Below, piece by piece: positions 1-64,000 of a stretch of 64,000 bases of DNA. Source of the stretch: Eledone cirrhosa (taxonomy: Eukaryota); contig OZ024741.1 in assembly GCA_964016885.1 (NCBI GenBank), forward strand, positions 221,774,001 through 221,838,000, read 5' to 3'. Numbering within the stretch: the stretch's first letter is position 1; each line of letters opens with the position of its first letter. The notes beneath the pieces are model-generated. The model did not search any database. It worked only from the letters and a program-made list of their open reading frames with translations, and was not told where the DNA came from. A program made the position numbers and the translations under genes.

Positions 1-649
1 CCTTGTACAACATTCAATCAGTTGTGCACTTACTGAGATTTCTCCATATACCTGATTAAGCATGGGATGGGTCTGCCAAGGAAGAAGAGTAGTGAAACAT
101 CCATCTAAACTACTCTGTAGATGGGAGTCTACAGTCCAAGTCTCAGAACCATAGAGAAGGATAGGCTCTACTGTTGTTCTAAACAGGCTGATTTCAAGTT
201 TGTTTGGTATATTGGATTTCCTAATTTTATCCAGCTTATGAAATGCATTCCAGGCCAGGGATGTCCATATTAGGAAGTCCTTGTAGCGGTTGTCTCCCTT
301 GTTTTGATTGGGATCTAGACGGGAGGTGGAACCCTTTCTCAAACTTCCGGTCAGAGCCCTATAAAACTAACAACTTTAAGCTTCCTCCCTCTCTTTGCCT
401 TTTCGGCACCAGGTCGAAGAGTCTTCTCATTTGGCTCTGCCATTAATTTGGCCAACAGGCGCCTGGCCTTAGCCAGGCGCCCTCTGCCAGCCGCGTTTGC
501 CTGGCATTCAAAACGGTAACTACTAACTTTGTTTCATTCTAACATCTATCTTTGACATGTCAAGTATTCTATCTACCGTTAATTAAATATTATTTACACA
601 AACATTGTCTCGTTTTGTTACATTCATACAGCCAGTATTCTCGCTATAT

Positions 650-667
650 TGGTAACCCTGACGTGAT
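650..667 (+). promoter_or_regulatory. Primer-binding site complementary to the tRNA-Trp 3' end
   Basis: 16/18 match to the canonical tRNA-Trp PBS TGGTGACCCCGACGTGAT, 1 nt after the 5' LTR. Confidence 0.8.
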
Positions 668-875
668 ACGAACACGCAGCCGTTCATCGCTATAAGTGGT
701 CACCCCCAAAAAAAGAAAAAAATAGCACATCTGGTTTTGTGAGTAACATTACGAATACACAGCAAATTTAGCGACAAACTATGAAAATACTCAAGGTCAC
801 GCACACACGCACATGTGGAATTCGCACAGACATACTTTTTCTCTCACGCATCAATTAACTGTCGCATTTCACCAA

Positions 876-1068
876 TATATATATATATATGTTTCTCGTT
901 TCTTACAACGAACACTTTCAAAACAAAAAAAAACATTTCACGATATATATATATGTTTCTCGTTTCTTACAACGAACACTTTCAAAACAAAAAAAAAACA
1001 TTTCACGATATATATATATGTTTCTCGTTTCTTACAACGAACTCTTTCAGAACACAAAAAAAAAAAGA
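876..1068 (+). repeat. Three tandem ~63-bp units inside the LTR element
   Basis: (TA)n-GTTTCTCGTTTCTTACAACGAAC-ACTTTCA-(A)n unit seen three times. Confidence 0.9.
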
Positions 1069-3266
1069 AATTTGATATTCTTTAAAAAACATTTCAACAG
1101 GAACATTTATTTTCGATGAACCATTGCCTTTTGTTCATCGTTCAAGTTTTTTGTTTTTTTCAAAAGTTCACACCAATGATTATGCTGATTGAAGCCTTTC
1201 TTTTTCATCATTGTCACTTTCAAAATTGCACTATCATTTTCTCGCGCGTTAGAAATATTTTTTTTCAACCTTGTATTGGCACGTGTAGGCAGCATAAATT
1301 CTCGATTCACTGAGATGTCTCTTACTCACAGACAGCCGCACGCCAGAGATAGCATTTCTCCCCCAAGGATTCTTCAGCCTTAAGCTATATTCTTCTATTT
1401 GCCGGTTTATAAGTTTACAATGTAAATTTACCGTTGATAACCGCGCATTTATTAAGAATGCTTATTTCTCTGGTCGCTGGCCTCTTGACCCTTCCAGGTC
1501 AACGCATTCTCAACATCGACCATCAACTTCGGCTGCTATTTCTAGCACTTTGCGCAACTCATTTTTTTCTAAAAAAAAAAATTTTTTTACTGTGAATTTA
1601 AACACCGAATACGCTCACTCAGCGAGACAACAGCAGCAGCAACAGCAACAGCAATACATCAATACAGCTTCACCAAAGCCAGAGAATTCATTTTTGCAGC
1701 ACTCTTCCTGTGAGAAAATCCATTCGGAGGTTGGAAATTTCACGATATACCACAGAACAGAAACCACCTGCATTCATTCTCTGGAACACATTCTTTCCTG
1801 CTGTCATGTGATTGCACACCTGTGAACTATATTTTGAACTTTGAGCTCTTCTATTACTTTTACTTTATTACATTGTATCTTTGGGTGATGGATAGATGGA
1901 TGTCCAGTCGTTCTCTGGCCAAGAGCGGTTGGCTACCTTGATATCTATCATTGATTTTTCCAGGCATTCTTTTGTCGTAATTTTCATGCCTGTTACAACA
2001 TTCTCGCCAACTTGCTACATATTTTCATTTCGATTTTTATACACTAAAATTCTGGCGGGAGGTTATGTAGCGGTTGTCTCCCTTGTTTTGATTGGGATCT
2101 AGACGGGAGGTGGAACCCTTTCTCAAACTTCCGGTCAGAGCCCTATAAAACTAACAACTTTAAGCTTCCTCCCTCTCTTTGCCTTTTCGGCACCAGGTCG
2201 AAGAGTCTTCTCATTTGGCTCTGCCATTAATTTGGCCAACAGGCGCCTGGCCTTAGCCAGGCGCCCTCTGCCAGCCGCGTTTGCCTGGCATTCAAAACGG
2301 TAACTACTAACTTTGTTTCATTCTAACATCTATCTTTGACATGTCAAGTATTCTATCTACCGTTAATTAAATATTATTTACACAAACATTGTCTCGTTTT
2401 GTTACATTCATACAGCCAGTATTCTCGCTATATCCTTTTCTGAGTTCATTATGAAAGAATCAAGGTACTTAGTCTTCTACTTGCTTTAAAGGTTTCCTGT
2501 TTACTGTGACTATGCTAACACCAGATTCTGTTGAGTTATTCTCAGTTTTTGAATCATTGCAGCATTTTAGCCCATGAGCAGCAGCTGATTCTAGCACACA
2601 AAGGAGTGATTGGGTATTTGCTACTGAGTTTGAGGAAAGAGCCAAATCAGCAGTAAAATCTAGATCAGTGACAAATGCAGCAAGATATCTTCTGCTTTTT
2701 CTGGGCTTAAGCATTAACCCTTTCATCTTATTACTATCCAATGAAATATGTAGTCCAAAACAATTATAAAGAGAAAGGGGACTAGAATATTCCCTTACAG
2801 AGTGTACTGAGTGCATTTTATTATGGTACCAACACTAGAGAGGTTGTCAGATACTTGACATAGTCCTCTCTACTCTTTGTTGTTTCCTTATATAAAAATT
2901 ATATCAGAAACTTTCACTTTTGAAAATTTGTTCCAACTATAAAAAGGAAATCATCAGATCGGACTAAGGAAACACCATTTCCATTGCTATTACTATCTGT
3001 CAGTCACATCTCCTGACAGAAGAAATGAACCAATCATTAGATTGGACTATCACATTAAAAATTAAAGGCTTCACTCTAATAATGCGAATTTTCACAACAA
3101 TTTGTCCACTAGTAAAAATACTATAAACATTTGAATTTACAAACCTATTTTTAGATATTTTCTGCTAAATCATTGCAGAATATTAAGAGTTAAAATAAAA
3201 ATCAAAGTAAACTGATTTCTAGTTAAGTTCATTAAGTAACAACATAAGAAAAAACAAAGTATTTAC

Positions 3267-3324
3267 CAAAGCAAATGTTTGTCCAGGTAAAACAGTAAAA
3301 GAAATATTTTTCAGTATAGGGCGT
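3267..3324 (-). CDS. ABCB6: ABCB6 coding exon 13 ([19 protein letters not shown])
   Basis: Translated by hand; TTGCAG acceptor, GTAAAT donor, 58 nt, phase 2 to 0. Confidence 0.92.
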
Positions 3325-6300
3325 CTGCAACAAATTGAAAAATTCATTCAATTAATTAGTCAGACCTTATTAATTATCACAAAAATAATAAAGAAATGTA
3401 TTTTAATACTAAAATAATAACTACTTGAAATCCTACTAACCCTTTTAACACCAACCTGCCTGAAACAATCTCTGGTTCTACTAAATTAAAACTACCCATT
3501 TTAAAATATTCATATTAATATTAAAACCTTCTGTCATAATTTTATTTAAGAAATTTTTGATAAGTAATGTTCCAAACATCAGATAATGAAAAAGTCAGAT
3601 GTTTTAAAATTTTTCAAAATTTAGGATTATTTTTTTTAACAAATTGAAACCTATTTCATTATAAATATGGGAACAAACGGGCAAAAAGGATGAAATAATC
3701 AACTTTCATCTTTTCTGTAAGTCACAATTCAAGTTATTGGCATGATATACAAGTAAAACAAATTGGATGAAACAGTCAAGAATCAATTAACAATATTCAT
3801 CATTTTTTCAATCTACAAGGAAATACGTAATTTTGACGTTTCCATGTATATATACTCAATGTGTAAAGTTATATACACATGCAATTCTGATTAATACTGT
3901 ACAGTATATGTTCAGACATGCATTTATTATACATTTTGGCTGCATAGCACACAATTTTAGACTAAAATTAACTAACAACATTAGCCCTAATAATATGCAA
4001 ATCAATACCACCATTTCATGATTAATACTACATTTCTATCTAAGAATAAGAAGAACCAGGGCCGCCCTTAGGAGCATTGGATTTGGTGTACTTCATATTT
4101 GTTTCGGTTGCTGAATACAATCAAGGGTCACTGCTTCTTCTGAAGGTCAATAGTTCTCTTCTAACTCGAGCGGGAGTGCCTTTCCATTGCCAATTTCCAT
4201 TGATCATCTGCAAAGCCACGTTGTTCTCAGAACCACTACACCAGTCTTTCGATGCGTGCAGCTGGACCTACTGATACCCATTGATTTGGCAGGATCGCAA
4301 CTCATTTCTACAGCTGAGTAAACTGGAGCAACGTGAAATAAAGTGTCCTGCTCAGGGACACAACACATCACCCGGTCCGAGAATCGAACTCACAACCTTT
4401 CGATTGCAAGCCCAATGCTCTAACCACTAAGCCATGTGCCTTCACTAAATACTACATTTGGTAGGCTTTATAATGCTACATTTATGTATTTCTTTGTGGT
4501 TGTCTGATGATGTACATGTCTTCTGATGAGACCCCAATAAGAGTAAATAAATCAATTAAAGATGTTCGTCATCTTTTTAATCTACAGAAAAATACATAAA
4601 TGTGACAGGTTTACATGCCTATCTGCTTAATGTGTGTATTCATATACACATTTATACAATCTCAATTACTCCTGTACTGTATACATACAGATATAAATTT
4701 ATTGTACACTTTGGCTGCTTAGTGCACAACTTAATACATATTAAAACTGGATTGTTTCTTATAAGAAAATCAGTATTGACATTTAATATATAGAAGACCC
4801 TCTTCTGTCATCATTGACAATGGGTTTACACCTGGAAAGTTTCTCTCCAAGACAAACATTGGCAAGGTATATGTGGAAGGCCAGCAGTCACCCATACATG
4901 CCAGTCTCCCCTCTCCACACCATCAATGCTATTCAAGGGAAAGTCAAAAGCCAATACAGTTTAGCACTAGTGTCATCACAACTCATTTTCCAGCTAAGTG
5001 AAGAGGAGCAACATGAAATATAGTCATCATCATCATCACCGTTTTACGTCCGTTCTTCCACGCTAGCATGGGTTAGACGGGTTGTCCTGTTGTGGGCAGT
5101 GTCTGGTCGGCTGACCATGCCTTGCTCATACAGGAACTGATTTGGCTTGATTTCTACAGCTGGATGCCCTTCCTAACACCAACCTCATTTACAGTGAGTG
5201 CTGGGTGCTTTTTCGTGGCGCCTACACGTCCACTTTACAGTGTGGGCTGGGTGCTTTTTTGCCGTGGCACCTCCACGACCACCTTGCGGTGGGGGGGGGG
5301 GGGGGCATATTGTCTATATGCTTCAGCTTGTACCCATGGGAGGTCGGGTACTCTGTATTACTGCGTGACGCCAGAAGTCACGGTCGTGTGTCATTGTCTT
5401 TGAGAGGTGCAATTGGGTAAGGTGTTTTGTTCAAAGACACAACACACTACCAGATCTGGGAATCAAGCTCACAACTTTACAATTGGAACCCAGTATTCTA
5501 CCCACTAAACCATACATATATAAATGTAATTACAATAACACATCTAGAATATATTCAATATATTTACAACAATGATATGATTACATTAACAAATATAAGC
5601 AGAGAACCACACATACTAGAAGCACGATGTGTGATATCTAGACAATAAAACTTTCGCTTTGAGCAAGGTTGTACAGGATTAAAGGTATCTGTAACACCAG
5701 ATGGCAATATGTAGCAAAATCTGTCCACACTTTGACCCCTGGGTGACATTTAACAGTCATTTTTGGGGTTATCCTCTTTCAGGCGTCAACAAGTCTGAAA
5801 GTGGACGACCTCTAGAGGTCACCCCTTTGTTCTCAAGGCTTGGGGACAGAGGAGGCGACAGAGATAAATAGCCTGTCTTAGATCAAGCCAGGAGCAGTTT
5901 GAAGCAGTTCTTGATAGAGTAAACATGTAGACTATTGCTTCATTCAGACCGCTTGGGGTCTTACAGACTATTACTTTTTCTTATTCTCTCTATCTCAAGG
6001 TTTCTCTCTTAACCAAGCCAGTGATTTAACTCTTCTTTTACAAACAAACAAATAACGTCCATAATTCTTGTGTATTTTTTGTATAACTTTGGCGTGAGTT
6101 ATAATCAATAAATTAATAATATAGTGGTTTGGTGTTATCGTGGTTCATTTATAAATATTTGTTTTCTGCGTGATCAAGGAACTATCATATCATCATCTTA
6201 ATGAACACTTACTCACTTACCTGAACACATGCAACCTCAGGTCACACTGTATCACACAACAGTGACCACATGACACAGCAAGCTACAAGTGAGCACACAC

Positions 6301-9300
6301 ACAACAAATGAACCAACACCACAACACAATTACTACCAACATGACTGAGACCATCCAAATAATCGCTATAAATATGATGAACCATTTCTAGTTGACACAT
6401 TGCATAAACAAATTATAATGCCAAAACAGGACTCACCATTTTCAAGAGAGGACACATAATACTTAAAGACATCATTAGTTACTTTCTACATATCTTAAGC
6501 TAAAGGAAATGAGCAGATCATCAGATCAAACCAAGGAACCAATGCACCCATTAGCCTTTCATTGCTAATGCTATTTGCTGGTTGCAATTCCTAGCAGGTG
6601 GGATATGAACTTAGAATGCACAGAGCCAGATCAAATAACACAAAAATTTCTGTCTAATTCTTTAACAACACTGCCAATCTACCTCTCCTGTCTACCTTAT
6701 CAACCCCAAAAGGATGAAAGGCAAAGTTGATCTTGGCAGGATTTGAACTGAAAGCACAGTGAGCTGGAACAAATACTGAAGCATTTAATCCAATGACCTA
6801 ACAATTCAGCTAATTCACTACCTTAAACTTACCTTAAATTTTTATTATTCCCTCTAACCTTATATTTACACACACATATATATATATATATGTAAATATA
6901 AGGTTAGAGGGAATAATAAAAATTTAAGGTAAGTTTTATATATGTGTGTGGGACAACTCCTGTCTAACCCATGCTAGCGTGGAAGATGGACATTAAACAA
7001 AGATATTTTCTTCGGGGTTATAAGAGGCTTAGCTCTGTTTCTCGACCGTTATATCGTGTGACTATCTCCCCCTCCGCCTTTTGGGATTCTTTCTCACGTC
7101 GTGTGGACGCGTTCTTGAAGCTAGTAAAATGAGGTATCCTCTTGATAAGTCGGCAGACCTCGCAAGGACTCTATATCTTTATGATGTATTGTTTTTGTTT
7201 ATGCCACGAAACTACGTAGTCGAGGAATCTAGGAACAGTTTAGGTATGATACATTTCATTACTAATTATATCTAAATGTTTCTTCTCTCTTCATAATATA
7301 TATATATATATATATACATAAATTCAAAAACGAATGACATATACAAAAATATATCAAACATTAACAGGAGATAATTTAAATGAACATACTACCTTTTTGT
7401 AATTATATGTTCTTACATTCTTTGCAAATTATCTCCTGTTAATGCTTGATATATTTTTGTATATGTCGTTCATTTTTGAATTTATAATAAGTGCTCAGAA
7501 TTATTTCTTGGAACTTTCCTTTACAGGTGATATGGTGCATGTTTGTGATTATCTCAGACACATCTTTATTTCCCCCTTGCTTCTGATGGACACCACCAGA
7601 GGGTGTTAGCCCCAGTGCTTTTTGCATAGCTACGGCTTCCTAAATGTTTACCTGTAAACATATAGTGTTTCTTAAGAAATACAAAATTTCTATACATATA
7701 TATATATTCATCAACTCTTACTAGAAGGGCAGGGTAAGCAGACATTAAATGATGATGGTGGTGGCAGTGATTGTCAACCAGATATGAAAATTCAATTGAA
7801 AATACTTACGAAGGTTCATAATAAAAGTGGACATCTTTAAACTCAATTTTTCCTTCTTTCAGTTGCAATTCTTTAGCACCAGGAATATCACTAATCTGAA
7901 GTCCATCAATGTAGAGTAATTATTAAATTTATATATCACTATGTCAAATCATTTTACAAAACTTTCTATTAAACATTTTATATACCGAACAGTGGTTCCT
8001 AACCTTAACACTCCTAAGGACCCCTTTTACTTAACCCTTTCATTACCATATTTCTATAATTTTCAAATAAACTTGAAAATATTTAAGAATCTGGATGGAT
8101 TTAACTTTTTCATTATAAAGTTAGTGTTTGGAGGATAACTTAACAAATTTTCTGACACAAAAATAATGATGGAAGATTTACATTTAAAATAAGTTTTGTA
8201 TCATAAAATCAAAGAGTTTCAGATGGTTTGGTATTAAAAGGATTCCTAAAGACACCCCACTCAGATTGTTATACAGTGAGAATGATAATTAAAAGTGAGA
8301 TATGATTATATTGGGTTGGCCAAAAACATCCGTTTGGTTTTCTTAGTAAAAATGAGACGGTTTTAAACCCAAACCAATTTATTCAATCAATGATATATTT
8401 GTCATTTCATTCCAGTACCTTCCACCATCTTCTAGGTAGATTCATTATTCCCTGTTCAAAGATTACCTGTTTTACTGGCAAAGAACCCTTCCAAATGAAT
8501 TTTCACATTTTCTGAAGAATTGAAGGTCCATTCAAAGAAGAGACTGAAACAGGTGAAAATCTGAAGTGGAAAGGTTGGAGGAATATGTAGGGTGAGGCAA
8601 AACTTCCCAGCCAAGCCCTCGTAACTTCTGCTGCATCTGCAAGTAAGTATTTGATCTGGCATTGTTTTGATGAAAGACAATATCCTTTCGATTAGCAAGT
8701 TCTGGACGTCTCTGGTGGATCTGCATTTAATTTATCCAGCTGATCACAGTACACATCCAAACTGATGGTCCTGTTTGTAGGAAGAAGCTCATAAAAGACA
8801 ACACCCTTCCAATCCCATCAAATTGAAAGCATAATCTTCTTTGGGTGAAGTTCTGCTTTAGAGGTTGTTTGTGATGTTTCTTGGCACTTCCCCCCATGAT
8901 CGTTTTCACTTTACATTGTTATAGACGATCCATTTTTCATCTCCAGTTACCATTTTCTTAAAAAAAAAGGGAACCCAAACATTGACCCTGCTAATGTAAC
9001 CAAGTTTATGCAGATGGTTTTCAACATTTGATTTGGAAATCTGGAGAATATCTGCGATCTCCCAAATTGGCCAATGCCTTCTGATTGCAATTTGGTAAAA
9101 GGCTGTCAATGTGTGTGTGTGTGTGTGTGTGGAGTTGAGTATGGAGGGGTCAGTGTTTATGTCCTGTAACTTAATAGTTTGAAAAAATAAGATTGATAAA
9201 AGAAGTCCCAGACTTGAAAAGATGTGTACTGGAATCAATATGATCAACTAAATCCCTTCATGGAAGTGCCCCAGCATGACCAGTCTAATGACTGAAACCA

Positions 9301-12300
9301 GTAAAAGAGTGCAGTATCCTAGCATGGCCCCAGTAAAATAGTATCCCACTAAACTGTTCTCCAAGATGTAATTGTGACTCTTACCTCCTCTTCTTCACTA
9401 ATCAGATCAAACATATTCTCCATGTCAATGAAAGACTGCTGGATCATTCTAGTTTAAACAATACAGAAAAATAATTAACAATTAATCATTCTACACACCT
9501 CTTCTATTGTATTTAAACACTCAAAAGTATGTAGCTTAATATTTAGGGTGTTCAGTTCACAATCATATAGTTGTTAGTTCAATTCCTGGCAGTGCATAAT
9601 ATCATGAGCAAGATACTTTATTTCATGTTGCTCGAGTCCACTCAGATGAAAAAAATTGGTTGTACCTCTAATTCAAAGGGCCAACCTCGTCACACACAGT
9701 CATCATTATCATTACTGTTTTACGTCCGTTCTTCCACGCTAGCATGGGTTAGACTGGTTGTCCTGTTGTGGACAGTGTCCGGTTGGCTGACCATGCCTTG
9801 TTCATACGGGAACTGATTCTGGCTTGATTTCTACAACTGGATGCCCTTCCCAACACCAACCTCATTTACAGTGAGTGCTGGGTGCTTTTTTTCCGTGGCG
9901 CCTACACGTCCACTTTACAGTGTGGGCTGGGTGCTTTTTTGCCATGGTACCTCCACAACCACTTTGCAGTGGGAGGGTGTGGGGGCATATTGTCTATCAT
10001 ATAGACTCTATATGATTCAGCTTTGGCTTGTACCCGTGGAGGGTCGGGTCTTCTGTATTACTGCGTGACGCCAGAGGTCAGTCGTGTGCCATCACCTTTG
10101 AGAGGTGTAATTGGGTAAGGTCGGCTTTTATCACCTCATCCCAGGTCTTCTTGGGTCTCCCCACTCCGCGCTTTCCATCGACTTCTAGTGCTCTGCACCT
10201 TTTTATGCAGCTGTCATCCTTCATACGCATCACATGTCCATACCAACGTAACCTCCTCTCCTGCACACAGCATTTGATTCCTCTTATGCTCAGTCTCTCT
10301 CTCAATTCGTTTATGCTTTGCCGTTCGCGTATATTACTATTACACACCCATCAGAGCTTGCAGGCTTCCTTTCCTTTCTAATCTACACAAGTCTTCCACA
10401 GACAGCACCCAGGTCTCACTACCATGTAACATTGCTGTTCGTATACACACATCATACAGTCTGCCTTTCATTTTGAGAGAAAAACCTTTTGCAGCTAGCA
10501 GTAGCTCTCTGAACTTCTTCCATCCCGTTCTTACCCTAGTTATTGTACTTTCCGAACACCCATCTCCACTGCTAATTTGGTCATCTAGGTAGCAGAAACT
10601 GTCTACTGTTTCTACAAAGCCCTCCCAGAGTTTGGTGGTACTTGTTTCCTGTGGCTGTTTGCTGCTTGTTGTCCCAGCACAGCTGCTACATGTGAAGCCT
10701 CCATTCTTAGTTAAGCTTCCTGAGATCCCGCTACATCTCTTGTGTACCCATTGTTTGCATTTGGGGCAAAGAATGGAGTTCCTACCTACACCTTTCCTAC
10801 ATACTGAGCAAGGCCATTTCCCTGAGGGGATCTGGGTTCTGTTTTATCGTCTACTTACAAGGACCTTAGTTTTTGTCAGGTTGACTTTGATACCCTTTCT
10901 CTCTAATCCCTGCTTCCAAGTTTGGAATTTCTTCTCTAGTTCTACCATAGATTCAGCTATAAATGCGAGGTCATCTGCATACAGGAGTTCCCATGGGCAT
11001 CTGGTCTTAAACTCCTCCGTTACTACCTGCAGAACGATGATGAACAGGAGAGGGCTAAGAACAGAGCCCTGGTGGACACCGACCTGTACGCTATATTCCT
11101 CGCTATAGTCATTGCTAATCCCAACTTTGCTGACTGCTCCCCTATACATGGCTTGTACAGCTTTCAAAAGCCATTCATCTACTCCTTGTTTTCTAAGAGC
11201 TCACCAGATTATAGCACGGGTAACTCTATCAAAGGCTTTCTCGTGATCGACGAATGCCAGGTAGAACAGCTTACTTTTAGCTAGGTACTTTTCCTGTAAC
11301 TGCCTCACAAGGAAGGGGGCATCAGTGGTGCCTCCTCCTGGCACAAACCCAAATTGCATCTCATCTAGTTTCACTCGGTCCCTAATCAACTGTGCTATAA
11401 CTCTTTCTGTTACTCTCATGACCTGGTCCATCAGCTTTATACCTCTATAGTTTCCTCTATCTAGTGCACCACCTTTACCTTTGTAGCCGTTGACAATGAT
11501 GCTACTGCACCAATCCTTTGGTATGACACCTTCTAGTATTACCTGGTTAACAATACGTGTGGTTAAGGTGTGACCTACCAGCCCAGATGCTCTCAGCATC
11601 TCGGCAGCTATACCCGATGGACCGGTTGCCTTCCCCGTCTTCATATCTTTGATTGCCTTACTTACTACGCTGCTGCTGACTTGTACTGCTGGCCCCTCTA
11701 TAGGGTCTACTTGGGGTAGGGTCTCTTCTTCCCATGCATTCTCCTCATTTAGTAATCTATCATAATGGCTCTTCCAAGCATCTTTCTTCTCAGCACTTGT
11801 AAGGGCAAGCTCACCTTTATCATTCCAGATACACTTCTCTCCAATGACATCACAATTCTCTCTGACACACTACCTTGCAATCTTGTTTCTGGTCCTCACG
11901 TTGCAAAACATGCTTGAATTTTCTATCCTCTGCTTCCCTCCTAGCTAAGTATACTGGTCGCCTAGCTTCCCTCCTGGTCTCTATGTAATGTACCCTGCTT
12001 CCCCCGTTCTTCCATTCTTTCCATGCCTGTCTCTTGGCCTTAACTGCCTCATCTACCTTATTGTTCCACCACCAAGTCACTCTCCTCCTGCCTGTGGTCT
12101 TACTCCAGCCACAGATCTCATCCGTCACCTTTAGTAAGTTATTTTTTAGGAACTCCCAGTGCTCTTCTACATTGAGTGTCTCTATCTGTTCTTCTTACTG
12201 TCATAGGCGTTGAGTAAAATATCTTTAAATCTGTTACTGGCTGAGGGGTCTTTCAGCTTCCAGATCTTTCTTCTCCAGGTTGGCTTCTGTTTCCAGGTTC

Positions 12301-15300
12301 GTCTAGTTCTGACCGTGAGGTCGCTGATAACTAAGCTATGTTGGGAGATACATTCCTCACTAGGGAAGGCTTTTGTGTTTACGACCGTCCATCTGTCACG
12401 TCCTCTGATGAGGATAAAATCTATCTGACTAGAATGCTCCCCTGATCTATAGGTGATCATGTGGTTGATGGGTTTTTTGAAGTTTGTGTTACATATCGAC
12501 ATGTCATTGGCGTCGCAGAAGCCTGAAGCCTTCTTCATTTCTTGTGCTAACCCCATGGCCTCCATAGAAGCCGTCACGGTGTTTACTTACGTGTCCGTTA
12601 AAATCTCCTGTAATGATTAGGAAGTCATTGTCGTTTGTAGGAGCAGTAGTGTGCATTGGGGACTCGTAAAACCTACCCGTCTGGCAACCCCAATTGGGGT
12701 GCGTAAGCTGATATTATTGTGGTTATTGTTTTATTCAGGACTAGTCTGAGTTTAATGATTCTTGCATTCACCCTGTTCACTGAGATTACCTTATCTACCC
12801 ACTTGTCAGCTAGTAGGATACCTACACCACCCATCCCATCGTCATTTCCCACCCAGAAAAATTTGTAGCAGTGACTTTTTCCTACAAGGACTCTAGCAGA
12901 CTCTCCTCTCCATCTAGTCTCTTGCACACAGCATACATCAATTTCCTTTCGCTCTAGCATCTCTACGATTTCTCCTGCTCTTCCTTTCATTGTGCTTACA
13001 TTGATGGTTCCAACTCAGAGTTTTGGGCATTTGTCAACATTCGTTGGAAAGGGTAGATTTTTGCAGGGGTGTGTGTATGCTTCTTGTCTCTGAATTGAAG
13101 CTTCGCATGAGTGCTTGGTAGCTCGCAGATTCATATTCATTTATTAATTCAGGGTTGCTCCATTTATTCTCAGCTCATCCATACATAAAGGTAGGAGAAT
13201 TCAGGGCTAGAACAGTGGTGGTGGTAATAATGGCAGGGTTTGTTGGGGCTGGAATGGGTGAGGAGAGAGGTAGGTAGTAGTAGTAATGGCAGAGTTTGTT
13301 GGGGTTGGTAATGGGTGGGGCTGGATATGCAGAGGTTTGATTGGTTGAATAGGCTATGGTCGAATAGGTATGGTGGTGTGAGGGGGTGGGGTGGGGGGTA
13401 TGGTGGTGTGAGGGGGGGGGGGGGTATGGTGGTGTGAGGGGGGGGGGGAATTGTGAGATAGGTAGCCATCATGGCCTACAGCATCTCAGGGCGAAATAAA
13501 CCGATACGAGAACCTATATTAGACAAGGTGAAATGTTAGGATTTCGAAGAGAGTAGATGACTTTGTAGAGACAGCGAAATGATAAATACAACAATAATAA
13601 TAATGTAAGAGAGAGGAAGGGAGTAGATGACTTCGTAGTTATAGTGGCAACATGGGGAAAAAAAATAGGGTAAAAAATAAATGTGTTGTGGAGGTTAGTG
13701 AAATGATAAATACAACAATAATACTAATAATAGTGTGAGTGGAACATTTGCAATTGGGAAATAGAGGGATACCTGGAAGATATATATGGATGGCTGGAAC
13801 ATGGTTTAGCAGCTCTAGTGATTCATTTTAGCCTTTCAGAATCAAGTGTGTCTTATCTGTGTTATGCTGAATCTCCCTGGGAACTATACTCTTGAGCAAG
13901 ATACTTTATTTCATGTTGCTCCAGTACACTCAGTTAAAAACATTCCTAATTCCTCTAATTCAAAGGGCCAACCTCATCACACACAGTGTTATGGTGAATC
14001 TCCCTGAAAACTATACTATGAATACATGAGGAATGCTCAGCCACTTATATATTAATTTCACAAGCTGGTTGTTCCAGTAATCAACTGGAACTCACATTAT
14101 CAGAACTGACAGAGGTCCAATACATTTACACAGATATTCCTATCAAATGTCCAGATACCAAAATATAATTTTTGATGCAAGGAAATTAAAGAAACATTTC
14201 AGAATAGAATTATTGATAGCTCAGAAATTAAAACATTAGAGGATAAAATTAATAAAGTTTAATGAAATTTAAGGATGAAGCTTACCTGTAGTAAGATCCC
14301 AACCAATTTAATGGAGAGAAAAGTTGTATAATGTAGGTACCAAAGAGAACATAGTCACCTGAAGTGAGTTTCAGGCCATCTAAACCATGAACTACTGCCC
14401 AAGCACACAACATGCAGCCCCCAAGTAAACCAACAGTAATAACAGTACTTTGCAGTGTGTTTAATAGGTTCAAGCTTGCTGTAGACAGCCATTCAGCTTT
14501 CTGTAAATTTAAAATATATTGACATTAAACAGATTTTCTGAAAATCTTTCATTGTTAAATTTTAATTAACTTTTAACATCCTGTAATGATTTAGCAGATA
14601 ATATCTAAAAGCAGGTTTGTTAATTTAATTGTTCATAGTACCTTTACTAGTGAACAATTGTTCTGAGAATGTACAGTATTAGAGTAAAGACTTTAATTTT
14701 TAATGTGATGTAATCAATTATGCTAAATATAATTGTTTCTACTTTTGGCACAAGGCCAGCAATTATCCCAGTGCATTACTGGTACTTTATTTTATCGACC
14801 CCATAAGGATGAAAGACAAAGTTAACCTCAGCAGGAAGGATTTGAACTCAGACCGTAAAGGGCCGTAACTCTATGCTGCAAAGCATACAGTTGTTAACTG
14901 ACTCTTAACATCCTGTAATTATTTAGCAGAAAATATTTAAAACGGGTTTGTCAATTCTAATGTTTATAAGTATCTTTACAGCTAACTCCAAACAGTTAAT
15001 CCACACCATCACAATCCGAGTCCACTTATGCACAACAATCACAAACCCCAAGCACAGATATTGTTGGATTGTGACAATTTCATAAATGAACACCATATAT
15101 GCCAGCTCCAACCAGTGCATCCACAGCATTGAAAACATTGGCCAAACTTGCAGAACAATCACAGATGTCCAACATATCAGCCAGTCATAATTGCAACAGC
15201 AAACACCATATATGCAAGGACCAGACAATAGCTCAAGATATGACTTGACTGTACATTTTCAACTGTCCCCCACACTGTTTAACCTTTTAGCATTTAAACC

Positions 15301-18300
15301 GGCTGTATCCAGTCAGAATTCTCTAAACTCTTTCTGTTCAAACCAGCCGTAACTGGCCACTTCTACTGATGTTAAGGTATAGTTCTCAAAATAAATATCA
15401 AAATCTCATAGATTAGATATTATGTGAGATAATTATGTGAGGTGAAGTATGATAGTATATATAGAGTAAAGTAAATGCTAAAAGGTTAAGCCATCCTATG
15501 AGAAGCTCTGAAATGACAGCATCAAGGATGAGTTTATCTCAAGGGTAGTGGAGTGTGCAACCAAACTAACAGAGATGTCTTTTGAATAAGAGTAGCTGGA
15601 ATCAATCCAGCAACGATGACAAATTTCAGAGTTTGGCACAAAATTCATAGCATGATATATGGAGGATTTGACATAAAACAATTGCTCTCATTGGCCATCT
15701 CTTACAGCCATTGAGGAAAATGGTGCAAACAAGCATTTGTTAAATGCAGATTTTTTTTGTGGCCAGATTGAATCTGACCTAGATATCTCCTATAGAGATC
15801 TTCTGATAAATTTAATGCATAAGATTCTCCATGTATCTAACTGGAACATACAGGACACAAATTTAAGTACCACAAAGCTATCACTTCTTCTGCACCAAAT
15901 CAATTGTATCTAGAGAAACAAAAATGTTTCCTGGAAATGTTCTTAAATTTACCAAAAGAATAAAGAGAATGAGATATAAAAAGAAACATGAAAAAAATTC
16001 AACTAACTTGATAGTCTACGATGGCTTCTTTGTACCGGTCCACCTCCAGTTGAGAAGCATTGTAATATTTCACCTTTAAAGAAAATATTTATGTTTACAG
16101 ATTTAGTAAACAAAAATTGACAACATGAAAGTAATAATATATTTACAAACTTTGTTATCCAAGGTTTATAACACTAAAGCAAATATATAGTTACAAACTT
16201 AGTAATTTTGTTTTTGTTTTCAGTTGTTAAAATCTTATATTCCTTATTTCAAGAACTTTCATTTTTTCAATTAAATTATATAATGAATATATTTACAGAT
16301 AAACATTATCTAATGAATATGATTTACAAATGAAACAAATCAAAAGGAAATTAATCAGAGAAAGAAAAGAAAGAAAACTGTACACTCAATTACACTTTAC
16401 AACAACTTTTTGAGCCAAGTCAAGACATCCTTGGCAACACCTCAAGTGATAATGGGTTCCTCAATTACTGACTACAACAGAGAATGTTCGCATTTCCATC
16501 AAAATGATTTTGAGTCAAGTCAAAACATTCACAGCACTACCTCAAGTGATAGAGGTTACCTCAGTTATACACTACAGCAGGAAATGTTGGTGTTTCCCTT
16601 TAATAATTTTTTAGGCAAGTCAGGGCACTCACTGCAATGCTAAAATTGATAGTCAGGTTAAAGAACTGGAATAGCCAAGAGAAGGCAAAGTCAACACAGC
16701 TTCACATCAGTGACATTGAAATTCATATTCATACACTAATGTAATTTCAAATTGACTTTAGCAAATTCCAATGTAATCATTAATGATCATAATTTGACCT
16801 GACTGTAAGAAACAGATACAAAATTGAGAAAAACTTTCAAACCGTTTCAAAATTGATCAAAGAATCCACAGCTTTGGTATTGGATTCATTATCTTTTATA
16901 TTCATATTACGACGGTACTTGGTTCTCCATTCAGTGACGAGAATTGTAGTAGCTAAAATATATATAATATATTCAAATATTATATTTTAAAAATATATAT
17001 CTATATTACTAAAACAGAGAATGTCTGTCTGTCTGTACAATCACTAAAACTCGAGAACCACCCAACCGATTGTTTTCAAACTTTACACATGTAATACTTA
17101 TGGTCCTATTGAGTGTTCTGAGCAAAAAAAATTCCAAATTTTCTATGCCCTAGGGACCGCATTAGGCGATTTAGCGATCTCTTTCTCTCTCTCTTAGTCT
17201 TTCTCTTATAATATCTGTCCTTATAATATCTGTATGCCTGGCTGTCTGCATTACATCATTATGACGCTGTGTGTATATGTATATATATAGTGTGTGTATA
17301 TATATATATATATATATAGTGTGTAACGTTTTTTGAAATATTTACTTCTGCGTTCAGATTTATTATTTTAGTTTCAGAAGATCCCGTTAAGGGTGAAAGC
17401 AGCGATTCTTTGCTTAAACTTTAATCTGTTATTTTAATATCATCATCATCATCACCGCTTTACGTCCGTTCTTCCACGCTAGCATGGGTTAGATGGGTTG
17501 TTCTGTTGTGGGCAGTGTCCAGTCGGGAATTGATTCTGGCTTAATTTCTACAGCTGGATGCCCTTCCTAACACCAACCTCATTTACAGTGAGAGCTGGGT
17601 GCTTTTTTGCCATGGCACCTCCACGACCACTTTGCAGTGGGAGGGTGTGGGGGCATATTGTCTATATGCTTCAGCTTGTACCCGTGGGGGGGTCGGGTCT
17701 TCTGTATTACTGCGTGACGCCAGAAGTTACGGTCGTGTGTCATCGCCTTTGAGAGGTGTAATGGGGTAAGGTCGGCTTTTATCACCTCATCCCAGGTCTT
17801 CTTGGGTCACCCACTCCGCGATTTCCATCAACTTCTAGTGCTCTGCACCTTTTTATGCAGCTATCATCCTTCATACGTATCACATGTCCATACCAACGCA
17901 ACCACCTCTCCTGCACACACCATTTGATTTCTCTTGTGCTCAGTCTCTCTCTCAATTCGTTTATGCTTTGCCGTTCGCATATATTACTATTACACATCCA
18001 TCGGAGCATGCAGGCTTCGTTTTTTTTCTAATCTACACAAGTCTTCCACAGACAGCACCCAGGTCTCACTACCATGTAACATTGTTGTTTGTATACACGC
18101 AGCATACAGTCTGCCTTTCATTTTGGGGGGAAAACCTTTTGCAGCTAGCAGTGGTAGTAGCTCTCTGAACTTCTTCCATCCCGTTCTTACCCTAGTTATT
18201 GTACTTTCCGAACACCCACCTCCCCTGCTAATTCGGTCATCTAGGTAGCAGAAGATGTCTACTGTTTCTACAGAGCCCTCCCAGAGTTTGGTGGTACTTG

Positions 18301-21300
18301 TTTCCTGTGGCTGTTTGCTGTCCCAGCACAGCTGCTACATGTGAAGCCCACATTCTTAGTTAAGCTTCCTGAGATCCCCCTACATCTCTTATGTACCCAT
18401 TGTTTGCATTTGGTGCAGCGAATATCAGTACCAAGTTTGTGGGAGGATAACAACTCTGGTTTGGTAGTAAAGGCATATTTTGAGCAGAGAAGTAGGTAGA
18501 TGAAGTAATTTTGTTAACTGGAATAGGTAATCAAATACACAGACTAGTAATATGGAATGTATAATCCCCACATGAGGAGTTAACTGATAACAAAAAGACT
18601 TGTCGCATTAGGCCTTTGTGCAGAATACTTTGAAACCTAATAATGGCAAAATCATTATCATAGCTGGTGATTTCAGGGATCTTGTCAGTAAACACTCCAA
18701 CAGGTACATTGGTGTATGTTGAAGTCTGTGAAGATGGTCAAAACAATGAAGAGGAATCAAAACTCCTGGAGTAATGCAAATTAATTTATCTGAAACTTAT
18801 TCAAAATTCACAAGCAGATTATTCCTCATCATCACCACTACCTTTATATGTCTATTTTCCATGCTGGCATGGATTAGATGGGTTGTCACAATCTGAAATT
18901 TAATTTAACAGATCAGATGACAATGCCTTGCTCATATTTCTTAATGTCTGCTTAAAACATTTTGAGGAATGCACTTCTCAGCTTAGAATAGTGGTCAGTA
19001 GTTTTAAGTTGAACACAGCTCAAGAACAATGAAAAAGACCAGGAAAAGCAGGAATACAAGCAAGTTAAAAGATCCTTCGATTCAGCTAAACTTCCAAACA
19101 ACCTTTGGTAGAGTCTGTTTTAATAGAAAGGCAGCAAATTAACTGAACCATTAAAACATTGGATATATTGCTTTGTAGCATTTTTTCTAGTCCTCTATGC
19201 TATGTGTTCAATTCTTACCAAGGTCAGCTTTGCCTTTCATCCTTTCAAGGTTGATGAATAAAATACAAGTCCAGTACTAGGGTCAATTCTCTCTCTCTGG
19301 AAGAAATTAGCTGTATTCAAACCTGGAGAGGGATGGGCCATACCAGATTTAAATGAAGATGATGTCACTCAAAAGTTCAGGGCCCCATGGTAGTTGATAG
19401 AGAAGTGATAGTTTTCTGGGGACAGTTGGATATTCCAAAGAGATGACACCTCTCTGTCAGCTACTGACTAATTCTACCAAACATAAGATCTATGAAAAAC
19501 ATAGAGCCTATGATTCCAGTTGTACAACATGGAATAAACAATCGTCAAAAGCTTCTGATATAATATAGAACTAAAGGAGAAGTCTTATGCTGATTTGTGG
19601 AACATTGTACAGAGTACTCCTGCAGATCATCATCCTTGGCAATTTTATTGTCAGGGTAGGCCACAATTTAGAAACCTGAAAAGGAGTACTTGGCAAGTAT
19701 AGTGTTGGAAATTGCAATGACGACAGATGTCTTCCATTAGAGTTTTTGTGTGGAGCAGCATCTCATCATTTCCATACCAATATAAAGTAGAGATAACTGA
19801 CTTATTTTGTTTAGATATGATATATTGTATTTTAATTATCTATGGTAATTAAACTAATTAAGTCAAATTATTTACTAGAGAAAATGTTGGGAAGGTTTAT
19901 TGACTAAGTGATAATGATATAACCTTCTCAGATAAATAATTATCAGTTTGTTAATTTCAGAAGGGACAATGTGGTGGTGGTGTTACTACTACTAATGTGT
20001 CATCATTATCACCATCCCGGTGGTGGATTGGCAGTATCAGTAGAGCATGCTTTGCAGCGTAGAATGATGACCCTTTACATTCTCAGTTCAAATCCTGCCA
20101 AGGTTAACTTTGCCTTTCATCCTTACGGGGTCAATAAAATAAAGCATCAGTAATGCACTGAGGTAATTGCTGGCCTTGTGACAAAAGTCGAAACAATTAT
20201 CACTATCCCTACTTCTGGTGTCATGAAATAATGCACCCAGTGCATCTTGTAAAGTTTGGGAACATATGTAAATGAGAAACATCCTCCAGGCCATCTGAGA
20301 GGTCAATAGCTCTGATTAAGTACTGACTTGCTCTGTGACAACCCATCCAACTCTTGCTAGCAGAGAAAATGAACATTGAATAATGATGAAGACACAATAA
20401 AGATCAGTTATAGTGTACTAAGAAACATAAGTGAAGTGTAAGACGTGTGACTTACCAAGATAGACTGACATACAGATAAAAACTACTAAGCCAAATATGT
20501 AGTTGAATTGTGTGATAAAAAATATGATAGCAATTACAATGTCGATAATTGTGGGTAGAATCTGGAAGAGAATATAACTGAGGAGTTGATTGATGCTGTT
20601 CTTTCCTCTGTCAATAACACGCAGTACTTCACCAGTCTTCCTGTTTAAATGCCATCTAAGAGAAAGACTGAAATTAAAATATATATCACATTTTTTTATA
20701 AATAATATTTTACTGAGAAACATATACTATATGTATATGCATAATAAACATATATATAGTGCTGCTGTGAGTATTTTTAATTGTCGTCATATCACAGCTA
20801 CCTCAGTACTTATATACAATATGTTTACAGACTGAGGCACAGTAGCTAATATATAGATTTTGAAAAAAAAAAACATTTTTGATAAAGGTATATATATATA
20901 TATAATGCATATAGTGCAAGCTTGAATTAGCAGTAGTACTAACACAGCCATGGTTAAGAATAGAGATGTATATGGAATCATATACAGTATGTCTACGTCT
21001 AATATAAATACGTATAGTATCACTGTGAGTATTTTAATTGATGATCATATAAAAGCTACCTCAGTAACAATGTAAAAGCACTGTATACATGTATTTCAGG
21101 ATACCGAGGCATAAAAAACTTGAAAAGTTTGAAATAATTTGTAAACAAATTATTTCACTGTATTTTAAGCTGCGATCATATTACAGCTCATATGACCACC
21201 ACTTAAAATACTCACAGCTATATTATACATATTTATATTAGAGATAAACATACTGTATATGATTCCATATACACCTCTATTCTTAACCGTGGCTGTGTTA

Positions 21301-24300
21301 GTGCTACTGCTTGCACTATGTGTAAATACCTCAGTATCCATGTAAGAATGTAGTATACATGTCTTCCATGATTCTTTATCCCTCTTCAGTGGATGCCTGC
21401 TACTACAAGATACTAAGGTACAGATAGATGCTAATGCCTCTTATATACATGTTTTGTAAAACACTTTTAATGATAGCTTGTTGCCACAAGATGGATAGAC
21501 CAGTATTAATTAGCACAGCATGGTTCAGAACAGAGATCCATTATGTCAAGCTCTTTTTGAATTCCATGTGTCTAACACACGTGAGCATGCCTACAAAGTC
21601 AGAAAATAGCACAGCCCCCATGACTTCCGGAAACATTTTTTCACGCTCAGAGTTGCTGAAGCATGGCACAAATTACCTGCATCAGTTGTAAGCTGCCGAG
21701 ATATTGCATCCTTTAAAACCTCCATGCTTCTGAAATTCGCCAACACTATACCTGATATCCCCCTCCATACAAAAGCACACTGTTATACACTGTTCACTTT
21801 CCTGACATTTGTACATTATTCTATGTACTATACATGCACCTTTGATGAGTTGTATTGCACCTGAGCACTGTACACAATAATTTCATTATTATTATTATTA
21901 TTATTTAATAGATTAAATTTTCATGATTCTCATTACCATTTGGATGAGTATTTCTTCAATTCAATGCTCCATCTACTATCATCATCATCATCATTTTACA
22001 TCTGCTTTCCACACAGGCATGAGATAAGGGACAAGGTATTGTTAGATTTGTGTCCTCCTTTCACAATAAAGCAGCCCTTTTTAGGATGACACTGCTGTCT
22101 TCTTTAGAGGAGGGGGGGTCAAGAAAATGAAACCTAAAATTTGTTTGCCCATACTTAACCTGGTCATCAGGTGCAGGTGACTAGGTATCTCTCTCTTGCA
22201 CCCATAACACTATGTATGTAGCTTCATGGAATGTCAGAACTCTTCAGGTTACAAATGGTAATCCTTAATGCAGGACAGCTATCATAGCTTGTCTCTTATC
22301 TCAGCAAAATATCAGCATAGCGGCTTTTTTAGAAACTAGGTTTGCAAGAAATGGCCAATTAGAAGAGGTAGAAGGAAGCTATACATTTTACTAGATAGGT
22401 AAATAGACATATGCAAAAAAGGAATCTGGTGTTGGATTTGCTAGTAGAAGTTATTTAGTAAAACAACTTGAATCCCTTCCTATAGGTATCAATGACAGGA
22501 TAATGACCCTTCACATGAAAATAGGAAAAAACGGCATTGTTATTTTTTTAGATGCTATGCCTCAACTCGTCATTTGAGCTTAAAGAGAAATTCTACTCCT
22601 GTCTTTGTGGGCAGCTCAGGAAAGTGCCTGCTGCTGATGATAAATCGTTCTTGATGAGGGACTTTACTGCCAGAGTGGGAAATTACCACCTTGCATTGCC
22701 AAATGTCTTAGGCAGGCATGGCATTGGAAAAATTAACTCAAATGGCCTTCTCTTGCTATCACTTTGTATTCAAGGTACAGGTAGCAGTTCATAAGGGTCT
22801 GGTTCTCAATCCACTTTTGTTCATTATAGTTCTCCAGGCCATAACCGAAGAGTTTATGACTGGTTGTCCATGGGAACTTCTGTACACTAAAGCTGAAACT
22901 ATGGAAGAATTAGAGAATAAGTTCCAACTATGGAAAGAGAATTTGGAATCAAAAGGGCTGAGAGTAAACTTGGCTAAAACTAAAGTGCTAGTAAATAGGA
23001 AAGAAGATAGAACCCTGATTCCATCTGGGAAATGGCCCTGCTCAATATGTAGAAAAGGTGTAGGCATAAATTCTATATGATGTACACAATATAAATCTTG
23101 GGTACACAAGATGTAGAGAGATAACAGGTAAACTAACAGGAAAGGTAGATTTTGTATGTAGATGTTCATTCAAGATTAATTGATAATAACAGTGCCAATG
23201 ATATAAACCTTTTCCAGGAAGTCTCCATAGAAGTGGTTGATAGCTTCTGATATCTAGGTGACTTAATTAACAGTGGAGGAGGGTGCTTCAAGAGCATAAT
23301 AGATAGAATACGGATAGGATGGAAGAAGTTTACTACCTCTGTTGACAACAAAAGGTTTCTCCTTCCGACTGAAATGACGGATGTATGTTACCAGTATGCG
23401 AAGTGCTAACCTGCATGGCTCTGAAACATGGGTAGTGACTGCAGAGGATATGCACAGAATGGAGAGAAATTAAGCAAGCATGCTTTGATGGATGTGCAAT
23501 GTTAATAAAAGAGAACGACAGAGCTTAGATGAACTGAGAGAAAAACTGAGTATAAGTGGAATCAGAAGTAGTGTGCAAGAGAGAAGACTGCGTTGGTAAG
23601 GACATGTGAAGTGCATGGATGGTAAACGATAGGTGAAGTGTGAAGAAATGCCAGTGAAAGGAAACCGCAGTAAAGGAAGGCCAAGGAAGACTGGAGGAGA
23701 GGTGCTAAGAGCTGATCTCAAATCGCTGAAACTCAGTGGAGATGACGAAGGACCATGTGCTTTAAAGGATTCATCCAACCCATGTAAGCATGTAAAAATG
23801 GATGTAAATATGATGATGATGATGATGATGATGATATATACTTAACACTTCTTAGGTCAATATTTGAAGTATAGCTAATCACTACTTCTAAACATCTTAA
23901 GAAAGTTTGTATTAATTGTTATCTATAGATAGTTTATATCTATTGTTATCTATAATTTAAAGAGTGTTGAATAAGTCCCTAGTATCTGGTAAAACTACAT
24001 CATATGGGGGTGTTCTCATCTAATGATATTAACATTTTCAGTAACATATTTCTAAGGAAATACTCTATTTCAATTAATTAATCAAGAATTTTGAGGGATT
24101 TACTAAAATTATTAATTATTTCATTACTAGGATAGTAACTTAAAATATGGTCCTGATATGAAATTGTTGGATATTTCAATTTAAACATGCACCTTTTGAA
24201 ATGGGCAGTTTTGTTTTATAAAACCAGAGCGACCTTTGGTCTAGTTGGTATCAAAAGGTTTAATGAAAACTTATAAGGAATTTACTAAAATTATTAATTA

Positions 24301-27300
24301 TTTCATTATAAATATAATTTAATATAGTTCTTATATAAAATTATCTTGGAAGATATAAATTTAAATAGGAACCCTATAAAATGTGTTTATTTGTTTCATA
24401 GAACCAGAGCTGTTGTTGGCTAAATTAGTAAATAAAGGGTTAATAAAATCAAACAAGATGAAGATAAAATTTAGTTTACCAATGTAAATGTGCAAATAAT
24501 TTAATTTGTATTTTTCTTGTTGTATACTGTTGTACAGGGAGCCAGAATAAGGATCGCAAATTGTTCAGAAGTCCTGTGGTACCTGGGGAAGAGAAAGAAT
24601 AAGAACAAAAGGCATTAGAACTCAATCAACATGTAACAAAAAAAGGCAATATAGATAGTACTTCTTATTTTGACAATTCCTCAAATATACAAGTTGACCT
24701 CAGACAAAAGCACACTAACTTCGCTATCACCAAGCCTTACTGAAGAAGTGAGATTTGTGAGGGTGCCTGACTATTCCAACACCCCAGCCTTTCTATCACC
24801 CATGGTAATGCCATATCTTGGCTTACCTGAAAAATGTCTGCAAGTAAACACCACCACTCCCTGTTGTAATATATAATTGAGTGTAAAGTGTATATGTCTT
24901 CTGGGGTTTTTTTCTTTTCCTTTTTTTTCTGATTAATTTCAATTGATTTGTTGCTTTTGTAAATCATTTTCTTTTGTCCCATGCTCTTAAATGATAAACA
25001 CAAAAATACACCCTGTAAGGTGGTTGGTGATAGGAAGGGCATTTGGCCAAAGAAAGCTTGCTGAACAAAGGATTGAGTGTACCCTTTAATCGTGCCAAAA
25101 ACATGATAATCTCCCCAGTGTTGGTGGTATATGCAATAAGTGCACCCAGTACACACTGTAAAGTGGTTGGTGATAGGAAAGGCATCCTGCCATAGAAAGC
25201 TTGCAAAACAAAGCGCAGGGAGGACCTTTGAGTTGTGCCAAAGACAGACTCCCTAGTACTAGTGTCATGATAAAATGCACTCAGTAAAGCGTAGGATCAT
25301 ATGTCAGTGAGATGCAGGCTCCAGGAGTCAGTGACCCTGCTTGAGTACTGACTCAAGTTTGTGAAGACACATCCAGCTCTTGCTAGCAGGGAAAACTTCT
25401 TAATCATTTCAGTATGTTAAGTCCACACAAATTTTACACTGATGAGTAATGTGGTAGTGCCGGTACCATGATAAAATGCACCCAGTACACTCTGAAGTAG
25501 TGGTAGTGGAGATGATGATGGTGGTGGCAAAGTAAAATATGCAGAATATTTCTTACCAAATCCTCCTCCTTGTAGCATAAAGAGAACAACATAGATAAGT
25601 ATTAAATCCCATCGGAATGTTACTGGTTTTCCATCGGAAGAATCTTCAGACAGACTATTCACTAAAATAGAGAACCATTTATTACAAAATATTTTCAATA
25701 AATTAAATATTTAACAGTCAGAATCTTGGATGATATTTTGTTAATCCTTATGATGCCAACCCAGCCAAAACTCGCTCTCATTTTATGAAATAAAACCATC
25801 CGTTTAAAGGGTTCCTAATTAAATTTAAATCTTCCAATTTTATATTAGAATGATATATTAAGTAACTATCTTTACAATGGTGCTACATCCACTCTCAGAT
25901 TACACCAAGACAGCAACAAGATCATGTTAGAAAGAGAGCAAGACAAAGAGACATTTTCCAGAGAATGTTTACATCTTGTTTACAAGACACCATCATCAAC
26001 AAAGTCAACTGGGAGAATAGCCCATACACCACAAGAATTGGAGGAGATGTTCAATGCTATCCACACTGTGAGCTAGCCAGTAGGCCTTAACATCCATCTT
26101 GAGAAAACCAAGGACATGTTTAACAGCCACGCTAAGCCATCACCAGTTATTCTGGATAGAAAAACCATCAAGGAAGTATTCACTTATGTGTACCTCGGAA
26201 AGAAGTTTGCAAGATGTGATGCCCTACTTCCAGTAGTCAAAAGAAGGGTTGTGTGTGGCTGGGCAACTTTTGGAAAAGTTTATAATATCTTTAGAAGTCC
26301 CAAGACAACAATCAAAACCAAAAGAAAGCTGTTTAATAAATATGTTCTGTTGGTGATGACATATGGAAGTGAGACGTGGGCACTTAACACCACCACTGCA
26401 GAGACTCTTACAGTGGCTCAACATGGAGCGAATCATGCTTGGCATCATCTTACATGACAGGAAGAGCAACAACTGGATTCGACAACAGACTTGCATGAAT
26501 GATATAATGAAGCCCATTAAGAATAGCAAATATAGTTAGGCTGGTCACATCTCTCCTTTCAGAGACAACAAGTGGACTATTATGGTGACAGAGTGAACAC
26601 AATGGCAGTGGAGAAGAACCAGAGGTCGGCCAAAGGCCAAATGGCACGATGATCTGACTCAATACCTCTGCGCCACATGGCCCAATATGGCCAGAGATAG
26701 GAAGTGGTGGGGGTCAACCAGGGAAAGGTTCCTCCAACAGGAGTGAGAAGGCTCTCGATTTTGGATCGTAGTAATGAAATAATAATTTTAGTAAATTCCT
26801 CACAATTATTCATTGACCCTCTTGATACCAACCAGGCAAACCCAGCTATGGTTCAATGAAACAAAATTACCATTTTAAAGGTTTCTACTTAAATTAAAAT
26901 CTTTCAATATAATCTCATAAAAGAACCATATGTTAAGTTACTATCTTACTAATGAAATAATAATTTTAGTAAATCCATCACAATTATTCATTGACTCTCT
27001 TGATACCAACCAGGTAAACCCAGCTATGGTTCAATGAAACAAAATTACCATTTTAAAGGTTTCTACTTAAATTAAAATCTTTCAATATAATCTCATAAAA
27101 GAACCATATGTTAAGTTACTATCTTACTAATGAAATAATAATTTTAGTAAATCCATCACAATTCTTCATTAAACTTTTTGATATGCAAACCCCTGACCAG
27201 TCAAGGTCAGTAACCCCACTTCAGTACTGACTTGGTCTGTAACTAGATCCGTCCAACCCTTACTGGCAGGAAAAATGGATGTTAAATGATGATAAATTAC

Positions 27301-30300
27301 TGTCTTAGTAATGAAATGTCAATTTTACAAAAACCTTCTATAAAATACATTCTATAAAAGTGGTAGTGTTGGTGTTACAATAATATATACCCAGTATACT
27401 CTGTAAAGTGGTAGCATTAGTTCCACAATAAAATAGATGCTTCAATAAAATACACCCAATACATTCTGTAAGTGGTTGGTGAATGAACAGAAACAATATA
27501 GGATAATGAGGACTCTCCAGTCAGGTCGAGGATATAACAACCCCTCTAGTGTTTGTGTACACCCAATACACTCTGTAAAGCGATTGGCATTAGGAAGAGC
27601 ATCCAACCATTGAAATCATGCCAAATATGGAATGTATGAACAAATGAGGTGTCTCCAATCTGCCTGGTCTTGAATCATAAGAACCTATCCAGCTCATGCC
27701 AGTGTGAAAAGCAGAAATAAAAAGAGGATGATGCCCTGGTTACAATTTCTATTATTTTACATTAAATTTATTTTATGTCAAAGTCAAGAATTCTTCTAGA
27801 TATGTAGTTTTTCCATTTTTATTAATATTCTTGAAAAATAACTTGAAAACTTATCACATTTGGTTGACTTATGAAGTATTTAAAATTTGAAACTATAGTT
27901 GCTACAATGCAGATAACTATAATAATAATCAACTATAATAGTAATTATTTGCATATCATAAATTGTTTGGATAAATAAGTATAAAGAGAAAGTAGGAATA
28001 AACTCCATACGGTGTACACAATGTTAATCTTGGGTACACAAGATAAGTAGTGGGATAATGGGTAGACTAACAGGAAGGGAAGACTTTGTATGTAGAAGAG
28101 GCACAGGAGTAATCACAGGGAAGAGCGGCAGTGATATAAACCTCTTCAAGTCACAGGGAGGGTCCATAGAAGTGGTTGACAGTTTCTGCTATCTAGGTGA
28201 CTTAATTGTAAGAAATATCATAGGCTATATCATAACATATATCATAGCATATATTGTAAGATATGTAGTAAGAAATATTGTAAGATATATCATAACATAT
28301 ACCATAAAATATAACACATATTGTAAAATATATTGTAACATACATTGCAACACATATTGTATCATATATCTTATAATATATTGTAACATCTAGCATGACA
28401 TAACATATTTTAAGATATGATATATATTATGAGTTATATTGTAAGCTATATCATAACATATATAAGATATAATTGTTTCTACTTTAGGCACAAGGCCAGC
28501 AATTACCAGTGCATTACTGGTACTTTATTTTATCGACCCCGTAAGGATGAAAGGCAAAGTCAACCTCGGCGGGATTTGAACTCAGATGGTAAAGGGACGT
28601 AACTATGCTGGAAAGCATGGCGTCCGACCCTCTACCGATACTGCCAATCCACCGCCCTTATATATATAAGATATAATGTAACACAGTTTGTAAGATATAT
28701 TGTAAGATGATTAAGATACATTATAAGATTACTATGGTTAACAATATAATACCAGAAATAAAATGATTAGACATAAACCAAATAATAAACGTCTGAAATA
28801 AGACTTCAATAAATAGTTGCCCCAGCATAGCTACAGCCAAATGGCTGGAACAGGTAAAAGAGTAATAGTAGAGAACTTCTACTTACCAATGTTCTTGTAA
28901 TAGATTGGTAGATAGATATTGACCACTCGTCCAACACTAAGTAGTACAAGGCATAAAACAACTAATAACTGTAAAACCCACTGACCCTTAGGCCACACCA
29001 ATGGAAACATCAGTTTTATTTTTTGGGATATGTTTTTCCAGGTAGAAATTTCTGGCTGAACTTCACCCTGTATCCAAATAATAAAATGTATAAGATAGAA
29101 ATTTATCTTTAAATTCATAATCTACTGGATTATATTCAATATCTAGAAATGTATTCCTCTTTAATGTAAAATTGCAATCAACAGAAAAATTTTCTACAGA
29201 CTATCTAGATCAGGGAATTTAATCTTTTAGCCCTCTTGTTACCATATTTCTAATGAATAATAAAAACCCTGATTTTCAAGAATTTGAAAATAATCAAAAA
29301 TCCAGAGGGATTTAGTAATATAACTTTCTCACTAAGTTGATGTTTGGAACATAACTTAATGGTTCTTACATAAATTTCTCATGGAAGATTTTCAGATAAA
29401 TATAAATACTTTTGAAAATAAACAGCTTTGTTTCATAGATCCAAAGGTGGTTTCCAACAATTTGATATCAAAAGGGTTAACTCTTCACATCCTGTAAAGT
29501 TGGAGTGAACATGAAGAGCAGACATGGAAGCAAAGGTCATCAATAAAGTCCCAGACTGTGATGAAAGGCCCTTGATAATTAATTAATAAATTGTTTGGTG
29601 GAAGTGTTAAAATGGTAGAAATTAATCAGTGCTAGCAATGTCTTCTCTTATCTCTAAAAACATTTCAATAATAGAGGACACTTACACTTTTCATTAGGAT
29701 ATTCTTTTATTGGTTTCAGGCATTAGACTGAGGTATTTTATTGCAGCACCAGCAATGCAACTTTACAGAATGTACTGGGTTCATTTTATGGTGGCACCAA
29801 CACTAAGCAATCATATGTATATATATATATATATATATGCTCTCACTTAGTTGCTAAAGACCAGTAGTGAAACTCACCTCTTCTAAAATTTGTAAAATGT
29901 TTATTTACATGAACATTCTGTATATTATTCAATATATAACCCTAGTCACATATCAACCATGCTAGTTAGAGCATTATTACCTCTCATTAATTAGACCCCA
30001 TGAATTGGCAGTATCGGTAGAGGGTCGGACGCCATGCTTTGATGCATAGAGTTACGGCCCTTGCCATTCTGAGTTCAAATCCCGCTGAGGTTAACTTTGC
30101 TTTTCATCCTTACGGAGTCGATAAAATAAAGTACCAGTAATGTACTGGCTATTTGCTGGCCTTGTGCCAATAGTAGAAACAATTAATTAGACCCCACCAG
30201 CTTTTGCTCTATATGCAAATTAGCTTCATCTGTTGATGTTCATAGGCATAAATACTATAAGCTTTTAGCTTATTTTTGTCTTAGTTTCCAAGCAAAGTTA

Positions 30301-30460
30301 CCTCCTCTGAAGATGGTTATCGAACCAGAAACAGCCATTAGGGTGCTCTCCTTTGGTTGCTAAAGACCAGTGAAACTCACCACTTCTAAAATGTATAGCA
30401 AGGCTATAAAAATGTTTATTTACATGAACATTTTGTATATTATTCAATATACAACCCTAG

Positions 30461-30512
<52 letters not shown>

Positions 30513-33500
30513 CAATGCAAATCAGGATGTTGTTGGAGATAAATGTGTCCGGAATGATGCCGATGTAATTAGTGTCACGAATGATCAGAAAAAAGAGGCC
30601 TGGAAATGTCATTATGAGAGACTGATGAATGTAGAGAACGAATGGGAGAGAGAGAAATTACCCTCAGTAGATCCGACAGAGGGACCAGCTATTGAGATTG
30701 ACGAATATAGGGTCCAAGAGGCGATTAAAGAAATGAAAAATGGTAAGGCTGCTGGACCATCGGGAATAGTTGCTGAGATGCTGAAGGCATCAGGGGACGT
30801 AGGCACTAAGCTGGTTGCACGCATCATCAATCAGGCTATATATAGTGGTGTCATACCCAAAGACTGGTGCACCAGCATTCTCATAAATTGCTACAAAGGT
30901 AAAGGGGATGCTCTGGAGAGGAGCAATTATAGGGGTATAAAACTGATGGATCAGGTTATGAAAGTGGCAGAAAGGATATTAGCACAACTAATTAGAGAAA
31001 GGGTCAAACTAGATGAGATGCAGTTTGGTTTTGTGCCTGGGAAGAGTACAACAGATGCCCTCTTCTTGATGAGACAATTGCAAGAGAGGTTCTTAGAGAA
31101 GAATAAGCCACTATACTTAGCCTTTGTTGACCTAGAGAAGGCCTTTGATAGGGTACCCCAATCTGTCATCTGGTGGTCCCTAAGGAAACTAGGTGTTGAG
31201 GAATGGCTTGTGAGGACAGTGCAAACTTTGTACAGAGGTACTGTCAGTAAAGTCAGGGTAGGAATGGAGTTTAGTGAGGAATTCCAGATACAAGTAGGAG
31301 TACATCAAGGTTTGGTCCTCAGCCCGCTCTTGTTCATTATAGTCCTCCAAGCCATAACAGAGGAGTTTAAGACTGGCTGTCCATGGGAACTTCTCTATGC
31401 TGACGATCTGGTTCTTATAGCAGAATCAGTAGAGGAGCTAGAGAATAAATTCTGGCTATGGAAACAGCAGTTGAAAGCAAGAGGACTGAGAGTAAATCTA
31501 GCTAAGACAAAAGTGTTGATGAGTAGAAAAGAGGACAATACTCTGATTCTGTCAGGGAAATGGCCATGTTCGATATGCAGAAAAGGAACTGGCATAAATT
31601 CTATAAAATGCACACAATGCAGATCCTGGGTACACAAGTGATGTAGTGGGATAGCAGGCAAACTAACAGGTAGGGAGAAATGTGTATGCAGTAGATGTAC
31701 AGGGAAATTAGACAGTAGAAGTTGCATTGATAGACACATTGACAGACATAAATAGAAGTGGTGGATAGCTTCCGGTACCTAGGAGATCAGATTAGCATGG
31801 GAGGGGGGTGTTCCGAGGCCATACTATCTAGAATAAGGACGGGTTGGAAGAAGTTTAGGGAGCTGCTTTCTCTGCTGACAAAGAAGGGTTTCTCCCTGCG
31901 TACGAAAGGCCGGTTATATGATGCCTGTGTGAAGAGCGCAATGCTGCATGGTAGTGAGACATGGGCAGCAACTGCAGAGGATATGCGACAGCTGGAGAGA
32001 AATGAGGCAAGCATGCTCCGTTGGATGTGCAATGTCAAAGTGCGTGAACGACCCAGCATGAATGTGTTGAGAGAGAAACTGTGTCTGAGAGGGATAGAAT
32101 GTAGTGTATGGGAGAGGAGACCGAGGTAGTATGGACATGTGATGCGCATGGAGGATGACCGATGGGTGAAGAAGTGCCAGGAAATGCCAGTTGAAGGAAG
32201 ATGTGGTAGAGGTAGACCACGAAAAACATGGGCGGAGGTGGTGAGAACAGACCTCAGATCACTTACGCTCACGGTGGAGATGACGAAGGACAGTGAAAAG
32301 TGGAGAGATGCTGTGCTGAATAAGACCCGTCCCACCCTTGCAAGCATGGAAGAGCGGACGTAAAATGATGATGATGATGACATATATCATCATCGTTGTT
32401 TTTTTCGTCTGATTTCCCACACTTGCTTGGGTTGAGTGGGTCCTTCACAACAGAAATGACAAAAGACTGCACAGGCAGGCACTATGCTGTGCTGGTGCAT
32501 ACAGCATACAATGTGGCCTGACTTATCCCTGTGTTACCCTGATACCACTAGCACTCCCTAACTGCTACCCACACTATTAAACACCCCTACTCCATCCATT
32601 CCCCCTCCTGTATTTATCCTTTAGTTGCTGTCTCCAACCCCTTAGATATCCTCATTATCGCACCCTAGTATCCACTCTATGCACCCCACCCATGCCCCCT
32701 CCCCTATCATTCCTTAGCTATTCTCATCATCACTACACCTCCTGTTTCCAGCACTGGTGAGTTCCACCCTAACCACTTCAGTGTTCTCAAAACCATGAAA
32801 AAAAAAGAAAAAGGGTTGTGCTATGGTCCAAAAGGGTTGTGCTAGTGTTGGTGATCTACATGATAAACTCACTTAGTACACGCTGTAAAGTGATTAGTGA
32901 TAGGAAGGGATTCCAGCCATAGAAAGCTTACTAAACAAAGGGTTAGGAGAACCCTTCAGTCATGTTACGGACATGACAGCCTCCCTAGTGTTGGTGATCT
33001 ACATGATAAACACACTCAATACATGCTGTAAAGTGGTTGATGATAGGAAGGTCATCCAACCATAGAAGGTTTGCCAAACCAGTGTTGGGAGGACTCTTCA
33101 GTCATGTCAAGGACATGATGGCTCCCTTGTGTTGGTGGTCTACTTGAAAAATGCACTCAGTACATGCAGTAAAGTGGTTGATGATACGAAGGGCATCAAG
33201 CCATAGAAAGTTTGCCAAACAAAGGGTTGGGAGGACCCTTCAGTTGTATCAAAAACATAACAACCTCTTCTATGCACTCAGCATTGTACTCTGTTCCCTC
33301 CATTTTTCCAGTCTTTTATGGCTATATTTACCATATATTCCATCACCACATCACCCTCCATCTTGCTGGGACCTTGCTCCAGTCACAGACATGGTTCATG
33401 GCCTTCAGCAGGTTGTCTCATAGAAATTCCCAATATTCCTCTATGATATAGGTTTCTATCTCCTTCTCCTTACCAACATAGACATCAAGTAGGACTTCTC

Positions 33501-36500
33501 TGAATATGTTGTCAGCTAAGAGTTCTTTCAGCTTCCATGTCTTTCTTCTCCAGACTGGCTTTTGTTTCTGAGTTCATCTGGCAATAACTATAACGTCACT
33601 GATAAGTAATCTATTTTGAGTGGTACGTCTGTCACCAGGGAGTGACATAACATTTACGATCATTTGTCTTTCTCATTTCCTAGTAAGAATAAAGTATATT
33701 TGTAATCTCATTTCCTGGTGTATTTATCTACTCATCAATCTTTATCTATATATTCTAATATTATATATTTATCTATTAAACATAATTTCATGCTAAGCAA
33801 CGTATCAAGTGCTTTCCTTTTGTTTATCAGAATATCCTTATTATGGATAAGTGGACTGAGTGCATTATATTGTAGCATTGACACTACTACTTTATAAAGT
33901 GCGTATTTTATCATGGCACTAGCACTACTACTTTACAGAGAGTACTGGATGCATTTTATGGCACAACCACTAGTTTCACTTGAATCACAAGAATAAAAGG
34001 GTACCCTATACTGTCTGTCAATCAAGGCAACATGACCCAAAGGATGAACAAAAAAACCAAGGTGAGTGAATGAGGAGTGTGAGGCTATGAGGGACAGAAC
34101 AGAGTGAATTGGAGTGAGAGGGTGGTAGAGAGGGGAGAGTCTGTGTAGGAAGTGGTAAGACAAGAGTGTAAGGAGTAGAAGAACGGGTGGTAATGCAGAG
34201 TAAGGAGAGAGAGGGAGGAGAGAGTAATGTCAATGAGAAGTGGCTTTGGAGAGAGGGAATGATAGCTGGGCACCAGTGTCATCATAATTCATTTTTCCTG
34301 CTGAGTGAATTGGGGCAACATGAAGTAAAGTGTCTTGCTCAAAAACACAATGCACTGTAATCTAAACTATGACCTTATGATTGTGAGCCCAGCACTCTAA
34401 CCTCTAAGTTACATGCCTTCACAATAAATAAAAATGATTAATAAACTCAGCTACTAAAATAACCCGCTGCTGGAGTTAGATGACCTAGTTAACAAATGTC
34501 TTCTTAGATGTTTAGGACAATTTATGAAGCAGGTATCACCTATGTTGTATAGTATTCTAATGATAAAATATTGACCAGTTTTGAGGCAAAGTGAATTGTC
34601 AGTTCTTTCAGTTTAACTCTATTGATACCAACCCAGTCAAAATTGGCTCTGGTTTTAAGAAACAAAACCACCCAAATAAAGGATTCCTATTCAAATTAAA
34701 ATCTTCCAACTTAATTTTATATAAGAACTATATGTTAAGGTACTATCTTAGTAATGAAATAATAATTTTAGTCAATCCTTCAAAATTCTTCATTAAACTT
34801 TTTTATACCAACCCGACTAAAACCAGTTCTGGTTCTATGAAACAAAACCACATATTTTAAAGGGTTCCTATTTCAATTAAAATATTAAAACAATTTTATT
34901 ATAAGAATCTAGGTACTAAAGTTAAGGTACTAAAGTAATGAAATAAATATTTTAATCCTACAAAATTGTTCACTAACAGAGTTTATTTCATTAGAAATAT
35001 GGTACAAAATGGTTAAATATCTTACTTTCAGTTTCATAAATGATGTTTTATACATTTCCAATAAATTATATACAATCTTATTCAAAGAAAATGAGTTGGA
35101 AAATGCATATGTATATAGATGGTGTCAGTTGGAACATGTGTATGTCTATATATTACTATATCTAATAAAATCAAGAGAAAGATAAGAATTTATCTAAATT
35201 ATGAAAAGCTTATGACTCTGAATAATGGCTACTAATTAGGTCACAAGTCCAGCAATTTGGGGCAGAGAGTAAAGATGATTATATCAATCCCAGTATTTTA
35301 TCAACCCTGAAAAGATGAAAAGCAAAGTTGACCTCACACTAATAATAATAATGGTTTCTAATTTAGGCACAATGCCAGCAATTTGGATGAGAGGGTTAAG
35401 TTGATTATATTGACCCCAGTACTTTACAGGTATTTCATTTTATTAACTCCAGAATGGTGAAAGGGAAAATTGACTTCAGAATGTAAAGAGCTGAAACATG
35501 ATACTGAATAAATGTGAATTTTTACCTAATTCTACCTGAGTTCTAATTTATAAAATATCTATGCCTAATAAATATACAATCTTTATCTGACAAGCACAAT
35601 AAATATGAAAAATATAGGTTGAAATAAAACCTTATCTTTATATGACTGGGCTTAAAAAAGAAACACTGTCGCGTGTTGCTTGTTTAGAATTATCAAGATT
35701 GGAGATGGGGGAGGGAGGAGATAGAGCTATGTAGTTGAAGAAGAAGGAAACATTTTAGAACATTGAAATAAGCAAATGGAGAACTTTGAAAAAGAATGGA
35801 AAATTGTGGAAACATTTTTTTTTTTACTGACAAAGTGATGAAAAATAGTAAAACTGCAGGACCATCAGAAATAGTTGCTGAGATGCTGAAAGCATTGGGA
35901 GAAGCAGGAGTCAAACTAGTAACCCACATACTCAATCAGGTAATACAGAACAGAATCATACCCAATGAGTGAGGCAGCAATACAATCATTAATTGCTACA
36001 AGGGCAAAGGTGATGTTCTAGAAAGGAACAACTACAGAAGAATAAAACTAATGGATCAAGTTATGAAAGTGACAGAAAGAATTATAGCACAATTAATTCG
36101 GGAAAGAGTCAAATTAGATGAAATGCAGTTTAGTTTCATGCCTGGGAAAAGTACTACAAATGCCTGCTTCTTAGTGAGACAACTACAAGAGAAATTACTA
36201 GCCAAGAATAAGCCACAATATTTAGCTTTTGTTGTTCTAGAAAAGGCCTTTAATAGAGTACCCCAATCTATTATCTGGTGGTCCTTAAGGAAATTAGGTA
36301 TAGAAGAATATCTTGTGAGAGCCGTGCAAGGTATGTACAGAGGAGCTGTCAGTAAAGTAAGAGTAGGAAGTGATTTTAGTGAGGAATTCAAGATACAGGT
36401 AGGAGTTTACCAAGGTTCGGTTCATAGTCCACACTGTTCATCATAGTTCTTCAAGCCATAACAAAGGAGTTTAAAACTGGCTGTCTATGAGAACTTCTCT

Positions 36501-39500
36501 ATACACATGATTTGGTCCTTATAGTCAAATCCATAAAAGAACTAAAAAATAAGTTCCAACTATGGAAACTGATTTTGGAATCAAAAGGTCTGAGAGTAAA
36601 CTTAGCCAAAACTAAAGTGTTAGTGAGTAGGAGAGAAGATAACACCCTGATCTCTTCAGGAAAGTGGCCCTGCTCTACATGTTGGAAAGGAGTAGGCATA
36701 CACTCCATACAGTGTACACAATGTAAATCTTGGGTACCCAAGAGATGTAGTAGGATAATGGGTAGACTAACAGGATGGGAAGACTTTGTATGTAGATGTA
36801 CAGAATTAGAGGAAAGCGTAGCAGTGATATAAAACTCTTCAAGTAACAGGAAGGGTCTATAGACATGGTAAGTAGCTTCTGCTATCTAGGTGACTTAATT
36901 AGCAGCAGAGGAGGGTGCTCTGAGAGCATAATAGCTAGAATAAAGATAGAATGGCAGAAGTTTAGAGAGCTACGCCAACTGTGAACAAAAGGTTTCTCCC
37001 TATATACAAAAGCACAACTATATGACACCTGTGTGCGAAGTGTGATGCTGCATGGTAGTAAAACATGGGCAGTGACTGCAGAGGACATATGTAGGCTGGA
37101 GAGAAATGAAGCAACCATGCTTTGTTGGATGTGCAATGTAAATGTAAGAGAAAGGCAGAGCTTGGATGAACTGAGAGAGAAGCTGGGTTTAAGAAGAATT
37201 TGAGATGGTGTGAAGGACAGAAGACTGCATTGGTACAGATATGTGATGCACATGGATGATGATCAATGGGTGAAGAAGTGCCAGGAAATGCCAGTGGAAG
37301 GAAGCCACAGTAGAGGTAGAGCGAGAAAGACCTGACCAGAGGTGGTGAGAGCTGACCTTAAATCGATGAGACTCACAGAGATGATGAAGAAATGTGGTGA
37401 GTGGAGAGATACAGTGCTAACAAAAAAGACCTATCCAACCCATGCAAGTGAGGAAAAATGGACATAAAAACGATGATGATGATATCTCATATTGCTGTTC
37501 AGTTCACTTATTCATTCTGGTCAATTCCTTGCATCTCTGAATGATTAACTCTTTTCATACCAAACCCCATGAAAACATCCCTGGAAAATTTCATAACTAA
37601 CTTTCCAAAATTTTAACCGTTTCTGATACCAACATACTATGAAACGAAACCATTTATTTTAAAGGGATCCTATTTAAAGTTGAAATCTTCCAGTATAATT
37701 TGATAGAAGAGCCTTTTGTTAAATTATGTTACAAATACAATCTTAATAATGAAATAATAAAGGGGTTGGTGTTTACCTGCTCAGGTTCCTGGATAAGTAA
37801 CTGATAAGTTCCTCGAGGAACACCAGGTGCACAGAAACCCAGGAGAAACAGCGTCATTGTGGACACATATCGGAGAAGCCATAAGGAAAATTCAATCCGA
37901 TCAGATACACTGAAACAGAGGGAAAAAGTTATAACATAATATTGTAAAGGAAATAGAAGTTTCATTTCTAATTTAGGAGACTAAAACTAAATTTTGATAT
38001 GTGTTGTGAAATTTAAGACTGGTTCCAGATCTGAACACAGCTCAATTCTTCCAAAGAAGAAGGAAATAGGCAAAAAAAAAAGAAAGTAAGAATGAGATAT
38101 AAAGGAAGAATTGAACCCTGTATTAGATTGGTACTTTATCTATGGAACAAAACCACCCATTTTAAAAGCTTCCTATTTAAGTTTAAAATCTTAGTAATGA
38201 TATAGTTAATAATTTTAGTAAACTCCTTAAAATTCTTCATAAATTAAAATAGAGTGTATTTCATTAAAAATATGCTTATGTAGGGTTAAATAATTATAAT
38301 AATTATTTCTACATTAGGCACAAGGCCAGCAATTATCCCAGTACATTACTGGTACTTTATTTTATCGACCCCGTAAGGATGAAAGGCAAAGTTAACCTCG
38401 GCGGGATTTGAACTCAGAATGGCAAGGGCCGTAACTCTATGCGTCAAAGCATGGCGTCCGACCCTCTACCGATACTGCCAATCCACCGCCCTAAATAATT
38501 ATAATAATGACTTTCAGTTATTCTCACTATAACTTCACCCCAACTCTGAAGCCCTTAATAGATATCCTCAAAATCAAACCTTAGTAACTACTCTTTCCAC
38601 CTATGCCCCTTCCGCTACCACACCTTAGCTATTCTAACCATTACTACACTCCACCCCAAATCCCCACATACCAAGGGGGAGCACCCCCACCCTACACTAT
38701 GAACTACCCCATCCACACTCACGCTACTATTATCTCTTAGGTATTCTCACAATCACTACATCCCCTGCTAAAAATCCTGCCACCTGTGATTACTCCTCTG
38801 ATGTTACCAAAGGTCACTCTTTCCCTCTTACTCATCATCCTGTCAAATCCTACCACATTTCCATACCACCGAAACATTTATATTATACTGTATCTTCCTT
38901 CTCTATCCCCCCCCCCTCCTCCACCCGCAAAGCAGAGACAGCTCTTCAATAGGGATAATAACCAACAATTTTTCAAGTGACATTGCCATGAAAATGCAAC
39001 CAGTACATCCTGTAAGGTGGTTGGCAACAGGAAGGGCACCCCGCAGCTGTAACAACAAAATGCACTTGGTAGAGTACAGGACCATAAGTAAGCAAGATGC
39101 AGGTCGCAACTTCATCTGTGAAGACCCAACCAACCTTTGCTAGCAGGGAAAGGGACATTAAATAATTGTTTCTACTTTAGGCACAAGGCCAGCAATTACC
39201 CAGTGCATTACTGGTACTTTATTTTATCGACCCCGTAAGGATGAAAGGCAACGTTAACCTCGGCGGGATTTGAACTCAGATCGTAAAGGGACGTAACTAT
39301 GCTGGAAAGCATGGCGTCCGACCCTCTACCGATACTGCCAATCCACCGCCCTTAGGGACATTAAATAATGATGATGATGATGATGATGATGATTTGTTAG
39401 AAATAATAGCATTTAGAAAATTTATATAAATCTGAAAATCCATGAAATCCATTCATAGTATTTGAGAAAAGGAAATACAGTTAATATTTTGCAGGATAAC

Positions 39501-40038
39501 AATAATTCAATACTTACTTTCTTAAATGCCACCACCATTCTGTACTAAACCAAGACACAAAAGCAATATTTTCCCGTACGTATGCTAATGTCCAAAAGAC
39601 AAGTAAAACAAGTCCATGACTTCTTGTAGGAATAGATGGTAAGGCACGATGTCTTTCTAACGATAGTAGTTTCATTGCTATAGCCCAGGCACAAATATAC
39701 ACCAGACAAGTGAAGAGCTGATAGCCATAAATGGTGCGGTTACCTACAGCTGTGTCAAAAAGTACAATATGCAGAACAGATTCTGATATCAATAGCGTTG
39801 TAAAGACAATCTGAAAATAAAAATAAAAATATCAAATTAAGTACAACTAATATTCCACAGGGAACAGACAGAAATGACATTATATTTTACTCCTTTTGTT
39901 ACCATATTTCTTATGAAATTCATTGTTCATGGGTTTCAATAAATTTTGAAAATAATGAAGAATTTGGAGGAATTTAGGAAAAACTTAACTTCTTTCATAT
40001 TAAACTGATGTTTGGAAGAAAACTTAATAAAAGGTTCT

Positions 40039-40090
<52 letters not shown>

Positions 40091-43000
40091 GAGGTTATAT
40101 TTAATTTGTTGGGATTCAACAAGCTTAAACATTTTTATAACTGATATAAAGCACTCAACAAGTTAGTGGAGTAAATACACAATATATTAATAAATGGAAA
40201 CTCTATTTATAAAACCATATTTATTTTATTATATATATTTCAAGGGCAACCAAGGCAAATTATGGTGCGCTTTCATCAGATAAAATACAGATTTGTTTTA
40301 TAAATAAATATTGACATACCCGGAAAAAGACAACCTTAACGGTTGGAGCTTCCTGGATAGTGGAGATAATATTTTATTGAGGGTAATACAAAGGTATGAG
40401 TGAGTATGCAAATGAGTGTCCGAAAAGTTGAAAAGATAACGGTTTATTTAAATTAAACTGTTGGAAGAAGAGGATATGTAAGGGAGAGAGAAAAGAAAAA
40501 GAAAAAGAAAAGGAAGGAGAAAGAGAGAAGAGGAAAGAAAAAACGATTATACATAGTGATAGTGAAGATAGCTTAATATTAAAAATTTAATTTAATATTA
40601 ATAATTAAAAATTAAAATTAAAACAGAAGTATTTATATTATATTAGGATGTATTAGTAATAATTGTTTCTACGTTAGGCACAAGGCCAGCAATTACCCAG
40701 TGCATTACTGGTACTTTCTTTTATCAACCCCATAAGGATGAAAGGCAAAGTCAACCTCGGCGGGATTTGATCTCAGATCGTAAAGGGACGTAACTATGCT
40801 GGAAAGCATGGCGTCCGACCCTCTAGAGATACTGCCAATCCACCACCCTTGTATTAGTAATAATATATTCGTTTAGATGTGTATGTTATGGATTATAAAT
40901 TATTTAAATAAATATAAAGTATTTTACATTAGAGAAAATCTAGTATAGTTTATTTGATTAAAGTAAGTTTGGCAAAATTATATTTATTAATAGTTGTAAG
41001 TCAAAACTTAAACATCAAAATAATTCCAAATTTATGAAAATTTACGAGAGTTTACAAAGGAATAACTACTTAATTATATTATAAAAACAGTAAGGAAGTA
41101 TAAAGGAAGTTAGAAGTGATTTTTTAAGAACTCAAATGACTCCAAGGATACATTAAAAAAAAACCTTCAAAAAACCTTCTTTCAAAAAAAAAATTTTTTT
41201 TATTTTTCAAAAATTTTTTATGAGAAGTCATAAATGTTATAAAATTAAAAAATGTTATCTTAAGAATATAATTAAAACATATACAATTTTTTAATAGTGT
41301 TAATCTTAAAGTAAAAGTAGAGAATAATTATAAAATAGTTAATTTTTTAGATGTAACTTTAAACCTTAATACTGGTCTTTATTATCCATTTCATAAAATC
41401 AATGAGAATTTAAACTATCTTAACTTTAATTCCAATCACCCCAGATCCGTTAAAAACATTATTGTAAATTCTGTGCAGCAACGTATTTCTAGAATTTCAG
41501 CAAATAAAAATATATTTGAAGATAAGGCACAATATTATAACGAAGCATTAAGTAGAGCAGGCTATAGTAATGAAATTAAATACATTGATAATAAGGATGT
41601 GCCAATTAACCATAACTATAAATATAATAGGAAACCTTGCACTAACTCCAAAATCAAAAGAAGAAATAGAACTAGAAATATATTATGGTTCGCTCCCCCT
41701 TTCTCATTAAGTATTAAAATTCCAATAGCTAAACTATTTTTGAAAGCTCTTGATAAGTGTTTTCCTAAGACACACAGATATTACTCAATCTTTAATAGAC
41801 ATACTATTAAACTCTCATATTCCACCACTATGAATTTAGCGCAGAATATTAATAGAATTAATAATAGAAACTTAAAACCTAACCAGAATAACTTTAATAC
41901 CTCCAGCAATATCCAATATAATGTTACGGCTCCCAATAATATAAATTCAGATAAATGTAATTGTAGAAATAAATCTAACTGTCCTCTAAATAATAACTGT
42001 TTAGTTAAAAATATAGTATACAATTGTAATGTCAAAACCAATGAAAATTCCTTTAACTATGTCGGCTCTACTTCCACAGACTTCAAATCTCGTTTCAATT
42101 ACCATAAATGTTCCTTTACGAATATTGGTAAACAAATCTTCAACTTCTCTATTCAACTTATTATGGAACTTAAAATCCAAGAATATTAACTATTCTTTAT
42201 CTTGGGAAATTATCTCCAAAGCTCCTTCATACACAGCTCTATCCAAAAATTGCTCCCTTTGCATTGAAGAAATATTTTTATACTAAAAAGTAAGAACTCT
42301 ATTATTTTGCGTAATAATTTATTTAGTTCTTGTAAACATCGTTTAAACTCAACTTTTAGATATATATATAAAATGTAATATATGGTTAATCTCCTTTACA
42401 AATGTTTTCTATATCCAACCACCTACAACTTCATCCTTCAGATTATATCTATATATGATTCATATATATTTAATTTACTTTCTATTATCTCTACTTCATA
42501 AATACACTTTATATTATTACACTTATCAATTGATTATAACCTTTTTATATGACTATTTGAAATTCTTTTAAGAAAAATTTTCCTTGAAAGACTTTCTGAA
42601 GGTTTTAGAAAATTCTTTGAAAGTTCCTTTGAAAGATATGGAAAAACCATTATTTTCATATCTTCCAATATTTTATATCATCAAATATTTTTAATATATA
42701 TCCAAATATTTATATATATGTGGAATAACATATGATTTTTATATATATGTGGAATAACCTATGGTTTATGTTTTAATTATATTCTTAAGATAAAATTTTT
42801 TAACTTTATAACATTTATGACTTCTCTTGAAAAATTTTTTTTAAAAATTTTTTTTTGAAAGCTTTTTTGAAGGGGTTTTTTATGTATCCTTGGAATCATT
42901 TGAGTTCTTAAAAAAAAATCACTTCTAACTTCCTTTATACTTCCTTACTGTTTTTATAATATAATTAAGTAGTTATTCCTTTGTAAACTCTCGTAAAATT

Positions 43001-44748
43001 ACATAAATTTGGAATTATTTGGATGTTTAAGTTTTGACTTACAACTATTAATAAATATAATTTTGCCAAACTTACTTTAATCAAATAAACTATACTAGAT
43101 TTTCTCTAATGTAAAATACTATATTTATTTAAATAATTTATAATCCATAACATACACATCTAAACGAATATATTATTACTAATACATCCTAATATAATAT
43201 AAATACTTCTGTTTTAATTTTAATTTTTAATATTAATATTAAATTAAATTTTTAATATTAAGGTAAATTTTAATCTTTAATTTTGATTTTTAATTTTAAT
43301 TTTTTTAACTTATCATTATAAATATTATAATCACAACGTAATGAACCATATATTCTAAATATTATTCTTCCATGTTAATCTTATTTCTTCTTTCACTTAG
43401 ATATATTTACGCTCTATATTCTTCCATTAATATTTATTTCTTCGTTCACTCTTGACTATCTTCACTATCACTATGTATAATCGTTTTTTCTTTCCTCTTC
43501 TCTCTTTCTCCTTCCTTTCTTTTTTCTCTCTCCCTTACATATCCTCTTCTTCCAACAGTTTAATTTAAATAAACCGTTATCTTTTCAACTTTTCGGACAC
43601 TCATTTGCATACTCACTCATAACTTTGTATTACCCTCAATAAAATATTATCTCCACTATTCCGGGTATGTCAATATTTATTTATAAAACAAATCTGTATT
43701 TTATCTGATGAAAGCGCACCATAATTTGCCTTGGTTGCCCTTGAAATATATATAATAAAATAAATATGGTTTTATAAATATATGGTCACGTGATGCGCAT
43801 GAAAGACGACAGTTGTATAAAAAAGTGCAGGGCAATAAAAATAGACGGTAGCCACGGAGTAGGCAGACCCAGAAAAACCTGGGACGACTTGATAAATTCC
43901 GACCTCACACACTTACACCTCTCCAAGACAATGTCACTGGACCGAGACCTTTGGCGCTACACAGTAATAGAGAAGACCCGCCTTACCTAAGTACAAAGTG
44001 AAACCTACTACAGTCAGTAGGCACCTCTAACAAAATACACCCCCCGTCCCACTACCCCCACCCCATCCACACCACCCCTTTCAATGTAAAGTTATGTTGG
44101 TGCCACAACATCCAGCCCGAAACAAATGAGGTCGTGTAGGTGTCACGACAAAAAAAAACACACAGTCCACGCTGTAATGTGGCCGTGTAGGTAACACGGT
44201 AAAAACCTCCCAGTTCCACACTGTAAATGTGGTTGGTGTTAGGAAGGGCATCCAGCCCTAGAAAATCCGCCAGACAGTCCTATGCGAGCAAGACAACCAC
44301 TCTTGCCTCAAGTGGGAAAACTCCCGTCCAAACCCATGCAAGCATGGAATATGGACGTTAAACGATGATGATGATGATGATGAGTTTCCATTTATTAATA
44401 TATTGTATATATATATAGAGAGAGAGAGTGAGAGAGAGAGAGAGATAAGACTGAGACCATTGACTTGATCCGTGCCAACCTATGCCAGCATGTAAAAGTG
44501 GAGATTAGATGATGATGATTTGATAAGCATAATAGACTTACCTGTATAACATAGCCAAAACTAAATGGCCTATACTTCTTCTCAACTAAAGTTGAGTAAC
44601 GCCTGTACATCCATATTTCTAGTCCACCAAAAATACCAATGACAAATATTAAAATACTGCTGGTTACAGTATCAATAAAGCAATGGTTTAAACCATTACC
44701 TCTCCAATAAATATTTATATCTGAGGTATTTTCACAGTACTGCAACAT
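3267..44748 (-). CDS. ABCB6: ABCB6/HMT1-like half ABC transporter, 5' portion (13 coding exons, 611 codons; continues beyond window start)
   Basis: Exons joined by hand at GT-AG sites with all phases matching. The join gives an N-terminal TMD0 and the motifs [70 protein letters not shown] and [25 protein letters not shown], ending just before the expected Walker A. Confidence 0.93.
4036..4447 (-). mobile_element. tRNA-derived SINE, full length
   Basis: Minus-strand A box TGGCTTAGTGG and B box GTTCGATTC; 12-bp TSD AATACTACATTT (4024-4035, 4448-4459). Confidence 0.85.
5024..5421 (-). mobile_element. RTE LINE 3' end inserted into a SINE
   Basis: (GAT)n tail; closely similar to 9701-10120 and 17439-17770. 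Confidence 0.85.
7137..7226 (+). ncRNA. Degenerate minimal hammerhead ribozyme (Penelope-like relic)
   Basis: TCCTC-TTGATAA-GTCGGCA..TGCCAC-GAAA-CTACGTAG-TC-GAGGA. Stems I and II and a palindromic stem III are present; the core has 2 changes from CTGATGA. Confidence 0.55.
7810..7895 (-). CDS. ABCB6: ABCB6 coding exon 12 ([28 protein letters not shown])
   Basis: Translated by hand; TTCAG acceptor, GTAAGT donor, 86 nt, phase 0 to 2. Confidence 0.92.
8308..9085 (-). mobile_element. Mariner transposase relic, frameshifted, one TIR retained
   Basis: Motifs [23 protein letters not shown] and [18 protein letters not shown]; TA-TTGGGTTGGCCAAAAA terminus near 8308. Confidence 0.88.
9385..9448 (-). 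CDS. ABCB6: ABCB6 coding exon 11 ([21 protein letters not shown])
   Basis: Translated by hand; TAG acceptor, GAG|GTAAG donor, 64 nt, phase 2 to 0. Confidence 0.92.
9701..13857 (-). mobile_element. Near full-length RTE LINE (APE endonuclease + RT, frameshifted), splitting a SINE
   Basis: [49 protein letters not shown], (GAT)n tail. The host SINE breaks at 9700 and resumes near 13858 (compare the intact copy at 13890-14020). Confidence 0.92.
14286..14500 (-). CDS. ABCB6: ABCB6 coding exon 10 ([14 protein letters not shown]...PLNWLGSYY)
   Basis: TTACAG acceptor, AG|GTAAG donor, 215 nt, phase 0 to 2. Confidence 0.93.
14731..14890 (-). mobile_element. tRNA-derived SINE, short young family, partial
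   Basis: Matches the copies at 28470, 38304 and 39167. Confidence 0.8.
16008..16073 (-). CDS. ABCB6: ABCB6 coding exon 9 ([22 protein letters not shown])
   Basis: Translated by hand; AAG acceptor, GTTAGT donor, 66 nt. Confidence 0.9.
16843..16952 (-). CDS. ABCB6: ABCB6 coding exon 8 ([17 protein letters not shown]...[10 protein letters not shown])
   Basis: Translated by hand; TTTTAG acceptor, GTTTGA donor, 110 nt, phase 1 to 0. Confidence 0.92.
17000..17200 (+). mobile_element. Possible non-autonomous Helitron 5' end
   Basis: A|TCTATATTACTAAAA start followed by (TGTC)n and AACCGATT..AAACTTT, resembling invertebrate non-autonomous Helitrons; no 3' CTRR end located. Confidence 0.4.
17439..18420 (-). 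mobile_element. 5'-truncated RTE LINE
   Basis: RWYGHV, C-x-x-C-x-x-WVHKRC and (GAT)n tail; same subfamily as 9701-13857. Confidence 0.9.
20456..20667 (-). CDS. ABCB6: ABCB6 coding exon 7 ([21 protein letters not shown]...SVYL)
   Basis: TTTCAG acceptor, GTAAGT donor, 212 nt, phase 2 to 1. Confidence 0.93.
20760..21340. repeat. Composite inverted/direct repeat element
   Basis: ~20910-21010 is the reverse complement of ~21230-21320; CTGTGAGTATTTT occurs at ~20765 and ~21023 and inverted at ~21205. Confidence 0.65.
21545..21905 (+). mobile_element. CR1-type LINE 3' fragment
   Basis: Same sequence as the 3' end of 45624-48920; (ATT)n tail. Confidence 0.85.
22200..23835 (+). mobile_element. Chimeric RTE relic: APE fragment of one family (22200-~22770) joined to the RT/3' end of another
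   Basis: ASWNVRTL...GVGFA..INDRIM..DFTARVG, then an abrupt switch to [15 protein letters not shown]; (GAT)n tail. Confidence 0.8.
24480..24582 (-). CDS. ABCB6: ABCB6 coding exon 6 ([34 protein letters not shown])
   Basis: Not in the ORF track; translated by hand. TTCCCCAG acceptor, GTAAAC donor, 103 nt, phase 1 to 2. Confidence 0.9.
25557..25661 (-). CDS. ABCB6: ABCB6 coding exon 5 (VNSLSE...LQGGGF)
   Basis: TTTTAG acceptor, GTAAGA donor, 105 nt, phase 1 to 1. Confidence 0.88.
25880..26750 (+). mobile_element. Old RTE-clade LINE fragment
   Basis: YVYLG...[11 protein letters not shown] and GHI..RPK motifs. Confidence 0.75.
26772..27180 (+). repeat. Tandem duplication with ~178-bp period (about 2.3 copies) of a dispersed MITE-like repeat
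   Basis: Units start at ~26772, ~26950 and ~27128. Related copies lie near 3440, 24100-24440, 29230-29480, 34600-34970 and 37550-37750. Confidence 0.85.
28470..28658 (-). mobile_element. tRNA-derived SINE, short young family
   Basis: GGGCGGTGGATTGGCAGTATCGG head, GTTCAAATCC B box, GCCTTTCATCCTTACGGGGTCGATAAAAT core. Confidence 0.88.
28887..29067 (-). CDS. ABCB6: ABCB6 coding exon 4 ([10 protein letters not shown]...WPKG...PIYYKNI)
   Basis: CAG acceptor, GTAAGT donor, 181 nt, phase 0 to 1. Confidence 0.9.
29228..29480. mobile_element. piggyBac-like MITE (~250 bp)
   Basis: TTAGCCCTCTTGTTACCA ... TGATATCAAAAGGGTTAA termini, i.e. a TTAA-CCC...GGG-TTAA pattern. Confidence 0.5.
29840..30461 (+). 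mobile_element. Penelope-like 3' relic between two (TA)n tracts, with direct terminal repeats and a hammerhead-like motif
   Basis: ~29851-29947 is repeated at ~30357-30461; CTGAAGA-TGGTT-ATCG-AACCA-GAAA at ~30307-30331. Confidence 0.5.
30001..30181 (+). mobile_element. tRNA-derived SINE, short young family
   Basis: 15-bp TSD ATTAATTAGACCCCA (29986-30000, 30182-30196). Confidence 0.9.
30510..32378 (+). mobile_element. 5'-truncated RTE LINE with an open RT domain
   Basis: ORF 30370-31641 contains [26 protein letters not shown] and YADD; (GAT)n tail. Confidence 0.93.
32830..33255 (+). repeat. Tandem ~115-bp units derived from a SINE/RTE 3' tail
   Basis: GTGTTGGTGATCTAC...TGTAAAGTG..GATAGGAAGGG...CCATAGAA seen three times. 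Confidence 0.75.
35830..37483 (+). mobile_element. Decayed RTE LINE
   Basis: [20 protein letters not shown]..., GKWPC, (GAT)n tail. Confidence 0.9.
37777..37909 (-). CDS. ABCB6: ABCB6 coding exon 3 ([14 protein letters not shown]...APG...EPEQ)
   Basis: TTTCAG acceptor, CAG|GTAAAC donor, 133 nt, phase 2 to 0. Confidence 0.87.
38304..38491 (-). mobile_element. tRNA-derived SINE, short young family
   Basis: 17-bp TSD TAAATAATTATAATAAT. Confidence 0.9.
39167..39353 (-). mobile_element. tRNA-derived SINE, short young family
   Basis: 16-bp TSD AGGGACATTAAATAAT. Confidence 0.9.
39518..39810 (-). CDS. ABCB6: ABCB6 coding exon 2 (IVFTTLL...[12 protein letters not shown]...WWWHLR)
   Basis: TTTTCAG acceptor, GTAAGT donor, 293 nt, phase 0 to 2. 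Confidence 0.88.
40222..40287 (-). ncRNA. Minimal type I hammerhead ribozyme (inverted copy, on the ABCB6 sense strand)
   Basis: Reverse complement of 43697-43762. Confidence 0.85.
40664..40849 (-). mobile_element. SINE inserted in the left Penelope arm
   Basis: 15-bp TSD TGTATTAGTAATAAT; the empty site is visible in the right arm near 43172-43188. Confidence 0.9.
41281..42380 (+). pseudogene. Penelope-like RT thumb + GIY-YIG endonuclease, disrupted
   Basis: Frameshift near 42130 and stop at 42284-42286 before the terminal CKH motif. Confidence 0.85.
43697..43762 (+). ncRNA. Minimal type I hammerhead ribozyme
   Basis: TATTTTAT-CTGATGA-AAGCGCACC...GGTTGCCCTT-GAAA-TATATA-TA-ATAAAATA: intact core, 8-bp stem I, palindromic stem III. 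Confidence 0.85.
43781..44382 (+). mobile_element. RTE 3' fragment inserted in the right Penelope arm
   Basis: Closely similar to 62633-63231; the arm sequence resumes as GAGTTTCCATTTATTAATATATTGT after the (GAT)n tail. Confidence 0.9.
44542..44748 (-). CDS. ABCB6: ABCB6 coding exon 1 ([10 protein letters not shown]...GYVIQ); exon begins at acceptor 44784 with 36 nt of 5'UTR
   Basis: Polypyrimidine tract TTTCTTTCTTTCAG acceptor, CAG|GTAAG donor, 207 nt, phase 0; YC..W...GL.HCF start typical of the ABCB6 TMD0. Confidence 0.85.
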
Positions 44749-44863
44749 CTTCAATATCTTTCGGTTAATTTAGCATGACAATTTCTGAAAGAAAGAAAAT
44801 AAAAACAATACTATATAAAAGGGTGTTGTAGTTTGTTTGAAGCACTGTGTAATGTGTAGAAAA

Positions 44864-45137
44864 TAGTGTTTTATTTGAAAGCTACCACAATAAGAATTGG
44901 ACAGTAAATGTTAAAAATATGGTGATAACAATGATGTTGGAATGTTACCTTGCAGGATAAAATCCCTTCATCAAAAGATTTAATAGAAGAAACTAGTTCA
45001 GAGCTCTATATGTTTTGATGAAATGATTTTATCCTGTAAAAAACTGCAAGGTAACATCTCAACGTCATTGTTATCATCATGTTTTTTTTATATTTACTGT
45101 CCCATTCACATTGTGGTAGCTCTCAAACAAAACACTT
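44864..45137. repeat. MITE-like imperfect palindrome
   Basis: ~44864-44978 is the reverse complement of ~45013-45137. Confidence 0.7.
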
Positions 45138-45623
45138 CTGACAGCAAGTGTTCCAATTGTTCAATGAACAAGACAGCCTGTCCTGAAATTAACATAAGTG
45201 ACTGAATATTCCACAGACGTGTGTACCCTTAACATTGCTCTCTAGGAGATTTAGCATGACACAGTATGTGGCATGGTAAGCCCTTTGAATTACAATTCCA
45301 GTCCATCAACAGACTTCCACACAGATTCTATCTACCCAATTTCACTCATAAGGCTTGGGTCAATCTAAGGCTATCATTAATGACACTTACCTAAGATGCC
45401 ACACAATGGAATTGAACCTGAAACCTTATGATTACAAAGCAAACTTCTGAACCAATTGGCCTTACTATGTCCAGCAATCCATATCTTCCTCATCACACAC
45501 ACATATTTTGTGTAGGACAAACATATATCTTCCACAACACACATAAATATCTTCCACAGCACACATATATTCCAGTGTATAAATATCTTCAAAACTAACA
45601 GTGTCACTTACAACAGTCCTGTT

Positions 45624-48600
45624 AATAATAATAATAAAATAATAATGAATTATAATGAAATTATTGTGTACAGTGCTCAGATGCACTACAACACATCAAA
45701 GGTGCATGTATAGTGCATAGAATAATGTTCAAATGCCAGGAAAGTGAACAGTGTATGAGTCATCATATATATGTGTGTATGGAGGGGGGGGGGGGGTATC
45801 AGGTGTAGTGTTGGCGAATTTCAGGAAGCATGGAGGTTTTAAAGGATGCAGTATCTCGGCAGCTAACAACTGATGCAGGTAATTTGTCCCATGCTTCAAC
45901 AACTCTAAGCATGAAAAAATGTTTCCGAAAGTCATGGGAGTTGTGCTGTTTTCTGACTTTGTAGGCATGCCCACGTGTGTTAGACACATGGAATTCAAAA
46001 AGGTGCTCAGAGTTGTTGTTGTTGGCAAGATGGTTAATAATTTTGTGGGTGTTTACCAAGTCAGTTGCCAAATGTAGGAGCTTCAATGTATCCATGCCCA
46101 GGGAAGCAAGGCGTTCAGAGTATGGTAGATGCCTGATGTAGGGTATTCGCTTGGTTGCACATCTCTGAACCATTTCCAGGAGATCAATGTTCTGAGCAAG
46201 ATAGGGGTTCCAGGCTGGTGATGCAAATTCTAAGTGTGGCCGCACCATAGCTATATACAGCTTTAAATAGATAGCTGGAGAGCAGCTAACAAAGGTCTTG
46301 CTGAGTGATGCCAAAACACCCAATTTTAAAGACGTACTTTGTCCAACGCAAATCGCTGTTGACAGTAATGCCCAGGTCACATTTGCAAGAAGACTTCTTG
46401 ACATTAGTGTTGTGGAGGGAGTATGTGGATGCTTTGTTTTTCCTCCCAAAATGCATGGTGGTACACTTGTCCACAGCAAGCTTGAGTTGCCAGTCCGTGA
46501 TCCATTGCTGCATTGTATCCAGGTCTAATTGCAGGAAAGATCTATAGAGTTCAGGATCTGTCCTTTTTATCTCAAGGTATAGCTTGATATCATCTGCATA
46601 TTTCAGTACTGTGGCATTCTTTAAGTTGGCATCTATGTCATTTATATATGCCACAATCAAAAGGGGACCAAGGACAGATCTCTGTGATACACCAAATAAC
46701 ATCTCATACTGTGACGAATGCTGTCCTAGAACAGCGACTACCTCTCTTCGACTGAGAATGAAGGACTTCAACCAGTTAAAAAGATCATCCTTCACACCTA
46801 TTGCAGAGAGTTTTGTCTTAAGTCTTTTGTGTGGTACAGAATTAAAAGCTTTAGCAAAATCAAGGTAAACAACATCCACCCATGAGCCGCCATCAGTAAT
46901 CCGGGTGATGTCTTCAAGAAACTCGATATGTTGATCACAGCAGCTGGAGTTAGGAATAAATCCAAATTGCGAGGGCTAGATATGACTGTGAGAATTCCAG
47001 AAGTTCCAGAGTGTTTCTCTGACACAGGATTCCATCAGTTTGGCAATGCAGCTAGTAAGACTGATTGGATGATAGTTGACAGGCGATGTGCGGTCACCCT
47101 TTTTGAACAGAGGAATGACACTGGCAGTTTTCTACTGCTCTGGAGTAGCACCGTTGTTAAGATATAATTGAAAGAAGAGTGAAAGCTGGTGCAGAAGGAA
47201 GTACCCACCACATTTGAGAAGCAGGTACATAACACCATCAAGACCAGGAGAGGCATGGTTGTGTTTATTCTTAAGGTGACGTCACAACATTGCAGGTGTA
47301 AATTCCATAGTTGTTATAGAATTTGATGTTAGAGGTGGTGATGGTACATTTTGGTTTTCAACAGTGAAAATGCCTGCATACCATTCAGCAACGAGTTCTG
47401 CGTATTCTTTGAGATCGTCAGTAATCTGGCTTGTGTGGGGATTGCGAAGAGGACCAACTGGAGAGTGAGGTCTCTGCTTTGAATGTACATATTTCCAGAA
47501 CACCTTACTGTCAGGGTTGGCTGCTATGTGTTGTTCAAATTCAAGCACTGCTTTTGTTGTCACCTGCTTGAGGTGGTTGGATGATTTATTTTGCTTTTTT
47601 CTATTGATATCTGATTTATGCAGTTTGTATTCACATTCAGCATTACAACATTCTTTCCTGGCAAGTTGGACTGCTGCAGTCTCCCAAATTGCACTTTTGG
47701 GATGTTTTTTTCTGCTCACATGGCACTGATGCTGCATATGCTGTACATATTGAGTTCAGGATGTTCTGAAGTATAGTGTTTACATCTCCAGAGTCGTAAA
47801 ATTCAAGCCAGTTTTGGTTATGCAGCTCCGTGCAGTAAGAGTTCCAGTTTGCTTTATTCCAGTCAAAGCAAGCAGTTTGTAGATGGTTGTGGTTTTTGTT
47901 ACTGACCATAAGAGACAGATTGGCAAAGATCATAGCATGATCAGAGTCACCTAAAGGTCCCTCAGTACTAACACTAATAACCGTTTTAGGAGTAGTGGAA
48001 ATTAGTAGATCCAAAGTGTTGTCACCTCTTGTTGGGGAGGTGACTACTTGGGACCAGTTCGAGTCCAGCACTAGCTCAAGGAAATCATCTCAGGGTGATT
48101 GAAGCCCCCTGCAATAAAAACATAAGTGGCTGTTTTCCTGGCAGCAGCTCTGAGGATATCACAAAGCTGTGTGTCCTAATTTGGGGTGCGGTAAACAACT
48201 CCAAGTAGACATGGTCATACGTATATCGCAAAAATATATTTCTTCTCGTGATTGGTTCAAATCAATGCAAGGAATTACTGAAAAGTTTGAATGAACGTAG
48301 ACCATCACACCACCACCACGATGATAAATGTGGTCTTTGCGAAACAAGTTGTAGCCAGCTATGCTGAAAACCCCGTAACTTTAATGAAATTAGGGTCGGT
48401 ATTTTTTATGTAAGAATCAAAAAGATGTATCTTGTTGCATTTAAGGACAACAATTTGTACCTTAATTTCAGTTTATGATGATGTGCAAGGAATGGCAGGT
48501 TGTTCTGATTTAGTTTCCCAGTTTTGTCAGTTTTTTCATTGCCAGCTATTGTGGGTACAATGTGTTCAAACCAGCTGGTATCTCTTTTCCATGTTTCATC

Positions 48601-48920
48601 AGCCTTAATAAACTTCCATATCTGCCCATCATCACGTAGGCTGAAACTTTCATGTTGTGCTGAGTTACAATTTAAGGAAGCTGCAGCACGTAGCTTTGGA
48701 CGTACATCAGGTGGTAGGCCAGGGTGTGTTGGGAAAGCAATCCAATTTTCACGCCTAGCTTTATCAGAGGCTAAAAGATATGAACGTGCCTCAGTAGAGT
48801 TTGAAAAAGACAGCCTAATTAGTCTGGGTTTCAGACCTGGTCGGCCAAGGCGGAGAGCACCCTTCGGCGGAGCATAGCCTAGGTCTTTGGATGAGCTGGC
48901 AGTAAATGCCTGAAGGATAC
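45624..48920 (-). mobile_element. CR1-type LINE (ORF1 remnant, APE, RT), decayed
   Basis: RGGGV, PTRGDNTLDL, SDH, DVVYLDFAKAF, YADD, RPHLEFASPAWNP, TRGHAYK; (ATT)n tail. Confidence 0.92.
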
Positions 48921-49780
48921 ACACAACAATGTAATGTTATACACACACAAAACACAAAACATGACATGTAATACCAGTGAAAATAAATGACCTCTAACAA
49001 TACCATGTTTTCCTGTACAAGATCTCTATACATTTACTGTGTACTTCCTATATATTCTTTATATATTATCTATTCTGTACAAACTATGTACTCTCTATCT
49101 ACTTACTGTGTGTTATATATTCTGTATACACTATGAATTCTATACTCCCTATGTGCTATATATTTTCTATGTACTGTATACTTTCTATATACTATATACT
49201 CATTATGTGCTATAAACCCAGGCTAGCGTGGTAGATAGACGTTAAACGATGATGATGTTGATGATACTCCCTATATACTATGTATTTTCCTTATACGCTC
49301 TAACTGCTACATACTCCCAATGTATTTTTTATGTCCTCACTATGCACTCTTTATTCATAATGAAATTAATTTTTTTTTAATTAAATTTTCTCCCTATGTG
49401 CTATATAATGGTAGAAAAAAATAGTAACGCAATTTTATCTCCACCTCTCAATCTCTTTATTGTGATAAGACAATTAATTATTTTGGAAAAAAGCTGACAA
49501 AATACAGCTGCCTTCCCCCACTTAAAAAGATAATATTACCTGATGTAAATTTATAGATCTTTTAGAACTTTTGTTCATGATAAAAAGATTCACTAGAAAA
49601 TAACTGAAACATGACATTGCTAAACATGTCATTATTGACTGACATTGTTAAGTAAAAACCTAATAATATAGTTTAAACTTATTTGGAGAAATTGAAACTT
49701 ACAGCTCATGAATATATAAGTTTATCTGACCTCCTATGAGGTTGCATTTCTCAAGAGGTTTCTTGGGTGTTTTAATAAAT

Positions 49781-49958
49781 AATTGTTTCTACGTTAGGCA
49801 CAAGGCCAGCAATTACCCAGTGCATTACTGGTACTTTATTTTATCGACCCGTAAGGATGAAAGGCAAAGTCAACCTCGACGGGATTTGAACTCAGATCGT
49901 AAAAGGACATAACTATGCTGGAAAGCATGGCGTCCGACCCTCTACCGATAGCCAATCG
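49781..49958 (-). mobile_element. tRNA-derived SINE, followed by a CR1 3' fragment (49975-50175)
   Basis: Family match; flanking direct repeat GGTGTTTTAATAAATAAT. Confidence 0.85.
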
Positions 49959-50711
49959 GTGTTTTAATAAATAATAATAATAATAATAATGAAATTATTG
50001 TGTAAAGTGCTCAGGTGCACTACAACTCGTCAAAGGTGCATGTATAGTACATAGAATAATACACAAATGTCAGGGAAGTGAATAGTGTATGAGTCATGAT
50101 ATACATGTGTGTATGTGTATGGAGGTGGAACGTAAGGTGTAGTGTTGGCGAATCTCAGGAAGCATGGTGGCCTTAAAGGGACCTCAGTCTTATCACACAC
50201 ACACAACACACACACAGCATTGTAACAGCTCACACCTATGTAACTTTAGTTGACCTCTTTCCAGGTACATTTCATAGGTTTGTTGGGTACACACACATAT
50301 GTTGTTACAACCCCCACATATGTAGGTTTAGCTGACCTCTTACAAGGTTCATAGGAGGTTTTAATGATAAGCACCCCAGTCCTATCATGATACAGCTGAC
50401 ACCTATGAAAACTTAGATAGCCTCCTAAAGATTGCATCTCATAGGAGGTTTCTCAAATGTTGACAGGTTTCTAATATAAGATTAAATATGAGAGGTTTTG
50501 TTTCATAGAATCAGAGCCAGTTTTGGTTGAGGTTTTACAATCATGTTGAAAATATTTCAGAAATACTTTTTAAATATATTAGTTTACAATTTTACAAGAT
50601 CATGTTTTGTGTGTGTGTGAGTGAAATTATATCCAAAAAGAAGCTGTGAATGCATGTGATTTAAGGTTAGATTTCTGGAGAGGGTGTGACATTACGTTTT
50701 TCATTATTATC

Positions 50712-51065
50712 TGGCAGTATCGGTAGAGGGTCGGACGCCATGCTTTCTAGCATAGTTACGTCCCTTTACGATCTGAGTTCAAATCCCGCCGAGGTTGGCT
50801 TTGCCTTTCATCCTTACGGGGTCGATAAAATAAAGTACCAGTAATACACTGGGTAATTGCTGGCCTTGTGCCTAAAGTAGAAACAATTATTATCTTAGTA
50901 ATGAATTAATTTATAATTTTAATATATCCTTCAAAACTTTTCATTATATAATTGAATTAATTGTTTCTACTTTTGGCACAAGGCCAGCAATTACCCAGTA
51001 TATTACTGGTACTTTATTTTATCGACCCCGTAAGGATGAAAGGCAAAGTCAACCTCGGCAGGAAT
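50712..51065. mobile_element. Two SINE copies in tail-to-tail inverted orientation
   Basis: 50712-50888 (+) and ~50959-51065 (-), both of the young family. Confidence 0.85.
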
Positions 51066-53839
51066 TGAAACAATGTTTGGCACATAGTTTATATGAAGCA
51101 TTGTAAAGTATGTGATTATGATTGTTTTAGGAAAGCTGGTACAATGTGCATATTAGAAATATAGAAATGAAAACTAGAGTAAATTAAGAAAAACAAAACA
51201 GTTTACAATTTTCATCATACATAATTTTTTGAATTATGAAAATTATTGTGCAAGAACTTTTAAGTTATGTTCCAAATACCAACATAATAATGACAAAGCA
51301 TATTACTAAATAATTCAAAATTCTAGATTATTTTCAAAATTATTTGAAAATCACAAGCAATGATCCAGCATGATCTCAGCCAGTCGGCTGGAACAGGTAA
51401 TAGAGCATGACAGTATCTGTCATTACAAACATGGCTACATATTATTATGTAAGAACCTTTGTGAAGTTATGTTCCAAACACTAAATAATGAGAAAGTCAG
51501 CTATATTACTAAATGAACTTTTTAAACAAGCTTAAGATTTTTTGGGGGACAATATATATATATATATATGTTCGGATTTTATATTTTTATGTGAAATATT
51601 TATGTAATTAAGTATTGTATATATTATTTGTGTCTATATTTTCATTCTAAGAATTATAAATATTTTGTAATATTATACAATTGTGAATAAATATATTTTA
51701 ATGTAGTTAGTCATCAAAAAAATATAATTTCATGTACATAAACTTTTGACAACCCTTCGTCTTCATTGTTTTGTTTTGTTTTTTCATATATAAAAGTATG
51801 TTTGCATTTGTAATGAAATTTTCATCCTTGCTAACAAAATATACTTGACGTTTTATGTATATGTTAAAACAATACAATTTTTTAAAAGAACGTGTTTTAC
51901 TGAAAAAAAAACCTAATCAACTTCGAACATTCTACGCACAAAATGAAATCCATTCGTTTCGATGAATCAAAAGACCCATGTTATAATATATTTACATATT
52001 TATTATTACCATTGGTTTCATTTTCAATTTCGCCGCAGTTCTCTACTTTTATCTTCAAAACAAAAAAAACATACCCGAAGATTATTTTTAAAAGCAACAA
52101 CAGCAGTTTAGTTCTCGCACACCACAATACGACTCTGTTTCTTCATAACTTTCTTAATAATGTACATCTTTTGATGAAATTTTACAGAATTCCATTTTCG
52201 AAGATTAGATTAAGATCATGTTGATGACATTTAAAAGAAAATAATGCGTTTGTTTAATTTTTGTTGTTGATTTTTCCGCAACTCATATTCATAGGAATAA
52301 CTTTACCTTCCAATGTAAAACCTGTCATGATCCCGATTAATATTAATCATCAGCAAAGTGGAATGTATGATAAACAAAATTTCCCCAGTTTGTGTTTAGC
52401 CTACTACAAAGTATTCATTAAAAGAAAACATTAACGAACGAAACTATATACAATAATGAGAAAGGATGAATTTGTATTATTACTAGTAATAGTATTTTTT
52501 AAGGGTAGTAAAAAAAAATAAAAAAAAAGTTTATAGGTTCGGTTAGAATTTTGCAGGTGAGATTTCTCTGTTTTTCTTGTGATATTTTATATATTCTTCA
52601 CTACTATGGCCTTCAAAACCGTCGTAAATAATCGTTTTCTGTGGTTTTCCCACCCAAGAACTCCATAACATTCACCTCGGAGATAAATGTAATAATGATT
52701 TCTACCATAGGCACAAGGCCAGTAATCTGGGGAAGGGGGGAAGTCGATCCCTGTACTTAACGGGTACTTTATTTTATCGAGCCCAGAAGGATTAAGGGCA
52801 AAGTTGACTTCGGCGCGATTTAAACTCAGAACGTAAAGAACCATAACACCATAACAAATACTGCTAAACAATTGTCCCGATGCTCTAACAACTTTGCCAA
52901 TCCACTACTCTAGACGTCTGTAATACAAATTTACCGATCGCCAATCCACTGCCCTAGACGAGTGTAATATAAATTTTACCGATGAAAGCATTTAATTTAG
53001 TTCTTTTTTTATTATATTTTATCAACATTATGGTAACCTACATAATCGAAAATGTATCTCCGCAAAATTTAATTTTAAAATATACATTATTAAGAAACTT
53101 AGGAAACAAAGTTGGATGGGGTCCTATAATGTAGTTATGTCAAAGTTAAGGTGTGTTTTTTAATCATCGTAAAAAACAAATTCCGATTAAAGGGAAGACT
53201 TTCAAGATGTATAACCTTGTTTAATTTAATATAAACTTTACTGTCAGCATTTTTAACAATTTAAATATGTCTTAAGACACCTATCCAGAAATTCCACTTT
53301 TTTTGTTTGTTTGTTTTTTTACTTTCTCTAATCAATAAACGACGCATAATTGATTCTATAATCAATAAACGACGCATAATCGATTCACAGTCTTGGAACT
53401 CCACTGGCAAATTACTGATCGACTAGAAACAAACTAAATATTGTAATGTGCCAAAAATGAATGACCTAATCTAGTTATATTGGTCGAAATACAACGAAAC
53501 CTGACATGATATTTCTATATAAAAAATAATATCTTACTTAAACAGTAGCGAGTGAAAAAATGTATGAATGCAAGATTCGGATCTCTGGACGAACTTGAAA
53601 AACGAAAGTCAGTAGCAGCCGACGTTAATAATTACGTAATGGTTGACTTATTGTTAATTATATAAATCAACGGTTGAAGAAAGCGATTAATAATTCAACA
53701 CCAATAATGTAAAATAATAACTATATATATATATGTGTGTATGTGTGTGTGTGCGTGGGTGTGTATATATATATATACTGACTCTGCATAGAGTATTCTG
53801 TTTTGTGATCTTCCCGGCCTTCGTAACGCAGACTATTGA

Positions 53840-53889
<50 letters not shown>

Positions 53890-54012
53890 GATATTAATAA
53901 ATGGAAACTATATTTATACGTATATCTACTCCAAATACTTGTCGAGTGCTTTATATCTGTTATAAAAATATTTACTTGTTGTATCCCAACAATTTTAAAT
54001 AGAATTTTTGCA
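53890..54012 (+). mobile_element. Short Penelope (Naiad) terminal fragment between two (TA)n tracts
   Basis: ~53927-54012 resembles the reverse complement of 40088-40172; ATTAATAAATGGAAACT is shared with ~40187-40203. Confidence 0.65.
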
Positions 54013-54286
54013 TATATATATATATATATATCAACGACGAAATATTTGAAAGATGACAAAATGTACTTACTTAAAAAATATTCAATAAATATGTTATTCC
54101 CGTCTGACACAAGCTGAGTATAACAATGTTAATAAACCAGCCAGCTGATAGAGAATTTACCGCCACACCACATGCCATGAGATAGTTTCATAAACAATGA
54201 ATGAATAAACATGTTGCTGTGTACTACGTAATAATAACGTATGTGTACTACGTACGCCTGACGTAGTACACTGCTTTTATACTCAC

Positions 54287-54440
54287 CTTTCCATAATCTA
54301 CGATTCCGAGTATATTTTACCTCTGACCTTAGGTGTAGTGTCTATCACCCTCTCTCCTTTCGTCGCCTAATAATCCTTGCTCTTTCCTTCCTTTTCCTCT
54401 CATTTATAGCGTTTCTTTTTTATGTTTGACTAAATATTAA
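54287..54440 (-). promoter_or_regulatory. Candidate non-coding first exon / promoter region of ABCB6
   Basis: Strong AAG|GTGAGT donor at 54287 in a locally CpG-richer region. ABCB6 needs an upstream exon because its ATG exon starts at an acceptor. An alternative donor lies at 52307; the 5' boundary is a guess. Confidence 0.35.
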
Positions 54441-55156
54441 ATACTAGGCACTACAAACTGTCAGTCGGAGCAGCCGATAAAAGCAAAACATCGTTTATTT
54501 CCGTATTACTACCTACTTTGGCGATATCCAATTTTAGCGGCCTAAATACTGCTTACTTGCTGTAGTTGCTGCTTACTTCAATGTATGAGACTATTTCAAC
54601 AAATTTACATTCCCCTTTTTTTTAGCCGTTAAAAGAAATATAGATTTATTTATTGGTTTTTTTTTGCGATTTATTTGCCACTGGGGCATATATTTCTTTA
54701 TTTGCCCCTTTTTTGTTTTTTTTTGCGATTTATTAGCCTTTTGGGGTCACACACACCCCCGTAGAAAGTGTGCGACCTTTCTGCCAGGGAGCACAGAGAG
54801 AGGGGGGTGCTCCCTTCTTCTCTTACCTGTACAAGCCGATATAGAGAGATGGCCCACTTACACGGGCCATTATTGCTACTTTCACCCATCTTTCATGGAA
54901 TTGGCTGGGACTGAGCGCCTTTTTCTCCACTTTGATCCTTCTTTCGAAGTGGTATCGGAAGAAGAGGACCATTTGTTGGCCGGCGACATATCCCCACAGT
55001 TTCCTCGTTGCAAACGCATCTGGGACATTTCTTTTCCAAGGGGTTTCCGTCCCGGAATCCGTGTCTGTAGAGCCTTTCCCGAACGGGCAGGGCCCCTCGG
55101 TATAATAGTAAGTATTAGTGGTTGTAATAAAAATGCAATCAAAATGTAATAAATAC

Positions 55157-55292
55157 CTTCACTGATTTCTTTCCTTATATTATCAACAGAAGTTGGTATG
55201 TCACCCAAAGTTCGCTTTGTATGTTCCCGAATAGCAGTGAATTTTGATAAAACTGTTTCTAATTCCTTCTCCACAGTAAGACAACTATCCAT
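55157..55292 (-). pseudogene. RMND5: Captured first coding exon of RMND5/GID2 (CTLH E3 ligase subunit), copy 1
   Basis: MDSCLTVEKELETVLSKFTAIREHTKRTLGDI..IRKEISE resembles, from memory, the RMND5A N-terminus (MDQCVTVERELEKVLHKF); it ends at a phase-1 G|GTATTT donor. Confidence 0.75.
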
Positions 55293-55465
55293 GTGTAGTC
55301 CAAAAAGATATAAATCTTTTAAAAAATTATAATAATTCTTTATTATTATTTTCTTTTTCTGTAAATAATTATTTTTCTATATATCTCAAACCCTGCCAAA
55401 CACCACATCTGTCTATCTGTAAATTTAAATGACTGTTCTTTCATACTTATCCTCTTCAACTACAC

Positions 55466-55601
55466 ATGGATATTTGTCTTACTGTGGAGAAGGGATTAGA
55501 AACAGTTTTATCAAAATTCACTGCTATTCGGGAACATACAAAGCGAACTTTGGGTGACATACCAACTTCTGTTGATAATATAAGGAAAGAAATCAGTGAA
55601 G
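55466..55601 (+). pseudogene. RMND5: Captured first coding exon of RMND5/GID2, copy 2
   Basis: Mirror of copy 1 with S>I and E>G changes; same donor at 55602. Confidence 0.75.
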
Positions 55602-55791
55602 GTATTTATTACATTTTGATTGCATTTTTATTACAACCACTAATACTTACTATTATACCGAGGGGCCCTGCCCGTTCGGGAAAGGCTCTACAGATACGGA
55701 TTCCGGGACGGAAACCCCTTGGAAAAGAAATGTCCCAGATGCGTTTGCAACGAGGAAACTGTGGGATATGTCGCCGGCCAACAAATGGTCC

Positions 55792-56130
55792 TGTAGCAGT
55801 TGCCTCCCTGGTTGTGACTCACAACCCCAATAGATTAACAACATCTAGACGGGAAGTAGAACCCTTTCTGTAACTTCCGGTCAGAACCCTATAAAACTAA
55901 CAACTTTAAGTTCTCACTCTCTCATTTGCCCTTCCGGCGCCTGGCCTTCGCCAGGCGTCTCGCGTTTGCCTGGCAATCAAAACGGTAACTACTAACTTTG
56001 CTTCATTCTATCATCTATTTCTTTGACATGTCAACTATACTGTTCTATATATATCCATGATTGTTAATTAAATATTATACACACAAACGATGTCTCTTTG
56101 TTACATTCATACACACAAAAATTCTCGATA
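55792..56130 (+). mobile_element. Solo LTR related to the 282-648 LTR
   Basis: TGTAGC...CTCGATA; 4-bp TSD GTCC; shares TCTAGACGGGA, CTTCCGGTCAGA.CCCTATAAAACTAACAACTTTAAG and the GC hairpin. The empty site is preserved in the other arm at ~54960-54980. Confidence 0.9.
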
Positions 56131-57838
56131 GTCCTCTTCTTCCGATACCACTTCGAAAGAAGGATCAAGGCGCTCAGTCCCAGCCAATTCAATGAAAGTA
56201 GCAATAATGGCCCGTGTAAGTGGGCCATCTCTCTATATCGGCTTGTACAGGTAAGAGAAGGGAGCACCCCCCCCTCTCTCTGTGCTCCCTGGCAGAAAGG
56301 TCGCACACTTTCTACGGGGGTGTGTGTGACCCCAAAAGGCTAATAAATCGCAAAAAAACAAAAAAGGGGCAAATAAAGAAATATATGCCCCAGTGGCAAA
56401 TAAATCGCAAAAAAAAACAATAAATAAATCTATATTTCTTTTAACGGCTAAAAAAGGGGAATGTAAATTTGTTGGAATAGCCTCATACATTGAAGTAAGC
56501 AGCAACTACAGCAAGTAAGCAGTATTTAGGCCGTTAAAATTGGATATCGCCCCTACTTTAATGATTAAAGTGGAGTTAATTAAATGAAACATTTTTTTTT
56601 TATTAAAGCATATAGATGTAAGTGGAGTTACTTAAATGAAAATATCACGCGTTTTTTTTTGTTTGTTTTTATTAAAGCATATCGATGTAAGTGGAGTTAC
56701 TTAAATGAAAATATAGGTGGCCCTTAAAAGGGCCAAATTAGAAAACAAATTTAAGTTAATTAGAAAACAAGTCATGGTTATCAAATAAATTGGATTTTAT
56801 CATTTATATTTTCATAGTCATGGTTATCAATGTAGAAAACAAGTCATTTTCACCAACAGTGGAGTTACTTCTGACAGCTAATACCATGAACTATATTTTC
56901 ATAGTCATGGTTATTAATGTAGAAAACAAGTCATTTTCACCAACAGTGGAGTTAACTTAAATGAAAATATAGGTGGCCCTTAAAAGGGCCAAATTAGAAA
57001 ACAAATTTATGGTTATCAAATTTTTTTCACCAACCCTTTATGAAGAAATGTTTAGAAAACAAATATTTTTCACCAACTTTATTCAAAAGCATGGATACAG
57101 TCCACATGGAGACAAGAGACAGTTCCCATGGAGATTGATGGTATCTGCTGTAGTAGCAGTAGCGATGGTTAATTCCATTAGCAATTTTCATTTAAGTTAA
57201 CTCCACTGTTGGTGAAAATGACTTGTTTTCTACATTGATAACCATGACTATGAAAATATAAATGATTAAATCCAATTTATTTGATAACCATGACTTGTTT
57301 TCTAATTTGGCCCTTTTAAGAGCCACCTATATTTTCATTTAAGTAACTCCACTTACATCGATATGCTTTAATAATAAAAAAAACGCGTGATATTTTCATT
57401 TAAGTAACTCCACTTACATCTATATGCTTTAATAAAAAAAAAAATAATAATAATAATAAATTTTAAAAAACGCATGAAAAAAAAAATTTCATTTAAGTAA
57501 CTCCACTTACGCGTGGTAGTAATACGGAAATAAGCGATGTTTGACGAATGACGTCACCTTCGCCAGCTTTCATCGGCTGCTTCGGTTGATAGCTAATAGC
57601 GTTGTAGTGCCAAATACTTTATTTTTATGTAATTTTATTCTAGAAATATATTTGAGTATTTTATGTAAATATTTTTTTTCAATTGGAGAAAAAAAAAGTA
57701 TCCTTTTATCGGTCTAAGCAAGTGTTTGGTACTTGTTTATGTTGTAAGGCCGCATCTGACACCCAATAAGGCCCCATTTTCCCAACAATACGGGGCACAG
57801 TTAGCATTTATATTTTACGAAAGTAATTACAAACGTAA

Positions 57839-58295
57839 TTGTTTAAAAACTGGGTACTTCACCCGAATTTTCAAATATTATATATAGTGATAGACTATTA
57901 TTATAATCATTTACGTTGGGACGACCACCTATATATAAATTTCTGTGATTCTGTCACAACACGTAAAGAGAGAGGAGTAGTTTGACTACCTCATACTACT
58001 CCTCTCTCTTTACGTCTGTTGCCTGCGTGAGTATATGTGTAAAGAGAAGGAAGGAGGGGGGTGAAAAAACTATGCTGGGTGTGAGTGTATGTGTGTATTC
58101 GTGTAAATGCCTGTGTGAGAGTATTTTTGTAAGTGTGTCTGTGTTTGCGCGTTTATATTTATATACTCATATGAATTTATGCAGTGTATGGAAAAAAATC
58201 CTAGTTGTTTAAAAAACTGGGTACTTCACCCGATTTTTCAAATATTATATATAGTGATAGACTATTATTATAGTTATTTAGTTGGTACGACCATA
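57839..58295 (+). repeat. ~95-bp direct repeat pair
   Basis: TTGTTTAAAAA(A)CTGGGTACTTCACCCGA...GACGACCA at ~57839-57928 and ~58205-58294. Confidence 0.75.
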
Positions 58296-59323
58296 TTTCA
58301 AATTACAAATTTTCCCAATGTTTCTTAAGTCAACCATATGTTCAAACATAAGTGGATTTCTCTAGGGGTCATAATTAGTTGGAAAGATAACACTTAAATA
58401 AAATGCAATCTGCAAAAACAATTAACACACACACAAGTGTACCAAAATGAAAGTTTTAAAAAATTACAGAATAAAGAGGGGAATTTCTCTTGGCAGGATG
58501 GTATATCTCAGCTGCCATTCCGCCTTGCGGGGCTTCTTCCTCGGGTGAGATCCCCTCCTTCCAATTTGGCAGAGGAAAATAGCTGTCTGGGAACTAAGAA
58601 CACTGGAAGAAGTCTTCATGGTGATCAACACAAAAAGGAAACAATCAGTCAATGTGTAGCAGTCTGGTGACCAAGGGCACCTGAAGTCTTCATGCTTTCG
58701 AATGTTGTTCTTTCAGAAGGTCACACATAGTCTTTTAGAATATCATATTCAGTCATTCAGGTTTACTCAGTCTTTCAGAAGGTCACACTTAATATTTTAG
58801 AAAGCCATATTTAGTCTTTCAGAAAGCTACAGTTAGTCTTTCAGAACGTCATACTTCATCTTTCAGAAGGCTAGTCTTTCAAAAGACTGCAGGTCTTGTT
58901 TATACCTGTGGTTACAAACCTTTTTACTAGCAAGGACTTTGAATAAATTTTTCCATGGATACCCTGCTACAATTACTTCCTCACCCAATCATTATACTGC
59001 GAGTATAACAATAAAAAAGGAGAAATTTTAATACGTAGAGAAGAATGGATACCTAATAGTATGTGTATATCATGTTAGAAACTGAGTCAGTGACCAGGTC
59101 ATAGACAGTGTGATAAAAATTTTGACATGTAAAAATAAATGATAGTGTAAAGGGAATTTAACAATTTTTTTTTATTTTTAAATCGTTAAAATGACTCTTC
59201 CACAATGTAATTGCTTTAGTTTCAATACAAAGTAACTTGGATCTGAAACTGCATGTTGAAACAATTACCACATGGAAGAGTCAATTTAGCTATTTAAAAA
59301 TACAAAAACTGTTAAATTCACTT

Positions 59324-59345
59324 TGTGTGTGTGTGTGTGTGCGTG

Positions 59346-59442
<97 letters not shown>

Positions 59443-59467
59443 ATGCGTGCATGTGTGTGTGTGTGTG
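59324..59467. repeat. (TG)n microsatellite
   Basis: Read directly from the sequence. Confidence 0.97.
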
Positions 59468-60029
59468 ATATATAATTTTTTAGAGTATACAAAAGATCCT
59501 CAAACGTTTTAGAACATCGACCCTTTTATGAAATCTTTGAAACTAGGTATGTACTGAAATAAATCAGTAAACAATATAAAATAAATCAAAGAGCAGTATG
59601 CTATTAGAAGAAATGGAGCAATGGGTGACACTGTTAGCTCTCAGGAAAACTCTCACAGCCCAGCAACGTAGTTATGACAAGGTGGGTAAAGGCCGCTTCT
59701 AAAAAAAGCCTAATATTTGCAGGTCTATGAAAATTACCAAATTGCTGACTGGTGTGAATAAGAATACCAAAATATGCAGTATGGTTAGATTCAATAGACA
59801 TCATCATCAACATCATCATTGTTTAACATCCATCTTCCACACAAGCATGGGTTTGACGGGTTTGTCCCACTTGAGGCAAGATTGGTCAGGTGATCATGTC
59901 TCGCTCATATAGAACTGTTTCTGGCAGGTTTTCTATGGCTGGATGCCCTTCCTAACGCCAATAAAGACTAATTATATATAAATCAGAAAACTGTACATAA
60001 GTAATTTTATTGTACCATATATATATTGT

Positions 60030-63000
60030 ACTATGGAGGGGTGGGTCTGCTAGATTCATTGTGGGTAAAGAACGATGCTATAAGCTTTTCTGGGTGGGAA
60101 ATGACAATGGGCTGGGTGAAGTAGGAATCATGCTAGCAGAAAAATGGGTAGATAAGATAATAGACATAAAAAGAGTGAACGACAGAATAATTAAAATAAG
60201 ACTTGTCCTAAATAGAACTACTGTGACAATAATATCTGCGTATGCACCCCAATCCGGACTGCCTGGCGTTATAAAAGACAGATTCTATGAGTCGTTAATG
60301 CTCACTACCTCCCAAATAACCGACAGTGACTACATAAATATTGCTGGCGACCTAAATGGTCACGTTGGACAACATTGTGACGGCTATGATGGAATTCATG
60401 GAGGCTATGGGTTTGGTACTAGAAATGAGGAAGGCTCCATAATCCTGGAATTCTGTGACGCAAATAACCTAACTATCTGTAACACAAACTTCAAAAAACG
60501 AGGCAATCACTTGATCACCTATAGATCAGAGGAACACGCCAGTCAGATAGATTATATCCTTACCAGAAGACGTGACAGAGTGTCTGTTGTAAACACTAAA
60601 TCCCTCTCCCCATGAAGAATGCACCTCCCAACCTCATAGTCAGGATGAGACATACTCGACAACAGAGGAGGACTATCCTCAGGAGAAAAATATGGAAGTT
60701 AAAGGACCCCACAAGCAGTAATAAATTTAAAAGCATATTACTTGATGCTTTTGACAGTAAGGAAGAGCAATTAGAGTCGTACGATATAGAGGAACAGTGG
60801 GAATTCCTGAAAGCTAACCTGCTGAAGGTGACAGATGAAATCTGTGGCTAGAGCAGACCTATAGGCAGGGGGAGAGTAACTTGGTGATGGAACAGTAAGG
60901 TGGAGGAGTCAATCAAGGCCAAAAAGCAGGCTTGGAAAGTATGGCGGGATGGGGGAAGTAGAGAAGACTATCAAGTGGCCAGGAGGGAAGCTAGGAGACA
61001 AGTGTACTTCGCAAGAAGGGAAGCAGAGGAAAGAAAGTTCAAGCAAGTTCTACAACGCGAGGACCAAAAACGTGAGGTGTTCAGGATTGCTAGGCAATGT
61101 GTCAAGGAAAACCGTGAAATTGTCGGGGAGAAACCTGTCCCTAATGATGATGGTGTACTTGCCATCACTGACACTGATAAGAAGGTAGCTTAGAAGTGTC
61201 ACTACGAAAGGCTACTAAATGAGGAGAATAAATGGGAGAAAGACAGTCTCCCCCACATCGATCCAATAGAGGGACCAGCAGTGCAAGTTAAAGGGACACA
61301 CTATGGTCACATGGATAGTAAACCAAGTCATACAGAACGGGGTCGTACCAAAGGACTGGTGTAGCAGCATCATCATTAACTGCTACAAGGGTAAAGGGGA
61401 TGCCCTAGATAGGGGAAACTATAGAGGCATTAAATTAATTGACCAGGTCATGAAGGTCACAGAAAAAGTAATAGCACAACTAATCAGAGAGCAAATTGAT
61501 CTAGATGAAATGCAGTTCAGGTTTGTGTCAGGTAAAAGTACCACAGACGCTCTTTTCCTTGTACGACAACTACAGGAGTAGTACCTAGCTAAAAGTAAAC
61601 CCCTATACTTAGCTTTTGTTGACTTGGAAAAATCCTTTGACAGAGTCCCACGCCTCATTATCTGGTGGGCTCTCAGAAAACTAGGTGTTGATGAATGGCT
61701 TGTGAGAGCTATACAAGCTATGTATAAAGAAACAGTCAGCAAGGTTAAAATTAACAACGAATATAGTGAAGAGTTTAGCGTAAAAGTTGGTGTTCATCAG
61801 GGCTCTGTCCTTAGCCCCCTCCTATTTATTATTGCCCTTCAGGCTATAACAGAGGAGTTCAAGACCGGCTGCTCATGGGAACTTCTATACGCAGATGATC
61901 TAACGCTCATAGCTGAATCAATGGCTGAACTAGAGAAGAAATTCCAAACTTGGAAGCATGGCCTAGAATCAAAAGGCCTTAAAATTAACTTGTCTAAGAC
62001 TAAAGTTCTAGTATGTAGGAAGGAAAATAGGGCACTGGTCCCCTTTGGAAAATGGCCATGCTCAGTGTGTAGGAAAGGAGTAGGCAGAAACTCCATTTTA
62101 TCTCCCAAATGCAAAGTATGGGTGCATAAAAGATGTAGTGGGATCACAAGTAAGCTAACTAAGAACATAGATTTTATATGTGGCCGGTGCTCAGGTGCAA
62201 TAAGTAGTAGCAAGTGCCCACAGGATACTAGCTCATTCCATTGCCCAGATGGTTCTATAGAAATAGTGAACACCTTCCGTACCTGGGTGACAAAATCAGC
62301 AGTGGTGGAGGGTGCTCTGAAACTACAGTAGCTAGAGTCAGAACGGGATGGAAAAAGTTCAGAGAGCTTATACCACTATTGGCCGCTAAAGGGTTCTCTC
62401 TAAAAATGAAAGGCAGGCTGTATGATGCCTGCATACGAACAACAATGTTACATGGCAGTGAGACATGGGCATTGTGTGCAGAGGATCTACGCAGACTGGA
62501 GAAGAACGAAGCTTGCATGCTCCGTTGGATGTGTAATAGTAATATATGTGATCGGCAAAGCATAAATGAATTAAGTGAGAAATTAGGAATAAGAGGAATC
62601 AGATGCTGTTTACTCGAGAGAAGATTACGTTGGTATGGTCACGTGATGCGCATGAAAGCTGACAGCTGTATAAAAAAGTGCAGGGCGATCAAAATAGACG
62701 GTAGCTACGGAGTAGGCAGACCCAGAAAAACCTGGGACGACTTGATAAATTCCGACCTTACACACTTACACCTCTCCAAGACAATGTCACTGGACTGAGA
62801 TCTTTGGCGCTACACAGTAATACAGAAGACCCGCCTTGCCTAAGTACAAAGCGAAACCTACAGTCAGTAGGCACCTCTTAACCAAAATATACCCCCGTCC
62901 CACTACCCCTATCCTCCCACCCCCATCTACACCACCTCTCTCGAAGTAACGTTATGTTGGTACCACAATATCCAGTCCTAAATAAATGGTCGTGTAGGTG

Positions 63001-63231
63001 TCACGACAAAAAAAACACACTGTCCACACTGTAATGTGGCCGTGTAGGTAACACGGTAAAAACCTCCCAGTCCACACTGTAAACGTGGTTGGTGTTAGGA
63101 AGGGTATCCAGCCATAGAAAACCTACCAGACAGTCCTACATGAGCAAGACAACCAATCTTGCCTCAAGTGGGACAATTCCCGTCTAAACCCAGGCTACCA
63201 TGGAAGATAGACGTTAAATGATGATGATGAT
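60030..63231 (+). mobile_element. RTE LINE (APE + RT) with stops, frameshifts and an internal deletion
   Basis: [51 protein letters not shown]; (GAT)n tail. Confidence 0.93.
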
Positions 63232-63654
63232 TACATAAAAGTTACAGTAGAAATTTTATAATAACAAGTCAATGTGAAAATGATAATTGATTTTATTTAA
63301 GGATAATCATTCATTTGAAAATATCTCAAATTTAATAAAAACATTGATTTGTTTAAATGTGTTCCAAAAGAGAAACAATTAGTACCGCCTCCGATAATTA
63401 ATAACTGTCCATCATCCAAGAGTTCCGTTTGATGACCATGTAGCATGATTAGTTCACCATTTTCACTCCAAACCTGAAAGAATCAATTATATTTACAACA
63501 AAAAATGAAGAACAAATATAAAGCAGTTGCTTACTTACTTGCCCCCACCCCAGCCCTGATACACTTTACATGCCCAACCCATGAAAACTGAACACACTTC
63601 ACATCTGATCCCCCACAATGACAAAAAGCACAAAGTCCATGCAGTATGCTGATC

Positions 63655-64000
63655 TGCTGCCACAACAAAAGCACCCACTCCATCCTGTAATGTGGTTGTG
63701 TTGGTGATACAAGAAAAAGCACCCAGTCCACACTGTAAGGTGGTGGTGCTGGTGACACAACAGAAAAGTGCCTGTCTACACTGTAAGGTGGTCATGTTGG
63801 TGACACAACAAAAAGTACCAAGTCCATTCTGCAAGGTGGTTATGTTGGTGACATGACAAAAAGGGCCCAGTTCACCCAGTAAGGTGGTGGTCATTTCAGT
63901 CCCACAATAAAAAGCATCCAGTCCACACTGTAATGTGGTTAGTGTTAGGAAGGGCATCCAGCCATAGAAACCAAGCCAAAATACAAATCCATATGAGCAA
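63655..64000 (+). repeat. RTE-type 3'UTR with an expanded ~43-bp tandem array
   Basis: Repeated ACAAAAAGCACCCAGTCCACACTGTAAGGTGGT..GTTGGTG, ending in GTTAGGAAGGGCATCCAGCC. Confidence 0.75.

Follow-up and report, generated by a model that had tools for sequence, protein, structure and literature searches.

The window, a 64,000-nucleotide stretch of the 3.0-Gb Eledone cirrhosa genome (C2:221774001-221838000), holds a 2,032-bp foldback element at 54520-56551. Its termini are GGCGATATCC...GGATATCGCC (GG...CC), and the perfect 8-bp target-site duplication CCTACTTT stands on both sides, as an initial annotation of this DNA had claimed. The features of the element and of the sequence around it are as follows.

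54447..57611, no strand: enclosing foldback of a different Merlin family, matching the two-transposase foldback L066
54512..54519, + strand: left 8-bp target-site duplication
54520..56551, no strand: non-autonomous Merlin-family foldback element, 2,032 bp, with the same ends as transposase-bearing copies
54520..55299, + strand: left arm, 780 bp
54520..54734, + strand: outer part of the left arm, with the Merlin terminus followed by short repeats that include the LINE terminal motif
54735..55101, - strand: left copy of an internally deleted LINE 3' end, covering the end of ORF2, zinc-knuckle region included, and the 3' UTR (a free copy has RVT_1 and zf-RVT matches)
55102..55156, - strand: left copy of the beginning of RMND5 intron 1, GT donor included
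55157..55292, - strand: RMND5 coding exon 1, left copy, 136 nt
55300..55322, + strand: remnant of Merlin sequence found just 3' of the transposase in longer members
55323..55465, + strand: RMND5 sequence upstream of the ATG, probably 5' UTR, 143 nt
55459..56551, - strand: right arm, consisting of 750 bp, the LTR insert and the insert's duplication
55466..55601, + strand: RMND5 coding exon 1, right copy, 136 nt
55602..55656, + strand: right copy of the beginning of RMND5 intron 1, GT donor included
55657..56341, + strand: right copy of the LINE 3' end, interrupted by the LTR insert
55792..56130, + strand: insert read as a solo LTR, 339 bp, TG...TA, 4-bp duplication GTCC, later insertion
56552..56559, + strand: right 8-bp target-site duplication

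Architecture of the element and its neighbors

Inverted arms of about 780 bp around a 159-bp spacer had been proposed, and alignment of 54520-55299 with 55459-56551 gave a left arm of 780 bp and a center of exactly 159 bp (55300-55458). Pairing out to 55310, reported by a repeat finder, was rejected as chance pairing, the arm alignment ending at 55299. With the 339-bp insert set aside, 7 substitutions and about 34 gap columns separate the arms. The description of the element as almost entirely two arms thus holds in that the inverted arms are real, but it was overstated by a sixth, the LTR insert having been overlooked. Both exon copies start with ATG and are followed by 55 nt of intron including the GT donor, much as the initial annotation had it, and, as it had also proposed, the cargo lies within the inverted repeat. 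Within the center, the remnant at 55300-55322 meets the left arm at a 3-base AGT overlap. This is a deletion junction, which sets the upstream part of the left arm against sequence from behind the transposase.

About half of each arm is LINE sequence, about 370 bp from the 3' end of a LINE. In the older copies L102, L103, L108 and L120, the RMND5 intron is joined by a short overlap to a 5'-truncated LINE end that continues from the final portion of ORF2 through the 3' UTR to the terminal motif; from the subtype to which the 2,032-bp element belongs, 188 and 41 bases of the LINE piece, and more, have been deleted. Pfam searches did not recognize the internally deleted pieces, and a free copy was used instead, which gave an RVT_1 match and a sub-threshold zf-RVT match. 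The source LINE is abundant (3,944 candidates), its best free copies being 85-87% identical.

The insert that interrupts the right arm at 55792-56130 is read as a later-arriving solo LTR of a common LTR element, because it starts with TG, ends with TA and is bounded by a 4-bp duplication. This repeat had 1,934 candidates genome-wide; among the 40 that were scored, direct pairs about 1.65 kb apart were frequent. The source element is young, common and about 2 kb long, and the same LTR is also inserted in the family members L225 and L228. Elsewhere in the window, 747-1825 is similar to the interior of this small LTR element (see for comparison the translations of the L228 insert), and a 305-aa AT-rich ORF at 41272-42189 reads by eye like a Penelope-type retroelement remnant. 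The other ORFs of at least 110 aa also look like retroelement remnants by eye, a level of inspection that short host exons would escape.

The 2,032-bp element sits within the left arm of the enclosing foldback, which has a near-perfect 8-bp duplication (AAATACTA/AAATACTT) and internally repetitive arms. An exact search for the empty site inside this enclosing Merlin gave 0 matches, which is uninformative since the host repeat is variable there. Its relative L066 is 2,837 bp long with one transposase in each 1.07-kb arm, and inverted transposase pairs also occur at L063 and L064. Foldback formation thus seems common among the Merlins of this genome.

RMND5 cargo and membership in Merlin

The exon had been assigned to RMND5, and this identity holds. 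The captured-exon peptide aligned to residues 1-43 of human RMND5A in a PDB match that is weak alone (E 0.013); a Pfam search with the 46-aa peptide gave no match, and a word-seeded search found no longer relatives. At E<=0.001 the peptide had 92 relatives; one of these, 392 aa long and named RMND5, contains both a CTLH and a RING domain. Searching the genome for CTLH returned 9 matches, read as four CTLH-complex genes and one weak match, of which the pair on contig C5 reads as RMND5. In the 100 kb around it, the predicted parental locus was found intact and single: exon 1 at C5:79536336-79536471 (85% to the captured peptide, E 3e-23) is followed by further coding exons and a RING exon. Window positions 55323-55649 match C5:79536177-79536519 at 89.5% over 343 contiguous columns, a stretch that takes in 143 nt ahead of the ATG, the whole exon and 48 nt of the intron; most of the 159-bp center is therefore RMND5 cargo too. 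The upstream piece (55323-55465) has a 14-16 base deletion relative to the parent, and homology to the parent breaks off sharply at both joints. The host sequence between the inverted repeats thus has an identifiable, transposon-free parent. Retention of the start of intron 1, matching the parent, supports the proposed capture at the DNA level, or at least of unspliced sequence, unspliced RNA being formally possible. A parent-type 24-mer is unique in the genome; its element-type counterpart was counted 93 times, at 65 loci on 20 contigs, and 27 of these loci carry divergent exon pairs.

The family that bears this cargo is a Merlin family: its members have 5'-GG terminal inverted repeats and 8-bp duplications, and members with the same ends encode a DDE_Tnp_IS1595 transposase (PF12762, 46.3 bits against a cut-off of 27). 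The IS1595-type partner expected by the initial annotation was found in transposase-bearing members that share both ends and cargo. PF12762 candidates numbered 447 in the genome, several of them inside the same arms as the family. A search with the family transposase gave 85 matches among the 150 scored of 489 candidates, and 30 loci were fetched. At 17 loci, representing 14 distinct elements, the transposase was at least 82% identical, and all 14 elements carry RMND5-derived sequence just 3' of it, L104 having only 47 nt. Among Merlin relatives at 43-65%, such sequence was present at 0 of 13 loci. An ordinary Merlin architecture, with lengths of 1.5-1.9 kb, similar ends and 8-bp duplications, was seen in three of these relatives, and two of the three already repeat 3' non-coding sequence in mirrored form at the 5' end. 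The cargo-free relatives L096 (1033-2920) and L098 have long open transposase frames of 321 and 338 aa, and the 3' arm of L096 contains tandem repeats. A complete transposase was present in 0 of 9 translated family copies, none of which extends to the C-terminus found in the open frames of L096 and L098. Five named relatives appeared among 40 transposase matches (two Octopus proteins, 40-49% identity).

The exact 17-base terminus occurs 444 times (214 + 230; control 0), corresponding to about 220 elements. Other copies with different duplications had been predicted, and among 63 distinct two-ended elements the 8-bp duplication was perfect in 45, had one mismatch in 10 and three or more in 8; none was perfect at 9 bp, and 44 different duplication sequences were represented. 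The cargo-bearing element has therefore re-transposed, several loci having distinct duplications. The accompanying prediction of different cargo failed. No second host cargo was found in the 48 loci surveyed, which comprised about the first 100 of the 444 termini and selected loci, and the same ends were seen with no other host gene. Eight foreign inserts were rejected as cargo, as all look like nested transposable elements (LINE-, Penelope-, Helitron-, SINE- or LTR-like, by our labels, from translations and repeat matches). Because different cargo was not found, the family would represent one capture event that was amplified, not the repeated capture seen in Pack-MULEs.

Family members are often nested in one another (L163, L190, L199, L218), and tandem copies occur at L009/L010, hinting at local hopping or a preference for the family's own arms. 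Three copy pairs 0.3 Mb apart on C1 (L197/L195, L198/L196 and L192/L193) share duplication and flanks. They are segmental duplications or unpurged haplotypes, and copy counts are slightly inflated by them.

Other explanations, by which the palindrome would be an assembly artefact, would stem from segmental duplication of RMND5 or would belong to Mutator, are hardly conceivable. Long inverted repeats are prone to mis-assembly, but substitutions, indels and an LTR flanked by a duplication of its own set the two arms apart, the 27 divergent pairs are independent and have different flanks, and in short-read contigs from the same species the element-type exon had a rough depth of 641 compared to 5.2 for single-copy flank. 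Duplication of an RMND5 segment is refuted by the sharp ends of homology at the two joints. A Pack-MULE is defined by a Mutator transposase and a 9-11-bp duplication. The Mutator alternative raised by the initial annotation is excluded by the linked IS1595-type transposase and the 8-bp duplication.

Origin of the mirrored arms and fate of the exon

Members of the family differ in how the cargo is arranged. The long version lies on the 3' side only in L224 (2,894 bp) and L225, and cargo flanks a single transposase on both sides in L091, L094, L101 and L105. L065 is a 3,828-bp palindrome with two transposases, as is L228 in part. The 1.7-kb transposase-less form is the subtype of the 2,032-bp element, and there are many shorter deletion forms of 0.4-1.2 kb. 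The longer, less-deleted and older cargo copies keep about 85-90 nt of RMND5 intron, compared to the 48 nt matching in the 2,032-bp element, together with a fuller LINE tail. In a transposase tree rooted on cargo-free Merlins, the family has 100% support, and two of these long-cargo copies, L103 and L108, branch first together with L104 (74-80%).

Taken together, we consider it probable (roughly 0.85) that a Merlin family captured the RMND5/LINE cargo once, mirrored its arms and spread, with the exon as a neutral passenger. The RMND5 cargo would have been captured behind the transposase gene, initially on one side only; the whole cargo end would then have been copied over the other end to give mirror arms; the transposase would have been deleted, leaving the 3-base overlap in the center; and the resulting element would have spread by cut-and-paste using the transposase of longer members in trans. 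Capture, mirroring and deletion probably all proceeded by template switching while a hairpin-prone element was being repaired or replicated. We propose this because the RMND5/LINE and deletion junctions have short overlaps and because rare variants are common to both arms; a template-switch model has been argued for multicopy Pack-TIRs (section 9, PMC8277862). The order of steps, the template switching and the mobilization in trans are inferred. Against this order, the long-cargo copy L102 falls inside the later group, and the order has tree support of only 65-80%. The short 5' ends of L224 and L225 could alternatively be deletions, not the ancestral state, and no pre-capture copy of the family was found.

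The arms of an element exchange sequence, patchily. In 20 two-armed elements, 22 of 46 variants present in two copies were common to the arms of one element, where 2.6% would be expected (13 of 32 candidate loci, which lacked two full arms, were left out of the comparison), and deletions are mirrored in both arms of L065, L091, L101 and L105. Mean divergence was 1.9% within and 2.1% between elements, and the own arm was nearest in only 1 of 20. In a survey of C1 picked by terminus, divergence from the majority ranged from 1.1% for the exon (n=13) to 3.0% for the termini (n=69).

A variant of this explanation, compatible with Merlin mobility, is that a single capture brought in both the LINE tail and the RMND5 piece from an ancestral RMND5 allele whose intron 1 contained a truncated LINE. 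The alternative is a two-step origin, with insertion or capture of the LINE into the Merlin end and a separate switch to RMND5. In the family the LINE piece lacks its 5' part, stops at the natural 3' end of the LINE and has the same sense as the gene, and among the family members examined none has a longer-5' LINE and none carries RMND5 without the LINE. Today's parent intron contains no such LINE, however, and a parent-type contig from a second organism (organism B) runs through the junction to 6584, while that of a third (organism C) stops at 6530, short of it. The short overlap at the joint fits a template switch and a LINE 5' joint equally well. We regard the single joint capture as unlikely, though by no means far-fetched.

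Whether the exon does anything for the element or its host was judged from the changes it has accumulated. Six fixed changes separate it from the parent, all of which alter an amino acid (the probability that none would be silent is about 0.23), and since the exon peptide from another genome equals that of the parent, these arose on the element side. Among 71 exon copies there were 49 missense, 11 silent and 6 stop changes, a silent share of 17% compared to 21% by chance. The pattern suggests that the exon likely drifts neutrally, riding as a passenger. A role, in which the mirrored exon is kept as a source of double-stranded RNA (small RNAs or an editing substrate) acting on RMND5 mRNA or splices into neighboring sequence, appears rather remote. 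The inner hairpin has a very stable fold (-645 kcal/mol, compared to -183 +/- 8 for 20 shuffles), divergent exon pairs recur at 27 loci, perfect matches to the parent of 48, 39, 22 and 21 nt lie between the fixed differences, and 65 of 71 full exon copies retain an intact ATG, reading frame and donor. That intactness is nonetheless expected at about 1% divergence and is inflated, as the copies were mostly chosen by likeness to the 2,032-bp element; the changes are neutral in kind, LINE and Merlin stretches pair equally without singling out the exon, and most elements have lost it, the exon word being kept by only about 65 of some 220. In run X5, whose kind is not on record, a 1,435-nt contig follows the parent up to the donor and leaves it precisely there, and the same base is the end of a contig with the element-type exon (depths 31.5 and 99.5). 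Splicing could produce such ends, as could read-through or carry-over of DNA from a 100-copy repeat.

At least half of the element's words were present in 5 of 16 listed runs, from two organisms, with a share of 0.46 in a third. Chimeric transcripts are known for a share of Pack-TIRs; among the runs listed with the element's words, none is recorded as RNA. Over about 610 bases, 52 letters and 39 gap columns distinguish the single-copy flank of organism B from that of E. cirrhosa (about 9%). Its element-type contig (depth 250 compared to 16) differs from the parent by 14 substitutions and 16 gaps, and the E. cirrhosa family by 15 substitutions and 16 gaps, the listed differences agreeing between the two. 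Related species, organism B and more weakly organism C, thus appear to hold near-identical cargo, the region compared being L085:6177-6519. Because the copies in this genome are younger than the host divergence suggests, transfer or introgression of the cargo between species is a lead, alongside an older shared burst or contamination of one run. Element-type contigs of organism C (depth about 3 compared to 4.5) and the small-share runs X7-X9 were not taken as evidence. At L085:6520-6560, the intron piece of the element has small insertions in common with the parent intron of organism B that the E. cirrhosa parent lacks; the cargo therefore preserves an older state of the intron. A Merlin that rewrites one end from the other may have made, from a single exon capture, about a hundred mirrored RMND5 copies that passed between related species with nearly unaltered cargo and feed double-stranded RNA against the RMND5 (CTLH/GID ligase) message. 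We consider this a long shot; if true, an animal would have the first known Pack-Merlin, and with it a dispersed hairpin locus of the transposon's own making.

Comparison with known systems

Merlins are characterized by GG termini, an 8- or 9-bp duplication and a DDE_Tnp_IS1595 transposase, and the supplementary rows for Merlin-1_DR and Merlin-N5_DR give a TIR size of 1000 (PMC8101967). The RMND5 family resembles these two in its GG termini, 8-bp duplication, IS1595 transposase and kilobase arms, and differs in its captured host exon; the available text of that source mentions none, "captur" occurring there only in a reference title. Two recently active Merlin families are described among the repeats of Octopus vulgaris, with no occurrence of "captur" in the available text (PMC13282606).

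Among plant elements, the tomato Pack-MULE PM-ZIBP has 14 copies with one gene fragment, and acquired sequence can enter the extended TIRs of plant MULEs (PMC3310237). The RMND5 family is likewise an amplified family with a single gene fragment, whereas PM-ZIBP is a Mutator element of a plant in which the cargo is single and central. Pack-MULEs capture many different genes, in contrast to the one host cargo found here.

Multicopy Pack-TIRs in animals comprise 4 cases among 370 in 100 reference genomes, the example shown having 3 copies, and the carriers are mostly hAT and TcMariner; Ssk-FB4 of Drosophila melanogaster is a foldback with ~700-bp TIRs in 4 copies (Tan et al. 2021, PMC8277862). 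"Merlin" is absent from the main text of that paper and is only a column head in the supplements searched. We found no Pack-type Merlin or RMND5-carrying transposon in the literature searched, a Repbase entry for the family remaining possible. The statement of the initial annotation that it knew of no animal Merlin-type Pack family agrees with that literature as regards Merlin, although animal Pack-type elements have been published. The combination of a Merlin, a mirrored exon and high copy number was likewise not found in that literature, its components having been published separately.

Multicopy capture by cut-and-paste transposons in animals has been reported as rare and low-copy, and the RMND5 exon is present here in at least 93 copies. 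These findings add Merlin to the carriers of captured genes, reveal arm-to-arm copying in sequence data, and call for caution in RMND5 annotation and read mapping in this lineage. The one-sided, two-sided, fully palindromic and deleted forms in one assembly provide natural stages for testing models of capture and foldback formation, and the mirrored cargo is a defined test case for silencing or editing of a parent gene. In its behavior the family works like a multicopy Pack-TIR. As in the Pack-TIRs and Ssk-FB4, a TIR transposon carries a genomic piece of a host gene and has re-transposed, with different duplications, far from the parent, and as in the Pack-TIRs its joints have short overlaps. 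Unlike those Pack-TIRs and Ssk-FB4, it has a Merlin carrier, at least 65 loci, transposase-bearing members and cargo in both arms, and it gives no sign of a functional product.
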